Below, piece by piece: positions 1 through 64,000 of a stretch of DNA of 64,000 bases. The notes beneath the pieces are model-generated. The model saw nothing but the letters and a program-made list of their open reading frames with translations. It had not been told where the DNA came from and did not search any database. Location of the stretch: NCBI GenBank assembly GCA_963823655.1, contig CAWGMK010000007.1:32001-96000 (forward strand). Direction: 5' to 3'. The position numbers and the translations under genes are program-made. The stretch is from an uncultured Bacillota bacterium (GTDB taxonomy: Bacteria > Bacillota > DTU025 > MWDF01). Numbering within the stretch: the stretch's first letter is position 1; the number at the start of each line of letters is the position of its first letter.

Positions 1-464
1 GCGCCCTGCTCTATCATAGGTATGGCGCCGCCGGGTCCCTCTTCTGCCGGCTGAAAGATGAATTTCACGGTTCCCGGCAGCTCGGACCTGAACGAGGAAA
101 GAAGCTTTGCCGTCGAAAGAAGGCCCGCAGTATGCGCATCATGCCCGCAGCCGTGCATCCACCCTTCATGCTCTGATTTGAAGGGAAGGCCCGTCCTTTC
201 GGTTATTGGAAGGCCGTCCATGTCGGCGCGTATGGCTATCGTACGCCCCGGCAAGCCTCCTTTTAATACCCCAATGACACCGGTGCCGGCTACTTGCGTT
301 CGGACTTCGTCTAGCCCCAAGCCTTTGAGCTTCTGGGCTACGTATGCCGACGTCTTGAACTCCTTTAGCCCTGCCTCAGGCCACTTGTGCAGCGCCCGCC
401 GAGTTTCGACGGCATCCTGGAAGATCTCCTCGCTTTTTGCAGATATCCTCTCATATACAGACAT
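1..464 (-). CDS. M20 family amidohydrolase (5' part; runs off window start)
   Basis: Manual translation from ATG at 464: MSVYERIS...RRALHKWPEAG..EFKTS...IAIRADMDGLP...WMHGCGHDAHTA, which carries M20D motifs. Absent from the ORF track because it is truncated. Confidence 0.9.
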   Translation of the reverse strand, partial: MSVYERISAKSEEIFQDAVETRRALHKWPEAGLKEFKTSAYVAQKLKGLGLDEVRTQVAGTGVIGVLKGGLPGRTIAIRADMDGLPITERTGLPFKSEHEGWMHGCGHDAHTAGLLSTAKLLSSFRSELPGTVKFIFQPAEEGPGGAIPMIEQG

Positions 465-611
465 TTGTCCGCCGCCTTTCTGATAATTATTAAGGAGCCC
501 ATATCAGAACTTCCTGCGATCCTTTGTTAAATAATAAGATACCGTTTCCCCTAATGGTTAAACGGTATCATCATTTGCCGATTCTGTCCTGCATTTGCAC
601 GTTCCTCTTCG

Positions 612-1295
612 CTACTTGCGCCTTGTGGCCAACACATCCTCCACGTCTTTCAGCTTCAACCCTATGGAGCAAAGCGCCACCTGGCTGTGGTAAATCAGGT
701 CTGCAAGCTCACCTGCGGCATCCTGCTTGGACCTGGCGTCCCCTACAAGGCTCGCCTTCATCGCAGCTATGATGAACTCGCCTGACTCCTCTCCTACCTT
801 GCGCAACACCCTTTCCGTCCCGGCGGCAAGGAGCTTGCAAGTGTATGACCCTTCAAGTGGATCTTTCGCCCTCTCCCGGATTACATCATCAAGCTCATTG
901 AGCACGCCCTGCCCTGAGAAACGCCTAATTGCATCCTGCGGATCCGCCGGCGGCTCATTTATAAAACAGGTCTCGGCCCCGGTATGGCACGCCGGCCCTG
1001 CCGGAATGACCTGAAGCAGCAGCGTATCACAGTCGCAATCAAGCTCCATCCTCATTACCTTCATGCGGTTTCCGCTGGTCTCGCCCTTATTCCATAATTT
1101 GCCGCGGCTCCTGCTCCAAAACCAGGCTTCTTCGTGCTCCGCCGTAAGACGCAGAGCCTCCTCGTTCATATAGGCTACCATCAGCACGTCCCCGCTGCTG
1201 AAATCCTGAACTACAGCAGGCATCAGCCCGTTCTCTCCGTATTTTGCCCTTTTACAAAGCTTCTGCCAATACTCTCTCAATCCGAAAACCTCCAA
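612..1295 (-). CDS. hisIE: Bifunctional phosphoribosyl-AMP cyclohydrolase / phosphoribosyl-ATP pyrophosphatase
   Basis: WSRSR..LW.KGETSGN, DCDCD, ACHTG..TCF, then [17 protein letters not shown]. Confidence 0.95.
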
Positions 1296-1309
1296 TGCCT
1301 ATGTATCGG

Positions 1310-2170
1310 TCAGGCACCCAGCCTTACCGGTATTCCCCTGCCCTTGAGATAGGCTTTCACTTCCCCGATGCTAAGCTCTCCGTTATGAAACAGCGAGGCT
1401 GCCAGTGCCGCGTCCGCCCCTCCCATTGAAAGGGCCGTCGCGAAATCCTCGAGGCACCCGGCCCCGCCTGATGCAATGACTGGCACGTCCACTGCCTCGG
1501 CCACCGCTCTTGTAAGCTCGATATCGTAGCCCTTCCTGACCCCATCCGAATCTATAGAGGTGAGCAGTATTTCGCCGGCTCCCAGCGCTACGACCTTCTT
1601 CGCCCATTCGATAACATCAAGGCCCGTTTCCTTCTTGCCCCCGAATATCAGCACTTCCCATTCGGGCCCATTCGCCCCTTCTTGGAAGCCCTTTTTTGCG
1701 AACTTGTACTCGTCCTCGCCGGCTACAGCTTTCGCGAGCTTCGCCGCAATATTTTCCCCTTCCAGGCGCTTCCGCCTGGCATCTATCGCAACCACCACGC
1801 ACTGGCTTCCGTAGCTTGCAGCGGCGCTTTCGATAAGCCACGGGGTCTTTACCGCGGAAGTGTTGATCGACACTTTATCGGCCCCGGCCCCGAGCACCGC
1901 TTTAATGTCCTCGATACTGGTGATGCCGCCGCCCACCATAAAGGGGATGAACAGCTCCCTGGAGACTTCCCTTGCCAGCTTCGTCGCATTGCCCCTCTTC
2001 TGCGCGGAGGCGGAAATGTCTAAGAAGGCCAGCTCGTCAGCGCCCTCCAGATAGTACCTTCTGGCCAGCTCCACAGGATCGCCGCAATCTCTCAAGCCTT
2101 CGAAATTCACGCCCTTGACCACCCTACCGTCCGCCATATCCAGACAAGGGATTATCCTCTTGCTTAACAT
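1310..2170 (-). CDS. hisF: Imidazole glycerol phosphate synthase cyclase subunit
   Basis: [42 protein letters not shown]; contains an insertion of about 30 aa. Confidence 0.97.
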
Positions 2171-2942
2171 GCCGCAGCCTCCCTCGCCTCACCCAATGTG
2201 AAAATGCCCTCGTAAAGCGCCTTGCCTACTATGACGCCGACTATGGAGCCAAGGCCCTTGCCCCTGTCCTTTCCCGGCACCTTCACGGCGCTTTTAAGTT
2301 CTTTTGCTGCCTTCGCGACGAGCCTTAGATGTTCCAAGGACCCAATTCCGCCTGACACGATGACGTCTATGCCGGCAGTTCAATAAATGGCATGGCAGCA
2401 TCTACAGAGGCCCCTTTAAGCGCCCCGTCCCTTATTACATCGGTGACAATGGCAGTGGTGATGCCAATCGTTGAGAGCAGCTCAGCTAACTCCCCGGCAC
2501 TAATCCCCGCGCTTTGGGTCCAGCCCCGGGCCATCGCGGTCCCTGATTTCAAATCCGCCGAAGCGATCACCTTGCCCGGGTATTCAATGACAGCGTTTCT
2601 TATGAATCCGCCATATTCCGCAAGCGAGGTCCCGAGCGCTATGAAGTCCGATCCCATATCGAAGGCCTTCTTGGCCAATTCCATATCCCTTATGCCGCCG
2701 CTCAGGTCCATAACGCCTGTGAAAGCACCTCTAACTGCAGCAATTGGCCCGAGGTTTATCAGCTCTCCAGCCTTCGCCCCATCGAGATCCACAACATGGA
2801 GCCGGGTGGCACCTTGATCGGCCCAGTATCTGGCCGCATCTGCAGGGTTCTCCCAGTAGACTTTCGCCGTGTCATATCCTCCCCTGGTAAGCCTTACGGC
2901 CTTGCCGCCTAATATATCGACTGCGGGGATTATCTCAAGCAT
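2164..2942 (-). CDS. hisA: ProFAR isomerase, frameshifted near 2380
   Basis: [31 protein letters not shown]. The C-terminal [19 protein letters not shown] continues in another frame (2164..2358). Confidence 0.9.
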
Positions 2943-3663
2943 CCGCACCCCTCCCAAGGCCTATGAAACCTGATAGAAGCCTCAATCCGGCCTCGCCGCT
3001 CTTCTCCGGATGGAACTGGACTCCGATGACATTGCCCTTTCTTATCGCTGCGGCTATGGTGGGCCCGTCCCCCGGAAACTGGCCATCGAGGGGAGTTCTA
3101 GCGGCAACTATCGCCTCATCATCCGGGTAAGCCGCAAAGGAATGGGTGAAGTAGAACTTCTCGTTATCCTCATCCATCAGCAGACTGAGGGCGTCCCCCA
3201 CCCTGAAGACGTCGTTCCAGCCTGTATGAGGCACTTTGAAAAATGACTTCCCGCAACCATCGTGTGGTTTCTGTCCATTCGCAATCTCCCAGGCATCGGA
3301 TTTGCTAATCCCAGCCTCAAGCTTGCGGTTCACGCCCCTGAACAGCGAAAGGCCCATCTGCCCCCTGCTCTCCTCGCTTATATCTAGCATAAGCTGCATC
3401 CCAAGGCAGATGCCAAGAAGCGGCCTTCCGGAATCTGCGAAATCGGGCACGGCAAGGTCCATACCCGAGCTCCTCATGCTCTCGCAGGCAGCGCCGAAGG
3501 CTCCCACTCCCGGCAGCACAAGCGCATCCAGCTTGCCAAGCTCAGAAGGTTCATACACTATGACGGGCTTGGCATTGCATACCTCAAGCGCCCTTGCGAC
3601 GCTAGTCAGGTTGCCGATGCCGTAATCCAGTATGCCCACCAGTGGTTTCGAATTGGCACTCAT
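2935..3663 (-). CDS. hisH: IGP synthase glutamine amidotransferase subunit
   Basis: LDYGIGNLTSV, LPGVGAFG, GICLGMQ, VPHTGWN, QFHPEKSG. Confidence 0.96.
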   Translation of the reverse strand: MSANSKPLVGILDYGIGNLTSVARALEVCNAKPVIVYEPSELGKLDALVLPGVGAFGAACESMRSSGMDLAVPDFADSGRPLLGICLGMQLMLDISEESRGQMGLSLFRGVNRKLEAGISKSDAWEIANGQKPHDGCGKSFFKVPHTGWNDVFRVGDALSLLMDEDNEKFYFTHSFAAYPDDEAIVAARTPLDGQFPGDGPTIAAAIRKGNVIGVQFHPEKSGEAGLRLLSGFIGLGRGADA

Positions 3664-4253
3664 CCTATGCACCCCTTGCTGCTTGAGGCCCCCGTCCTTT
3701 GCGAGTCCGGTTCAAGCGCCGCCCTTAGAGCCAGCGCCAGCCCCTTGAAGGCGGCCTCTGTCGAATGATGGCGGTTATCGGACTTCAAAACATCAATATG
3801 CAGGGTAATGCCTGCCTCCTTGGCAAAGGCTTTCAGGAATTCTATAAGATCCTCATCCATGTCAGGCGCGTCAATGAAAGCGCCGCCTCTTCCGCTCACA
3901 TCAAGGCTCACTTGCGCAAGAGATCCGTCCATAGGCGCCAGGGCCCAGCCGAAGCGCCTTATGGCAGCTCCTCTGGAATCTAGTTTGTCCGCATCTTGTC
4001 CGCTTACTGCAAGCCCCAGCGCCCTGCCAAGGCTAATGCCCACATCCTCGCAAAGGTGATGATATCCGGTCTTCAGGTCGGCCTGAGACTCGATTGTTAT
4101 ATCCATTAGGGAGTGGAATGACAATTGAGCCAGCATATGGTCGAAAAAGCCGAAGCCCGTATCTGCAGTAAGAATGCCCTGTCCCTCTATCTTCACGACC
4201 GCCTTGATGGCAGTTTCCCCGGTCTTCCTCTCATAACAACCCGTGCGAGCCAT
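3660..4253 (-). CDS. hisB: Imidazoleglycerol-phosphate dehydratase
   Basis: RKTGET, TGFGFFDHML, HHLCEDVGI, NRHHSTEAAFK, SSKG; ATG 4253 follows AGGAGG. Confidence 0.95.
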   Translation of the reverse strand: MARTGCYERKTGETAIKAVVKIEGQGILTADTGFGFFDHMLAQLSFHSLMDITIESQADLKTGYHHLCEDVGISLGRALGLAVSGQDADKLDSRGAAIRRFGWALAPMDGSLAQVSLDVSGRGGAFIDAPDMDEDLIEFLKAFAKEAGITLHIDVLKSDNRHHSTEAAFKGLALALRAALEPDSQRTGASSSKGCIG

Positions 4254-4394
4254 TGAAATCCCCTCCTGAAACAATAAACTTATCCTTCATCTCGGTTGCC
4301 GACAGTAACCGCTCAGTCCCAGCCGGTCTTCTTTTCGGCTTCGGCCACCTTTTCGCATTCACGCATAAAGCCCACAGTATCTGCCTTTTCAAAT

Positions 4395-5370
4395 TTATCT
4401 GGTTTTTAAAGCCGCTCTCACTGCATCAATGAGCCGCCTGTTCTCCGACGCAGTACCCACCGTTACCCTTATCAAGTCGGGCCGGTCCGCGAACGCCCGG
4501 GTAAGTATCCCCATTGAAGCCAGCTTCGCGTTGAGCCTGCACCCCTCATCCCCACCTAACTCTATGAGAAGGAAGTTGCAGGAATCGCCCCTTACCTTAA
4601 GCCCCATCTTCATAAGTCCTTTGGCCAGGTAATCCCTGCCATAGGAGTTGTCGCCGACGTATTCTCCAAGGGCTTCTTCTTCATCAAGGGCCGATATGGC
4701 GATCTCCTCGCAAATGGACGGCACATTGTAGGGAAGCTTGGCCTTTCTTTAGCAGTTCAGCCATCTCTTCGCCCGAGATGCTGTAGCCCACCCTGATGCC
4801 CGCAAGCCTCCTGGCCTTCGAGAAGGTGCGAAGGATTACTGTCCTGCCGGACGCCATATCGGACATGTCCGAGCCGCAGAACTCCGCATATGCCTGGTCT
4901 ATTGCTACATACGCCTTTGATGTCGGGATCTTCGACCTTACGAACTTCTCCATGCTGTCGCCCGTCGGGTTATTGGGGACGCATAGCATGACAAGGGCCC
5001 TCTCATCAGCCAGAGCCTCATCCAGCGCGCTCTCGTCCGGAAGGCCGTCGAACCCAAGGCCGATTGCCTCAAACGGCAGGCCGCAGATCGAAGATATGCC
5101 TCTGTACATGGAAAATGATGGCCATGGTGATACTACCCGATCCACTTTCCCCCTTAGGGCGAGCATTAGGACCATGATCATCTCGTCGGAGCCCACTCCC
5201 ACCACGAAGCGCGAAGCCTCAATGCCGAACCTCTCGGAAAGCCTTGCCCGCAGCCTGTCCGAATCCATGCTCGGATACCTGTTGAATGGTATATCCATAA
5301 GAGAGCCCAGTATGCGAGCTTTCGCTCCAGCAGGGACATCCAGGCTGCACTCATTGGCGTCCAGCTTGAC
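4395..5370 (-). CDS. hisC: Histidinol-phosphate aminotransferase moiety of the HisD-HisC fusion
   Basis: KLDANE, NRYP, GSDE, PNNPTG, DQAYAEF, RTFSKA..LAGIRVGY; the tail (LPYNV..NFLL..IRVTVGT..EN) lies in frame 4395..4724. Confidence 0.85.
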
Positions 5371-6688
5371 GGGCTTAAATCCTGCCACTCTTTCTGATTC
5401 CGCATCAAGCGGGGAGCCGGCGGCAAGCCTTACGCTTACGGAAGATGCATGCCCGAAGAGCCCCTCCTCCTTGGCCAGAACTACGGCTGCCGGGCCTTCC
5501 GCCAGGAAGCCGTCCTTGGAGTACTCCACCACGTTAACCGCCTTCTGGAAGTCCGAAGTTGAGAGCGTTCCCCTGAACCTCGCCGTGCCCATCGTAGGAA
5601 GCACATGGCTGGGCCCTGCGACGTAGTCTCCCATCGCCTCGGCGGAGTAGTTACCTACGAATATCGTCCCAGCATTAGATGCCATCTGTGCGAGGGCTGC
5701 CGCACCTTCACAACACAGCTCCAGGTGCTCAGGCGCAAATTTGTCCGCAATTCCTATTGCCTCTTCAAGCGATCCGGCCATTATGCATGCGGAATAAGAC
5801 TCCAGGGCCGCTCTTGCAATCGCCTGCCTTGGGGCAATTAAGAGCTGCCTTTCCAATTCATCCAATACTTTTCCAAGCACTCCGGCCGAAGTGGTTACAA
5901 GCGTGCAGCAGGCCAGCTCGTCGTGTTCCGCCTGTGCGATGAGGTCGGCGGCTATAAATGAGGGGTTGGCCGTCTCGTCCGCCACTACCATGAGCTCGCT
6001 GGGCCCTGCCAGCATATCGACCCTTACATCGCCCATTACAGCCCTTTTGGCCGCGGTTACATAGGCGTTGCCGGGGCCTGCGATTACATCAACCGCAGGT
6101 ACGCTCTTGGTGGAGTATGCGAGCGCGGCTATGGCCTGGGCCCCTCCTATGCGGAAGATCCTGTCCACGCCGGCAATTTCAGCGGCTGCAAGCGTTGCCT
6201 TGTTTATCGAGCCGTCCTTGCCGGGAGGCGTGCACATATAGACATTGGGTACTCCGGCTGCCTTCGCAGCCAGGCCGCACATCAGCACAGTCGAAGGGTA
6301 TGCCGCGCTTCCGCCCGGTACGTAAATGCCTGCGGACTTCAAGGGCACCATCCTCTGGCCCAGCCTTGTGCCATATCCGTCCATGTAGGACCAGGATGCC
6401 TGCCTTTGTGATATGTGGAAGCGCGATATGTTGGCCGCAGCAAGCTCCAGAGACTTCCTTACACCTGCGTCCAGGCTTAGAAGCGCCTCTTTTGCTAACT
6501 TCATATCGAGTTCTATATCCTGCTCCCCCATATCGGGCCAGTCGAACTTTCGAGTGAGTTCAACAAGCGCCAAGTCGCCATCTGCCCTTACTTTCGAGAT
6601 GATCTCCAATGCTGTGCCCATGAAACTTGGCGCCATCGGCAGCAGGCCTTATCTTCGATATTTCTGAGGAAGGGATGATTCTCAGCAT
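4395..6688 (-). CDS. hisD: Histidinol dehydrogenase fused in frame to histidinol-phosphate aminotransferase (single-base shifts near 6625 and 4745)
   Basis: ORF 4684..6636 has HisD motifs (GIYVPGG, GPGNAYV, AGPSE, QAEHD, APEHL, GPSHVLPT) running directly into HisC motifs. The likely true start is ATG 6688 in another frame. Confidence 0.85.
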
Positions 6689-6693
6689 CTTTT

Positions 6694-7368
6694 TCATTTG
6701 GCATCCGCCCCCTTGATGCCGGCGGATCTCATAAGTGCGCAGAATTCGGCAATTTCCTCCGACCTGAGTCCGTAGCTGGACCTGCTTGCGATGAGCCTTG
6801 CGCTGGACCTGGAGATTTCGGCTACTATGCCAAGGCCGTTCTCCTTCAATGTGAGGCCGCTGGAGACTATGTCCACGATTGCGTCTGCCAGACCGACTGA
6901 TGACGCAAGCTCGACCGCGCCCTTCAGCGTTATGATCTCGGGCCTTAATATCCTGCCCTTTGCGAACTCCTTGGTGATGGCGGGGAATTTGGTGGCAATC
7001 CTTAGCTTTGCTATCCTGCCGCCCCCTTCCAGCGCCTTTTTGTAGCCCTCGATGGCCTCAAGCGGGGCCGCCAGCACGAACCGGCATTCTCCGAAGCCGA
7101 GGTCCATCAGCTCATATACTTCCTCTCCCGACTCCGAGAGCCCGTCCTTGCCTACTATGCCAAGGTCCGCAACACCCCTGGCAACATAGACTGGGACGTC
7201 GGAAGGCCTTGAGATCAGGTATCTGGCCCTGTTTCCTGTAAAAATGAGCTTCCTGCTAGCCTTGTCGTACGGGCAATCGTATCCTACGCTGTTTAGAGCG
7301 ACTGCCGCCTCTTCGAGCATGCGCCCCGCCGGAAGCGCTATAGTCATCTTGCCGTTAGCCTCTGTCAT
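6694..7368 (-). CDS. hisG: ATP phosphoribosyltransferase, short form
   Basis: IALPAGR, DVPVYV..GVADLGIVGKD, IATKFP, GAVEL..GLADAIVDIVSSG.TLKENGL. Confidence 0.96.
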   Translation of the reverse strand: MTEANGKMTIALPAGRMLEEAAVALNSVGYDCPYDKASRKLIFTGNRARYLISRPSDVPVYVARGVADLGIVGKDGLSESGEEVYELMDLGFGECRFVLAAPLEAIEGYKKALEGGGRIAKLRIATKFPAITKEFAKGRILRPEIITLKGAVELASSVGLADAIVDIVSSGLTLKENGLGIVAEISRSSARLIASRSSYGLRSEEIAEFCALMRSAGIKGADAK

Positions 7369-8363
7369 TCTTCCTGAACCCCCTCAGGCCTGATTTCCAT
7401 TAACATACCCATGTCCAACGCGAAGCCTATTCCGCCCTCATCCGAGCCCAGGGACCTCATAAGCCCGTCGTACTGGCCGCCGCCTAGCATCGGCCTTCCG
7501 TAGCCATTTACGTAGGCTTCGAAGACTGGGCCGTTGTAGTAATCCAAGGGCCTCAGAAGGCCGAGCTCGAAGGCGATGCCAACCCCTTTTGATACCATCC
7601 TCGCGCCATCGAGAAGAAGTGATGCCCTGAGTGCCTCTTCGGCAAGCTTCGTTGCCGGATACTCGCGTACGATGCCCTCCAAGCCCTTGATCGCGGCCTC
7701 ATCGCAATTCGAGGGAATCAGCTTACGCAGCATGGATGAAGCCTTGTTCCCTTTGCCGTATTTGGTAAGGGCGGACATTGCTGAACTTATGTCATGGACC
7801 ATCAGGGCCTGCCTTAGCTCGTCCATCTGCAGGCCGTCCAGTCCGCTTTCAAGAAGCAGTTGGTCTAAAAGGGATATGTCGCCTATTCTAAGTTGCACTG
7901 CTTCCTTGGCGAAGCGGCAGATGCCAATCGCGGCGCCCAAAGCCTCAAGCCCCGCCTTGAGCCCGTCGTGTCCGTAGATCTCGGCGCCGAGCTGAAGATC
8001 CTGCCTCGATATGGCAAGTCCGTCCCTATTGCCGGGCCTTCTGAATACTGGCCCTGTGTAGAAGAGCCTTAATGGCCTCGGTTTTGAAGCAAGCTCCCTT
8101 ATGGCAAGCTTCGCGCACGGCCTGGTCATATCGGAGCTGAGCCTGCCGATGAAGCCTCCGGGCAATGCGAACTTGATAGGCCCGCCAGGCATGCCCGCCT
8201 CATCGTTATTGTCAGCAAGCTCGATTATCGGAAGCCTTACTTCGTCGAAACCCAGGCTCTCCAGCATTGAAGCAAGCGCCGCCTCGGTCCTTCTTAAAGC
8301 GCCTGCCTCCGGGGGGAGAAGCAAGGACAAACCATCCATTACATCCTGCAAGTACAACACCAC
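7365..8363 (-). CDS. hisZ: ATP phosphoribosyltransferase regulatory subunit
   Basis: HisRS-like motifs (DMT, LRLFY.GPVFR, QLGAEIYG, DYYNGPVFE, GGGQYD, GIGFALD); adjacent to short hisG. Confidence 0.9.
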   Translation of the reverse strand: MVLYLQDVMDGLSLLLPPEAGALRRTEAALASMLESLGFDEVRLPIIELADNNDEAGMPGGPIKFALPGGFIGRLSSDMTRPCAKLAIRELASKPRPLRLFYTGPVFRRPGNRDGLAISRQDLQLGAEIYGHDGLKAGLEALGAAIGICRFAKEAVQLRIGDISLLDQLLLESGLDGLQMDELRQALMVHDISSAMSALTKYGKGNKASSMLRKLIPSNCDEAAIKGLEGIVREYPATKLAEEALRASLLLDGARMVSKGVGIAFELGLLRPLDYYNGPVFEAYVNGYGRPMLGGGQYDGLMRSLGSDEGGIGFALDMGMLMEIRPEGVQEE

Positions 8364-8399
8364 TCTTTATCGCTTTAGTTAGGTAAAGTATTAAAGTGC
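8363..8399. promoter_or_regulatory. HisR (YerC/TrpR-like) operator upstream of his operon
   Basis: CGCTTTA-GTTAGG-TAAAGTA at 8371-8390 matches the YACTTTA-N6-TAAAGTR palindrome with 1 mismatch, flanked by extra half-sites at 8-bp spacing. Confidence 0.75.
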
Positions 8400-8408
8400 A
8401 CGAATAAG

Positions 8409-8437
8409 AAGATACTATCAACTCAGAAAAGAGTCAA
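8409..8437 (-). promoter_or_regulatory. SigA-type promoter of his operon
   Basis: TTGACT-17 bp-TATCTT on the minus strand, immediately upstream of the operator. Confidence 0.65.
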
Positions 8438-8470
8438 GGAAATGCCTGTATTTATATCGGTGCAGAAAAG

Positions 8471-8496
8471 AAAAGGCCGCCATGCAGGCGGCTTTC
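8471..8496. terminator. Intrinsic terminator-like hairpin
   Basis: AAAAGGCCGCC-ATGCA-GGCGGCTTT; followed by a T-run on the minus strand. Confidence 0.5.
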
Positions 8497-8724
8497 AATT
8501 TTGTTGGGTTTATGAGAGGCTTGAGCCTTTAACCTCCAGGTTGCCAGATGCCCTTCCGGCTTGACCATCCTCGAAAATATCTGGCTCTTGGATAGAAGCC
8601 CCGGTTATTTGTGGTAGCAAAAAGTGACTATGTTCCTCGGCAGTACATCATTACATTTATTGTATTTTAAAAATCGTTGATTTTCTACAATAAAACCATT
8701 AATATTGGTTTAGGTGGTGAAAAT

Positions 8725-9298
8725 ATGATAAAAACTAACGCTATGCTAAGGCACGAATTAAAATCGTATGTGAACCCGATGGAAAACATACGACGACTGG
8801 CCAAAGAAGGAGAAATGGTTTTCTGTTGTCAGAGGGTTATATGAAACGGACAGGAGTATTCCTGGTTACTATCTTGCCCCAATCATTTCGGATCCTTCAT
8901 ATCTATCCTTTGAGTTTGCATTAGCATACTACTCCTATTTGAAGCTGCATATAACTTTACATTGGCTACTTTTGAAAGAAAAAGGCAAAGCAATAATACA
9001 CCATACGGCAGCTTCACTATCGTGATGTACCGAGTGAAGCATGCTGATAACTTCGTACAGGACCGGGTACGGTTTTAAAATTGCGTCTGCCGAGAAGGCA
9101 ATATGCGATGCGCTCTCCAAAATGCCCCACTAATGAATAGAAGTGAATTGGAGCGCATGTATTTGAGGATCTGAGAATTGATGAAAGCGATTTCTTCCAT
9201 CTAAACATGACAGATCTTCTTAATACATCCGCCTTTTTAAGTCGCAGGAACACAAGTTGCTACAGGTATCTATCAAAAGGAGAATGAAGACGAAGTAA
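8725..9298 (+). pseudogene. Degraded AbiEi-like (type IV TA antitoxin) gene
   Basis: Fragments across frames: MIKTNAMLRHELKSYVNP..IRRL.KEG, RGLYETD..IPGYYLA..PSYLSFEFALAYY, ATFE, YRDVP, IAS.EKAICD.L. Multiple disruptions and no partner toxin gene. Confidence 0.6.
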
Positions 9299-9392
9299 AT
9301 CATCCGCTTTATGCATAGAGCTACTGGTCAGTTGCGCGAACAGGCAAATGCGGCAGGCTTATCCAAATGATTAAGCCGGGAAGTGAAATGTT

Positions 9393-9711
9393 ATGATGCT
9401 CGTCGAACTGCTTATTCTGTCACCTATAGGCGCAGCACTCATCTTGTGTGGCTTGCTAATCTGGAAGAAGAACAGGATAGATTTGATACATTCATATCAC
9501 TATAAAAGAGTCACAGAGGAGAACAAAAAGGCGTATTCAACGGCAATGGGCAAAGGCGTCCTGCTCATGGGTATCGGAGTGTTACTGACCGGTATTGATC
9601 AATTACGTAACGGGAGCTGCTTCCGGCTGGATTTGTTTCGTGTTTTTCTTCATCTTAGGGCTCACGTTGGTGCTAAGAGCCCAGAGCAAATTCAATGGCG
9701 GGCTTTTCTAA
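9393..9711 (+). CDS. Small membrane protein (DUF3784-like), frameshift near 9600
   Basis: TM-LIWKK.RIDLIHSYHY..V.EE.KKAY..GKG-TM; the third TM and ..KFNGGLF* are in a shifted frame. Confidence 0.6.
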
Positions 9712-9774
9712 CATTCCCGATACGTTGACTGAATTGACTGCATCTTCCTTTTAGAAATATCGAGTATATGTATG

Positions 9775-10080
9775 TTAGATCTCCCCTTTTTCCTTCAGCC
9801 TTGCTATGGCCAGCTTATATCCCCCCGCACCAAATGCGAGGAACCTTTTGACCCTGCTTACGGTGGCGGAACTTGCCCCCGTATCCTTACCTACTTCAGC
9901 GTACGTCCTGCCCTTTTCCAGGCTCAGAGCGATCTCGAACCGGTCGCTAAGTTCGCTTACCTCCGAGATGGTGCAGAGGTCCTCGAAAAAGGCGTAACAT
10001 TCATCGACGTTTTCAAGCGTCATTATTGCCTTGAAGAGCCTATCTGTCTTCGCGCGGTCCACATTGTCCTTAAGCGCCAT
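9775..10080 (-). CDS. hisR: YerC/YecD TrpR-like regulator (HisR)
   Basis: LFKAIMTLENVDECYAFFEDLCT..E..RFEIA..L..G.TY.EV...TGASSATVSRVKR.L.FG.GGY; ATG follows AGGAGG. Confidence 0.85.
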   Translation of the reverse strand: MALKDNVDRAKTDRLFKAIMTLENVDECYAFFEDLCTISEVSELSDRFEIALSLEKGRTYAEVGKDTGASSATVSRVKRFLAFGAGGYKLAIARLKEKGEI

Positions 10081-10238
10081 GTAACAGGCCTCCTTTTGGC
10101 ACACATATGCTTCATCTTGTTAAAGTATATTTAAATCTCCGGGCATTACAAATCCATTAGATATTGCTGTCTGTTGTGGATCCGGAACTATTTGCCAAAC
10201 TTGCTGAGATACGGCTTAATAGACTCATTTCGTAAATA

Positions 10239-10380
10239 TCATTTTCCTGCATGAATAGCCTTCAGCTTTTCGAACGCCCTCCTGTAACCGTCAATTTGAT
10301 CGGACCATTCAGCAAGCTTCAGGCAGGGGAACTGGTCGCATTCGCTGCAGTTGCCTAAGCCTTCGTCATCCATACATCTG
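10239..10380 (-). pseudogene. C-terminal remnant of a Cys-rich (DUF3795-like) protein
   Basis: RCMDDEGLGNCSECDQFPCLKL...KLKAIHAGK*; no intact N-terminus. Confidence 0.4.
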
Positions 10381-10457
10381 AATAGCGATCTGAATAGGTT
10401 TTCTTGCAATCCTACTTCTGAAATCTCGGGACTTTTGGCTTCACATCATGTTTTAAA

Positions 10458-11528
10458 CTACTGACTCTTGATCTCTTGGTCTGTGTTCTTTATATAGGAA
10501 GTGCTTTTTCCTGCTCCAACCTTAATAATGTATCCTTCCTTGAGGAGCGAAGCCAATGCCAACTCGATTGTTGATATGCTGATGTCTGGAAATTTCTCTG
10601 ATATCGACTTCTTTGGATAGTTTTTGCAACGTGGTATCAAACAATGCACGAATTCGATCTGGCTTGGACAGACTACGATTCAGCATTAATTCGACACGCA
10701 TCGAAAATTCCTTGTATGCACCCAGTATGATTTCCAAGTAATACTTCACGAAAGGGAAGTAAGTGTTCGTGAGACTGTGCCAGCCTTGAGAACTGGCTTG
10801 CAGCACATCGTAATAGGTTTCCTTAGTTTTCTCAATCAGCATTTCAAGGCTGATATATTTTCCAACGATGTATCCTGACCGATATAAAAGCAGTAAGGTT
10901 AACAGCCGACTCATCCGCCCGTTTCCGTCAGTAAACGGGTGAATGCAGAGAAAATCCAGAATGAACATCGGAATCAACAATAACGGGTCATACTTTTCAG
11001 ACTGAATTGCATTGATGAAGGCCATTGTCAGACAATCAACCGCTTCCGGTGTTTCAAAGGCCGGCAACGGTGCAAATCGGATCTTGCTGACACCTTGTGA
11101 TCTGTTTCGGCAATAGCATTGTCTGCATTTTTGAATCGTCCGCCCATGGAGGAAGGGTTAAATTGATATAGATCCCGATGCAACTGAAGAATCGTATTCG
11201 TTCGCGGGACAATGTAATCGTAGCTGTCGTGGATCAGCGCCAGGACTTCTCGATATCCAGCAATTTCCTGTTCTGAGCGATTTCGCGGCTCGGACTTTTC
11301 GCTGACCAAAGCCTGCAATCGTTCATCTGATGTGTAAATGCCCTCAATACGATTGGAAGCACCAGTGCTCTGAATTTTAGCAACCTCAAGCATGGCATTT
11401 AGCACATCAGGCTTGGCTTCGATATACAGCTCTTGCTTGCCTTTGTGCTCATGAATAGCAGAAACCAAATTCATAAGTTCGTAATGGAGCAGTTCATCTG
11501 GTATTTTACTGTATTCAAACTCCCTCAT
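10458..11528 (-). CDS. Fic family protein with C-terminal HTH, split by two frameshifts
   Basis: SNRIEG, canonical HPFTDGNGRMSR Fic motif; three overlapping ORFs 11028..11528, 10522..11067 and 10458..10649. Confidence 0.85.
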
Positions 11529-12227
11529 CTATTACATCCTTTCTGCACAAGGATTAGTTTACTGCATTATTGTACCATTAAATTATGCAGAAAGGAATAT
11601 GATTAGGCAGAACGATTTGAATGATATAGCTGCTATAAAGTATATCTGCATAATTCAACAGTTAAATAGTGCAGTAAAACATATGCGTTAGCAGAACTAC
11701 CGCACAGCATGCTCCCCTCAATGGCTTTCTTTATACCCTCATCCTCTTTTAGCCAGCCTTCTTTCCGGAACCAGTCAATAACCACCTTAGCTCCAGCCAG
11801 GTCTTATCCGCAAGGCGTATCTCACATGAGCCGCAATCCAGTCCGCAGGCAGCCATCATGATTGGCTTATCCATGTCCTCCACCGATGCGCACTTGATTT
11901 CAGGCTATTCATGTTTCATCTTTGGGATGCTGATTCCATCTCAGTATCAAGGTTTATGAACGAATTCAGCAACAAGGCCTCCATCATAGGATCTATGCTT
12001 GAAACGAACAACAAACGAATTATCTATATCAAACCGAAGATCTCGCCCAAAAGGCTGGAGGAATTGATCGTAAGCAACTGGAATCTACTTTCAGACAGGG
12101 ATTTTATGCGAAAGCTATCTTGCGTGTTAACCAAGAAGCCTTCTAATCGTGCGAATTTCATAATTACATACACCATATCAGTAATTAACATAAATGGTAT
12201 ATAATCTTTGACGATTGAGGCATTTAG

Positions 12228-12553
12228 ATGTATATTGAATTTGTTAGCAAGCGCTTGAAAGAGCAGATTGAAGATGCCAAAGCGATGAACAAGAGGTACG
12301 GCGAGGACCGAGCCCGCGAAATATGGAAGAGGCTTGATCAAATCAGGGCCTTTAACAACATCGGGGATCGCTTAAATCGGGTATTGGCCATGTGGAAATG
12401 TTGAGAGGGAATCTTAAGGGGATTATGTCGATTAGAGTTGACAAGAAGTTGCGGATTCTGTTTGAGCCTGTTAGTGAAAGCGGGCACGCCAATGACGATG
12501 TATTCGCATTAAACAGAATAAGGATCTTGGAGGTGGGCGGGTATCATGAATAG
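12228..12553 (+). CDS. higB: HigB/RelE-like toxin, frameshifted near 12368
   Basis: MYIEFVSKRLKEQIED..MNKRYGE..A..IWKRLDQIRA, then in a shifted frame EMLRGNLKGIMSIRVDKKLRILFEP..IRILEVGGYHE*; overlaps higA start. Confidence 0.75.
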
Positions 12554-13625
12554 AGACTCTGAATACAGAGCTCCGGTGGCAATACCGCCCGGCGAGACTC
12601 TATTCGAAGTGCTTGAGGATAGGAATATGACTCAGGTGGAACTCGCCAAGAGGCTGGGTTACAGCACTAAGCACATAAATCAGGTTATTAAAGGCAAGGC
12701 GTCAATTAGCAGCGATTTTGCCGTAAGCCTGTTTTATGTGCTGGGGATACCTGCATATTTCTGGCTAAATCTGGAGACCCAGTACCAGGAGGCCGCCGCC
12801 CGTTTGGCTGACGAAGCACGAATGAAGGAAGAAGCCCTTCTAGTCAAAGAGTTCTGCTATGCCGAAGCAAGCAGAAGAGGGTGGGTAAAGTCCACAAGAG
12901 ATAGCTGCGAGAAGGTCATCGAACTTAGGAAATACCTGCAGGTGTCCTCTCTGTCCCATGTAGAAGACATATATCCGGCCTCTTTCCGGATTGGAAAGTG
13001 CAAAAAGACCTTAATCGGAGCACTGGCTATGTGGCTGCGGCAAGGTGAGCTTATCGGAAAAGCTAAAAGCACAAACAAGTACAACGAAAAGAGCTTGAGA
13101 AATTTTATAGGCATGCTTAAGCAAATCTGCGCGGAGGCAGATGCGGCGGGGTTGGAGAAAGCAGGTTCCATATTAGCTGATTGCGGAGTGGCCCTTGCTG
13201 TTGTCCCACAGCTGGAAGGTACAAATGTATTGGGTGCTGCAATGAAATTGGCACCTGATAAATATGTCATTGAAATGTCCTTAAGGGGGAAATGGGCCGA
13301 TATCTTCTGGTTCAGCCTTTTCCACGAAATCGGGCACATTCTTCTTAGCCATGTGAAAGAAACATGGAGCATTAACTTCGATGATGCCGCAGAGTGCTAC
13401 CACAAGAATCAAGCTGAAGAGGATGCCGCAAACGAATTTGCCAAGGACCAGCTGATCATTCCGGCTATTTACGAAGGGTTTAAAAGTAACCACGATTTCT
13501 CCAGGGAGTCAATTAAGGAGTTCGCCGCAGACGAATGGAATTCACCCGGGAATTGTCCTTGGAAGACTATACTATGATGGACTTCTCAACCATGGCGTTT
13601 TCCAAGAGATGAGATATCAGGTTAA
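12546..13625 (+). CDS. higA: HigA-type XRE HTH antitoxin fused to ImmA/IrrE-like metallopeptidase domain
   Basis: AIPPGETL.EVLE.R.MTQ.ELA.RLG, FWLNLE..Y, DIFWFSLFHEIGH, E..ANEFA; a late frameshift hides the GISPGIVLGRL tail. Confidence 0.85.
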
Positions 13626-13673
13626 TTGATAATTTCCGTGAGTATTCAATTCGGACAAAAGGACGGCTTCATA

Positions 13674-14107
13674 GTGATAAATCTAAGGGAGATCAATGCA
13701 GACAACTGGCGCGTACTGACCAAGCTGAAAGTCAAAGACTGGCAGGCCCCATTTGTCGCCAGCAACGGGGACTCTATCGCCAGGGCGCATTATGTTAAAG
13801 ATAACTTCCCTCTCGGCATCTATGACGATGAGACTCCAGTGGGATTTTGCATGTATTCGATAAGCCCTAAGAGGCGAAATCTGGATACTTAGGCTGATGA
13901 TAGCCGCAGATTATCAATCTAAAGGCCGCGGTAAGGAGGCCACAATCAAGCTTATAGAAATGCTCCTTGATAAGTTCGGCAAAGTGCCAATATTCATCAG
14001 CTTCGACCCTGCAAACGAATGGGCCAGGAAGATTATATGCCAGTTTGGGTTTCGTGAAGGACGACAGGGAAGCGGATGATGAGATAGTCTTCAGGCTCGA
14101 TCCCTGA
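13674..14107 (+). CDS. GNAT family N-acetyltransferase, frameshifted
   Basis: LREINADNW..L.V...Q..FVASN..SIA; GIY...PVGF.M; IWILRLMIAADYQSKGRGK; pieces lie in different frames. Confidence 0.75.
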
Positions 14108-14148
14108 GAGCGCACAGAGTTGACGTACATTTGCCTCAGATAATAATG

Positions 14149-14179
14149 ACGGGCGCCATTGATGGGCGCCCGTTTCTTT
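14149..14179. terminator. Terminator hairpin between convergent GNAT gene and purD
   Basis: ACGGGCGCC-ATTGATG-GGCGCCCGT followed by TTCTTT. Confidence 0.65.
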
Positions 14180-14227
14180 AATCCATAAGCATTACTAGTT
14201 AATAAGCTTGGACTATCCCGTCGAATA

Positions 14228-15511
14228 CTAGGGCCTTCCCGTTCCGATGTCCTTCCTGTATGAGAGGTTGGGGCAATCCACTGTGTCAGCGCCCCTGTAA
14301 ACCTTGGCGGTCGCCTCAGCCAGGCTGTCCCCAAGCGCGCTTATAGCCAGCACCCTTCCTCCGTCCGTAACGAGCCTGCCCTCCGCATCGCTTGCGGTCC
14401 CGGCGTGGAATATTACTACGCCTTCCTCCGGCACATCCGTGAATTCAATCTCGAAATCCTTGTCGTACATCTCAGGGTATCCCTTGCTCGCCAAGACAAG
14501 GCAGACGCATGTCTTGTCCAAGAAAGAGAGGCTCTTCCTGGTAAGCTTGCCATCGCAGGCTTCAAGCATCACCTCGACGAGGTCATCCTCCATGAGAGGA
14601 AGGACGGCCTGCGTTTCCGGGTCGCCGAAACGGCAGTTGTATTCCAGCACCTTCGGGCCTTCCTTGGTAAGCATAAGCCCTGCATAAAGCACCCCTTTGT
14701 AGGGCGTGCCCCTGTCCGCCATGATTTTCAGTATTGGCTCTACGGTAAGCTTTGCCAGATCGTAAGCCTCCTGCATGGCCACAAAAGGCGACGGCGAGAC
14801 GGCCCCCATGCCCCCGGTGTTGGGCCCCCTGTCCCCCTCCAGCGCCCTCTTGTAGTCCTTTGCCGGCATAAGAGGCAGCGCCCGTACCCCGTCGCAGATG
14901 CAAAGCAGCGACGTCTCGACGCCCTCCAACCTCTCTTCAAGCAGGACCCTGCCGGCAGATGATGCTCCTGAGAACCTGCTCAAAGCCACAGATGCCTCGG
15001 CGGTCGTATCTGCCACGACTACGCCTTTGCCCGCAGCCAGCCCGTCCAGCTTCACGACTATGGGCCCTTCCATCTTCAAAAGGGCCTCCTGGGCGCTTTT
15101 TGCATCGTCGAATATCTTGGCCCAGGCAGTAGGTACGCCGGCCTCCTGCATGATCTGCTTGGAGAAAGCCTTTGAGGATTCAAGCCTTGCGCACTCGCGT
15201 ACCGGCCCGAAGACCTTCCTGCCGCATGCTTCAAGCCTGTCCGCAAGGCCCAGCGAAAGCGGCACTTCAGGCCCCACTACGACAAGGTCGGCGTCAATTT
15301 GCTCGGCCAATTTTACAAGCCCTTCAACATCGTCCGCCTTAACCTTGAAGCATTCTGCAAGCTCGGATATACCGGGATTGCCGGGGGCTGCGAATATCTT
15401 GTCCACAAGCCTGCTTTCCGCTATCTTCCATACGAGCGCATGCTCCCTGCCTCCGGAGCCGACGACTAGTATATTGAGCTTCTCCGCCCTGCTTTCAGCA
15501 TTAGCAGCCAT
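14228..15511 (-). CDS. purD: Phosphoribosylamine-glycine ligase
   Basis: VGSGGREHAL, APGNPG, VVGPEVPL, GLAAGKGV, GPNTGGMG, EYNCRFGDPETQ, GGRVL. Confidence 0.97.
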   Translation of the reverse strand: MAANAESRAEKLNILVVGSGGREHALVWKIAESRLVDKIFAAPGNPGISELAECFKVKADDVEGLVKLAEQIDADLVVVGPEVPLSLGLADRLEACGRKVFGPVRECARLESSKAFSKQIMQEAGVPTAWAKIFDDAKSAQEALLKMEGPIVVKLDGLAAGKGVVVADTTAEASVALSRFSGASSAGRVLLEERLEGVETSLLCICDGVRALPLMPAKDYKRALEGDRGPNTGGMGAVSPSPFVAMQEAYDLAKLTVEPILKIMADRGTPYKGVLYAGLMLTKEGPKVLEYNCRFGDPETQAVLPLMEDDLVEVMLEACDGKLTRKSLSFLDKTCVCLVLASKGYPEMYDKDFEIEFTDVPEEGVVIFHAGTASDAEGRLVTDGGRVLAISALGDSLAEATAKVYRGADTVDCPNLSYRKDIGTGRP

Positions 15512-15565
15512 AGATACCTCCATCGATATCATCAAATTAGCTGAGCCCTGCTCCTGCCAAAATTC

Positions 15566-17113
15566 CTAGTGCTTGAAATGCCTCACTCCGGTGTATACCA
15601 TCGCTATGCCGTGCTTGTCGCACTCCTCGATGCTCTCTTTGTCCCTGATGCTGCCGCCCGGCTGTATTATCGCCTTTACGCCAGCCTTCGCCGCCGCCTC
15701 CACAGTGTCCTTGAACGGGAAGTAGGCATCGGATGCCATGACGGACCCCTTGGCCTTGTCGCCCGCCATCTCGATTGCGATCTTGGCGGCTCCTACCCTG
15801 TTAGTCTGCCCGCCTCCCACGCCCACAGTAGCCTCGCCCTTCCAGAGCAATATGGCGTTGGATTTGACGTGCTTGACCACTTTCCATGCGAACAGAAGCT
15901 GCATCACTTCCTCGTCCGTGGGGCAGATCTTGGTGACGCACTTAAGATCCTCCATGACGACTTTCTTCGCATCGGTGCCCTGCATCAGGAAGCCCCCAGG
16001 AACGGTCTTTATGTCGACTTCCTTGCCCCTCATCATCTCATCCAGGGACAGCTCGACGAACCTTACAGCCGGCTTCTTCGAGAACATCAAGGAAGCTTCG
16101 CCGGAGAAGCTCGGAGCCACGACCACCTCTAGGAATATCTCGGCCATCTTGGCGATGACGGAGCTTCCCAGCTGCCTGTTCGATGCAACAATGCCACCGA
16201 AGGCAGATACCGGGTCAGCCTCATAGGCCAACCTAAATGCCTCGTCAATATTCTCCGCGACTGCCACTCCGCAGGGGGTCGCGTGCTTGACGATGCAGAC
16301 GCACGGCCTGTCGGGGCCGAACTCCCTGAGGACCGCAATCGCAGTCTCCATGTCGCCCAGGTTGTTGTAGCTGAGCTCCTTGCCGGACAGCTTCTTCATC
16401 GCCAGCATGCCTGTAGGAAGAAGCCCCGACTGCTTATAGAGCCCCGCGCTCTGGTGGGGGTTCTCGCCGTATCTAAGCTCCAGGGCAGGCGCCAGTCCAA
16501 TTGCAAGGCTCGCGCCCGCAAGGTCTAGCAAGCCACGTCCGGCCTTTGCGTTCAGGTGCTGTGAAATCGCAGCGTCGTAAGCTGCTGTATGGGAGAAAGC
16601 CTTGGAGGCAAGCTCCAGTTTCAAAACCTTGCTCACCTTGCCGGTCCTAAGCTCCTTGAGCACCCTGTCGTAGTCCTTTGGGTCAGTCACGACGGTGACA
16701 CGCTCGAAGTTCTTGGCGGCTGATCTGAGCATCGAGGGGCCGCCGATGTCGATGTTCTCTACTATGGTCTCGAAGTCCGCCCCCTTATCCACGGTCGCCT
16801 GGAAGGGATAGAGATTTACGCAAACTATGTCAATGAGCTTGGCGCCCAGTTTCGCAACCTGCTTGAGATGCTCGTCAATTGGCCTTGCGAGGATTCCTGC
16901 ATGTACCATCGGATGCAGCGTCTTCACCCTGCCGTCCAGGCACTCCGGGAAGTTGGTAAGCTCCGATATGTCCATTACGGTAACTCCAGCGTTCCTTAGG
17001 ACATTGGCGGTGCCGCCTGTAGAGACAATGTCGAAGCCCAGATCTACAAGGCCTTTTGCGAACTGCGCAGCCCCCGTCTTGTCCGTTAAGCTGATCAAAG
17101 CAAGTTTTCCCAT
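15566..17113 (-). CDS. purH: Bifunctional AICAR transformylase / IMP cyclohydrolase
   Basis: STGGTA, GRVKTLHP, IDIGGP, LRYGENPHQ, KHATPCG, ASDAYFPF, GVRHFKH. Confidence 0.97.
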   Translation of the reverse strand: MGKLALISLTDKTGAAQFAKGLVDLGFDIVSTGGTANVLRNAGVTVMDISELTNFPECLDGRVKTLHPMVHAGILARPIDEHLKQVAKLGAKLIDIVCVNLYPFQATVDKGADFETIVENIDIGGPSMLRSAAKNFERVTVVTDPKDYDRVLKELRTGKVSKVLKLELASKAFSHTAAYDAAISQHLNAKAGRGLLDLAGASLAIGLAPALELRYGENPHQSAGLYKQSGLLPTGMLAMKKLSGKELSYNNLGDMETAIAVLREFGPDRPCVCIVKHATPCGVAVAENIDEAFRLAYEADPVSAFGGIVASNRQLGSSVIAKMAEIFLEVVVAPSFSGEASLMFSKKPAVRFVELSLDEMMRGKEVDIKTVPGGFLMQGTDAKKVVMEDLKCVTKICPTDEEVMQLLFAWKVVKHVKSNAILLWKGEATVGVGGGQTNRVGAAKIAIEMAGDKAKGSVMASDAYFPFKDTVEAAAKAGVKAIIQPGGSIRDKESIEECDKHGIAMVYTGVRHFKH

Positions 17114-17174
17114 CAATTTTCCTCCCAAAAGGCCAAAAGCCCGTAATCAAAACAAGTTATACCGCTACTGCAGC

Positions 17175-17288
17175 CTATTTCTTCGGCCCCTTGGATTTCC
17201 TTGCGCGAACGACCTGCTCGATCTTCGCGAAGAAGAAAGTCTTCCAGGCCTTGTAGTTCATCATTAAGTGCAGAAGGAACGCCCTCAC
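17175..17288 (-). CDS. Putative 37-aa small protein between purN and purH
   Basis: GTG overlaps the purN stop (GTGA), with GGAGG 9 nt upstream; MRAFLLHLMMNYKAWKTFFFAKIEQVVRARKSKGPKK*. Confidence 0.45.
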   Translation of the reverse strand: MRAFLLHLMMNYKAWKTFFFAKIEQVVRARKSKGPKK

Positions 17289-17905
17289 CGGGCATCGCCT
17301 CCATCCGAGATCCTGACAGTCCTGCCATCCAATCGCACCTTTTCGTCCGCAAGAAGCCCTAAGGCCTCAACGTAGAGGATGTGCTCCTGCTCAAGTATCC
17401 TCTGAGATAATTTCTCCTCGTCGTCGCCCTCAAGCACAGAGACGGCCCTTTGCAAAATTATCGGCCCCGTGTCCATGCCTTCGTCCACGAAATGCACTGT
17501 GCATCCGGTAACCTTGGCCCCGAAGTCCAGGGCCTGTTTTTGCGCATCAAGTCCGGGGAAGCTGGGCAGAAGCGCCGGGTGGATGTTCACTATCCTGCCT
17601 TTAAACCTTCCAACGAACTCCTTGCCCAGCACCCTCATGAAGCCCGCAAGGGCTATGTAATCGGGGTTGAAGCCTTCTACCAGATCAGCCAGCGCCATGT
17701 CGTAATCACGCCTTGTGGCAAATCCCTTCCTTGCCAGCACGACCACATTCGGGACGCCTGCTTTCAGGGCTTTGCCAAGGACCGCGGCATCCGTCTTGTC
17801 GGACACGACGGCTATGATTTCGGCATTCAGCTTTCCTGCCTTTATGGCATCGTCGATAGCGGTGAAATTTGAGCCCCTGCCGGATGCCATTATCACAAGC
17901 CTCAT
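17285..17905 (-). CDS. purN: Phosphoribosylglycinamide formyltransferase
   Basis: MASGRGSNF, LAGFMRVL, NIHPALLPSFPG, GCTVHFVDEGMDTGPII. Confidence 0.97.
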   Translation of the reverse strand: MRLVIMASGRGSNFTAIDDAIKAGKLNAEIIAVVSDKTDAAVLGKALKAGVPNVVVLARKGFATRRDYDMALADLVEGFNPDYIALAGFMRVLGKEFVGRFKGRIVNIHPALLPSFPGLDAQKQALDFGAKVTGCTVHFVDEGMDTGPIILQRAVSVLEGDDEEKLSQRILEQEHILYVEALGLLADEKVRLDGRTVRISDGGDAR

Positions 17906-17972
17906 CGCTTTTCCTTTCGTGGCCCTCACCGCCTTTCGCATCTATTTGCTCGCTGCTTCTTAAAAGCCTCGC

Positions 17973-19022
17973 TTACTTCTGGTTCTTCGCCTTCTTGGAC
18001 AGGTTGAACTTCACCTCTGCCCTGCCGGACGTTATCCTGCCCACTACCGCCGCCTTTTCGCCGGCGTTGTTGAGAAGCTCTACAGCCCTTGCCGCATCCT
18101 GCTGCCTTACTACGGCCACGAAGCCTAGCCCCATGTTGAACACCCTTAGCATCTCGGACGTCTCCACCTTGCCCAGCCTTGCTATCATGTCGAACACCGG
18201 GGGCACCTTCCAGCTTCCCAGATCAAGCTCCATGCCGCAACCTTCCGGCAGGCACCTTACTGGGTTTTCCACCAGGCCTCCGCCTGTTATATGGGCCATG
18301 CCGAGGACTTCGACTTCCTTCATCAGGGCCAGCACCGGCCTAACATATATCCTCGTGGGTTTCAGAAGCTCCTCGCCCACAGTGCAGCCCAGCTCCTCGA
18401 AATGCTCGTGGAAGTACAAGCTGTTGTCTGCAAGAAGCACGCGCCTTGCCAGGGAGAACCCGTTGGAATGAAGGCCGTTGGAGGCAAGCCCGATTACTGC
18501 ATCTCCCGGTTTTATCTTGGAGCCGTCAATTATCTCGTCTTTTTCAACGGCGCCGACCGCAAAGCCCGCAACGTCGTACTCCCCGTAAGGGTAGAAGCCC
18601 GGCATTTCCGCCGTCTCGCCGCCGACTAGGGCGCAGTCCGCCTGTACGCAGCCGTCCGCGACGCCTTTGACTATATCCGCCACGAGCTCCGGCTCAAGCT
18701 TGCCGAGCGCTATGTAATCCAGGAAGAATATCGGCTTTGCACCAGATACCAGGCAGTCATTAACGCACATGGCCACGCAGTCAATACCGATGGTATCGTT
18801 CCTGTCCATGCCCATCGCGATTCTAAGCTTGGTGCCGACGCCGTCGGTCCCGGAGACCAGTACCGGCTTTTTGAGGCCGAGGGAGCTCAAGTCGAACAGG
18901 CCGCCGAAGCCGCCTATGCCGCCCATCACGCCCTTGGTCCTTGTCTTCTCCACATGGGGCTTGATGAGCTCTACCGCCTTGTTACCGGCATCTATATCCA
19001 CGCCCGCCTTGCGGTAGGTCGC
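17973..19022 (-). CDS. purM: AIR synthetase moiety of the PurF-PurM fusion
   Basis: [53 protein letters not shown]. Confidence 0.9.
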
Positions 19023-20489
19023 GCTCTCTTCGCCCTTCTTTATGGTCTCGAATACCTGCTTGTCGCTTTCGGCGTCGACCGCCGTCGGATATTTGCCGTC
19101 GAAGCAGGCCTTGCAAAAGCCCCTACTTCCTGAGCCGGACGAGCGCCTTGCCCTCTCAATCGCCAGGACCATGCCCTCCAAGGAGAGGTAGTACAGCAAT
19201 TCCGAGCCTATCATCTCCCTGATCTCATCTACGCTCTTCACATTGGCCACCAGCTCGCCGCGCCCCGTTGTATCTATGCCGTAATGGCAGCCGAACTTCA
19301 CTGGAGGCGACGATACGACGACATGTACCTCGGTGGCGCCGGCCCTCTTCATGAGGTCAACCAGCTTGCGGCTTGTCGTGCCGCGAACAATTGAGTCATC
19401 CACTAGCACGACACGCTTTCCTCTAACGAGGGAGGCGACCGCGTTTAGCTTGAGCCTTACGCCAAGGTCCCTGACGTTCTGGGACGGCTGTATGAAAGTC
19501 CTTCCCATGTAGCGGTTCTTTATCATGCCCATCACGTATGGCAGGCCGCTCTCCTGGGCGTAGCCCTGGGCCGCTCCTATGCCCAATTCCGGAACGGGCA
19601 CTACGATGTCGGCCTCGATGCCGCGGCTTTCGCGCGCCAACTGCTTTCCGAGCTCGAACCTGGCCTCGGCCACCCCGATGTCGTCGATGCACGAGTCTGG
19701 CCTTGCGAGGTATACGTGCTCGAATATGCAGGATGAGTGCTTCACGCCGTTGATCTTGCCGGCGGAGTGGAGCCCGTCCTTGTTCATGTATATGATCTCG
19801 CCGGGCTCGACGTCTCTTATCCTCACAGCGCCGACCGTATCAAGCGCGCAGGATTCGGAGGCCACGAAGTAGCCTGAGCCGTCTCCCGCCTCGCCCACCA
19901 TAAGCGGCCTGAAGCCGTGCGGATCCCTTGCGGCGTAGACTGTGTCGCCCTGCAGCACCGCGAATGAGTAGGCGCCGTCCAGAGTCTCCATGGCCTTCCT
20001 GATTGCGCCAAGCATGCCCATGTCATAGTGCCTGGCGATAGTGCAGCCGATTATCTCGGAGTCGGACGTAGTCTGGAAGACCGCGCCGGTCTTGCCCAGC
20101 CTCCGCCTTAGCGTCGCGGCGTTGGTGATGTTGCCGTTATGGGCGAGCGCCATCATCCCGTCAATATACCTGAAGGTCATGGGCTGGGCGTTCATTATGT
20201 CGGAGCTGCCAGTCGTGGAGTATCTGACATGCCCTATGCCCGAATGGCCCTTGAGGGATGTGACCGAGTGCTTCGAGAAGACCTCGGTTACCAGGCCCAT
20301 GTCCTTGATCACTTTTATCTCATTGCCCTCGAAAGTGGCGATGCCCGCGCTCTCCTGGCCCCTGTGCTGCAGGGCTACCAGCCCCATGAATATGTTCTCC
20401 GCGGCCGGCCCCTGAAGGGCCGCCCCGAAGACGCCGCACTCATCGCGCACCGCATCGTCCTCTATAAGGCATACATGCTTTAGATCCAA
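17973..20489 (-). CDS. purF: Amidophosphoribosyltransferase fused to AIR synthetase (PurF-PurM)
   Basis: Propeptide..[39 protein letters not shown], continuing without stop or Met into PurM; TTG start follows GAGGT. Confidence 0.9.
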
Positions 20490-20499
20490 TATAGTTACC

Positions 20500-22783
20500 T
20501 CACCTTCCGGAGATGGCGCAGGGAAGCGCCTCCTCATAAGCCCTGTTCATCTTGCAAAGGTCCACGTTCACGGCCTTGCCGTCCAGTTTTATCGAAAGGG
20601 TTTCCCCTCCGGTCTTGCCGACGAAGTACGCCGGCACGCCGTTTCTCCTGGCGATGCTCTGTATCGTTGCCGCATTGCCGGGCTTCACCTCTATGAGGGC
20701 CCTTGATGCGCTCTCGGAGAAGAGCAGCTTGTAAAGCGGCAGGCAGTCGGGGTTCGCATCAGTAAGATCGATATCGGCACCTATCCCTTTTGCAAGGCAT
20801 GCTTCAGAAAGGGCCGCGCCCAACCCGCCTTCCGCGCAGTCGTGAGCAGATGTCATCAGGCCCTGGCCCGCTGCCTCTATCAGGAACTTGATAAGCCTCT
20901 TCTCGTTGTCCGCGTTGAACCTTGGAGGCCTGCCGGCCTCTATGCCGTGGAAATGGGCCAGGTATTCAGACCCGCCCAGCTCGTCTTTTGTTTCACCCAA
21001 CAGGACGATGGAGTTGCCGGCCTCCCTGAAGCCCGCAGGCACCGCCTTGTTCACGTCGTCCAAGGAACCTACCATGCCGATAGTGGGAGTCGGGTAGATC
21101 GCAGTCTCGCCGTCCTCGTTGTAGAAGCTGACATTGCCGCCTGTTACCGGCGTTCCGAAAACCTCGCACCCTTCGGCAAGGCCCAGCACGGATTCCCTGA
21201 AGCTCCAGTATACTTCGGGTTTCATGGGGTTGCCGTGGTTCTGGCAGTTTGTTACGGCAAGTGGCGTCGCGCCTGTCAGGGCGATCTTCCTTGCTGCCTC
21301 GGCCACCGCAAGCTTGGCACCCTCCCTGGGGAACAGGTAGCAGTAGCGGGGGTTGACGTCGGTAGTGAGTGCAATGCCCTTGTTTGTTCCGGGGATGCGC
21401 ACAACGGCGGCGTCTCCGCCCGGTTTTATCGCGGTGCCGCAGCCGACCTGGTGGTCGTACTGCGAGTATATCCAGCGCTTGGAGCAAAGGGCGGGCGATG
21501 CCATAAAGTCGATGATCATCGAGGAGAGCTTCTCATCGTCGGGCGCCGGCAGGCTGCCCGGGTCGAATGCGCCTAGCTCATTGATGTAGCCCGGCTTCAC
21601 GTATTCCCTGTCGTAGGCAGGCGCGTCCTCAGCAAGCTGCGCTGCGGGGATATCGGCTACGACTTCGCCGTGCATGGTCAGCGTCAGCATCCCGCCGTCG
21701 GTGACCTCTCCTATGACTGCCGCGTCCAGGTCCCACTTCCTCAGGATGTCGGCGACCTCCCCCTCCTTGCCGGGGACGGGCACCATGAGCATCCTCTCCT
21801 GCGATTCCGAAAGCATTATCTCGTAAGGGCTCATGCCGGTCTCGCGCTTGGGAACAAGGTCCAGCTCTACTTTCATTCCTGATCCACCGCGGCTTGCCAT
21901 CTCAGATGTCGCGCAGGTAAGCCCTGCCGCGCCAAGATCCTGAATTCCGAGCACAAGTTCCTTTTCAACCAGCTCCAGGCAGGCTTCAAGCAGAAGCTTC
22001 TCGCGGAACGGGTCGCCGACTTGTACTGCCGATTTCCTCTCCTGGGCCTCCTCTGTCAGGTCCGCCGATGCGAATGTCGCCCCGTGTATGCCGTCGCGCC
22101 CGGTGGTGGAGCCTATAAGCATGACTTTGTTGCCGGCGCCTGTCGCTTTGCCGCGCCTGATGTCCTCATGCTTCAGATATCCTACGCACATGACATTTAT
22201 TAAGAGGATTTACCGAATAGCAGCTTCCGAACCAGCTCATGCCGCCGACTGTGGGAATGCCGACCGCGTTGCCGTAGCCCGCTATGCCGGCTACCACGCC
22301 GTCGATTATGTGGCGGTTCCTGGCGTCGTCCGCAGGCCCGAAGAACAGCGGGTCGAGCATGGCTATCGGGCGCGCTCCCATGGTGAATATGTCGCGTATG
22401 ATGCCGCCGGCCCCTGTCGCGGCCCCCTGATAGGGCTCAACCGCGCTGGGGTGGTTGTGGCTTTCGATCTTGAACGCGACGGCCAGGCCATCGCCGACAT
22501 CGACTATGCCTGCGTTCTCGCCCGGGCCCTGCAGCACGCAGTCGCCCTTGGTAGGCAGTAGCTTCAGCACCTTCCTCGAATTCTTATAGGAGCAGTGCTC
22601 GCTCCACATGACGGAGAACATCGCCACTTCCAGGAAGTTGGGATGCTTTCCGATCTTGGTGCAGACCAGCTCGTATTCTTCATCGGTAAGCCCCATCGCG
22701 CGCCAGTCCTTGGGCTCCACTGTCCTTACGCCTGAGACTGCCGGGCTCTGCTTATCCACGAAATCTTTTATCTGCTCGCTCAT
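20500..22783 (-). CDS. purL: FGAM synthase subunit PurL, frameshifted near 22200
   Basis: [22 protein letters not shown] in the first ORF; [23 protein letters not shown] in the second. Confidence 0.93.
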
Positions 22784-23486
22784 TTGAGGTAGCCTCCCTT
22801 CCCGCACCATTCGATGAGGGATTTGAAGACCCTTATGCCGTCGGTGCCGCCCAAAACGCTTTCCATGACGCGCTCAGGGTGAGGCATAAGCCCTACCACG
22901 TTGCCCTCTTTGTTCGATATGCCGGCTATGTTGTTGATGCTGCCATTGGGGTTTGAGCAGGCAGAAAGCTCTCCGTCGGCCTCGGCGTAGCGGAAGACCA
23001 CCCTTCCGTTGTCCTCGAGCGTTCTTTATCATATCGGCATCGGCGTAGTAGTTGCCCTCTGCATGAGCTATGGGGAAGTCGACTACCTCGCCCTGTGGAA
23101 TAAAGGCTTGTAAAGGGGGTTTTAACGTTTTCGACCCTCAGCTTCTGGGGCCTGCATATGAACTTCAGGCTGCGGTTTCTAAGCGTAACGCCCGGAAGAA
23201 GGCCCAATTCAAGAAGCACCTGGAAGCCGTTGCATATGCCAAGCACCGGACCGCCGTCGTTTGCGAAATCGATCACGGCATCCATTATCGGGGAGAAGCG
23301 GGCGATGGCCCCGCAGCGGAGGTAATCGCCGTGGGCGAATCCGCCGGGCAGCACTATCGCATCGTACCCTTCTACGCTTTTCTCTTTATGCCATATGAAG
23401 CCCGAATCCGCGCCTGTTACCTCAGCCGCCCTCTCGACGTCGCGGTCGCAGTTGGAGCCGGGGAAGACCACTATGCCTATCTTCAT
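22780..23486 (-). CDS. purQ: FGAM synthase glutaminase subunit, frameshifted near 23000-23100
   Basis: FPGSNCD, PGGF..GDYLR, GICNGFQ; the C-terminal [16 protein letters not shown] is in 22780..23001. Confidence 0.93.
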
Positions 23487-23746
23487 TTCGCCATCTCCTC
23501 GGCCAGGGTGAACTCATATCTTTCCATGACCAGGTTGGCCAGAAGCTTCCTGGTTATCTCGTCCAAGGCAAGCTTTGCCGAAGCCTCATCCGCAGCCTTG
23601 AGCCTGACTTCGATGAACTTTCCAAGGCGCACGTCATCCACTGCCGAGTAGCCCATGCTGTGAAGGCCCGTCCTCACCGCGACGCCCTGCGGGTCCAGTA
23701 TGGAGGGCTTAAGCGTCACAATTACTTTCGCAAGATAGCTCTTCAC
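23483..23746 (-). CDS. purS: FGAM synthase subunit PurS
   Basis: [29 protein letters not shown]. Confidence 0.95.
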
Positions 23747-24456
23747 TCTACCGCACCTCCGGATATCCTTCTTAGAACCTCGACATAGGCTTCCTCGACG
23801 CCGCCCAAATCGCGGCGGAAGCGGTCCTTGTCCAGCTTCTCGCGGGTCTGGGAGTCCCAGAAGCGGCAGGTGTCGGGGGAAATCTCGTCAGCGAGGATGA
23901 TCTGGCCTTTGTAGAGCCCGAACTCCAGCTTGAAGTCCACGAGTATGAGGCCTCTGTCCGCCATGAAGGGGCGAAGCAGGTTATTGACTCTAGTCGCCAT
24001 ATCGCGCACCTTGTCGACGGTCGCCTGGTCGGCTATCCCTAGGAGCTTTACGTGGTCGTCGTTTACGAGGGGGTCGTGCAGCTCGTCGTCCTTGTAGTAG
24101 ATCTCGCGGATCGGCTCCTTGATGTCGACGCCCTCGGGGATGCCGAGCCTCTTGGAAAGGCTACCGGCCACCACATTCCTTACGACTACTTCTAGAGGGA
24201 CGATCTTTACGTGCTTTACCAGCATCTCGGTGTCCGATAACAGCTTTACGAAGTGAGTCGGAATGCCATGATGCTCCAAATAGCCGAACATGGCGGCGGA
24301 CATGAGGTTGTTTACCCTGCCCTTGCCGCTTATCGTGCCCTTCTTAAGCCCGTCGAAGGCGGTTGCGCTATCCTTGTAGCTTATGAGGACTTCGTCCGGA
24401 TTCTCGGTTGCGTACACCCTTTTGGCCTTGCCTTCGTACAACAGCTTCCCTTCCAT
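23743..24456 (-). CDS. purC: SAICAR synthetase
   Basis: LYEGKAK, PLEVVVRN, LVDFKLEFG, LADEISPDTCRFWD, LDKDRFR. Confidence 0.97.
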   Translation of the reverse strand: MEGKLLYEGKAKRVYATENPDEVLISYKDSATAFDGLKKGTISGKGRVNNLMSAAMFGYLEHHGIPTHFVKLLSDTEMLVKHVKIVPLEVVVRNVVAGSLSKRLGIPEGVDIKEPIREIYYKDDELHDPLVNDDHVKLLGIADQATVDKVRDMATRVNNLLRPFMADRGLILVDFKLEFGLYKGQIILADEISPDTCRFWDSQTREKLDKDRFRRDLGGVEEAYVEVLRRISGGAVE

Positions 24457-24514
24457 ATCAAAAACCTCCATATCATTGTTATTACAAAGGTGAATTCGCT
24501 TATTCAAAGTTCTC

Positions 24515-25018
24515 TTATTTTCCCTTGACCCTTACTTCCTCATCGGCCTCGATCGCCCTGGCCTTGATGTTCTCCTTGTAATCACGAAGGATTATTTCCA
24601 ATGTCTTGTCGGATAATGCCAGTATCTGGGCTGCGAGTATGGCGGCATTTGCAGCGCCTCCGATGGCCACTGTCGCCACCGGCACGCCGGACGGCATCTG
24701 CACTGTGGCATATAGCGCGTCTACACCGTTTAGCGCCCCCGATGAAAGGGGTACGCCTATCACAGGAAGCATGGTGTTCGCGGCCATTGCGCCTGCAAGA
24801 TGGGCCGCCGCTCCGGCTCCCGCGATGATTACCTTAATCCCACGGCCTGCGGCGCTCTTCGCGTATTCTGCCGCGATGTCCGGGGTGCGGTGGGCGGATA
24901 TCACTCTGAGCTCGGATTCTATTCCGAACTTGGTTAGCAATCCCGACGTCGCCTTCATGACTTCCAGGTCCGATTTGCTTCCCATTACTATTCCTACTTC
25001 GATTCCGTTGATTGACAT
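24515..25018 (-). CDS. purE: N5-CAIR mutase / AIR carboxylase
   Basis: [37 protein letters not shown]. Confidence 0.97.
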
Positions 25019-25032
25019 GGAAACTCCTCCTT

Positions 25033-25087
25033 AAAAAAGCATAAAGCCCCGCGAACAAGGTTACGAAACCTGCCCGCCGGGGCTTTT
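25033..25087 (-). terminator. Riboswitch-controlled intrinsic terminator
   Basis: AAAGCCCC...GGGGCTTT-ATGCTTTTTT; its 5' arm overlaps the 3' end of the aptamer. Confidence 0.8.
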
Positions 25088-25191
25088 ATCCCTTAGGTGT
25101 AGCCTTGCCCTCTAAAAAGAGGGGGGCCTGCGCCGCTCGGTCCAGGCCCGCTTCGCTTCTGCTTCGCGGCGGAACCCTAGGCGCACTTTCG
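25064..25191 (-). ncRNA. ykkC-motif riboswitch, PRPP-sensing subtype (2b)
   Basis: GAAAGUGCGCCUAGGGUUCCG...GGACCGAGCGGCGCAGG...ACACCUAAGGGAUAAAAGCCCCGGCGGGCAGGUUUC; GAAA/UUUC P0 stem; upstream of purE. Confidence 0.9.
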
Positions 25192-25425
25192 TCATATTCT
25201 TTTTTGGGGCGGGCTTAAGCCCCTAAAAACTTTGCGCCGCACGAACCCTTCAAAAGGGCCTGCGGCGCATCCTCGATCATCTATTCAGAGCTGTGGGCAT
25301 GCGACAAGGCAAGCTTACCCGAAAACGCTATCCTTCTCAGCCTACAGTGCCAATTCATAAACCCTACGCGTCCTTTCCCAAACCGGGCCTCGCCGTGCCC
25401 GCTTATTTGAAACGACTACATGAGG

Positions 25426-25454
25426 ATTGTAAGCTAAAACGACGAAATCTTCAA
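25426..25454 (-). promoter_or_regulatory. Candidate SigA promoter of pur operon
   Basis: TTGAAG-17 bp-TACAAT. Confidence 0.6.
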
Positions 25455-25512
25455 GCCTTCTGCGGCTTCGGCAATACCAGCGCCTTGTGCTGATTACGAC
25501 TATATCGGCAGC

Positions 25513-26423
25513 TTATTTGCCCAATGGGAGCACTGCCAGTATGATATCGAATTTTATCCTGGCCTGGCCCGCGGCCTGGGAAAGGATGATCTCGTCGCCC
25601 TCCACCTTAACGAGTATCCCTGAGAGGGTTGTGCCGTCTTTCAGCACTACTATGACGCCGGCGGTTCCTTGAGCGCCTGCGGCAGGCGATGCTTCGATCT
25701 GGCCCGGTACGGAGGATTTGATCTCCTCTGCGCTGAGTGCGCGGCCGTAGAGCCTGACTTCGCTGATGGCGCCTTTTATGTGCTCCAGCTCGTTGTCGTC
25801 CATGAAGGCTCCTATTGCGAATGTCGACTGCTCGGGATAGGCGATGTCCCCGTAGGCTTGGGTAGATTCCCTGACAAGGGTACCGTCGATATAGAGCTTC
25901 ATGTTGGCACCATCGTAGGTGAAGGCTATGTAGTACCATCTGCCGAGCTCGAAATAGTTGTCCCAGGATATCCAGTCATATCTGGGAGAGCCGCCGTCTC
26001 TTACGGTTGCGATGTAGCCTCCGATGCGCCCGTCCACCACGCCAAGGAAGAAGCCCCTTTCATAGGAGCCGTTGTCCTGCACGTAGTTCAGAATGCCGGT
26101 CCAGGAAGCGACGGGTTTCGATCTTCGCCCAGACCTGCGATAGTGAGCTCCTTAGCCGGCAATGCCGTACCTGATGGTGCCCCTTTGTAAAGTTCGATGC
26201 GGTTGCTGGTGCCGTCGAAGACCATCGCCTTGCCGTAAGGGCCGTCAATGAACTGCTGGGGGCCGTTTATCGCTCCATCCTTGCCGTACAGTGCAGAAAG
26301 CGCAATGCCGTTAATGTATTCCGGCGCAAGGACCCATGCGCCTATCAGGCCTGAAGGGGCAGCATGCGCCGACGAAACGAGAAGCAGGGAAATCAACAGC
26401 GCCATTAGCATCATCTTTTTCAT
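25513..26423 (-). CDS. Exported LamG/concanavalin-like domain protein, frameshifted near 26100-26140
   Basis: Signal peptide (..SSAHA), GKAMVFDG, WYYIAFTYDGANMKLYIDG, GAISEVRLYGRALSAEEI. Confidence 0.8.
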
Positions 26424-26699
26424 TAAGCATCCACCTTTTCTCAGTCTTCTTTGGGCGCGGTCTTACTTTTATCGCTTAATCAAATAGGAGGGAGATTACG
26501 TTGATTTCCTATTATTATACCTGCAACAGCGGTCTTTACAAGCCATTCGTCAGATAAGTGCACGTTTGCTGCCCAATACCCTGCAACGACTGGGTTTGTG
26601 AAGCCGGAGGTCATGCGGATGAGACAAGGTGCTTAATGCACTTTGCTATCGCCTGTTTACACTGCTGCTGCGATAATGAAGTAAATATGGCTTTGCGGG

Positions 26700-28721
26700 G
26701 TGAGCAAGATGGATTACGAGGGCATAGTAAGGCTCGATCGGATTCTCGTTATGGCCGGCGTGGCCTTTGCAGCAGTGCTGCTTCTGCTTTTCCAGGGAGG
26801 CGCTGCAAGGGAGATGTTCCTTCCCATATGCATAGCCGTTTCCGTGCTGGCTTTGGTGGCCGAAACAGGGCATCGCTACGACAGAAAAGGGCGCACCTAT
26901 GCAATGCCTTACTTCTCGGTCCCTGCTTTCATGCTCGTCATACTTGCCGCGGCGAGCACCTTCTGGAGCATCGATATCGGAAGGAGCATGGCGGAGCTGC
27001 CTAAGTACTTCCTTTACTTCCTCTCGTTCTGGATCCTATCCCGCATGGTGGATAAGCAAAGAAGGGCAGCATACTTCATATTCCTCCTGGTTGCAGGCGC
27101 CATGATGGCCTATTCGCTGTATGAATACGCCTTTCTAGCCGGCTCCGGGACGGCAGGGCCGACATTCCCGTTTGCATCACCCGAGCCTTTTGTGGCATTC
27201 GCCCTGGTCCTGCTTTCGATGTCGCTCGGCATGCTGATGAGCGTTTGGCTGGATGGGGCTGTATTGAGCGAAGAGGCTGCGGGCGCAACTCATATTGCAG
27301 TTCTTGTCGTATCAGCGGCCACCGCCCTTTTGTCGTCGGCAGCGCTGCTGCTGTCCTCTTCGGCCATGACGCTGCTTCTGGGAACCCTAATACTTGTCGC
27401 AATAGTGCTTGTCCGCGGTCGGAAAGAGTGGCTCAGATCTGCGGCTCTTGTATTGGGCGTAATGCTCATCGGGCTGTTGTTTTCATGGCTGCTCAGCTCA
27501 TATGGATCGAGCGAAGCAAGGACGGTGCCCTTCCTTCCTGCGCTTGAGGGCACGGTTGAAGGTTTCGTTAAGGAGCTCGAATACAGGGCTTATCATTGGG
27601 TAATCGCATTAAAGCTCGGGGCACAGCGTTTCGTTGGGGGCTTCGGACTGGGGACTTTCAAGGAAGCGCTGCCTCTTGCCTATGTACCTGCCGACTTCAG
27701 GCCCGGGCCAAATGCGCAAAGCTTCGCCTTGCAGCTGTTCGCAGAGCTCGGTTTTCTTGGCTTCTCATCGTTTCTGGCTCTGGCGGCATCAGTTGCAGTG
27801 AGCCTTGCAAGAAGGGTGAAGCGCAATGACAAGGATGCCTTGGCTCTGGCAGTGCCATTCGTCGCTGCCCTGATCTCCCTTTTCATCGGGGGAGGATACG
27901 AGGCGCCGGTGTTAGCAATGCTGTTTTTCATGTTCTCGGGAATGGCCTCGGCGGAAAGGCACACTGCAGCAGACGTAAAGGGAAGGAAGGGCCGGATGAG
28001 GCTTATCCCTACCGCAGCCCTGCTTGCGGTGATAGCCGGCTCGATCGTCCTCTGCTCCTTCTCCATGGCGGCGCTTACCGCAAAGCAGGAGGCCGAGCAC
28101 TATATGGACCACGGGGAATATGAAGAGGCGGTAGTCGCGATAGACAAGGCCCTGGACCTGAATTCGTACGACAAGGACCTCTATATGGCCTGGGCAAGGG
28201 CGGAGATGGCGCTGGCCAATGATGGAGTCGAGGGGCACAGCCTTGATGCGGCCCTCAGGTATGCGGAAATTGCAGTAGACCTCTCTCCTTATAGCCCGGA
28301 GGCGCTTGCGATCAGGGGCTCCCTAATTAAGGCAATGGTAGATGACGGCTCGTGGTTGGAGGATTTCAAGCAGGCATCCGCCTTCGCCGCAGACGATGTC
28401 TCAGCCAGCCTTACAGTCGCGGATGAGGGGCTAAGGACGGGTGACTTGGACATGGCGGGAGAGTACATCGACATTGCGAGGCTGAATGAGCCCCTTCTGT
28501 CAACGGGTGCGGATGTGACCACCCTTGAGGGAATAAGCGATCTCTCCAACCTGATAAAAGTCGAAGTGCTTGCCTATGTCCATGCGGTGAAATCAGGGGA
28601 TACAGATGAGGCCGAGATCATACTTGAGGATCTTAAGTTGTTGGAAGAGGAGTACCCCGACATCCACGGATTCATACACGAACTGATTGAAAGATATGGC
28701 GTGGAAGATCCCCTTCACTGA
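26700..28721 (+). CDS. O-antigen ligase-like (Wzy_C/WaaL) membrane protein with C-terminal TPR repeats
   Basis: About 12 TM segments, GFGLGTF, LQLFAELG.LG, then TPR-like helices (YEEAVVAIDKALDLNSY). Confidence 0.7.
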   Translation: MSKMDYEGIVRLDRILVMAGVAFAAVLLLLFQGGAAREMFLPICIAVSVLALVAETGHRYDRKGRTYAMPYFSVPAFMLVILAAASTFWSIDIGRSMAELPKYFLYFLSFWILSRMVDKQRRAAYFIFLLVAGAMMAYSLYEYAFLAGSGTAGPTFPFASPEPFVAFALVLLSMSLGMLMSVWLDGAVLSEEAAGATHIAVLVVSAATALLSSAALLLSSSAMTLLLGTLILVAIVLVRGRKEWLRSAALVLGVMLIGLLFSWLLSSYGSSEARTVPFLPALEGTVEGFVKELEYRAYHWVIALKLGAQRFVGGFGLGTFKEALPLAYVPADFRPGPNAQSFALQLFAELGFLGFSSFLALAASVAVSLARRVKRNDKDALALAVPFVAALISLFIGGGYEAPVLAMLFFMFSGMASAERHTAADVKGRKGRMRLIPTAALLAVIAGSIVLCSFSMAALTAKQEAEHYMDHGEYEEAVVAIDKALDLNSYDKDLYMAWARAEMALANDGVEGHSLDAALRYAEIAVDLSPYSPEALAIRGSLIKAMVDDGSWLEDFKQASAFAADDVSASLTVADEGLRTGDLDMAGEYIDIARLNEPLLSTGADVTTLEGISDLSNLIKVEVLAYVHAVKSGDTDEAEIILEDLKLLEEEYPDIHGFIHELIERYGVEDPLH

Positions 28722-28800
28722 CATTGTGCTTGATGGGGCCTCAATATCCATCGGCAGCCCTTTTCAACAAGCGAATCGGGATTCTCTTGGAGGTGTTATC

Positions 28801-29466
28801 TTGAGTTCAAAGACTAAGCCGGAGGAGAATTTTGCCGACAAAAGCAGACTCGAAGACTTTGACGGCCTTGTAAACAGGCTGTTGTCCGACCCTTCTCAGA
28901 TAAAAGGCCTTTTGGAGGCAATCCCTAAAGACAAAGGAAACCTGAAATACTTGCATGAGAAAGCTATACGGGCGATAAGCGAGAGAAAGCCCGATCCTCT
29001 GCTTCCTCACATGGATCTCATACTGGGCTTGGCTAATTGCGAAAATACGTTCATCCGCTGCGGGGCGATAATTAGCCTATCGAATCTCATTCCAAAGGCT
29101 TCGGCAGGGGCGGCGCTTGAGTCATTCAAGGGCTATATGGCGCTCATGGAATCCGATTCCCTTCTTATTGCGGGCAACGCATCAGGTAACGCATGGAAGA
29201 TAGCGAAAGCCTGGCCCGGATTGGAGCCATGCATAACCAAAAAGCTGCTTTCTATACCATCCAGGACATTCATCCATCAGGGGAAGCCCTCCCCCGAATG
29301 CAGGAATATCATGATAGGGCACGCTTTGGAATGCTTCGCCAAGTATTTCGATTTCGCAACTGACAAGGCAAGCATCATAGATTTCTTCGAAAAGGCAGAG
29401 GCGAATGAAAGGCCTTCAGTGGCGCGGAAGGCACACACCCTTCACAGAAAGCTTCGAAGCTATTGA
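28801..29466 (+). CDS. Hypothetical HEAT/ARM-like alpha-helical protein
   Basis: TTG follows GGAGGTG; helical repeat-like pattern, ECRNIMIGHA. Confidence 0.6.
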   Translation: MSSKTKPEENFADKSRLEDFDGLVNRLLSDPSQIKGLLEAIPKDKGNLKYLHEKAIRAISERKPDPLLPHMDLILGLANCENTFIRCGAIISLSNLIPKASAGAALESFKGYMALMESDSLLIAGNASGNAWKIAKAWPGLEPCITKKLLSIPSRTFIHQGKPSPECRNIMIGHALECFAKYFDFATDKASIIDFFEKAEANERPSVARKAHTLHRKLRSY

Positions 29467-29542
29467 GATTCAGAATTTGCAGATGCCCTTGCAATGCATA
29501 GCACAACTAAGGCCGGTCTTATCGTTCTTAGGAACAGAAAGT

Positions 29543-30643
29543 TCACTCATCCCGGCTCCCGGTACGTGTAATTTTCCATATGCTCCGGCCATCTGCAATG
29601 AAAAAGCCATCAGCAATAGGGTAAATCACGGCTGGGCCTCTCAACCCCTCTACTTTTAGAATATCGGTTGTGAGAAGATTGTTATCCAGAACAACTATTC
29701 TGTCTTTTTGAGGAATGAAGTAGCTGCCTTCATAAGATAGCGGTTCTCCAATAACACCATCTTCCAGCACTGCCGAAGCCAATACATATCCATCGAATGG
29801 GCGAAGCAGCTTCAGGCTCTTGGAATCCTTTCCGACGACAAGCACGTGTCCGTCCGCGCCTACAGCCAGAAATTTAGGATTCTCCGTCTTTAACGTCCAG
29901 CTCAAGCCCGCCGTATCAAGGGTGTTCCACATGGCTAACCCTGTTCCTTCGACTACGAACAACGCGCCGTAACCCGGAACCTCTTTCATAATGAGAATAT
30001 CGGCCGGATATAGCTGGAGAAACTGCAGGTCGTTCTTTCCGTCTTCGGTTCTGATCACCTTGGAATATTTTGTTCCTACGGTAAGATTGTCGCTTCCGAA
30101 TTCATAAACTTCGCCCGTAAGAAGAAGCCTTCCATCCCAGAGTATTTCGAGGAGCCGAACCGGCCCCGGTAGCATAAGTCCTCAGAAATCACATTCCTCA
30201 TGAGGATAGTATTCCCAAAGGGAGCTTCCCTCATCGTTGAATGCCTGGATTCCGTAAGAATGCCCTACAGCGGGGCTCCCATCAGGCAGTATAGTAATAG
30301 CCACAATCTCCTCATTGGCTTCAGATTCCCACGCCTCCCTACCGTCGGCGTCGAACTTTGCCAGTATAGTCCCATATGCTATGAATAGAGATCCTTCTTG
30401 TCCAAAGGCCATGGCCTTTATATTGGATGGCAAGACGGTTTCAATAACCTTTTCCGCGGACGAATCGAATATCATCAGCTTCCTCTTATGCGACACCGCG
30501 AAGCCGCCATCCTGCGAAGCCGCAAACATGTCGTGGCTATTCTGCCCGATATGGGTGATTTCGTAATCTGAAGCAGCCGCATTCAATGGAAATGAGGCTA
30601 TTGCCAATAATACGGCAACAAAAATGAAGATCGCTCTCTTCAC
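29543..30643 (-). CDS. Exported beta-propeller (PQQ-like) protein, candidate selenoprotein with CxxU
   Basis: GTG follows GAGGTG; signal peptide; blade motifs (FDADGREAW, FNDEGSSLW). In-frame TGA at 30182-30184 reads HEECDF-U-GLMLPGP and joins the two ORFs in one frame. Confidence 0.7.
30151..30167 (-). promoter_or_regulatory. Candidate bacterial SECIS hairpin
   Basis: GGGGCC-GGUUC-GGCUCC beginning 15 nt after the UGA. Confidence 0.6.
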
Positions 30644-30988
30644 AATATCATCACCTCTTTGAGACAAGCTTGGGAGCCTATTCGCTTCTCTTGCCAAAGT
30701 GAACGCCTTGTGCGTAGTCCATGGTCTCATTCTATATCTTTTGAACAAATGTACAATTATCTATACAAAGCTTTCTATGTTTCGGCTATATTTCATTTTA
30801 GGCCATCTAGCTGGAGCTAAGCTATTACAGTTTATCTCTGTAAATCCAGCATATGCATATACCATTTTCTTGTGCTGTTCAGCGTCAGAATATTCATTTC
30901 TTTGTATAAAGAAGGACGGGGTATTATCACATAGAAAGCTATTAATCGGTCAAGCTAATTGACCCATTTTAAGGAGGGGAAGCGACAC

Positions 30989-32506
30989 ATGAAGAGGATT
31001 TTGACAGTCTCGTTGTTTGTTCTGTTAGTTCTGGCAGCCTCAGTAACCGCTGCCAGCATCCCCGCCCAACCCAGCTGGTGGACCGGTCATAATGCAGCGT
31101 TGAAAGACTTGTATGTACAGCCCGGCTATCCGCCATATGAAGAGCATGCCCGCTATATCGGCGATCTCAAGGGAACCTGGTTTGAGATGGGCGTGCAGTA
31201 CGGTGAAAGGGCCGGAGACCTCATCCGCCTTGTTTTCGAAGGCTATTATGATCAGATCTTCGCCTCCGTTAAGGACCAGGCGAGGATCATCAATGACTGC
31301 AGAGGCTTCGGAAAGTATTTGTCGCAGCTTGTACCTGAAGCTGTCGAGTTCATGCAGGGCATAGCAAAGGGCGCGTCGCCTGAGCTGGCGAAATCCCTTT
31401 ATGCCTCAATTGGAGACGATTACGACAAGATACTCATCATCAACCACTACTTCGCAGCCCGCAGAGTCTCCGGAACCCAGCATAAATGGGCCGGAACCGT
31501 AATGGATGGAGCCCCTATCCAGATAGCCGAAACCGAGGAAGATTATCCTGCTTGCAGCGGAGTAGTCGTAATCGGCAAGCTGGATGGACCTACCAAGGAC
31601 AGGACTACCATCCACGGCGGCACAAGGGACCAGGTGTTCTTCCCTCAGCTTTATGAGGTGACCTATACGCTGAGCCCTTCCGATCCTAACGCCAACCGCA
31701 TCTGGACGATTGCGTCCGCAGGCGAAATCGGCGGTCAGATGGTCGGTAACGACAAGGGCGTAATAATCACCGGTTATGCAGGAGGAACTGCTAAGGGCCT
31801 ATGGGCATACGGAATCGAGTGGAACATAGGCGACTGGTATGGTGCCTGCTTCGCCGATACAGCCCAGGAAGCAGCCGACATATTGACCAAAGGCCGCCCG
31901 GGCTTCATCGAGAAGACCGGTTCTAAGATGGTTCAGCCCGCATGGGGCATCAACTGGCTGATATCCGACCTTAAGGATGCCAAGGTTGTAGAGACTAACC
32001 CGGGAAGGTATGCCGTAAGGAGCATCGGAGATCTCGGCGAGACGGACTTCCTGATTTGTACCAACCATTGCGCCGCCACATGGAGCTATGACGAGAACCA
32101 TGTAAAATCAACCATACCGATGACCGAGTATGGTCCGGAGACCGGCACATACAGCGGCTTGTCTGCGAGCGGCACCAGGTATTGGACTCAGTGGTGGAAT
32201 GCCAAGTATAACTACGGAAAGATCGATAGGAACATGGTAATCGACTGGTACAGAGGACATTACTATATCAACAAGGATGGTATCCGCGTAGACAACATCT
32301 GGGACGCGACCTACGGATGGGTTCCTGCGAACCTGAAGTCCACATCGGTCTGCCGTCATCAGAGCGGTTTCCCGGACACCATGAAGGGCACAACAGTTGA
32401 CGCCAAAGTGGGCGTTGCACAGGATCTGGCATTCTACTTCACCAAGGGCCGCGGCCATGACTGGGTAGGGCCGTGGGACCTTCTCAGCCTGAAGAACAGG
32501 CCATAA
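30989..32506 (+). CDS. Exported Ntn-hydrolase, peptidase C45-like
   Basis: Signal peptide; G.W.EMG.QYG, EFMQGIAKG, autocleavage-type PA|CSGVV, TNH. Confidence 0.65.
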   Translation: MKRILTVSLFVLLVLAASVTAASIPAQPSWWTGHNAALKDLYVQPGYPPYEEHARYIGDLKGTWFEMGVQYGERAGDLIRLVFEGYYDQIFASVKDQARIINDCRGFGKYLSQLVPEAVEFMQGIAKGASPELAKSLYASIGDDYDKILIINHYFAARRVSGTQHKWAGTVMDGAPIQIAETEEDYPACSGVVVIGKLDGPTKDRTTIHGGTRDQVFFPQLYEVTYTLSPSDPNANRIWTIASAGEIGGQMVGNDKGVIITGYAGGTAKGLWAYGIEWNIGDWYGACFADTAQEAADILTKGRPGFIEKTGSKMVQPAWGINWLISDLKDAKVVETNPGRYAVRSIGDLGETDFLICTNHCAATWSYDENHVKSTIPMTEYGPETGTYSGLSASGTRYWTQWWNAKYNYGKIDRNMVIDWYRGHYYINKDGIRVDNIWDATYGWVPANLKSTSVCRHQSGFPDTMKGTTVDAKVGVAQDLAFYFTKGRGHDWVGPWDLLSLKNRP

Positions 32507-32587
32507 TCGAACAAACTACAATACGGGGCGCTCCGCTATTTGGGGCGCCCCAACCAGATACCAGCGCCGGAAGGAGGCGTTTCGTCT

Positions 32588-33157
32588 ATGAAAGCCCAAA
32601 AGAAGCTGTTACTCATGCTTGCTTTATCTCTAGCGATCGCGATTGTAACAGGCGGTTTCACGGGAGCTGCCGTGACCATACCGAAATTCCCAAGCCCGAT
32701 TCTCATTACCTGCACCGGCCAGACACCGGGCTCCCTCACGCTAAAGAGCTTTTTTGACGCTCTGGCGATAAAGGCGACCCATGATGAGCTGATTCTTCCA
32801 TCGAAAATGGGAGGCTTCAAGACTCTTGTCATAGTCATGGGCGCAAGCCTTAAGGGCCTGGGAGCTGCCGGAATAGATCAGGACGAGGAGATGGAAAGGG
32901 ATACTATCGTAGTAAAGAAGGCCAAGGATAGCGGCATGAAGATCGTTGCTGCACATATCGAAGGAACGGCAAGAAGGAATGCCATCGCAGACAAATTTAT
33001 AACGCCTTTCGTGCCCATGGCAGACTTCCTGCTCGTCCTTGAGGAGAGCAATCAGGACAAGCTCTTTACGCAACTATCGGAGAAATATAAGATACCTCTG
33101 CTGATATTCAAGGACTTTTCAGAGCTGCCTGCCATTTTGGAAAAGATGTTCAAGTAG
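32588..33157 (+). CDS. Exported DUF6305-like protein
   Basis: PILITCTGQ, KTLVIVMGASLKGLGAAGID...E.ER, AHIEG..RR, N.D.LFT. Confidence 0.7.
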   Translation: MKAQKKLLLMLALSLAIAIVTGGFTGAAVTIPKFPSPILITCTGQTPGSLTLKSFFDALAIKATHDELILPSKMGGFKTLVIVMGASLKGLGAAGIDQDEEMERDTIVVKKAKDSGMKIVAAHIEGTARRNAIADKFITPFVPMADFLLVLEESNQDKLFTQLSEKYKIPLLIFKDFSELPAILEKMFK

Positions 33158-33175
33158 CTTCTTTGTAATGCAACT

Positions 33176-34477
33176 TTGGAAGGGGTGGTGCAGTTGCCTG
33201 CCCATGTGATAATTGCAACGGCGGTAATGGTCCTTGCCTTTGCCGCCGGCTTAATTTTTCTTAAGAGATGGCCCATGGGGGCCTTGCTCATCATCGCTTC
33301 AGTCCTCTCTTCTATTGCCTCAGGTTTTGGATTTTCATTAAGGCACGTAGTAGAGGGCATGTTCACTTATCTGAATATCATCCTGATATGTGCTACCGGG
33401 ATAATTTTTCTAAAGTCGATAGAAGCATCGGGAGCCGCTGCCGCACTTACCCGCACACTGGTGGTCCGGCTATACAAGCAACGGGCGATCCTGATAATGG
33501 TAATAATGCTCCTTCTGCTCGTGCCCGGAGCTTTGACGGGGATTGCCGTAAATTCGGTGCTTAGCATCGGAGCCCTTGTCGCTCCGATAATGCTGGGAAT
33601 GGGCATCCCGCCCGTAAGGACAGCCGTAATAATCGGGACGGGGTCGATTCTCAGCATGCTGGTCCCTCCGACTAATCTCATCGCGATGTCCATCGCCGCG
33701 GGGATAAATGCTCCATTTGTAGGCTTTACGATCCCTACGTTCCTCCTCTCGGTACCTTTCGCACTGATTGTAGGACTTGTGATGGGGCTTCCCTATATGA
33801 AGCGCGTGAAACTTGAGGATCTTGTAGGCTCATTGCCAAAAGTAGAGGTGAAAAATGTCCTTCTTTCTTGGGTGCCGTTCATCCTTGTAATAGGACTTAT
33901 GGTACTTATAAGGGCTTTCCCGTCTACGGTGCCTGACATCGGGACTCCCCTCGTATTTATCATCGGTACCCTGGCAGCGGCCATTACCGGGAAAAGGTTC
34001 AACGTCCTCAAGCTCACAACCGACGCTCTGAGCGGCCCGATGCTAAATATCCTGGAACTGCTTCTTGGGGTCGGTGTTTTCGTTCAGATTGCAAGCCTTA
34101 CCGGGATAAGGGGAATGCTGGTTACAGGCTCGCTAAGCCTTCCTAAGCTGTTGGCATATCCCGCAGCGGCGATAAGCCTCATCCTGGCGGGCGGTTTCCT
34201 GTCTCCGTTCGGTGCGGCATCGGTCTTTGCGGTGCCGTTTGCCCTGTTCTTCCTGGACAGGAACCAGATAATCACAATCGCCGCGCTCTCTTTGCTTTGC
34301 GCTTTGTCCCAGTTTATGCCCCCAACAGCCATAGCCGGAAGGTTCTCGGCCGATGTTGCCGGAGTCAAGGACTATGGAAAGGTATGGCGGGCATCTCTCA
34401 TTCCAACGGGTATCCTGGCCCTTGTCGCCCTTGCAGTAATCTTCTGGGCGGACAAAATTGCCAGGGTTATCCTTTAG
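33176..34477 (+). CDS. DctM/ion-transporter superfamily permease
   Basis: About 11-12 TM segments, PGALTG, MLVPPTN..AM, PPTA. Confidence 0.75.
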   Translation: MEGVVQLPAHVIIATAVMVLAFAAGLIFLKRWPMGALLIIASVLSSIASGFGFSLRHVVEGMFTYLNIILICATGIIFLKSIEASGAAAALTRTLVVRLYKQRAILIMVIMLLLLVPGALTGIAVNSVLSIGALVAPIMLGMGIPPVRTAVIIGTGSILSMLVPPTNLIAMSIAAGINAPFVGFTIPTFLLSVPFALIVGLVMGLPYMKRVKLEDLVGSLPKVEVKNVLLSWVPFILVIGLMVLIRAFPSTVPDIGTPLVFIIGTLAAAITGKRFNVLKLTTDALSGPMLNILELLLGVGVFVQIASLTGIRGMLVTGSLSLPKLLAYPAAAISLILAGGFLSPFGAASVFAVPFALFFLDRNQIITIAALSLLCALSQFMPPTAIAGRFSADVAGVKDYGKVWRASLIPTGILALVALAVIFWADKIARVIL

Positions 34478-34491
34478 GGAGGGGAAGTTTA

Positions 34492-34638
34492 ATGCTCAAT
34501 ATCGTTTACAGAATAATGCTTGGCGCAATAACACTCGCTTTGATATGGAACACCATAAAGCTCAAGGAGCCGCGCAAGCAGTACATGTCGGCCTTGTTGA
34601 TAATACCCTTTGTACTCAGGATAATTGGCGTTAAGTAA
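34492..34638 (+). CDS. 48-aa two-TM membrane protein
   Basis: ATG follows GGAGGGG; MLNIVYRIMLGAITLALIWNTIKLKEPRKQYMSALLIIPFVLRIIGVK*. Confidence 0.7.
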   Translation: MLNIVYRIMLGAITLALIWNTIKLKEPRKQYMSALLIIPFVLRIIGVK

Positions 34639-34650
34639 GGGGGCGGGGTG

Positions 34651-35784
34651 ATGAATCAGAAACTGCGCACAGAGTATTTCGGCCTGCTGATGCTGGCGGC
34701 GGCCGTGATTGTTATTGTCCTTGTCACCCCTGCCTTCACAAGCATGTGGAAGCAGGATCTTATTGTGCCCGGGCCGGGCGTGACAAGGCAGACCAAGTTG
34801 TCAGAATATTTTCCCGATCTTGCAGGAACTCCGCTGGATACGGACATTTACATTTTGGAAGGCAAGGAGGCCGGCGGAACCACACTGGTGATGAGCGGGG
34901 TGCATTGCAATGAGCCCGGAGCCTACCTCAGCTCGATATTGATTACGGAATACGGCAGCGTCAGCAAGGGCCGGCTCATCGTTGTGCCCGCTACAAACTT
35001 AAGCGGCTTCACTTGTTCGGACCCCGGAGAGGGAGCGCCTCAGAGATTTACTATAGAGACTCCTAACGGCCCCAGGACTTTCAAATATGGATCCCGAGCC
35101 ATAAATCCGATACATTCCTGGCCCGATCCGGAGGTATTCGTGCATTATCCATCAGGTCAGAGGCTGTCCGGCGAAGAGACAAGGAATATTAACCGGGCAT
35201 TCCCGGGAAAACCGGATGGAACTGCGGCCGAAAAGGTCTGTTACGGGATTACACAGATTATCGAGAAAGAAGGAGTGGATCTCGTAATAGACTTGCATGA
35301 AGCGATGCCTGAGTACCCGAATATCAATGTGATTGTGGCCCACCAGAAGGCATTGAGCCTGGCAGCCATGGCCCAGATGAAGATGCTTATAGCGGGAATC
35401 CAGATTTCATTAAGTCCCTCGCCCGTCAATTTTCACGGGCTATCCCACAGAGAATTGGGCGACAGCACAAGCGCCCTCTCTGTCCTTATGGAGGCGCCGC
35501 ACCTTGCCTTCGGAAGGCTGAGATCGGAGACTACCTCCGATCTGATACTTACCGGCAAGGATCCTTTCTATATAATCGGCGCCAAGCTCGGCAGGCTATT
35601 CGTGCCGTATACCGAAGCTGGCTGGCCAATTGAGGTCAGGGTGGCAAGGCATGTGACAGGGATTAAGAGCCTTGTTGAGGCATTGGGAACAACGAAACCG
35701 GGCAAGGATTTGATAGTGGAGTGGCCCACATATAAGGAAATCATAGCAAACGGAGTCGGGGCATATCTAAGCGCCCCAATCTAG
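34651..35784 (+). CDS. Succinylglutamate desuccinylase/aspartoacylase (M14-like) deacylase with N-terminal anchor
   Basis: GVHCNEP, RNINRAFPG, VIDLHE zinc/substrate motifs. Confidence 0.8.
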   Translation: MNQKLRTEYFGLLMLAAAVIVIVLVTPAFTSMWKQDLIVPGPGVTRQTKLSEYFPDLAGTPLDTDIYILEGKEAGGTTLVMSGVHCNEPGAYLSSILITEYGSVSKGRLIVVPATNLSGFTCSDPGEGAPQRFTIETPNGPRTFKYGSRAINPIHSWPDPEVFVHYPSGQRLSGEETRNINRAFPGKPDGTAAEKVCYGITQIIEKEGVDLVIDLHEAMPEYPNINVIVAHQKALSLAAMAQMKMLIAGIQISLSPSPVNFHGLSHRELGDSTSALSVLMEAPHLAFGRLRSETTSDLILTGKDPFYIIGAKLGRLFVPYTEAGWPIEVRVARHVTGIKSLVEALGTTKPGKDLIVEWPTYKEIIANGVGAYLSAPI

Positions 35785-35818
35785 CCATATAGCTGACTAT
35801 CCCTCACCTCAAACAAGC

Positions 35819-35859
35819 AAAAAGCAGAGGCCAGATGCAATTTCTGGCCTCTGCTTTTT
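35819..35859. terminator. Bidirectional intrinsic terminator
   Basis: AAAAAGCAGAGGCCAGA-TGCAATT-TCTGGCCTCTGCTTTTT. Confidence 0.85.
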
Positions 35860-35872
35860 AATTGAACGTAGA

Positions 35873-36592
35873 TCAATATTCGGAAGGGCCCGTGATGCTA
35901 ACGAAGTCGATGAGGTCCATCGGAGTGAGTATCCCCAGCGGCCTTTCGTAATCCTTTCCGGTTTCGGTAATCATCAGGGCCGGATATCCCTCATCATACT
36001 GCTGAAAATAGGCAAGCGCCTCATAGACTGTCGCATCCTTGGATATGTAGCATTTCTGCTTGCAACTTGCCGGCATGAGCTCGTCAACGCTCACGGATCC
36101 GGCAGGAGGCATTGAACCCTCGGCGTGCCTCTCCAGCCATTTTGCCGTATCCTCCCTGCGAAGGAAGAAGTACCTGCCGCCTTTTTCCACAACGACCTGT
36201 GAGAAATCATTCTGGAGCATGTGCCTCAAAGCCTTGCTCAGAGGATCCCTACTGTTGAATACCGCCGGCAATGTGGGGCTTTTCCGATCGTATACCGTCA
36301 TGGGCCTGGCTAATGCCTCGAATATCTCGGAGAGCCTGTCGATTATGTCCTCACGGGGATCAGCCAGCGGTTTCCCGTCCCTGTAATTCTCATGCGTGAC
36401 AACATTCCTAAGCCTGTTTATGACTTCAAGGTCGTCGTCATAGCGCCTGATTACGTACTTTACGCGCCTGTCGTTGGCCAGGATGTTCTTCTTCTCGATG
36501 AAGCTTACCTTCGTCCCGTCCAGCAGATACTCGAAATAGTGGTCAAGCTTGTTGAATTCCTCTATGAAACGTTCCGCGTTAGCCAAGAGCAT
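35873..36592 (-). CDS. CBS domain-containing protein
   Basis: NAERFIEEFN, LRNVVTH, M..NDFSQV.V, ITETG...PLGILTP.DL. Confidence 0.7.
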   Translation of the reverse strand: MLLANAERFIEEFNKLDHYFEYLLDGTKVSFIEKKNILANDRRVKYVIRRYDDDLEVINRLRNVVTHENYRDGKPLADPREDIIDRLSEIFEALARPMTVYDRKSPTLPAVFNSRDPLSKALRHMLQNDFSQVVVEKGGRYFFLRREDTAKWLERHAEGSMPPAGSVSVDELMPASCKQKCYISKDATVYEALAYFQQYDEGYPALMITETGKDYERPLGILTPMDLIDFVSITGPSEY

Positions 36593-36606
36593 CCCTCCAA
36601 GAGGCT

Positions 36607-37977
36607 TTATGATTCAACCGGCCCCTCAGCCAAGTTCTCATACTTCGTATATTCCTTCTTCCAGAAGAGGTTGAATTCGCCGATCGGGCCATTCCTCTGC
36701 TTGGCGATTATGATCTTGACTATCCTCGCCTTGGAAGGGTCCTTTTTCAGGACGTTCGCATCATCTTCCCTGTGGATGAACATCACCACGTCTGCGGTCT
36801 GCTCGATTTCGCCCGACTCCTTCAGATGAGACAGCCTTGGAAGTTTATCCGCCGATGATTCAACCGACCTGGATAGCTGCGCAAGGCATAGGACAGGGAC
36901 TTCCATCTCCCTTGCGATGGATTTAAGGTCCCTTGTAATCTCAGCCACTTCCTGCTGGCGGTTTTCGATCCTGCCCCTGCCGGAGATGAGCTGCAGGTAA
37001 TCTATGATTATCAAGGAGAGCTTGTTCTCGGCCTTAAGCCTTCTAGCCCTTGCCCTGATATCAAGCGTCGTCATGTTGGACGTATCGTCTATGAAAATGG
37101 GCGCCCTGGAGAGAAGCCCGACCGTATCGCTCAGCTTGTACCAGTCGCCCTCCATCAGAAGGCCCTTCCTGAGCTTCTGGCCATCAATCTCCGCCCTTGC
37201 GCTTATCATTCTCTGCGCGAGCTGCTCTGCCGCCATTTCAAGTGAGCAGATGAAGACCGGTTTGCCCCCGTCAACCGCGACATTTTCGGCGATATTCAAG
37301 GCGAGCGCGGTCTTACCGACCGACGGGCGCGCCGCGATGATTATAAGCTCTGAGTTCTGGAACCCGGACAGGAAATCGTCCATCTTGATGAAACCCGTCT
37401 CAAGCCCTGTGAGTCGCCCCTTTTCGCCATATATCTTTTCTATTTGCTGATACGTGGCGTCCATGACCGTGCGCATGTCCTTTATGTCGCCGGTCCTCTG
37501 CCTTTTAGCGAGGCTCAGCACCATCTGCTCCGCCTTGTCCAGGGATTCTTCTACTCCCAAGGATTCGGTAAAGCCGATGCCGGTGATGTCCATGCCGGCC
37601 TTGACCAGGCTGCGCATGACGGACTTGGCCTTCACGATATTGGCGTAGTTGGAGGCGTTGGCGGGCGTGGGGACGGTGTTGGCCAGATGGGATATATAGG
37701 AGGCGCCGCCTACAGAATCGAGCTTGCCGGCATTGCGGAGCATCTCCGTGACCGTAACAAGGTCGACAGGCTCGCCCCTGTCGAAGAGGTCCTTTATGGC
37801 TGTGAAGAGGTAGCGGTGGTTCTCGTGGTAGAAGTCCGCGGCCTCGAGCTTGTCGACTACCTTATCTATGGCCTCCCTGTCGAGCAGCATTGCCCCCAGG
37901 GCCGATTGCTCGGCCTGGATGTTCTGCGGAGGCACCCTGTCGTAAAGGTTCTTGTCGTCGTTCGCCAAAGGACTCAT
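36607..37977 (-). CDS. dnaB: Replicative DNA helicase
   Basis: PPQNIQAEQ, AARPSVGKT, SLEM, IIIDYLQL, QLSR, ESGEIEQ.AD, KQRNGP. Confidence 0.97.
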   Translation of the reverse strand: MSPLANDDKNLYDRVPPQNIQAEQSALGAMLLDREAIDKVVDKLEAADFYHENHRYLFTAIKDLFDRGEPVDLVTVTEMLRNAGKLDSVGGASYISHLANTVPTPANASNYANIVKAKSVMRSLVKAGMDITGIGFTESLGVEESLDKAEQMVLSLAKRQRTGDIKDMRTVMDATYQQIEKIYGEKGRLTGLETGFIKMDDFLSGFQNSELIIIAARPSVGKTALALNIAENVAVDGGKPVFICSLEMAAEQLAQRMISARAEIDGQKLRKGLLMEGDWYKLSDTVGLLSRAPIFIDDTSNMTTLDIRARARRLKAENKLSLIIIDYLQLISGRGRIENRQQEVAEITRDLKSIAREMEVPVLCLAQLSRSVESSADKLPRLSHLKESGEIEQTADVVMFIHREDDANVLKKDPSKARIVKIIIAKQRNGPIGEFNLFWKKEYTKYENLAEGPVES

Positions 37978-39932
37978 CTCCCGTCGTCGGATTCTATGCC
38001 GCCCTCCGTCAGCTTATAGCCGGCGAAGGCGTGATCGAAGCATTCCCTGACGTCGTCCACAGGTACTATCGTTATGCCGGTGATGTCTGACGGCACGTCC
38101 TTGATATTCCCCTTGGGTATCAGCACCTTGCGGATCCCGGCCTGCTTGGCCCCGTAGATCTTCTCGAAGATGCCGCCTACTTCCTTGACCTTGCCCTGGA
38201 TGGAGATCTCGCCCGTCACGGCCACATCCTGCATGATCTTAATGCCTTTCGCCGCGCTGAGCATAGCCAGCAGTATCGCAGCGCCCGCGGAAGGCCCTTC
38301 GATGTTGCCCCCGCCCACTACGTTTACATGCACGTCGTATTTGTAAAGCTCCTCGCCCGTAATCGAGCGGAAGACGGCGCCCGCGTTGAAGACCGAGTCC
38401 TTGGCCATGGAGCCGGCCGTCTCGTTGAACCTTATCGCGCCCTTGTCATCCTTCCTGATGAATGCCACGGCCTCGATTTCTATCACCGAGCCCAGGAAGC
38501 CCGATACGCCAAGTCCGAATATCTTTCCGACCTCAGGGGTGTTGGACGCCCTGATGTGCACGTACGGTGCCATCCTGCCCGCCCTGATGGCCTCCTCCAG
38601 ATGAAGCTTCGTGATGAGCACGTCTTTGCTTCCGCCGGTCTCATAAAGCGCGAAAGAGTATGCGTCAATAAGAAGGCTTGTGGCCTTCCTGCCCTCGATA
38701 GTGTAGTCGGATATCATCTCCGGCACCCCGGCTTCGATGCTCACGCCAAGCCGAGTTGCCGCATTCGATGCGATCTTCTGCACATCGTGCTGGGTCAAAG
38801 GCTCGAAGAATACTTCGGCGCAGCGGCTTCTCAGCGCCGGGGAAAGGTACTCCGGCTCCCTTGTCGTGGCTCCGATTAGCATGAAGTCCGCGGGGGCTCC
38901 CTTTTCGAACAGCCTTCTTATGTACTCAGGGACGCTCTTGTCCTCAGGGTCATAGTAGGAAGACTCGAAGGCCACCCTCTTGTCCTCCATCACCTTAAGC
39001 AGCTTGTTCAGGAGTATCGGGTCCATCTCGCCTATCTCGTCAATGAACAGCACTCCGCCGTGGGCCTCTGATACGAGCCCCAGCTTCGGCTCAGGCACGC
39101 CGCCTTCGGCCAGGTCGCGTTTCGCCCCCTGGTAGATGGGGTCATGCACGCTGCCCATCAAAGGGTTGACTATGTCGCGCGGGTCCCAGCGCAGGGTTGT
39201 TCCGTCCACTTCGACGAACCTTGCGTCTGTCCCGAAGGGTGTATACTTCGCCTTCTTGGCCTCCTCCAGGACGAGCCTGGCTGCCGACGTCTTGCCGACG
39301 CCGGGAGGACCATAGAGGATCACATGCTGGGGAAACGGGCTCGATATCTTCGCCATAAGGGCCTTTATCGCCCGATCCTGGCCTATTATCTGTGCCAGCT
39401 CGGAGGGCTTCACAGCCTCCATGGCGGAGGTGATGAGCTTCCTGTCCTCAAGCTCCTTCAAATTCTCAAGCTTCTTCTGTGTTTCCGCGGTCTCCGGGCC
39501 GGCTTCAGATGTAAGCAGCTGCTTCTTGACGTCCTTTACGTACTCCTCGTGCTTCTGCTGGAGCTTGTCCGTGACCTTGCGCTCTATGCTGTCATCAAGC
39601 CTTTTCCTTGCTATCATCTCGGCCACTTCGTCCTCGAGGTCCTCCATGGCGGAGGGAAGCTCGTCGAAGTTGGGGGCTACAGTGATAGTGGGGTCCAGGA
39701 ACACTATGCGCTGCAGGGCCATGACCTTTTCGGCCAGGTCCTCCGAGCGCATGAGCGTAAGGGACTCAAGCTTGCCTGCCTTCAGGATGAGGCGGTCGGC
39801 CCCCATCAGGTCTGACAGCATGGACATCATTGAAGAGACCCTAAGGGCCATTTCCTCTATTGCGCCGGGATGCTCCCACCACAGAAGCTCGCCGGTTTTC
39901 GGTTTTTCATCGTTCTTCTTGAAAAGTCCCAT
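37974..39932 (-). CDS. lonC: Lon family ATP-dependent protease
   Basis: GPPGVGKT, LFIDEIGE, EGPSAG, TGEISIQG.V..VGG..EK; position between rplI and dnaB. Confidence 0.9.
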   Translation of the reverse strand: MGLFKKNDEKPKTGELLWWEHPGAIEEMALRVSSMMSMLSDLMGADRLILKAGKLESLTLMRSEDLAEKVMALQRIVFLDPTITVAPNFDELPSAMEDLEDEVAEMIARKRLDDSIERKVTDKLQQKHEEYVKDVKKQLLTSEAGPETAETQKKLENLKELEDRKLITSAMEAVKPSELAQIIGQDRAIKALMAKISSPFPQHVILYGPPGVGKTSAARLVLEEAKKAKYTPFGTDARFVEVDGTTLRWDPRDIVNPLMGSVHDPIYQGAKRDLAEGGVPEPKLGLVSEAHGGVLFIDEIGEMDPILLNKLLKVMEDKRVAFESSYYDPEDKSVPEYIRRLFEKGAPADFMLIGATTREPEYLSPALRSRCAEVFFEPLTQHDVQKIASNAATRLGVSIEAGVPEMISDYTIEGRKATSLLIDAYSFALYETGGSKDVLITKLHLEEAIRAGRMAPYVHIRASNTPEVGKIFGLGVSGFLGSVIEIEAVAFIRKDDKGAIRFNETAGSMAKDSVFNAGAVFRSITGEELYKYDVHVNVVGGGNIEGPSAGAAILLAMLSAAKGIKIMQDVAVTGEISIQGKVKEVGGIFEKIYGAKQAGIRKVLIPKGNIKDVPSDITGITIVPVDDVRECFDHAFAGYKLTEGGIESDDGR

Positions 39933-39939
39933 CAGGCAT

Positions 39940-40389
39940 CTACTCCAAAGGCTGTATGGTAAGTCTTAACTTCGAGGCTATTCCGGACATCAGCCAAATC
40001 TCCGCCTCGTAATCGCCTACTGTCTTTATGTGCTCGGGCATCTCTATCTTCTTCTTGTCGATCTCAAGGTTCAAAAGCTCCTTGAGGGCCTTTGATACGT
40101 CCGCCGACGTTACGGTGCCGTAAAGCCTGCCGCCCTCGCCGCACTTTACGCGAAGCGTAATGCCGCTTTCCTTGAGCTGGCGGGCAAGCTGCCTTGCCTG
40201 CTGCTCCTCGCGCTCGTGCCTGTTCTGGGCCGAGATCTTTATATCCTCGACCTTTTTGAGCTCGGCTGCTGTGGCCTCTATCCCCAGCTTCCTGGGGAAG
40301 AGGTAATTTCTCGCATACCCGTCGGCAACCTCGATTACCTGGCCCTTCTTGCCGATGGCCTTAATGTCCTGCAAAAGTATGACTTTCAT
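39940..40389 (-). CDS. rplI: 50S ribosomal protein L9
   Basis: [33 protein letters not shown]. Confidence 0.97.
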
Positions 40390-40489
40390 CCAGAGCCCGC
40401 CGCGGATTCCCAAAGGAACACTTCCTGCGGCTCCCTCCTTTTTCTGTAGTCCTTATTATTTCCCCTCGGGCGGGCAGTTTTCCTTCGCC

Positions 40490-41449
40490 CTAATGCCTGA
40501 GTCTCCTGAAATCGTAGAAACTGTCTAATACCCCTGCGTATGGCAGCAGCCCCGAGAAGAACGGGGTGACGTAGATGAAAACGCAAGCCACAAAGCGCAG
40601 GAACTTGGGCACATTGTTCTTCCTCATGTAGAACCAGACGAGAGACATCGCATGGACCATGTAAAGGAGCATGGAGCCCGTAAATAGGTTGTCGCCTATG
40701 GTAACGATTATCGGCACCTTAAGGTAATTGCCCAAAAGAGGCAGCGCGAGGCCCATTATGGGGGCCCAGACGAGCACGATAGGCATGGCCCAGGTCTCAA
40801 ACGCGTCTATGGGCTGCACTTTCGTCTTCATGCGAAGCAGCACTGCCCTGACTATGGCATAAGCTGCAAGGGCGAACAGCAGGCCGGAGAGAATGAGGAA
40901 GGCCGGTAGAAGCTGCTTGAGGACCACCGCGGTCTTGGCCGCCATCTCCTCCAGCTGGCTCATTACTTCCGGGGTGGCGCCGAGCTTCTCATAGATGCCC
41001 TTGGACACCTCCACGGAATCCGCCATTGCCTGGTGTATCTCATCCCATGCCTTCTGAGGCGAAATCCCCATGGCGAGGGCGCCCAGCAGGAAATCTACGA
41101 CGGTGGTCACGGCTATCACAAGTCCCGTTATTATGGTCGACTTGGCCCACCCAAGGCCCTTCTTCATGCAAAGACCGAGCACTATGCCGGGAAGCCCTAC
41201 TATGGCAAGGCAGATCAGCCCGTCCAGCGGGCCCATGATAAGGCCGGTTCCAAGAGCCGCCACTATCGAGGCCATGATCCCAGCCCTTGCCCCATGCCTT
41301 TGGGTTATTAGCGCGGCCGGGACAGGATACGCCACTGTCAGCAGCATCTGGGTCGCAGGACCGAGTATGTACATTACTACGGCCACCGCCGCGAATACCG
41401 CGCCTTCTACAACGGCCCTCGTGCTCATGACCCTCTCATTTTCCCTCAT
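40490..41449 (-). CDS. DUF2232 (YybS-like) membrane protein
   Basis: TRAVVEGA, P.P....RHG, G.LD..YDFRR; synteny between rpsR and rplI. Confidence 0.85.
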   Translation of the reverse strand: MRENERVMSTRAVVEGAVFAAVAVVMYILGPATQMLLTVAYPVPAALITQRHGARAGIMASIVAALGTGLIMGPLDGLICLAIVGLPGIVLGLCMKKGLGWAKSTIITGLVIAVTTVVDFLLGALAMGISPQKAWDEIHQAMADSVEVSKGIYEKLGATPEVMSQLEEMAAKTAVVLKQLLPAFLILSGLLFALAAYAIVRAVLLRMKTKVQPIDAFETWAMPIVLVWAPIMGLALPLLGNYLKVPIIVTIGDNLFTGSMLLYMVHAMSLVWFYMRKNNVPKFLRFVACVFIYVTPFFSGLLPYAGVLDSFYDFRRLRH

Positions 41450-41579
41450 CAGCTACCTCGCTCATCCCCGGGCCGCCGGCTTTTTAAAGCAAGCTTTGCC
41501 CGATTTCGATGCGCACAATTAAACATACGGGACTCCCCGGGATACCCGGAGAGTCCCGACGATAGATACCCTCTTCGCC

Positions 41580-41819
41580 TTATTCCGCGGTGAATGGCAG
41601 CAGGGCGATATGCCTGGACCTCTTGATCGCCTCGGTTACCTGGCGCTGATGCTTTGCGCAGCAGCCGCTTATCCTGCGGGGCATTATCTTGCCGCGCTCG
41701 TTTATGTACCTGCGCAGCTTTCCTAGATCCTTGTAATCTATATCGGTGGCGTGGTCCACACAGAACGTACATACGCGCCTGCGGGCCTTGCGGCCACCCT
41801 TCTCACGTTTGATCATCAT
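41580..41819 (-). CDS. rpsR: 30S ribosomal protein S18
   Basis: VCTFC..IDYKD..ERGKI.PRRISG.CAKHQR..AIKRSR..ALLP. Confidence 0.97.
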
Positions 41820-41856
41820 TTGACAACAGTCCTCCTAAATTGGTCTTGCATAGATA

Positions 41857-42285
41857 TCAGAACGGCGGCTCGTCTGCGAGTTCCTCCACTGCGAAATCGT
41901 CTTGTATCTCGTCCGAAGTCCCGCCTTCGTGAGGCTGCTGTGGACGCGGTGCAGCGCTTTCGCCCCTTCTGGGCTCAAGGAACATCACTCTGCCGGCAAC
42001 TACTTCCCAGGCTCTGCGCTTCTGGCCTTCCTGGGTCTCGTAGGAGCGCACCTGCAGCCTTCCCTCGACTGCCGTCATGTGCCCCTTCTTGACGTAATTG
42101 CTTACGTTTTCCGCCTGCTTGTCCCAGACGACTATGTCTATGAAGTCAGCCTGGTTCTTGCCGCTTTGGTCCTTAACGCCCCTGTCCACTGCGAGCGTGA
42201 ACTTCGCGACCGCCTTACCGCTCTGCGTGTAGCTTAGCACCGGGTCCTGAGTCAGTCTTCCGATAAGTATGACCCTGTTTAACAT
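41857..42285 (-). CDS. ssb: Single-stranded DNA-binding protein
   Basis: MLNRVILIGRLT.DP, FTLAVDR, ADFI, VEGRLQ.RSY, acidic ..PF tail. Confidence 0.97.
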   Translation of the reverse strand: MLNRVILIGRLTQDPVLSYTQSGKAVAKFTLAVDRGVKDQSGKNQADFIDIVVWDKQAENVSNYVKKGHMTAVEGRLQVRSYETQEGQKRRAWEVVAGRVMFLEPRRGESAAPRPQQPHEGGTSDEIQDDFAVEELADEPPF

Positions 42286-42330
42286 CTACGACACCACCTT
42301 GCTGGTATTCGGTCCGGGCAAAAGGTCCTA

Positions 42331-42618
42331 TTAGTCGTCTTTTCTGACGATTAGATGGCGGATTACGCCGTCTGTGATCTTGAAGACGCGATCGAGCTCG
42401 GCGGCGAGCGTAGGCTCGGCGTCGAAATAGAGGATTGTGTAATAACCCTCCATATTACCGTCGATCTCGTACGCCAGTCTGCGCCTACCCATACGGTCTG
42501 TCTTGGTCACCACGCCGCCGTTGTTGACGATCAATTGATCGAACTTGGCGATGGTGGCCTCGGTCTTCTCCTCGTCGAACAGAGGGGAAATTATGAACAT
42601 GCATTCATAGGCTCTCAC
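42331..42618 (-). CDS. rpsF: 30S ribosomal protein S6
   Basis: MRAYE.MFI, GRRRLAYEI, EGYY, VIRHLIV. Confidence 0.97.
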   Translation of the reverse strand: MRAYECMFIISPLFDEEKTEATIAKFDQLIVNNGGVVTKTDRMGRRRLAYEIDGNMEGYYTILYFDAEPTLAAELDRVFKITDGVIRHLIVRKDD

Positions 42619-42626
42619 TGACTATA

Positions 42627-42675
42627 CACCTCCCTTCGGACAAATGGCCCCGCAACAAGTGCGGAGCAGGGCAAC
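42627..42675 (-). ncRNA. S6:S18 ribosomal protein leader
   Basis: GCCCUGCUCCGC-hairpin-GCGGGGCCAUUUGUCCGAAGGGAGGUG resembles the Firmicute rpsF leader (CCR loop, SD pairing). Confidence 0.65.
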
Positions 42676-42802
42676 ATATAGTTTAACATCTAGGGTGTCT
42701 ATTGGCAAACCACAAAAACATGCCTGCATAATTGGCATATTTGACTCTTTGTACGCGGGCCTTTGGTGGAATTATCCGGTCTGTTAGAGCTCAATTGACG
42801 AA

Positions 42803-43333
42803 CTACAATTTCTCGGCAGATTTGTATATGCTTTCGATCTCTTTCCTGTCCATGGCCCTGTTTATAAGAAAAGCGATTGCGAAAATGCCGACGAAACTTA
42901 ATCCCAGCCGCGTTAGGGTGAATTTCGTTCCCATCGAGGCTAGCTCGAAAAGCAGCATGGGTATCTTCGTAGTGGACCATGCGCCCATGAAGATGAGGAC
43001 GTTCGAGAATTTCACGCCTTTGCGCATGAATACTGCCGCTATCGGAAATGCAGCGTACAGTGGACCTGCTGCGGCGGAACCCAGTATTATGGCAAGAACT
43101 ACGCCGAGCAACCCCGACTTCTCACCCATGAACTTGATCATGGTCTCCCTGGGCACCCAAACGTCGAGCAGGCCAAGCAAAACGAAGATGGGCGGCAGGA
43201 CCTGAAGCATCTCCTTTAGGGAAAATAGGGTCGTGTCCACAGCCTTCACGCCTGCCGGCTTATCTATTAGATACAGAAGCCCGGTCGCCAGGATCATGAT
43301 GATTAGGAACATGTACCTCTTAAGCTGTTTCAT
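42803..43333 (-). CDS. Permease half (DUF318/ArsP-like)
   Basis: PPIFVLLGLLDVWVP, AGPLYAAFP, GAWSTTKIP. Confidence 0.75.
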   Translation of the reverse strand: MKQLKRYMFLIIMILATGLLYLIDKPAGVKAVDTTLFSLKEMLQVLPPIFVLLGLLDVWVPRETMIKFMGEKSGLLGVVLAIILGSAAAGPLYAAFPIAAVFMRKGVKFSNVLIFMGAWSTTKIPMLLFELASMGTKFTLTRLGLSFVGIFAIAFLINRAMDRKEIESIYKSAEKL

Positions 43334-43815
43334 ACTCTTCCCACCACCTTCCCTATTACGAAGGCGACAAAGAAAGAGAAGACGAATGCCAGGAGGTTTC
43401 TCATCAGGGCGGCCTTCCTGCCGAAGTACCTGATCTCAAGCGGAAGGGTGACGACGCCTACCATCATAAGTGATGAAATGAAGGCACCTATCTGCATGTA
43501 ACCGGCTCCACCCTGAAGGAGCATGGAAGACAAAGGGAATGCTATGAAGCCGGGTATCAGGGTTATCGCGCCGACCAAAGATGCGAGAAGCACCCCGAGC
43601 CAGCCCGAGGAGCCTCCGATTATCTTGCTTATGATCTGCGGGTTCAGGATTGCCAGCACTATGCCTATGAGCACGAATATGCCCAAAAACTGCGGCATGA
43701 TGTTCTCAAAAGATTTCCAGGCCTTCATCAGCGCCTTCTTGGTTTTCTGGCGGTCTTTCAAGAAAGATGCCAGGACCAGGGCTATGGCCACTGAATAGAG
43801 TATGATGTTCTGCAT
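43330..43815 (-). CDS. Permease half (DUF318/ArsP-like)
   Basis: KTKKAL..AWKSF, GAITLIPGFIAFPL, LMMVGVVTLPLE..YFG. Confidence 0.75.
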   Translation of the reverse strand: MQNIILYSVAIALVLASFLKDRQKTKKALMKAWKSFENIMPQFLGIFVLIGIVLAILNPQIISKIIGGSSGWLGVLLASLVGAITLIPGFIAFPLSSMLLQGGAGYMQIGAFISSLMMVGVVTLPLEIRYFGRKAALMRNLLAFVFSFFVAFVIGKVVGRV

Positions 43816-43886
43816 ATCGGGCCCTTTCAAAGCGAAGATTTTGCTTCGACGTACCGCCGTCGTATTACTCGATATTACCTGAGTTC

Positions 43887-44333
43887 CTATAAAGCCGCCA
43901 GGTTTTCGGGCATGCCCTCTACGAAATGCCTTATCTCGTCCCTCACCCTGCGGTAGTGGACAAGCTCTTCTTCAAGGGTTTTGGCGCCCTTGGCAAGCTG
44001 CGGCGGATCATCGAACCCTTTGTGCAGCACTTTTGCCTTGCCCGGGAAGAACGGGCAGTTCTCGTTGGCATGTCCGCAAAGAGTAATGACGTAATCGAAT
44101 TCCATAGTCGGCAGCTCGGAAACTATTTTTGAGCGTTGGGCGGATATGTCCACCCCCGCCTCCTTCATGACAGCAACCGCTCTTGTGTTAAGGCCGTGCT
44201 TTTCTATGCCGGCCGAATACGCCTCGATTGACGCTGTCTTAAGTGCCCTGGCCCACCCTTCCGCCATCTGGCTCCTGCACGAATTTCCGGTGCAGAGGAA
44301 GAGTATCCTGGTCTTTGAGGTTTGCTCTTTCAT
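43887..44333 (-). CDS. arsC: Thioredoxin-dependent arsenate reductase
   Basis: LFLCTGNSCRSQMAEG, ITLC...ENCP.FPG, FDDP, RVRDEI. Confidence 0.93.
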   Translation of the reverse strand: MKEQTSKTRILFLCTGNSCRSQMAEGWARALKTASIEAYSAGIEKHGLNTRAVAVMKEAGVDISAQRSKIVSELPTMEFDYVITLCGHANENCPFFPGKAKVLHKGFDDPPQLAKGAKTLEEELVHYRRVRDEIRHFVEGMPENLAAL

Positions 44334-44378
44334 CTGTCAACGAGCTCCTTTTCCATGATCGAACCCATAAACATTGCT

Positions 44379-45437
44379 TTACTTGGCCTTGGCAGGAAAC
44401 CATCCCTTTGTTGCGTTGGCGATCTTCACTAATGTAAGCATCACCGGCACTTCCACAAGCACACCAACGACAGTGGCGACGGTGGCTCCGGAGCGAAGCC
44501 CGAAAAGGGATATGGCGACCGCAACAGACAGCTCGAAGAAGTTGGACGCGCCTATCATGCCGGCAGGGGCCGCTACGTCATGCGGCAGCCTCCATGCTTT
44601 GGCCCACAGATAAGCGATGAAGAATATCAAAAACGTCTGGATTATTAGAGGCACTGCGATCAGGAGTATGTTGAGGGGATTCTCCACGATGATCCTGCCC
44701 TGGAACGAGAATATTATGACCAGGGTAAGCAGGAGCCCCGATATAGTCACATTGCCGAATTTCGGGATGAACTGCTTCTCAAAGTAGTCGAGCCCCTTCC
44801 TGCTAGTTATCATGCTCCTGGATAACCAGCCTGCGCCCAGGGGAATGACTACGAAGAGCACGACTGACAGGAAGAGAGTCGCCCAGGGGATAGCTATGTC
44901 GCTGATGCCAAGAAGCAAACCGACGATCGGAACGAAGGCTACCAGTATTATCAAGTCGTTGGTGGCAACTTGAATCAGCGTGTATGCAGGGTCCCCTTTT
45001 GTTAGGTGGCTCCATACGAAAACCATGGCGGTACAAGGGGCGGCTCCCAGGAGCACAGCGCCCGCAAGATATTCTTTGGCCAGTTCAGCTGGTATTAGGC
45101 CTTTGAATATTACGTAGAAGAAGAGCAATGCAATGCCGTACATCGTAAACGGCTTGATAAGCCAGTTGGTGACCCAGGTGATTATTAGCCCCCTTGGGTT
45201 CTCCCCCACCTTCTTGATGCTCTGGAAGTCCACTTTAAGCATCATGGGATAGATCATGAGCCAAATGAGTATTGCCACAGGGATGGATACGTTTGCATAT
45301 TCGAATTTGCTCAAGAATTCCGGGACTTTAGGCAGGTAGACTCCTATTGCGACTCCCGCTGCCATGCAAAGCGCCACCCATACAGTAAGGTACTTCTCGA
45401 AGAAACCTATGCCGGATTTCCCTTCAACTTTTCCCAT
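44379..45437 (-). CDS. acr3: Acr3 family arsenite efflux transporter
   Basis: FFEKYLTVWV, MIYPMM, NWLIKPFTM, APCTAMVFVW, GASNFFEL, VEVPVML. Confidence 0.95.
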   Translation of the reverse strand: MGKVEGKSGIGFFEKYLTVWVALCMAAGVAIGVYLPKVPEFLSKFEYANVSIPVAILIWLMIYPMMLKVDFQSIKKVGENPRGLIITWVTNWLIKPFTMYGIALLFFYVIFKGLIPAELAKEYLAGAVLLGAAPCTAMVFVWSHLTKGDPAYTLIQVATNDLIILVAFVPIVGLLLGISDIAIPWATLFLSVVLFVVIPLGAGWLSRSMITSRKGLDYFEKQFIPKFGNVTISGLLLTLVIIFSFQGRIIVENPLNILLIAVPLIIQTFLIFFIAYLWAKAWRLPHDVAAPAGMIGASNFFELSVAVAISLFGLRSGATVATVVGVLVEVPVMLTLVKIANATKGWFPAKAK

Positions 45438-45494
45438 GCCCTATCCGCCTTTCGGATTGCCGCGGCATGTAGCCGCGACATGTTTTGTGCTTTG

Positions 45495-45737
45495 CTACTT
45501 TGCTTGCCTTTCCAGGATTTTTACGACCTCGGCAGGTTTGAGAACTTTGCCGAACGATACCACTTTTTCATCGATAACCATCGCCGGTGTGGACATCACC
45601 CCATAGGAGATTATCTGCTGGATATCGGTCACTTTCTGGACTTCAGCGACAAGGCCCATTTCATCCAGGGCGGTCTTCACGTTATCTGCCAGCACCATGC
45701 AATTTTTACAGCCGGAACCGAGTACTTTTATTACCAT
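45495..45737 (-). CDS. Small thioredoxin-fold redox-active disulfide protein
   Basis: IKVLGSGCKNC, YGVMSTPA.VID. Confidence 0.9.
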   Translation of the reverse strand: MVIKVLGSGCKNCMVLADNVKTALDEMGLVAEVQKVTDIQQIISYGVMSTPAMVIDEKVVSFGKVLKPAEVVKILERQAK

Positions 45738-45832
45738 TTGATTATGCCCCTTTCGATTCTCAGAATTTGGCAGCGGCTCATTGCTGCAAACAGTGTCAAT
45801 TTATATGTCTCGCTGTTACAGGCCTTGCCGGA

Positions 45833-46097
45833 TCAGTTGCAGCAATCCCCGGATTTCCCGCCGCAATCACATGAGCAGGGCACGGAATTCGTCGCTCTTA
45901 TCTCCTACATAGGAAATCGCCCCGACAGGGCATAGCTTTTGGCACCCATGGCAGCCTTGCACGCACCCGTCTGGAAATATCACTACTGGCACAGGTGCTT
46001 TTGCCACGTCATATACTTTGTGCCGGCAGAAGCTTGTACATGTACCGCACTCTGTGCAAAGCGAATAGTCTATTACCGGATACCATGTTTTTGACAT
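45833..46097 (-). CDS. 4Fe-4S ferredoxin with Cys-rich tail (frameshift near 45885)
   Basis: CTECGTC...C and CVQGCHGCQKLCP; the shifted frame gives CSCDCGGKSGDCCN*. Confidence 0.8.
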
Positions 46098-46141
46098 CGC
46101 TGTTTCCTCCTCAGCAAAATTCTCGAGCCTTTTACGAAAAG

Positions 46142-46681
46142 TTATGGATTTACGCCCATTTCTTTGAGCACAGAAAGAAGCTGACTTTTAGTCATTCCTC
46201 CTTCATGTCTTGTGAATAGATGTTCACCGGTGGCCTTGTTGGAATAGTAGCTCATCATATATGCGACAGGATCGGCTGGCACGAATGGTTTGCCATCGCT
46301 GCCTATGAACACTTGTGTAGGTATAAGCCTTATCGGGAATCCCTTATACAATGATGAATACTTCAAAACATCTACGAATTTTATGATCGCCTTACCGCGA
46401 AGTGTCTCGTTAAGCTCTTTCAGCACCGGCGCCATGTCTTTGCATGCGGTACATGAATCCGAGCCAAAATCTATGATTATGGGCAGTCCATATGACTTCA
46501 GTTTCTGCAGGTCGATTGGATTGGTTACGATCAAATCGAAATCGGGGTTGCTTTTTGGAGCCGCGTTCTCCATTTCATTTAACCCGGCTAAGCTTCCAAG
46601 GTTAATAGTCAGTACAAATCCAACTATTATAAGCGCCATTATCGATATGATGCTGGCTCTTATGCCGCGACTTTTTTTCAT
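46142..46681 (-). CDS. Membrane-anchored thioredoxin
   Basis: N-terminal TM; DFGSDSCTACK.M.P, IPTQVF, RHEG. Confidence 0.85.
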   Translation of the reverse strand: MKKSRGIRASIISIMALIIVGFVLTINLGSLAGLNEMENAAPKSNPDFDLIVTNPIDLQKLKSYGLPIIIDFGSDSCTACKDMAPVLKELNETLRGKAIIKFVDVLKYSSLYKGFPIRLIPTQVFIGSDGKPFVPADPVAYMMSYYSNKATGEHLFTRHEGGMTKSQLLSVLKEMGVNP

Positions 46682-46767
46682 AGCGTCCTCCTTAATACCG
46701 GGACAAATATCGATTTTCTGTACATCGCTTTGCGCCAACCGCTTACGATCGTCTTTTCAACCTATCC

Positions 46768-47784
46768 CTATACAATCAGAAGATATGCAAATGCATTGAA
46801 CAGATAGCCAATTATGATTATCCCCAGCGTCACTATGCCCACGAAGAAGGCCAACAGCTGTATCTTCACGACTTTCTTAAGCATTATCATCGAAGGTAGC
46901 GACAGCGCGGTTACGCCCATCATGAATGAAAGCGCAGTCCCCAGCCCCACGTTGTTCATAACAAGCGCTTCGGCAATAGGAAGGGTCCCGAAGATATCAG
47001 CATACATCGGTACCCCGATCAGCGTGGCCAGCGGCACGGAATACCACTTGTCCATTCCTAGAAGGGCATTAATTATGTTTTGAGGTATCCAGTTATGAAT
47101 AGCGGCCCCTATGCTAACACCGATCAATATGTAGAGCCAGACCCTTTTTACTATGTCGACAACCTGCTTTAGGGAGAAGTCGATCCTGTCTTTTGTCGTA
47201 AGCTCCTCCTGGTCCACATCAAGCACCTTGTTTCCCATAACGAAGGGCTCGACGTACCTTTCAAGCTTCAGCTTGCTTATCAATGTGCCGCCGATTACGG
47301 CCAATACCACACCTACGAACACATAGGCTAGCGCGATCTTCCAGTTGAAAATGCTCGCAAGCAGCAGAACGGATGCGAGGTCCACAAGGGGGGATGAAAT
47401 AAGAAACGAGAAAGTCACGCCTATCGGCAGACCGGCGCTGGTAAAGCCTATGAATAAGGGTATAGAAGAGCACGAGCAGAATGGCGTCACTGTGCCCAGT
47501 AAAGCGCCTACGATGTTGGCCGATACCCCCTTGAACCTGCCCAGGATCTTCCTGGTCCTCTCAGGAGGGAAGAAGCTCTGGATGTAGGAGATTGCGAAGA
47601 TCAAAAGGGACAGCAGTATGAATATCTTGATCGAATCGTAGATGAAGAAGTGAACGCTTGCGCCCACCTTGCCCTCTAAATCAAGCCCAAAAACCCTTTC
47701 GACTAAGGAGCCAATGAGCGATTTAAGCCAATCCATCCTGAGCATCTGATTATTGAGCCAACTTAGTACCGCCACTAAAAACAC
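46768..47784 (-). CDS. ArsP/DUF318 family permease
   Basis: HFFIYD.IKI, TPFCSCSSIP, FLISSP, GVPMY, LSLPS. Confidence 0.85.
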   Translation of the reverse strand: MFLVAVLSWLNNQMLRMDWLKSLIGSLVERVFGLDLEGKVGASVHFFIYDSIKIFILLSLLIFAISYIQSFFPPERTRKILGRFKGVSANIVGALLGTVTPFCSCSSIPLFIGFTSAGLPIGVTFSFLISSPLVDLASVLLLASIFNWKIALAYVFVGVVLAVIGGTLISKLKLERYVEPFVMGNKVLDVDQEELTTKDRIDFSLKQVVDIVKRVWLYILIGVSIGAAIHNWIPQNIINALLGMDKWYSVPLATLIGVPMYADIFGTLPIAEALVMNNVGLGTALSFMMGVTALSLPSMIMLKKVVKIQLLAFFVGIVTLGIIIIGYLFNAFAYLLIV

Positions 47785-47786
47785 CC

Positions 47787-48134
47787 CTAACAGCTTTTAT
47801 CTTCGTTTTGTATTGCTTCTTCCTTCATGAGGGATCCTAAGAAGTCCTCAATCAAGCCCAGCTTCTTCCGGTCCAGCGTATACTTCATCCAGACGCCTTC
47901 CCTCCGGCTGATGACAAGGCCGCTGCTTTTAAGGGTTTTCATATGGTGTGAAAGGGTTGGCTGAGTGATTTTGAACTCCTCGAGTATCTTGCATGCGCAA
48001 AGCTCCCCCTTGGTGAGCATGACCAATATCCTAAGCCTGGTCTCGTCAGCAAGGACCTTCATAAGGTAAGCATATTCCGCATATTCGTACTTCAAATCCG
48101 ATACCGCCTTTTCTATTTGGTTATAGACCGTCAT
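47787..48134 (-). CDS. arsR: ArsR/SmtB family repressor (start may be TTG near 48095)
   Basis: KVLADETRLRIL, ELCACKI, QPTLSHHM..L...GLV. Confidence 0.9.
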   Translation of the reverse strand: MTVYNQIEKAVSDLKYEYAEYAYLMKVLADETRLRILVMLTKGELCACKILEEFKITQPTLSHHMKTLKSSGLVISRREGVWMKYTLDRKKLGLIEDFLGSLMKEEAIQNEDKSC

Positions 48135-48168
48135 CTATATTATATACGGGTATAGACGCCCGTCAATA
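48122..48168 (-). promoter_or_regulatory. ars promoter with two putative ArsR operator palindromes
   Basis: TTGACG-16-TATAAT overlapped by TATAGA-N6-TCTATA (48122-48139) and TATAGA-N6-TCAATA (48151-48168). Confidence 0.65.
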
Positions 48169-48500
48169 TATCCCTGTTAAAGTCCAACTTATGGAAATTA
48201 CCTCAAAGGCTCTTAACGCTCTTTGCTTCGGCCTCTAAAGAATATTTGTGACAATTGTCCGTATTCATATACAGGTATCCGCAAAACACTTAGAATAATG
48301 ACTAAACAATTCGATTCAGCACCGCAAGCGTTCATGGCGATCCCGGAAATCGGGCCGGATATGCCTCTGTTATCATATAGATACAATTGCATACTCCCTG
48401 CATTAGAGCAGTATGTTTTGCAGGCCTCAATTTACAATTGTGAAATGCTGAATTAATATGTCTTTATTGGAACAAGCAAAACAAGAAAGGAGAGGAATTT

Positions 48501-49736
48501 ATGTTTTCCAGGAAGGTGTTAATCGCCGTATTCATCCTGGCAGCCGTGCTCGCACTGGGCGCTTTCGCCCTGCAGACCGGCGCCGATGATACCAACAGCT
48601 GCGTGGACTGCCACACCAACCCCGCCGTGATGAAGGCAATGGTTGTGGTGCCCAAGCTGGGCGGCGAAGCAGGCGAAGGCTGAGCGGGCCCCCCTCCCCC
48701 GGTCAGGGCGGAAGATTACTATTTGGGGTTCGTAGTCAGCAAGACTGCATTGGAAGAGGACGTCCACATGATGATGATGGCCTGCGCCGATTGCCATTCG
48801 GGCAATCCCGAAGCGAAGGCTAAAGCAGATGCCCATACTGGCTTAGTCAAGAGACCCTCAGACAATATCGAAACATGCGCAGGCTGCCATTCGGATCAAG
48901 CCGCGCATTATGAGACCTCCCTCCATTACACAACTGCAGGCTTCAGAAACGGGGTCATGGAGAGATTCAGCGCGGAAGAGCTCGCAAAATATGACGAGAA
49001 GGTATTCGAGCAGAGCTGCCGCAGCTGCCACGCCGCTTGTGGCGATTGCCACGTAAAATCTCCTATAGTCTCGGGTGTTAACCTGGGCCTGATCAATGGG
49101 CATGACTTCGTAAAGAAGGACGAGGCCAAGACCTGCGCCCTCTGCCACGGCGGAAGGGTGTTTACGGAGTTCACAGGCGAATACGGCGGAACGCCGGATA
49201 TCCACTATCAGAAGGGCATGCTTTGTGCAGACTGCCACACGGCTGATGAGATGCACGGGGACGGGACCGCGTATGACAGCCGCAGGGACGTGGCAAACAG
49301 GCCGCAGTGCGTAAATTGCCATCCGCTTGCTGCCAGCAGCGCGAACTCCAAAGACGCCCACGAAGCGCATCAGTCGTCGCTTTCATGCACGGCCTGCCAC
49401 ACTTCGGCCGAATACAGGAATTGCAAGAGCTGCCATGTAGGAGAAGGGGCTACTTCATTCCCCGCGCTCGTCCTCGGTAAAAACCCCAGGAACCCAGAGC
49501 AGGTGACAACGCTGAGGCTTGTCCCCACAGTGCGCTCGACATTCGAGAAGGCGGGCATAGAGCAGGTCAATTTCGACACTCTCCCCAATTGGTGGGACAC
49601 TGTGCCACATATGACGAAGAAGCGCACGGACCGCACGAAGGACTGCGCCGTATGCCATTCGGAAGGCACTTATTACATAACCAAGGACATGTTCCCGGAG
49701 GACGGCTCAAAGGCCAATGAGGGCCTTCTGCATTAA
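48501..49736 (+). CDS. Exported 11-heme c-type cytochrome, candidate selenoprotein
   Basis: Signal peptide + CVDCH, then in-frame TGA at 48681-48683 (GEAGEG-U-AGPPPPV), an open frame into ORF 48723..49736 with 10 more CxxCH. Confidence 0.85.
48695..48712 (+). promoter_or_regulatory. Candidate bacterial SECIS hairpin
   Basis: UCCCCC-GGUCA-GGG(C)GGA beginning 12 nt after the UGA. Confidence 0.55.
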
Positions 49737-49761
49737 AAATCAAATCATCGGAGGTAAAGCA

Positions 49762-50637
49762 ATGAAGAAGTATGTAGTGATCGTTCTTGTGGCCATGATG
49801 GTGACACTAGCCGGCGGAATCGCGTCCGCCGCGGACTTCAATGCTCTGGTCAGCACTTCCTGGCTGTCAGCCAACCTGACAACCCCCAATCTAGTGATCC
49901 TCGATATCCGTGCCGTCGCAGACTATAAGGCAAGCCACATCCCGGGCGCCGTAAACGTCATCTACGGGGCGCTTTCCGTAAAGAAGGGCGTTTTGGCAAA
50001 TGAGATCCCCGACCTGGCAGACCTTCAGGACATGCTGCAGGATGCCGGCATCAACAAGGACTCCACAGTAGTAATCTACAGCGCCAAGTATTCCAAGGTT
50101 GATTCCTTCGCAGGCATATATGACTCGCTTCGCATCTACTACACGCTCAAGTACGCAGGAGTCGCCAGCGTTGGCGTGCTCGACGGCGGCTTGGACAAGT
50201 GGGTCCTCGAGAAGAAGGCCGTTACTGCTGACGCAACAGTGGTAAAGACCGGCAACTTCGAAGTCAAGGCGAACGAAGCCATAATGGCCACCAAGGAAGA
50301 AGTCCTGGCTGCAGTCGGCAAGGACGTCGTAATCGTAGACGTAAGGGATACCGCGACCTATGATACAAAGCATATCAAGGGCGCCGTAAGCGTCCCCTCC
50401 GCATTCGTATTCAACGATGACGGCACAATCAAATCAGCACAGGAGCTGGCCCTCTATTCCGTGCCCAAGATCGGCACCGACCTCAAGCAGGCTATCATCA
50501 CCCATTGCGTAAGCGGGCGCACCTGCAACGCGTGGACCTTCGTCCTTCTTGAGATGCTGGGCTATAAGAACGTCGCAACATATGACGGATCATCACAGGA
50601 ATTCCCGGCGATACCGAGCCTTCCGATGGTACCGTAG
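49762..50637 (+). CDS. Exported tandem-domain rhodanese/sulfurtransferase
   Basis: Signal peptide; LVSTSWL, ILDIR, HIPGA, LDGGLDKW, HIKGA, active loop HCVSGRT, YDGS. Confidence 0.9.
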   Translation: MKKYVVIVLVAMMVTLAGGIASAADFNALVSTSWLSANLTTPNLVILDIRAVADYKASHIPGAVNVIYGALSVKKGVLANEIPDLADLQDMLQDAGINKDSTVVIYSAKYSKVDSFAGIYDSLRIYYTLKYAGVASVGVLDGGLDKWVLEKKAVTADATVVKTGNFEVKANEAIMATKEEVLAAVGKDVVIVDVRDTATYDTKHIKGAVSVPSAFVFNDDGTIKSAQELALYSVPKIGTDLKQAIITHCVSGRTCNAWTFVLLEMLGYKNVATYDGSSQEFPAIPSLPMVP

Positions 50638-50660
50638 CCTAAACACAAGCGCCAATGATT

Positions 50661-50692
50661 AGGGCCTCCTCGTATAAATGAGGAGGCCCTTT
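50661..50692. terminator. Intrinsic terminator between convergent operons
   Basis: AGGGCCTCCTC-GTATAAAT-GAGGAGGCCCT-TT. Confidence 0.75.
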
Positions 50693-50713
50693 CTATTGTA
50701 GAAGCCGTTATGA

Positions 50714-51415
50714 TTATCTTCCCAAGTACGCCTTCTTGACCATGGGATCTTTCGCCAGGTCCGAGCATTTAGCTTCCATCACAATGCGCCCTGTCTCAAG
50801 CACGTAGCCTCTGTGGGCGGTCTTAAGCGCCTGATACGCATTCTGCTCTACCAGAAGGATGGTGGCATCCTTTGCGATTTCGGCTATCTCCTTGTAGATC
50901 TCCTGGACAAGGACGGGGGCAAGGCCCATGGAGGGCTCGTCCATCAGTAGCAGCTTCGGCCTGGACATCATTGCGCGCCCGATGCAAAGCATCTGCTGTT
51001 CTCCTCCAGAAAGAGTACCAGCCATCTGCTCGCGCCTTTCCTTCAGCCTCGGGAAGATGTGGAAAACCCTATCCCTGTCCCCTTCTATCTGCTTATGGTC
51101 TTTCCTCAGGAAGGCTCCGAGCCTCAAATTCTGATCAACCGAAAGATCATAGAATATCTTGCGGCCTTCCGGAGCGTGGCCTATGCCTGCTGCTACGATG
51201 TTATGCGGGGCCATTTTGGCGATGTTGATATCGTTGAAGCTCATGTTCCCGGACTGGGACTTCACTATTCCCGATATCGCCCTCAGCAGAGTCGACTTAC
51301 CTGCCCCGTTGGCGCCTATTATGGTGACTATCTCGCCCTCTTGCACGTTGATGGAGACCGAGTCCAGGGCGTGTATTCCGCCGTAGTAGACATGAAGGTT
51401 CTCAATCTTCAGCAT
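50714..51415 (-). CDS. livF: Branched-chain amino acid ABC transporter ATPase
   Basis: GANGAGKST, LSGGEQQM, MDEPSMGLAP, GYVLETG. Confidence 0.93.
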   Translation of the reverse strand: MLKIENLHVYYGGIHALDSVSINVQEGEIVTIIGANGAGKSTLLRAISGIVKSQSGNMSFNDINIAKMAPHNIVAAGIGHAPEGRKIFYDLSVDQNLRLGAFLRKDHKQIEGDRDRVFHIFPRLKERREQMAGTLSGGEQQMLCIGRAMMSRPKLLLMDEPSMGLAPVLVQEIYKEIAEIAKDATILLVEQNAYQALKTAHRGYVLETGRIVMEAKCSDLAKDPMVKKAYLGR

Positions 51416-52187
51416 CTTTTTGCTCCTCCCCGAGGTAAGCCTCGATTACTTTGGAATCGTTCTGGATTTCCGAGGGCGTGCCCTGTGTGAGGAGCTTGCC
51501 GAAGTTGAGCACGTACATGCGCTCGCATATGTTCATGATTACGTCCATGTGGTGCTCAATAATCAGTATCGTGGTCGAGAATTCCTTCTTAACTTTGCGT
51601 ATGAACTCTATCAGCTCTACGCACTCCTGGGGGTTCATGCCGGCTGCTGGCTCGTCCAGAAGCAGCAGAGCAGGCTTTAATGCCAAAGCCCTTGCAATCT
51701 CGACTCGCCTTTGCATCCCGTACGGGAGGCTCGCCGATACCTCATCCTTCCGGTCCAGGAGACCTACCATGCCAAGAAGCCTGATAGCCTCCTCATGGCA
51801 CTCCTTCTCGCGCTTCTCATATAAGCCCGTGTGAAGGAATGAATCAAAGATGCTGTACGGTATCCTAAGATGCCCGGCAGTCCTGATGTTGTCGTAAACG
51901 CTCAAGCCCTTGAACAGCCTTATGTTCTGGAACGTCCTTACGACGCCAAGCTCGGCTATCTGATTCGGCCTCATGTTCACGATATTCTTGTCCTTGAATG
52001 TGATGATGCCGGTATCGGGCATGTAAACACCCGTTATGAGGTTGAATACGGTAGTCTTGCCGGCTCCGTTGGGACCGATCAACCCTACTATTTCACCTTC
52101 GTCTACATGGAGGTTGACGCTGTCGACCGCTGTCAGGCCTCCGAACTTTATCGTAAGGTTCTCAACATTGAAAAACGACATGGTCAT
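51402..52187 (-). CDS. livG: Branched-chain amino acid ABC transporter ATPase
   Basis: GPNGAGKTT, RTFQNIRLF, LPYG.QRR.EIARALA, LDEPAAGMN. Confidence 0.93.
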   Translation of the reverse strand: MTMSFFNVENLTIKFGGLTAVDSVNLHVDEGEIVGLIGPNGAGKTTVFNLITGVYMPDTGIITFKDKNIVNMRPNQIAELGVVRTFQNIRLFKGLSVYDNIRTAGHLRIPYSIFDSFLHTGLYEKREKECHEEAIRLLGMVGLLDRKDEVSASLPYGMQRRVEIARALALKPALLLLDEPAAGMNPQECVELIEFIRKVKKEFSTTILIIEHHMDVIMNICERMYVLNFGKLLTQGTPSEIQNDSKVIEAYLGEEQKDAED

Positions 52188-53191
52188 ACCTCCTTCTTCG
52201 ACGGTTTTCTAAATAGCCTGAAGTTCCTGATGCTCTCCCATGTGATTTCCTTGCGGCCGATAAGGCCCTGCGGCCTCGTTAACATGATTATTAGGAACAT
52301 CGCGGCATAGAATACGGTCCAGCCCCTCTTGATAAACGCGCCTGCCGCAGCCAAGCCCCAGCCTGTGAGGAGCGTTGCGGCGTTTCTGAATACCTCTGGA
52401 AGGAGCGTTATGCCGAAGGCGCCTGCGATCGACCCGGTAAGGCCGCCAATACCGCCGAGGATGACCATTGAGATGATCTCTACCGTCTTTGTGTAGTTGA
52501 ATATCTCAGGATGCAGGTACATCATATAGTGCCCGATGAGCGCGCCGCCTATGCCCGCGAAGAAGGACGATATGACGAAAGCCAGCACCTTGAAGGTCGT
52601 CGTGTCGATACCGACCGAGCGCGCAGCTATCTCGTCCTCCTTGACGGATACGAATGACCTGCCATGCTTCGAATGTACGAGGTTAGTTATGAGCCATATC
52701 GTGACGACAAGGGTAATCAGCACAACCGGCAGCGTAGATTGGAACGGCACTCCGGCGAGCCCCAGGCCGCCGCCTGTTAGCTCCGTAGTGTTGTTCAATA
52801 TCGCCGTGATTATGTACTGGAAGCCCAGCGTAACGACCGACAGATAGTCGCCGACGAGCCTCAGCGACGGGAAGCCAATCAGGAAGCCCGCGATGCCGGC
52901 CAGCGTTCCTCCGGCAATAAGGGATGGCAGGAATGGCCAGCTCAGCTTCATCATGAGTATCGCTGATGTGTAGGCCCCTATGGCCATGAAACCGGCGTGC
53001 CCCATGCTGAACTGCCCGGTGAATCCCGCGACCAGGTTCCAGCTGATGGCCAGTATCGCGTTGATGCAGAACAATGTGAGTATACCTATCGGATAGGCCT
53101 GAAGGTTGGCCTTAAGGAAGACCGCCAATCCCCACGCCACCAATATCTGGACTATAAGAGTGCCGAACCTCTTCAGAAATCCACTGCTCAT
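52184..53191 (-). CDS. livM: Branched-chain amino acid ABC transporter permease
   Basis: GQFSMGHAGFMAIGAY, LRL.GDYL, EDEIAA, LGG.G, RPQGL. Confidence 0.92.
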   Translation of the reverse strand: MSSGFLKRFGTLIVQILVAWGLAVFLKANLQAYPIGILTLFCINAILAISWNLVAGFTGQFSMGHAGFMAIGAYTSAILMMKLSWPFLPSLIAGGTLAGIAGFLIGFPSLRLVGDYLSVVTLGFQYIITAILNNTTELTGGGLGLAGVPFQSTLPVVLITLVVTIWLITNLVHSKHGRSFVSVKEDEIAARSVGIDTTTFKVLAFVISSFFAGIGGALIGHYMMYLHPEIFNYTKTVEIISMVILGGIGGLTGSIAGAFGITLLPEVFRNAATLLTGWGLAAAGAFIKRGWTVFYAAMFLIIMLTRPQGLIGRKEITWESIRNFRLFRKPSKKEV

Positions 53192-53195
53192 GCCG

Positions 53196-54077
53196 TCACA
53201 CCTTCTCTTTCGTGCCCTTGCCGAAAAGCCCTGAGGGCTTGAAGAGCAATACGAGCACCAGAAGTATGAATGCGATGGCGTCCTTGAAATTGGATGATAT
53301 GTACCCAGCCCCGAAAGTCTCAAGGAAACCTATCAGATACCCGCCGACATAGGCGCCTTGGATGCTGCCTATGCCTCCGAGGACGGCAGCCGAGAACGAT
53401 TTAAGCCCGAAGAGGCCTCCTAATGAGGGATTGACGCTGAACTTCATCCCTATCAGCAGGCCTGCCGTGCTTGCCATCACTCCTGCCAGGAAGAAGGTCA
53501 CCGATATGGCCCCGTTTACGTTGATGCCCATCAGCGACGCCGCATCGCGGTCCATGGACACGGCTTTAATGGAAAGCCCCGTAAGGGTCCTGTTCACAAA
53601 GAACCAGAGTGCCAGCATGAGTATCACTGCCCCGACTACGAGGAATATATCCACCGGAGGTATGAGTACTCCGCCGAATTCCAAGGGTATCCCGGACAGG
53701 ATGCGAGGGTAAATGTGATAATCGGCGGAGAAATAAACCACTATGGCGTTCTCCACCAATAGTGATATTCCAATCGAAGTAATCAGCATGTTCAGCCGAG
53801 GCGCGTTCTTCAGGCGCAACGACCTGTATATCCTTTGTTCCGTGAACATCGAGAAAAGCCCCGACAGCACCATGCTCAGACCCATGGCCACCGGGAAGGG
53901 AACGATCTTCTGAAGCGATATCATGAGTGCGATATAAGCACCGAGCGTAAGAATCGATCCGTGAGCGAAGTTAATGAACTTCAATACTCCGAACACGAGA
54001 GTATATCCTACAGCCACCAGGGCGTACACGCTGCCTATTGACAGCCCGTTCCACAGCTGTTGCAGAAATTCTCCCAT
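53196..54077 (-). CDS. livH: Branched-chain amino acid ABC transporter permease
   Basis: GSVYALVAVGYTLVFG..INFAHG, AASLMGIN, AAVLGGIG, KPSGLFG. Confidence 0.93.
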   Translation of the reverse strand: MGEFLQQLWNGLSIGSVYALVAVGYTLVFGVLKFINFAHGSILTLGAYIALMISLQKIVPFPVAMGLSMVLSGLFSMFTEQRIYRSLRLKNAPRLNMLITSIGISLLVENAIVVYFSADYHIYPRILSGIPLEFGGVLIPPVDIFLVVGAVILMLALWFFVNRTLTGLSIKAVSMDRDAASLMGINVNGAISVTFFLAGVMASTAGLLIGMKFSVNPSLGGLFGLKSFSAAVLGGIGSIQGAYVGGYLIGFLETFGAGYISSNFKDAIAFILLVLVLLFKPSGLFGKGTKEKV

Positions 54078-54235
54078 AAACTCTCTCCTTCCGGCGCGAG
54101 CAGCAAATCGAGCATGCCTTCTCCGGGTTGGCCCAGGATTTGAGTCCGGCTTTGAATCTGCCAAAGACTCGACGGACGAGCGTCCGCGACTATGCTTCGG
54201 TGGCCCGCACAAGAATCTACTTCGTACAAAATAAA

Positions 54236-54270
54236 GTGCCCCGCGGCCTACTTACCCGGCCGCAGGGCAC
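54236..54270 (-). terminator. Hairpin after livK (terminator or stabiliser)
   Basis: GTGCCCTGCGGCC...GGCCGCGGGGCAC followed by TTTATTTT on the minus strand. Confidence 0.65.
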
Positions 54271-54296
54271 GGCTGGGACTTGCTTTAACCCTGATA

Positions 54297-55487
54297 TTAC
54301 GGATTTACTTTCTCAACGAATGTGAAGCCGTTGTCCTTGACCTTTACGACCAATACCGGTTTGTCGAGAGGGTTATGGGTCTTCGGGTCCATAGTGAAGG
54401 TGCCAGACGGTACGGAAATATTGCTTATGTTCTCTATTGCCGCCCTTATTGCTTCCGGCTCTGCGCTTCCGGCCTTCTTAATGGCTTCCGCGAGGACAAT
54501 CATTGCCTCATAGGAGAAGCAGGCATTGGAGTTCGGCTCGGAGTTGAACTGCTTCCTGTACTTCACTGCGAACGCAAGTGCCTTCGGGTCCGGATCGTCA
54601 TCGACGTACAGCGTGGTCAGATACAGGTTCTTCAAAGCATCCGGACCAGCTATTTCGATGATCTTCGGAGCATGGGTGGAGTCTCCGCCCATAAACGGGA
54701 TGGTCGACATTCCAAGCTCCAGCATCTGGCGAAGTATCAGGCCGTTCGCGTCGTACGTGTTGGGCCCGATGATTACTTCGGGTTTGAGGCTCTTTATCTT
54801 TGTTAGCTGGGGTTTGAAGTCCTGGGTGGCATCGGGGAAGGTCTCTTCGCCGATGATCGTGCCGCCCAACTTAATGAAGCGCTCCTTGAAGTACTGGGCC
54901 AAACCCTTGCTGTAGTCCTGCGCGATGTTATAGAGCAGGGCAGCCTTTGTCTTCTTCAAGGTGTTGAATACGAAGTTTGCCATTACGGTGCCCTGTACAG
55001 AGTCGATGAAGCATGCGCGGAAATAGTACGGGTTGAGCTTCGTCGTGTCATTGGGGTCCATAACGACGTTGGGGTTGGTGCTTGTCGGAGCTATTGCGGG
55101 GCGCTTCAGTTCCATAAGTACTGGGCCGGCTGCTATCGAGTTGGAGCTTGCGATCTCTCCGAGAAGAGCAACTACCTTGTCCTGCTCGATCAGCTTGCGC
55201 ACTACGTTGGGAACGTTGACCTTATTCGACTGGGTGTCCTCGTAAACCAGTTCTATTTTCATTCCGAGGACTCCGCCGGCGGCGTTGATGTCCATTACCG
55301 CAAGGTCGGTGCCGTTCTTGTTAAGCTGTCCCTTGGCGGCATTCGAGCCTGTAAGGGGGTAGAAGCAGCCGATCTTTATCGTCTTGTCTGCGGCGGCCCC
55401 AACCAATACTGTTGTCATAAGCGCGACGATTATTAGGATAGGCACTACTAAGCTGCGGAAACTCTTGGCCTTAACATTGTTAATCAA
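54297..55487 (-). CDS. livK: Branched-chain amino acid ABC transporter substrate-binding protein
   Basis: IKIG...PLTG..A..G, INAAGGVLG, YYFRACFID..QG, DF..QLTKIK. Confidence 0.88.
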   Translation of the reverse strand: MINNVKAKSFRSLVVPILIIVALMTTVLVGAAADKTIKIGCFYPLTGSNAAKGQLNKNGTDLAVMDINAAGGVLGMKIELVYEDTQSNKVNVPNVVRKLIEQDKVVALLGEIASSNSIAAGPVLMELKRPAIAPTSTNPNVVMDPNDTTKLNPYYFRACFIDSVQGTVMANFVFNTLKKTKAALLYNIAQDYSKGLAQYFKERFIKLGGTIIGEETFPDATQDFKPQLTKIKSLKPEVIIGPNTYDANGLILRQMLELGMSTIPFMGGDSTHAPKIIEIAGPDALKNLYLTTLYVDDDPDPKALAFAVKYRKQFNSEPNSNACFSYEAMIVLAEAIKKAGSAEPEAIRAAIENISNISVPSGTFTMDPKTHNPLDKPVLVVKVKDNGFTFVEKVNP

Positions 55488-55864
55488 GATTCCACCTCCT
55501 GGTCCATGATGAATTTTTTATTTGCCATCTGGAACTCTAAACCTTAGTTGTGCTGGGTGATGCCCGAGCCTTATGAAATGGGCACCTCTGTTCGTCTAAC
55601 GTCTCGCGTACAACACCCCTTTCGATACAATAACTGAACTGGATCGTTTCTTTTTGATACTTGATGTTTTAATAAGCACTAGATTATTTCTATGGGAAGG
55701 TTGCTTAGTCCTGTATTTCACGGCTTGTATTTTTATTTATACTTACAGGACGCACGCCATAGATAACTTGTTCAAAGTTTTACAAAATCTGCCGTTTTGC
55801 TGCCTTTTCTTATCAAAACATAGCCTTGGGCGGAAGATTGCGCTGATTATGCCAGGTAGCCTTG

Positions 55865-57007
55865 TCATACATTGAACTTGATCAGCACGATATCTGCGTC
55901 CTTGATCTCATAATCCCTGCCTTCGGACCTGATTTTACCATGCTCCTTGGCAGTGGCGTAGGATCCGATTTTCTCAAGTTCGCCGAAGTTTATCACATCT
56001 GCCTTGATAAAGCCGCGTTCCATGTCGGTGTGGATCTTACCTGCGGCGACTGACGCATGCGTCCCCTTCGGTATGGACCATGCCCTCGTCTCTGTGCCTT
56101 TCATTGTGAAGAATGAAATCAGGTCCAGTGCTTTGTAGCATTTCTCGACCATATGCTCGGACAGTGGCCTGTCCAAGCCTAGCTGTGCAAGATATTCGGC
56201 CGCGTCCGTTTCTCCCAGTTCGGCAAGCTGATTGTCTAGCTCAGCGCAGATTACGGCAAGCGGGCTGGAACTGTCGATCTTCCTTATCTGTTGCAAGGCC
56301 GCCTCGAACATCCCCTTCTTTGCCGGCATCTGTTCTTCGAAAAGTTCTGGCATCAGTGGCGGAAGCTCACTAACCTGAGCCTCATCGATGTTAAGTACGA
56401 TTATCGCGGGCTTTGCAGTAAGCAGGAAAAGCCTTGCGACCGCATTCCTCTCCTCCTCTGCCAGCTCTATGGACCTTAGGAGTATGCCCTTTGACAAGTG
56501 AGTTTTGAGCCTCTTCAGCACATCAATCTCGTCCCTGTATCTTTTCTCACCGGTTTTTAGCATCGGCTCTGCCTTCTGTATGGCTTTGTCCACTGTCTGA
56601 AGGTCGGCCAGGATGAGTTCGGTGTTCACAATATCCAGGTCCCTCGCCGGATCTACGCTTCCCTCGATATGGATAACATCCTTGTTTTCGAAGCATCTCG
56701 CGACATGGGCTATTGCATCGCACTCCCTTATGTGGCCAAGGAATTTATTGCCAAGCCCCTCACCCTTCCAGGCGCCTTTTACAAGGCCGGCGATGTCGAA
56801 ATACTCGATCGTGGCGTAAGTGATCTTGTCTGCTTTGGCAAGATGGGCCACCTGGGGCAGCCGCCTGTCCGGGATTTCCACTATGCCGACGTTTGGCTCA
56901 ACTGTAGTGAAAGGATAGCTGCCGACAAGGGCTCCAGCCCTTGTAAGCGCGTTGAACAGGGTGCTCTTTCCCGCATTAGGAAGTCCTACGATGCCTATCC
57001 TGAGCAT
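55865..57007 (-). CDS. ychF: Redox-regulated ATPase YchF
   Basis: GIVGLPNAGKSTLFNALT, YPFTTVEPN, DIAGLVKGA..GEGLGNKFL, AGKIHTD..RGFI. Confidence 0.96.
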   Translation of the reverse strand: MLRIGIVGLPNAGKSTLFNALTRAGALVGSYPFTTVEPNVGIVEIPDRRLPQVAHLAKADKITYATIEYFDIAGLVKGAWKGEGLGNKFLGHIRECDAIAHVARCFENKDVIHIEGSVDPARDLDIVNTELILADLQTVDKAIQKAEPMLKTGEKRYRDEIDVLKRLKTHLSKGILLRSIELAEEERNAVARLFLLTAKPAIIVLNIDEAQVSELPPLMPELFEEQMPAKKGMFEAALQQIRKIDSSSPLAVICAELDNQLAELGETDAAEYLAQLGLDRPLSEHMVEKCYKALDLISFFTMKGTETRAWSIPKGTHASVAAGKIHTDMERGFIKADVINFGELEKIGSYATAKEHGKIRSEGRDYEIKDADIVLIKFNV

Positions 57008-57025
57008 AGGTACTACCTCCTTGCC

Positions 57026-57232
57026 CTACTCTGACCTGCCTACCACTGATTTCACAAGCTTCTCCAATTCCCCTCTTGCCATGACCACCTGTCGTCCGCA
57101 TTTGTAGCATTTGATCCTGTAGTCAGCCCCGGTCCTTATGATCACCCAGTCGAAAGATCCGCAAGGATGCTTCTTCCTAAGCTTGACCACGTCTCCCGGA
57201 GAGTATGGAAAGTAGGATTTCTCCTCATTCAT
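57026..57232 (-). CDS. DUF951 family protein
   Basis: GDVVKLRKKHPCGS..W..IRTGADYRIKC..CGR. Confidence 0.9.
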   Translation of the reverse strand: MNEEKSYFPYSPGDVVKLRKKHPCGSFDWVIIRTGADYRIKCYKCGRQVVMARGELEKLVKSVVGRSE

Positions 57233-58148
57233 CCTTTTTGCCCTTCTCGACGGCCGGGAAAAGCCCGGTATCTATAGTTATAGTGCGGTGCGGGCTTGCG
57301 AATGATATTGAATTGTCATCGCATGCCTTCTTAAGCACCTTGTTCAGGTCCCTCGCAATTCCCCAATGCTTCATGGGGACCCCCCTTGCCCAGATCCTTA
57401 TCCTGCAGCCCAATTCGTTCATCTCTTCCACGCCTAGCACCTTCGGGCCGTCGATGAGCCCGTCCAATTCCGGCTTGGCGGCGTCCATCGCCTCCTGGAA
57501 TACCGCTATTGCCCTTTCGACGTCCTCTCTTATGTCTATGGTGATCGCCATCCATATCCTCAGGCCGTCGCTTCTATAGTTGGTCACCTTGCTTATGTTG
57601 CCGTTGGGTATAATGTGGAGCTCGCCGCCGAAGTCGCGCACTTTGGTTACTCTCATCTGGATTTCTTCAACGATGCCTTCGCTTCCTTCTATCTTCACGA
57701 AGTCGCCTACTGCGTATTGGTCTTCGAACAGCAGGAAGAAGCCGGATATTATGTCCTTTATAAGGGCTTGGGCCCCGAAGCCCAGCGCCAGGCCAGCAAA
57801 GCCGGCTCCGGCCAGCAGGCTGGTCGTGTTCAGTCCCAACGCTTCAAGCGACATGAGCGCCGCTACGAAATATATTACATACTTTGAGATGCTTTTCAGG
57901 ATCGTGCCGCTCGTCTGTATGCGCCTCGGGTCGCTCAATTTGCGGTTTTCGTATTTAAGCCTCTTGTTAGTAAGTGTTTTGATCATACTTGATACTATTC
58001 GATTGATTATTGCCGCAAATATGAATATCAGCAGCACCGATACTATCTTTGCCCCGACTTCCACTATGGGCACTACATTGCCGATCGGAAGGTGCAGAAC
58101 ACCGGAAATCCATTCTGCCACTGTGTACGTTAACTTCAAAGGCACCAC
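57225..58148 (-). CDS. Small-conductance mechanosensitive channel family protein
   Basis: LLAGAG..GLALGFGAQ.LIKDIISG, VGD.V, G.VEEI..R.T. Confidence 0.9.
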   Translation of the reverse strand: MVPLKLTYTVAEWISGVLHLPIGNVVPIVEVGAKIVSVLLIFIFAAIINRIVSSMIKTLTNKRLKYENRKLSDPRRIQTSGTILKSISKYVIYFVAALMSLEALGLNTTSLLAGAGFAGLALGFGAQALIKDIISGFFLLFEDQYAVGDFVKIEGSEGIVEEIQMRVTKVRDFGGELHIIPNGNISKVTNYRSDGLRIWMAITIDIREDVERAIAVFQEAMDAAKPELDGLIDGPKVLGVEEMNELGCRIRIWARGVPMKHWGIARDLNKVLKKACDDNSISFASPHRTITIDTGLFPAVEKGKKDE

Positions 58149-58159
58149 CTCCGGCTCAT

Positions 58160-58175
58160 TGTTTCACGTGGAACA
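58160..58175. promoter_or_regulatory. parS site
   Basis: TGTTTCACGTGGAACA. Confidence 0.9.
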
Positions 58176-58700
58176 TCACAATTTGACTATGGCACCCAGG
58201 ATGCCGGTTACGAACAGGAGAAGTATCGGGTCCGCCTTGAGGAAAAAGGCTGCGGCAAGTGCCGCGACGAATATCGCAATACTTGCTGTGCTTCCCAAAG
58301 CCGCGGCTCCCATAGAGAAGGCAGCTGAGGCGATAAGGCCTATTACGGCAGCCCTCAGTATGGCCTTGACGGCCTTCATCTTCTTGTTATCCTTAAGCTT
58401 GTTCACAAAATACGTAAGTACCAGGATTATCAGCACAGGAAAGAAGATGACCCCTACAGTGCCCGTGATAGCGCCGAGGATCCCTGCAAGCTTATACCCT
58501 ATGAAAGTTGACGCGTTAAGAGCTATCGGGCCCGGGGTTACTTCCGCTATGGCCACTACATCGAGGAACTCCTCCATGGTCAGCCAACCATTTTTGATTA
58601 TTATCTCCGTCTGTATCAGCCTTAAGGCCGCGTAGCCTCCTCCGAATGTGAATAGTCCCACCCTTGCGAAGCTTGCAAATAGATCTATCAAGATCGACAT
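58176..58700 (-). CDS. Chromate transporter (short-chain ChrA half)
   Basis: GLFTFGGGY, TPGPIALN.STFIGY. Confidence 0.9.
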   Translation of the reverse strand: MSILIDLFASFARVGLFTFGGGYAALRLIQTEIIIKNGWLTMEEFLDVVAIAEVTPGPIALNASTFIGYKLAGILGAITGTVGVIFFPVLIILVLTYFVNKLKDNKKMKAVKAILRAAVIGLIASAAFSMGAAALGSTASIAIFVAALAAAFFLKADPILLLFVTGILGAIVKL

Positions 58701-59272
58701 TACAGCACCCCCTCAGGCAGCAGCAGCGCCAATAGGGCGAAGCCTGCTATTATCGGGAAGGGGCTTACCTTAAGCAGGAAATTGAGCGCGAAGGCAATTG
58801 CTGCAATCAGCAGATGGAAGGGCTTCTTAACACATGTCTTCGAAAGAGTGATGACTGCCGTGGCAATTAAGGCTACTACCGCAGGCCTTATCGCCTTGAA
58901 CGCGCTTTGAAACGCCTCATATTTCATAAATGTGGGGAATACTGCAGCTATCAGGGTTATGATTATAAGCGACGGAAGCGCGCAACCCAGGACCGCGGCA
59001 GCGGCCCCTGACTTCCTTTTTAGCGTATACCCTACATAAGTGGCCGTATTGATGGCTATGGGGCCCGGTGCCGCCTGCGTAATACCGAGCATGTCAGAGA
59101 ATTCTTCTTTGCTCATCCAACTTCTTTTCTCTGTGATCTCTTTCTGCATGACGGGCACCATTACATATCCGCCGCCGATAGTGAACATGCCTATTTTGAA
59201 GAACAGTTTGAATATATCCAGGAGAGATGGCTTCGCATCCCTTTCTAAGGCCGCCTTTTCCAATTTTCGCAC
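58700..59272 (-). CDS. Chromate transporter (short-chain ChrA half)
   Basis: FFKIGMFTIGGGYVM, APGPIAINTATYVGY, RPAVVALI. Confidence 0.9.
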   Translation of the reverse strand: MRKLEKAALERDAKPSLLDIFKLFFKIGMFTIGGGYVMVPVMQKEITEKRSWMSKEEFSDMLGITQAAPGPIAINTATYVGYTLKRKSGAAAAVLGCALPSLIIITLIAAVFPTFMKYEAFQSAFKAIRPAVVALIATAVITLSKTCVKKPFHLLIAAIAFALNFLLKVSPFPIIAGFALLALLLPEGVL

Positions 59273-59336
59273 CTCTTATTGATTATTGCCCCGCCTTGAC
59301 GGCGGGGCTTTCACCTTCAGTATCAAGTTTCGGATT

Positions 59337-60263
59337 CTATTTGCTTATTACAGGTGTGCACCAGTGCATGTATTTGTCTGAGCGACCTCTTACGACTTCG
59401 TAATAGAGGTTTTGCAGTTCCTTTGAAATCGGGCCTACCTTACCGGTTCCGACCGGCACCCTGTCCACCGCCACTATCGGCGCAAGTTCAGCACCTGTGC
59501 CGCAGATGAACGCTTCGTCGCTGATATAGAGCTCAGAGCGGTCGATCGTCCTTTCCACGCACTCAAGGCCCATTTCTTTGCGAGCGAGCTCCATCAATGA
59601 AGCCCTCGTGATTCCCTCAAGTATATGTGAGCTGACGCTGGGTGTAATCAACTTGCCGTCTCGTATTATGAAAAGGTTCTCAGCGCTTCCCTCGGATACG
59701 TGGCCGTCCCTGTTCATGAATATTGCCTCGTCATATCCGTCGTCCTGTGCCTCGCTCTTTGCGTAAGAGGCGTTGATATATGCCCCGTTTACCTTGGCCC
59801 GCATGGGAATGCAGTTATCCTCGACGTGAGCCCATGAGCTTACGCATACGCTAAGTCCCTTTGAAGTGTCTATGTATTTTCCATAAGCCGTCGCAAAACA
59901 GCAGAAATCGTTTGCTACTCCTGTTAGTTTTACTCCGATCCCGAGGCCGCTTTTATAAGCCACGGGCCTGATATACACGTCATTTCCCTGAAATTCGCTT
60001 CTTCTTAGCAGCTCCAGTGTTATTTCGGACAGTTCCTCCGCAGTCTGGTTCAGAAAGATCCTGGTTATCTTTGTTGAGTTCTTAAGCCTCTTGTAGTGCT
60101 CTAGGAGCCTGAACACGAATAGCTGATCCTTTTCGGCGTTCCAATAGGCGCGGATACCTTCGAAGCATGCCGTCCCATAGAGGAAGGCATGCGTCATAAT
60201 GCTGATTTTCGCATCCTCCAGGGGGACGAACTGGCCTTCAAGATAGGCCACTGGTTTTGACAT
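59337..60263 (-). CDS. ilvE: Branched-chain amino acid aminotransferase
   Basis: THAFLYG...FEGIRAY, AKVNGAY, GYDEAI, SEGSAEN.F, ILEGITR, GTGAE. Confidence 0.9.
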   Translation of the reverse strand: MSKPVAYLEGQFVPLEDAKISIMTHAFLYGTACFEGIRAYWNAEKDQLFVFRLLEHYKRLKNSTKITRIFLNQTAEELSEITLELLRRSEFQGNDVYIRPVAYKSGLGIGVKLTGVANDFCCFATAYGKYIDTSKGLSVCVSSWAHVEDNCIPMRAKVNGAYINASYAKSEAQDDGYDEAIFMNRDGHVSEGSAENLFIIRDGKLITPSVSSHILEGITRASLMELARKEMGLECVERTIDRSELYISDEAFICGTGAELAPIVAVDRVPVGTGKVGPISKELQNLYYEVVRGRSDKYMHWCTPVISK

Positions 60264-60284
60264 TTACAAAACCTCCTTAAATAG

Positions 60285-60806
60285 TCACTTCTGCCTGGTA
60301 AGTAGTATGATTGCGACCCCTAGCAGGAAAGCTATCGCAACCCAAGAGTACCTCCAGAAAAACTGCTTCCTTTTTCCTCTCTTAATATCCCCTCTTCCCA
60401 TCTCCAGCTGCTTGGCCGTTTTTATCAGCGGAATTCCCTTGTCATATCTTTTCTCGCTTGTATAGAGAACCCCCAAGTTGTGGTACGCGTTCGCGTATGC
60501 CGGATCTGCCTGTATCGCCCGCTCGTAATACTCGATAGCTTTAAGGCTGTCGCCTCTTTCCTTATATATGTTGCCAAGGTTCGTATAAGCGGGGCTGCAC
60601 TCTTTATTGATGCTTATCGCAGCCCTAAATTCAGCCTCCGCTTCAGCAATCCTGCCTATGTTGATTAAGCAGACCCCTGCCTTATTCCTTACGGACGCAT
60701 ATGCCTGGCCTTCAGCCCCCAGGCTGTTAAGCAGGGCCAACGCCTCTTCCGGCTTTCTTTGGAAGAGCAGGTCCTGCGCTTTTTCGATTACATCTTCTAT
60801 AGGCAA
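60285..60806 (-). CDS. TPR repeat protein with C-terminal TM anchor
   Basis: AYTNLGNIY, AIEYYERAI..DP.YANAYHNLG; terminal hydrophobic helix. Confidence 0.85.
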   Translation of the reverse strand: MPIEDVIEKAQDLLFQRKPEEALALLNSLGAEGQAYASVRNKAGVCLINIGRIAEAEAEFRAAISINKECSPAYTNLGNIYKERGDSLKAIEYYERAIQADPAYANAYHNLGVLYTSEKRYDKGIPLIKTAKQLEMGRGDIKRGKRKQFFWRYSWVAIAFLLGVAIILLTRQK

Positions 60807-60830
60807 GTCCTTCTCCTTCGCCGATTTCCC

Positions 60831-61323
60831 CTACTTGCCTGACATGCCCCTTGCCTTTTCTATCGCTTCTGTCTCCTCGGGGCTAATCAGGTACTTGGAG
60901 GAACCGTTTTCCACAGGCTTTGCATAAACTCTTGTCTCTGCGTGGCCATATATTCCAGTAAGTGCTATTCCGCTCGCCTTATCATCCAAAATGGCCATTG
61001 AGAAGCTCTGCTCTCCGCCCACGCCTTCGAATGCGTTATACCGCACCACGCCTACGTTCTGGAGATGAGTTGCGGATTTCAGCTTCGATCTTGGCGCTTC
61101 TTTCCTCCAGGGATGCGGTCCTTTTCTCCAGCTCCTTGGATGCTTTGAGATATGCCAGGAGCGCCTGTTCCACATTCTGCGAAGAGACTCCGGCTATTAG
61201 GTCCGTATACTGCTTCCTCAGTTTTCTGAGGCCGATCAGCAGGCTTATTAGCAGCGCGGCCAGGACTGCCAGGACCAATGAGAATATGCCCGGCACCAAG
61301 TAGTCTCGAATCTCGAATTCCAT
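60831..61323 (-). CDS. DUF4446 family protein, frameshifted near 61065
   Basis: N-terminal TM + coiled coil in 61036..61323; VGVVRYNAF..VGG..SFS.A.LD..G..YAKPV..G.S.Y..SPEE in the other frame. Confidence 0.85.
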
Positions 61324-61344
61324 ATAAGGGCTACCGCCTTTCAA

Positions 61345-62199
61345 TCACTGTTCGAGCCCCACCGTGCGCTCGATTATCCTGTCCAGGTCCTCGGGGCTGA
61401 AATAATGGATTTCTATTTTGCCTGCAGCTGCGCTGCCCACTATCCTGACTTTCGTTCCAAGCTCCTGCCTGAACCGGTCCTCAACTTTTACAATGTCGGC
61501 GTCCCTCTGCTTTTGGACCTTTCTGCTCCTGTTCACGCTTCCGAGCCGAGCGACGGCCTCTTCCAGCTGCCTTACAGAAAGCTTCCTTCTTACTGCTTCC
61601 TTGGCCAACCTCGATTGGCCTTCGGTCGATCTTATTCCGAGAAGCGCCCTTGCGTGCCCTTCGCTCAATGTTTCACGTGAAACAAGTTCCAGGACGTCTG
61701 ACGGAAGCTTGTTCAGCCTTAAAGTGTTCGCCACTGCCGAACGGCTTTTCCCCACAAGATCGGACACGTTCTCCTGTGTAAGGGCGAACTCGTCTATCAG
61801 CCTCTTATATGCCGAGGCTTCCTCGACAGGGTTTAGGTCCTGCCTTTGCACGTTCTCGATGACGGCTATTTGCATCATCTCTGACTCGCCGGCCTCTTTT
61901 ATAATCGCGGGTATCTCCTTAAGCCCTGCAATGCGGGATGCGCGCAGCCTTCTTTCGCCGGCGATGACGTGGTATCTCGTGCCTGAGCGCCTGACTATTA
62001 TCGGCTGTATTACGCCATGCTCCTTGATGGAAGCGGCAAGCTCTTCCAGTTTGCCTTCGTCGAAATCGCGACGCGGCTGATAGGGGTTAGAGTCGATCAT
62101 TGTGAGGTCGATCTCGGAAACCCCTGCGCCCTCCAATAGGTTGTCGCTGAGCAAAGCTTCCAATCCTTTGCCCAATCCTCTTTTGTTGGCGGAAGTCAC
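61345..62199 (-). CDS. parB: Chromosome partitioning protein ParB/Spo0J
   Basis: GLGKGLEAL, NPYQPRR.F, IAGERRLRA, ENVQRQDLNPVEEA, GKSRSAVAN.LRL. Confidence 0.96.
   Translation of the reverse strand: MTSANKRGLGKGLEALLSDNLLEGAGVSEIDLTMIDSNPYQPRRDFDEGKLEELAASIKEHGVIQPIIVRRSGTRYHVIAGERRLRASRIAGLKEIPAIIKEAGESEMMQIAVIENVQRQDLNPVEEASAYKRLIDEFALTQENVSDLVGKSRSAVANTLRLNKLPSDVLELVSRETLSEGHARALLGIRSTEGQSRLAKEAVRRKLSVRQLEEAVARLGSVNRSRKVQKQRDADIVKVEDRFRQELGTKVRIVGSAAAGKIEIHYFSPEDLDRIIERTVGLEQ
61669..61684. promoter_or_regulatory. parS site inside parB
   Basis: Perfect palindrome TGTTTCACGTGAAACA. Confidence 0.93.
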
Positions 62200-62981
62200 C
62201 TGTTATCACCTCGCCTAATGATTTCCCTTGTAAGGGACATATATGATTCTGCGCCCTTCGACCTGGCATCGTAAAGGCAAATCGGTACGCCGTAGCTCGG
62301 CGCCTCGCTCAGCCTTACATTCCTCGGAATTACGGTATCGAATACCTTGTCGCCGAAGTAACTTTTCACTTCTGTTTCCACTTGTTGCGTAAGATTGAGC
62401 CGGGGGTCGTACATCGTAAGGATCACCCCGAATATGGAAAGGGAGGGGTTAATATGCCGCTTCACTAGATTTATCGAATTGATGAGCTGGCTTAGGCCCT
62501 CCAGAGCGTAATACTCGCACTGCATGGGCACGATTATTCCGTCTGACGCGGCAAAGGAGTTAACCGTGAGCAGCCCTAAAGACGGGGGACAGTCAATGAA
62601 TATGTAATCGTAGATTTCCCTTGCCTTCTGGAGGCCGTCTTTCAGCCTCTGTTCCCTTGCCATCTCGTTGACAAGCTCAAGCTCGGCTCCCACTAGGGAC
62701 ATGTTGGAGGGAAGAAGGTCAAGGCCCGATATCTTGGTATGGATAATTGCCTGCATTGCGGGCTTGCCTGCTGTAAGCACATCATAGACGCTTTCTTTAA
62801 GCCCCTGTTTGCCTACGCCCAGCCCGCTTGTGGCATTGCCCTGTGGGTCCATGTCCACAAGCAGCACAGATTTGTTGTAATTGGCTGCATAGGCAGCCAC
62901 ATTGACGGCGGTCGTAGTCTTGCCGGTGCCGCCTTTTTGGTTGGCAAATGCCAGTACCGTCGACAAATAGCCACTCTCCAT
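62196..62981 (-). CDS. parA: Chromosome partitioning ATPase Soj/ParA
   Basis: NQKGGTGKTTT, DMDPQGNATSG, DCPPSLGLLT, IPRNVRLSEAPS. Confidence 0.96.
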   Translation of the reverse strand: MESGYLSTVLAFANQKGGTGKTTTAVNVAAYAANYNKSVLLVDMDPQGNATSGLGVGKQGLKESVYDVLTAGKPAMQAIIHTKISGLDLLPSNMSLVGAELELVNEMAREQRLKDGLQKAREIYDYIFIDCPPSLGLLTVNSFAASDGIIVPMQCEYYALEGLSQLINSINLVKRHINPSLSIFGVILTMYDPRLNLTQQVETEVKSYFGDKVFDTVIPRNVRLSEAPSYGVPICLYDARSKGAESYMSLTREIIRRGDNR

Positions 62982-63016
62982 TCAGATGGGAAGTTCTCTG
63001 ACATCCTTATTCTATC

Positions 63017-63754
63017 CTATTCCTGCATCCTTGTAATCGGACGCCTCTGAGGTTCGCCCGTTCTTCTTGGAAACCGCCCGGGAGTGGGGGAGAGCTTGGT
63101 CGCGTAAACCAGGCTTCTTTCGCCTTGTCCCTGGGGAAGCGAGACCTTGTTTATTCCGGTTAATTTCGCCCCCATAGAGAACAGCGCGGCCTTGCCGTCG
63201 TCCATCTCCTCTTCAGCTTGAGGCCCTTTCATCGCAATGAATATGCCGCCTTTCCTTAAGAAGGGGACACAGTACTCTGCCGCTGTGGATATCGAAGCGA
63301 CGCCCCTTACGACCGATAATCCGTACTTCTCCCTGTGCTCAGGAAGATGGGCGAGCTCTTCAGCCCTTCCGGTTATCGCTTTGACGTTTCTCAGCCCTAG
63401 CATCAAGGCGGCATTCTGCACGAACTTGACTTTCTTGCCGACGGAGTCAAGCAGGGTCGCCTTGGTTTCGGGCATCAATATCGCCATTACAAGCCCCGGG
63501 AAACCCGCGCCGGTACCGACATCGATGAAGCTTCCGCAGTCTTTCACTCCCGGCACCCTGAACAGGGTGAGGGAGTCGGCCATATGTTTTATGGCTATGC
63601 CTGTTTCATCCTTGATTCCCGTCAGGTTGAATTTCTCGTTTTCGGCCACAAGGTAATTTTTCAGCTTCTCCATCTGTTCCGCCTGCTGAACCGAAAGGGG
63701 AACTCCTATTTCCTCTGCCGAATCCACCAGGATCTTCATGAAGCTACTTTCCAT
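63017..63754 (-). CDS. rsmG: 16S rRNA m7G527 methyltransferase
   Basis: NLTGI, KH..DSL, DVGTGAGFPG, LLDS..KK, GRAEE. Confidence 0.95.
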   Translation of the reverse strand: MESSFMKILVDSAEEIGVPLSVQQAEQMEKLKNYLVAENEKFNLTGIKDETGIAIKHMADSLTLFRVPGVKDCGSFIDVGTGAGFPGLVMAILMPETKATLLDSVGKKVKFVQNAALMLGLRNVKAITGRAEELAHLPEHREKYGLSVVRGVASISTAAEYCVPFLRKGGIFIAMKGPQAEEEMDDGKAALFSMGAKLTGINKVSLPQGQGERSLVYATKLSPTPGRFPRRTGEPQRRPITRMQE

Positions 63755-64000
63755 CGGCTTTGCCCTCCTGCCTCAGGTGAATGATCATTGCGGCCATGTC
63801 GGCCGGTGAGATTCCGGGTATCCTTGAGGCTTCCCCGATGCTGCCGGGCCTTCTGTCGGCCAGCTTCTCCTTCGCCTCGGTGGAGAGCCTGTGCATTGAT
63901 GAATAATCTACATCCTTTGGAATCTCCTGTTCCTCCATCTTCCTGAAGGATGCGGCCATGCGCCTTTCCTTCTCTATGTATCCTCCATAAACGCCGTCAA
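63744..64000 (-). CDS. mnmG: tRNA modification enzyme MnmG/GidA, 3' end
   Basis: YGGYIEK..., IP.DVDY, LSTEAKEKL...RP.SIGEASRIPGISPAD; upstream of rsmG. Confidence 0.92.
   Translation of the reverse strand, partial: DGVYGGYIEKERRMAASFRKMEEQEIPKDVDYSSMHRLSTEAKEKLADRRPGSIGEASRIPGISPADMAAMIIHLRQEGKADGK

Follow-up and report, generated by a model that had tools for sequence, protein, structure and literature searches.

The window, by which we mean the whole 64,000-nt stretch of DNA analysed here, carries on its minus strand two open reading frames that lie in the same frame and directly follow one another. With translation table 11 they are read as 30748..30182 and 30175..29543, the upstream ORF ending in TGT GAT TTC TGA (30193..30182) and being followed by GGA CTT and by an ATG at 30175..30173. 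When the TGA at 30184..30182 is read as selenocysteine (Sec, U), the two parts join into one 366-residue frame that starts from a GTG (30643..30641) and contains the motif C151-D-F-U154. The candidate selenoprotein gene extends over 30643..29543 of the minus strand, with 366 sense codons including one UGA-Sec, and its final stop codon (29545..29543) is likewise TGA. The in-frame TGA at position 154 lies in the same column across the loci of the family, and the codon of the presumed Sec partner, Cys151 (TGT, 30193..30191), belongs to an invariant column in protein alignment A1. Upstream, the predicted signal peptide occupies residues 1–24 (30643..30572) and consists of a basic n-region, a hydrophobic core and A-A-A followed by S. 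Downstream of the TGA, the candidate upper hairpin of a bacterial SECIS element is located at 30167..30151, where a 6-bp stem is formed by 30167..30162 and 30156..30151 around the loop GGUUC (30161..30157). The ATG at 30175..30173 encodes Met157 of the joined frame and has a GAGGA (within tGAGGA) 3 nt upstream, making it a possible site of internal restart in this copy only.

The initial annotation of the locus had described two same-frame ORFs split by TGA-GGA-CTT, a 366-residue read-through product with C151-D-F-U154, a hairpin starting 15 nt past the UGA, a single signal peptide, and GAGGA 3 nt before the ATG at 30175. We recovered all of these features: the ORFs are on the minus strand, translation gives the described product, the hairpin reads GGGGCC-GGUUC-GGCUCC, and the signal peptide is found at the N-terminus only, with none on the C-terminal half.

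Occurrence of the family and conservation of the in-frame TGA

The family is a small one, found in uncultured anaerobic Bacillota of one small class. Among 61 related genomes there are eight carriers, namely the window genome (G000), all six others of its genus, and G007, which belongs to another family of the same order. Within the class of 21 genomes, family members are present in 7/7 genomes of genus g1 and 1/1 of g2, and absent from 12 genomes of f4 and one of f3. Across 401 phylum-sampled genomes, full-length members were likewise found only in g1 and g2, and 13 other genomes gave weak matches of ~100–130 residues without TGA, 12 of them to N-terminal blades and one at 214–338. The related records are MAGs labelled 'uncultured Clostridia bacterium' or 'Bacillota bacterium', and the metagenome contigs of the family come from activated-sludge and similar assemblies. 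There are seven loci in G000, two to four in each remaining member of the genus, and one in G007. Two of the seven G000 loci are uninterrupted, namely the window copy and C10:287021-288082; the other five paralogs show frame changes, and one of them (on contig C4) has an extra TGA where its relatives have Arg. These frame changes, together with one in selB (see below), represent either indel errors of a 13-contig MAG or real decay.

A six-frame search of the 61 related genomes found the in-frame TGA in every full-length match in the eight carriers, and the three match rows without TGA are pieces of split copies located entirely on one side of it. For the alignments, 26 distinct family loci were collected by a regular expression over loci, leaving out the duplicates L017 and L022–L025 as well as three rows from outside the family, namely L001 and L027, which represent one and the same place, and L024 read on its minus strand. 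The TGA occupies one column behind an invariant Cys in 26/26 aligned loci and in one further paralog, G000:C7:232457-233317, which shows E-D-C-TGA and was missed by the regular expression because it has G-P-A. Identity to the window protein is 20–34% across the family loci, a divergence at which synonymous sites are saturated, so that a recent shared mutation does not account for the TGA. We also scanned metagenomes with a pattern that allowed NNN at the Sec codon and obtained five contigs, all reading TGA, although these are near-identical to known orthologs and hence represent no new lineage and no independent evidence. The initial annotation had suggested looking for TGA or Cys at this column in homologues; the column holds TGA in 27/27 genomic loci and 5/5 metagenome contigs, and neither TGG nor TGY occurs there in any homologue read as DNA (the same 27 loci and five contigs). 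The Cys and the TGA are found in two spacings that differ by subfamily, either C-x-x-U (E-C-D-x-U, D-C-A-T-U, G-C-D-T-U and D-C-F-T-U) or adjacent C-U (E-D-C-U and P-N-C-U), and five residues separate the motif from G-P-V/A-R/W in every case. Two X4 contigs span 30182..30184, and no difference falls there among the differences listed (contigs only, likeness of at least 80, X1–X4); we do not count this as evidence.

The 26 loci align gap-free over a segment that includes 12 nt on the 5' side of the TGA and 57 nt on its 3' side (alignment A3), and RNAalifold, unprompted, proposed a single 6-bp hairpin at columns 30–35/41–46, which places the stem 14 nt and the loop 20 nt from the UGA. Pairing is observed in 153/156 stem cells (98.1%) versus a shuffled mean of 92.4%, with none of 500 shuffles reaching the observed value, and it falls to 22–71% if the 3' side of the stem is offset by one to three columns. 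The closing pair shows compensatory changes (GC in 13, AU in four, UA in four and GU in two loci), two further stem pairs switch among GC, GU and AU, and the loop conforms to N-G-U-N-N in 26/26 loci. Part of this conservation comes from the protein, since the stem is embedded in the codons for the conserved G-P-V-R/W-S. Apart from the protein, synonymous codons in the stem are under an RNA-level constraint that is absent in the loop. The stem Gly codon is GGR in 26/26 loci versus 35% genome-wide, and GGC, which accounts for 53% in the genome, is never used; the stem Arg codon is NGG (AGG or CGG) in 21/21 versus 47%, and the stem Ser codon is TCC in 21/21 versus 24%. Third positions of the loop codons, in contrast, are free (Pro: G 13, T 11, C 2; Val: A 11, C 10, T 3, G 2).

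According to the legend of Fig. 2 in PMC13188914, the model of a bacterial SECIS (bSECIS) comprises a stem of 4–16 bp, a loop of 3–9 nt with a G in its first two positions (N-G-[G/U]-N-N), a UGA-to-loop distance of 16–37 nt, and a minimum free energy (MFE) of –7.5 kcal/mol or lower. The hairpin described here, with its 6-bp stem, 5-nt loop and spacing of 20 nt, agrees with the rules in that legend. Taken alone, the 17-nt hairpin has a free energy of –7.5 kcal/mol or lower in 23/26 loci and is weaker in 3/26, and the MFE of the 60-nt segment made up of the UGA and the following 57 nt ranges from –12.0 to –24.0 kcal/mol in 26/26. When TGA, 14 nt and the hairpin were combined in a regular expression, seven matches were obtained in the 2.3-Mb genome, six of which are family members. 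Scanning 30050..30250 against Rfam yielded no fitting model, the only hit being a chance snoRNA match (E 9.6). For the C-U subfamily, RNAfold often draws a candidate lower stem, in which the F-P codons pair with a downstream G-G-G-A stretch.

Predicted export, fold and homologues of the protein

The N-terminus of the window protein contains two basic residues, a 10-residue window with a mean hydropathy of 3.4, and then A-A-A. An N-terminal 10-residue window with a mean Kyte-Doolittle hydropathy of at least 1.8 is present in 15/16 aligned members, and the 16th lacks the hydrophobic segment because the chosen start codon cut it off. The cleavage site and the lipobox were judged by eye, and no conserved lipobox Cys was seen where the hydrophobic segment ends in the 16 members. 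AlphaFold2, run with the 16-member alignment, folded the joined chain into one domain covering residues ~25–360 (pLDDT 88.4, pTM 0.84), whose 33 strands are taken as eight four-stranded blades spanning both halves. A propeller on both sides of the TGA had been anticipated from the repeats, and the joined chain indeed modelled as one confident closed propeller. On the strength of this model, the gene product is predicted to be a secreted eight-bladed beta-propeller. In the model, the first two strands of blade four are joined by a short, partly helical loop of lower confidence (pLDDT about 72), made up of residues 146–156, with C151 and U154 among them. With Sec placed in this fourth-blade loop, a chain ending at the UGA would comprise three blades plus a single strand.

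Eight-bladed propellers were returned by both Foldseek and VIA-align, which is independent of Foldseek. The top structural matches (Z 25.7–28.9 over ~305–322 residues) include the designed Cake8-10, ODA16, IFT-A WD40 domains, mycobacterial Rv3035, BamB and Bacillus YxaL; a tetrathionate hydrolase follows with Z 23.9. Since no single family is prominent among these matches, the fold gives a scaffold and not a function.

The best 150 matches from a library of 1.84 billion representatives comprise 117 long multi-repeat proteins (645–7935 aa) that match blades 1–3 only, and the remainder are 12 N-terminal and 20 C-terminal halves and a single full-length protein (counted from the table). Four of the N-terminal halves were inspected, and each of them ends at the residue just before the Sec column, indicating that public gene calls split the family. 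The full-length protein, P0004 (342 aa), has W at the Sec column, and its identity to the compared family loci does not exceed 45%. The W may stem from a gene call made under a table with TGA=Trp, which is our guess, or a real TGG form may stand behind it. Trp in homologues had been named at the outset as an observation that would speak against Sec; it occurs in this one protein, whereas the loci read as DNA show no TGG or TGY. No Cys homologue was found in the 401 phylum-sampled genomes, the 21 genomes of the class, or the best 150 of the 1.84 billion representatives. Two distant propeller proteins with matches that extend to the Sec column, P0146 and P0017, were considered as Cys homologues and rejected, since their alignment is weak and generic; the Cys of P0146 stands opposite C151, with Pro opposite U154. 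Whether the protein or the alignment served as query, a word-index protein search gave one C-terminal half only (P0002), as the word index of this search does not reach the family. The window protein found no relative in the genome-contig collection, and a search of genome contigs with a 4-member sub-alignment gave four loci, all known already. No RNA run containing the sequence was listed, and no sequencing run exceeded 0.14 of the words.

Selenocysteine machinery and decoding of the UGA

The initial annotation had proposed checking the genome for selA, selB, selD and tRNA-Sec, and all four are present on contig C6, where they form one cluster (C6:98054-104116). It consists of tRNA-Sec (C6:98054-98148, predicted by ARAGORN), selD (C6:99704-100627), selA (C6:101044-102153) and selB (C6:102231-104116). 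The selD gene itself contains a TGA, located at the canonical ...G-U-x-x-K site, and the hairpin behind it (GGGUCC-GGC-GGACCU) resembles the one of the window gene. The selB gene of the window genome is read in two frames owing to one frame change, and an uninterrupted selB frame of 641–733 codons lies beside selA in 5/5 further carriers tested. The selA gene is found in 18/21 genomes of the class, including all eight carriers. Genome-wide reassignment of TGA was considered and ruled out: TGA is the commonest stop codon, ending 431 of 1141 open frames of at least 300 codons, long frames would cover 129% of the genome if TGA were read through everywhere, and the genome has no other tRNA with anticodon UCA besides tRNA-Sec.

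Several alternatives to Sec insertion were weighed against each other. A standard tRNA for Trp, Cys or Arg could read through the UGA, in a programmed or leaky manner and stimulated by the hairpin, to give a selenium-free full-length product. This appears very unlikely, even though P0004 has W at the column, no Cys homologue anchors Sec, and sequence evidence cannot tell which residue is inserted. An invariant Cys precedes the UGA position by one or three residues, as in the classic C-U and C-x-x-U motifs, the hairpin fits a SelB-type bSECIS and resembles that of selD, and selA accompanies the family in 8/8 carriers; moreover, were Trp or Cys acceptable, TGG or TGY would be expected among 27 loci at 20–34% identity, and none was found. 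Even less probable, in our judgement, is an artefact, whether a nonsense mutation that turned an ordinary propeller gene into a pseudogene or a miscalled base. Seven other genomes, assembled independently, and five metagenome contigs have the same TGA, and both sides of the TGA are under purifying selection (Nei-Gojobori dN/dS of 0.09–0.34 upstream and 0.07–0.31 downstream in nine ortholog pairs), which outweighs the frame-shifted paralogs, the selB frame change and the second TGA of the C4 paralog in this MAG; we give this reading practically no credence.

The two halves could also be separate genes, with the TGA as a true stop and the C-terminal half started from the ATG at 30175, perhaps followed by assembly of a split propeller. 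The window copy does have this ATG, with an SD-like GAGGA, three codons past the TGA, and the databases hold 12 N-terminal and 20 C-terminal halves versus one full-length protein among the best 150. However, when the 19 codons that follow the TGA were searched for starts, one with an SD-like motif was seen in 1/26 loci, namely the window copy only, and 8/26 loci have no ATG, GTG or TTG at all in that interval. The initial caveat about an independent restart thus holds for the window copy as far as the SD-like start is concerned, but it does not describe a feature of the family. Across the 26 aligned loci the frame never shifts between the halves and no spacer separates them; the C-terminal half has no signal peptide yet completes an exported propeller, the TGA cuts the fourth blade, and separate genes would leave the hairpin and the codon constraint unexplained. 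We therefore regard two genes as highly improbable, ranking between standard-tRNA read-through and an artefact, and the pattern across the loci, together with dN/dS values that are alike on both sides of the TGA, indicates that the frame continues past the TGA and that both halves are translated as a single protein.

Altogether, we consider it very probable that both frames constitute a single Sec-encoding gene for an exported eight-bladed propeller. The reading of the TGA as Sec, put forward in the initial annotation, agrees with the conserved TGA column, the hairpin, the sel genes and the single predicted fold. A ribosome reaching the UGA at 30184..30182 would encounter the hairpin 14 nt downstream, which may act as a bacterial SECIS and recruit SelB with Sec-tRNA(Sec). 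Sec would then be inserted at position 154, as suggested by the sequence, the covariation and the presence of the machinery. After removal of the signal peptide, the mature exported protein would have about 340 residues, and Sec154 and Cys151 could form a selenenylsulfide or a selenolate-thiolate centre outside the cytoplasm. Under selenium shortage, termination at the UGA would be expected to give a fragment that bears the signal peptide, three blades and one strand.

Related systems and possible function

Among the closest known counterparts are propellers of the BamB/YxaL type, which have the same fold (BamB 3prw, 3q54, 4hdj, 8adg and 4pk1, and YxaL 7eq5, at Z 25.7–26.3 over 306–315 residues); the BamB chains superimpose on the model with an rmsd of 3.5–4.0 over 306–315 residues. 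Like the window protein, they are exported and about 350–390 residues long, and they show weak sequence similarity to the window family in blades 1–3. The window protein scores 24.8 bits against PQQ_2 (PF13360), below the cut-off of 27.6, and 16.1 bits against the BamB model TIGR03300 versus a cut-off of 285.2, with 11/16 members at E of at most 0.1 (best 7e-9). No family of Pfam or NCBIfam reached its cut-off, PQQ_2 and BamB alone appearing below threshold, and a scan of the 16 members with NCBIfam release 20 gave no model above cut-off and matched no selenoprotein model. Unlike BamB and PQQ_2, the window family lacks a conserved lipoprotein Cys and possesses a Cys/Sec loop and a G-P-V-R/W-S strand, both without counterpart there. 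Since the host is a Bacillota-type MAG, a role in the BAM complex is not expected.

The same eight-bladed fold is also shared by PQQ-dependent alcohol and methanol dehydrogenases (9m2c, 6zcw, 1kb0 and 4mae; VIA-align Z 21.0–22.0 over 335–339 residues). These enzymes have about 560–670 residues versus ~340 for the window protein. Quinoprotein dehydrogenases contain a ring formed by a vicinal Cys-Cys disulfide near the cofactor. The adjacent C-U of one subfamily recalls this vicinal disulfide, by analogy.

Known selenoproteins with C-x-x-U or C-U motifs (GrdA, SelW-like, AhpD-like, PrdC, SaoL, HgcA, MbdU and KCU-star; PMC13188914 Table 1) have the same Cys pairing and a SECIS in the coding region right after the UGA. 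Passages of PMC13188914 describe most characterised selenoproteins as thioredoxin-like and nearly all as having Cys homologues, whereas the window family is predicted to be a propeller and no Cys form of it was found. Cys homologues are customary among selenoproteins but do not define them. Another large, non-thioredoxin, all-beta and extracytoplasmic selenoprotein with C-x-x-U is the membrane beta-barrel protein of Desulfobacterota, as presented in PMC12013277; that protein is a membrane barrel with Cys homologues, whereas the window protein would be a soluble propeller from another phylum. No propeller, PQQ or BamB identifier is listed among the 119 prokaryotic selenoprotein families and subfamilies in Table 1 of PMC13188914, a review of May 2026 that includes the families described by Haft, and the words 'propeller' and 'PQQ' are absent from the main texts of PMC13188914, the deep-Sep paper (PMC12013277) and the BSepDB paper (PMC13326102), where 'bamb' occurs just once, as the surname of a cited author. 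Full-text literature searches likewise found no described propeller selenoprotein. The earlier remark that no such protein had been described is borne out by this table, these main texts and the NCBIfam scan, and given the table and the searched literature we rate the family as probably an undescribed one that uses the known bacterial recoding mechanism. While the recoding is canonical, the novelty would lie in the protein, a secreted eight-bladed propeller and not a thioredoxin-like fold.

The C-U and C-x-x-U spacings are listed in Table 1 of PMC13188914 for redox-active and for metal- or organometal-binding selenoproteins, and from this we tentatively propose an extracytoplasmic Cys/Sec centre that may serve in redox reactions or in metal or chalcogen binding. 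It is also conceivable, at a similarly tentative level, that the family represents obligately Sec-dependent extracytoplasmic propeller selenoenzymes without a Cys form, the first selenoproteins on this fold, with the C/U loop serving as catalytic site for redox chemistry or for handling a chalcogen or metal, and with an expansion to several paralogs in each genome. The in-frame TGA is kept in 27/27 paralogs and orthologs down to 20% identity with no Cys counterpart found, and the C-U and C-x-x-U motifs on one predicted scaffold make up a natural set for studying Sec retention. If the obligate-Sec reading is true, this anaerobic-digester lineage harbours a family that is invisible to discovery pipelines based on Cys/Sec pairs. 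The authors of deep-Sep note, in a passage of PMC12013277, that their method may miss selenoproteins without Cys homologues. Since the main discovery strategies pair Cys with Sec and gene callers cut the family into two 'hypothetical proteins', it exemplifies a blind spot of the catalogues. More generally, the family points to possible selenium-dependent chemistry outside the cytoplasm in Bacillota of anaerobic digesters and sludge.

The gene neighbourhood differs between the window and the four G001 loci, and the differing neighbour genes thus give no operon clue to function. One gene, encoding a DUF6305 protein, recurs within 2–3 kb of the propeller gene, in two of the compared loci only.

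Sequence quality of the assembly and a paralog with a second TGA

The selB gene of the window's own genome (G000:C6:102231-104116; locus L026) lies in two frames in this assembly, with the switch near position 102950, and is represented by one open frame of 641–733 codons in five out of five related carriers. Because selB occupies two frames and propeller paralogs are likewise frame-shifted, this metagenome-assembled genome, G000, appears to contain indel errors.

Among the propeller paralogs of the same genome, the copy at G000:C4:90477-91406 (locus L015) has a second in-frame TGA, in the context G-V-D-G-U-L-E-C, at a position that is occupied by Arg in its relatives. A 7-bp hairpin is located 9 nt downstream of this second TGA, and the signal peptide of the paralog is found in a different frame. 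This TGA may have arisen from CGA by a nonsense mutation while the gene copy decays, or it may be an additional selenocysteine codon.

Genomic context and a family member outside the genus

The selenoprotein gene of the window diverges from three plus-strand genes, which encode a 515-aa secreted protein without a Pfam match (30959-32506), a DUF6305 protein (32540-33157) and a DctM-like permease (33176-34477), respectively. Similarly, the propeller paralog on contig C33 of another carrier genome, G001, has a DUF6305 gene approximately 1.6 kb away. Downstream of the selenoprotein gene, on the opposite (plus) strand, there is a gene for a 673-aa membrane protein combining an O-antigen ligase (Wzy_C) domain with TPR (window positions 26700-28721).

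The sole propeller family member outside the genus was found on the minus strand of G007:C80 (locus L009, TGA at L009 1360-1362). Its reading frame is open for about 265 codons upstream of the TGA, whereas other members have about 150, and this longer N-terminal region reaches the contig end.

A SECIS-like hairpin behind an FmdB-like ORF

A genome-wide regular-expression search for TGA followed by 14 nt and the family's hairpin, with a roughly estimated chance expectation of ~0.03 matches per genome, returned a single non-family match, located outside the window at G000:C13:311126 (plus strand). This TGA is the stop codon of a small zinc-ribbon ORF (FmdB-like, C-x-x-C ... C-x-x-C), which ends in ...S-C-T-P-T-TGA; four further codons separate it from a TAG. 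FmdB-family proteins are included in a published list of prokaryotic selenoproteins (PMC13188914). The TGA could encode a near-C-terminal selenocysteine.
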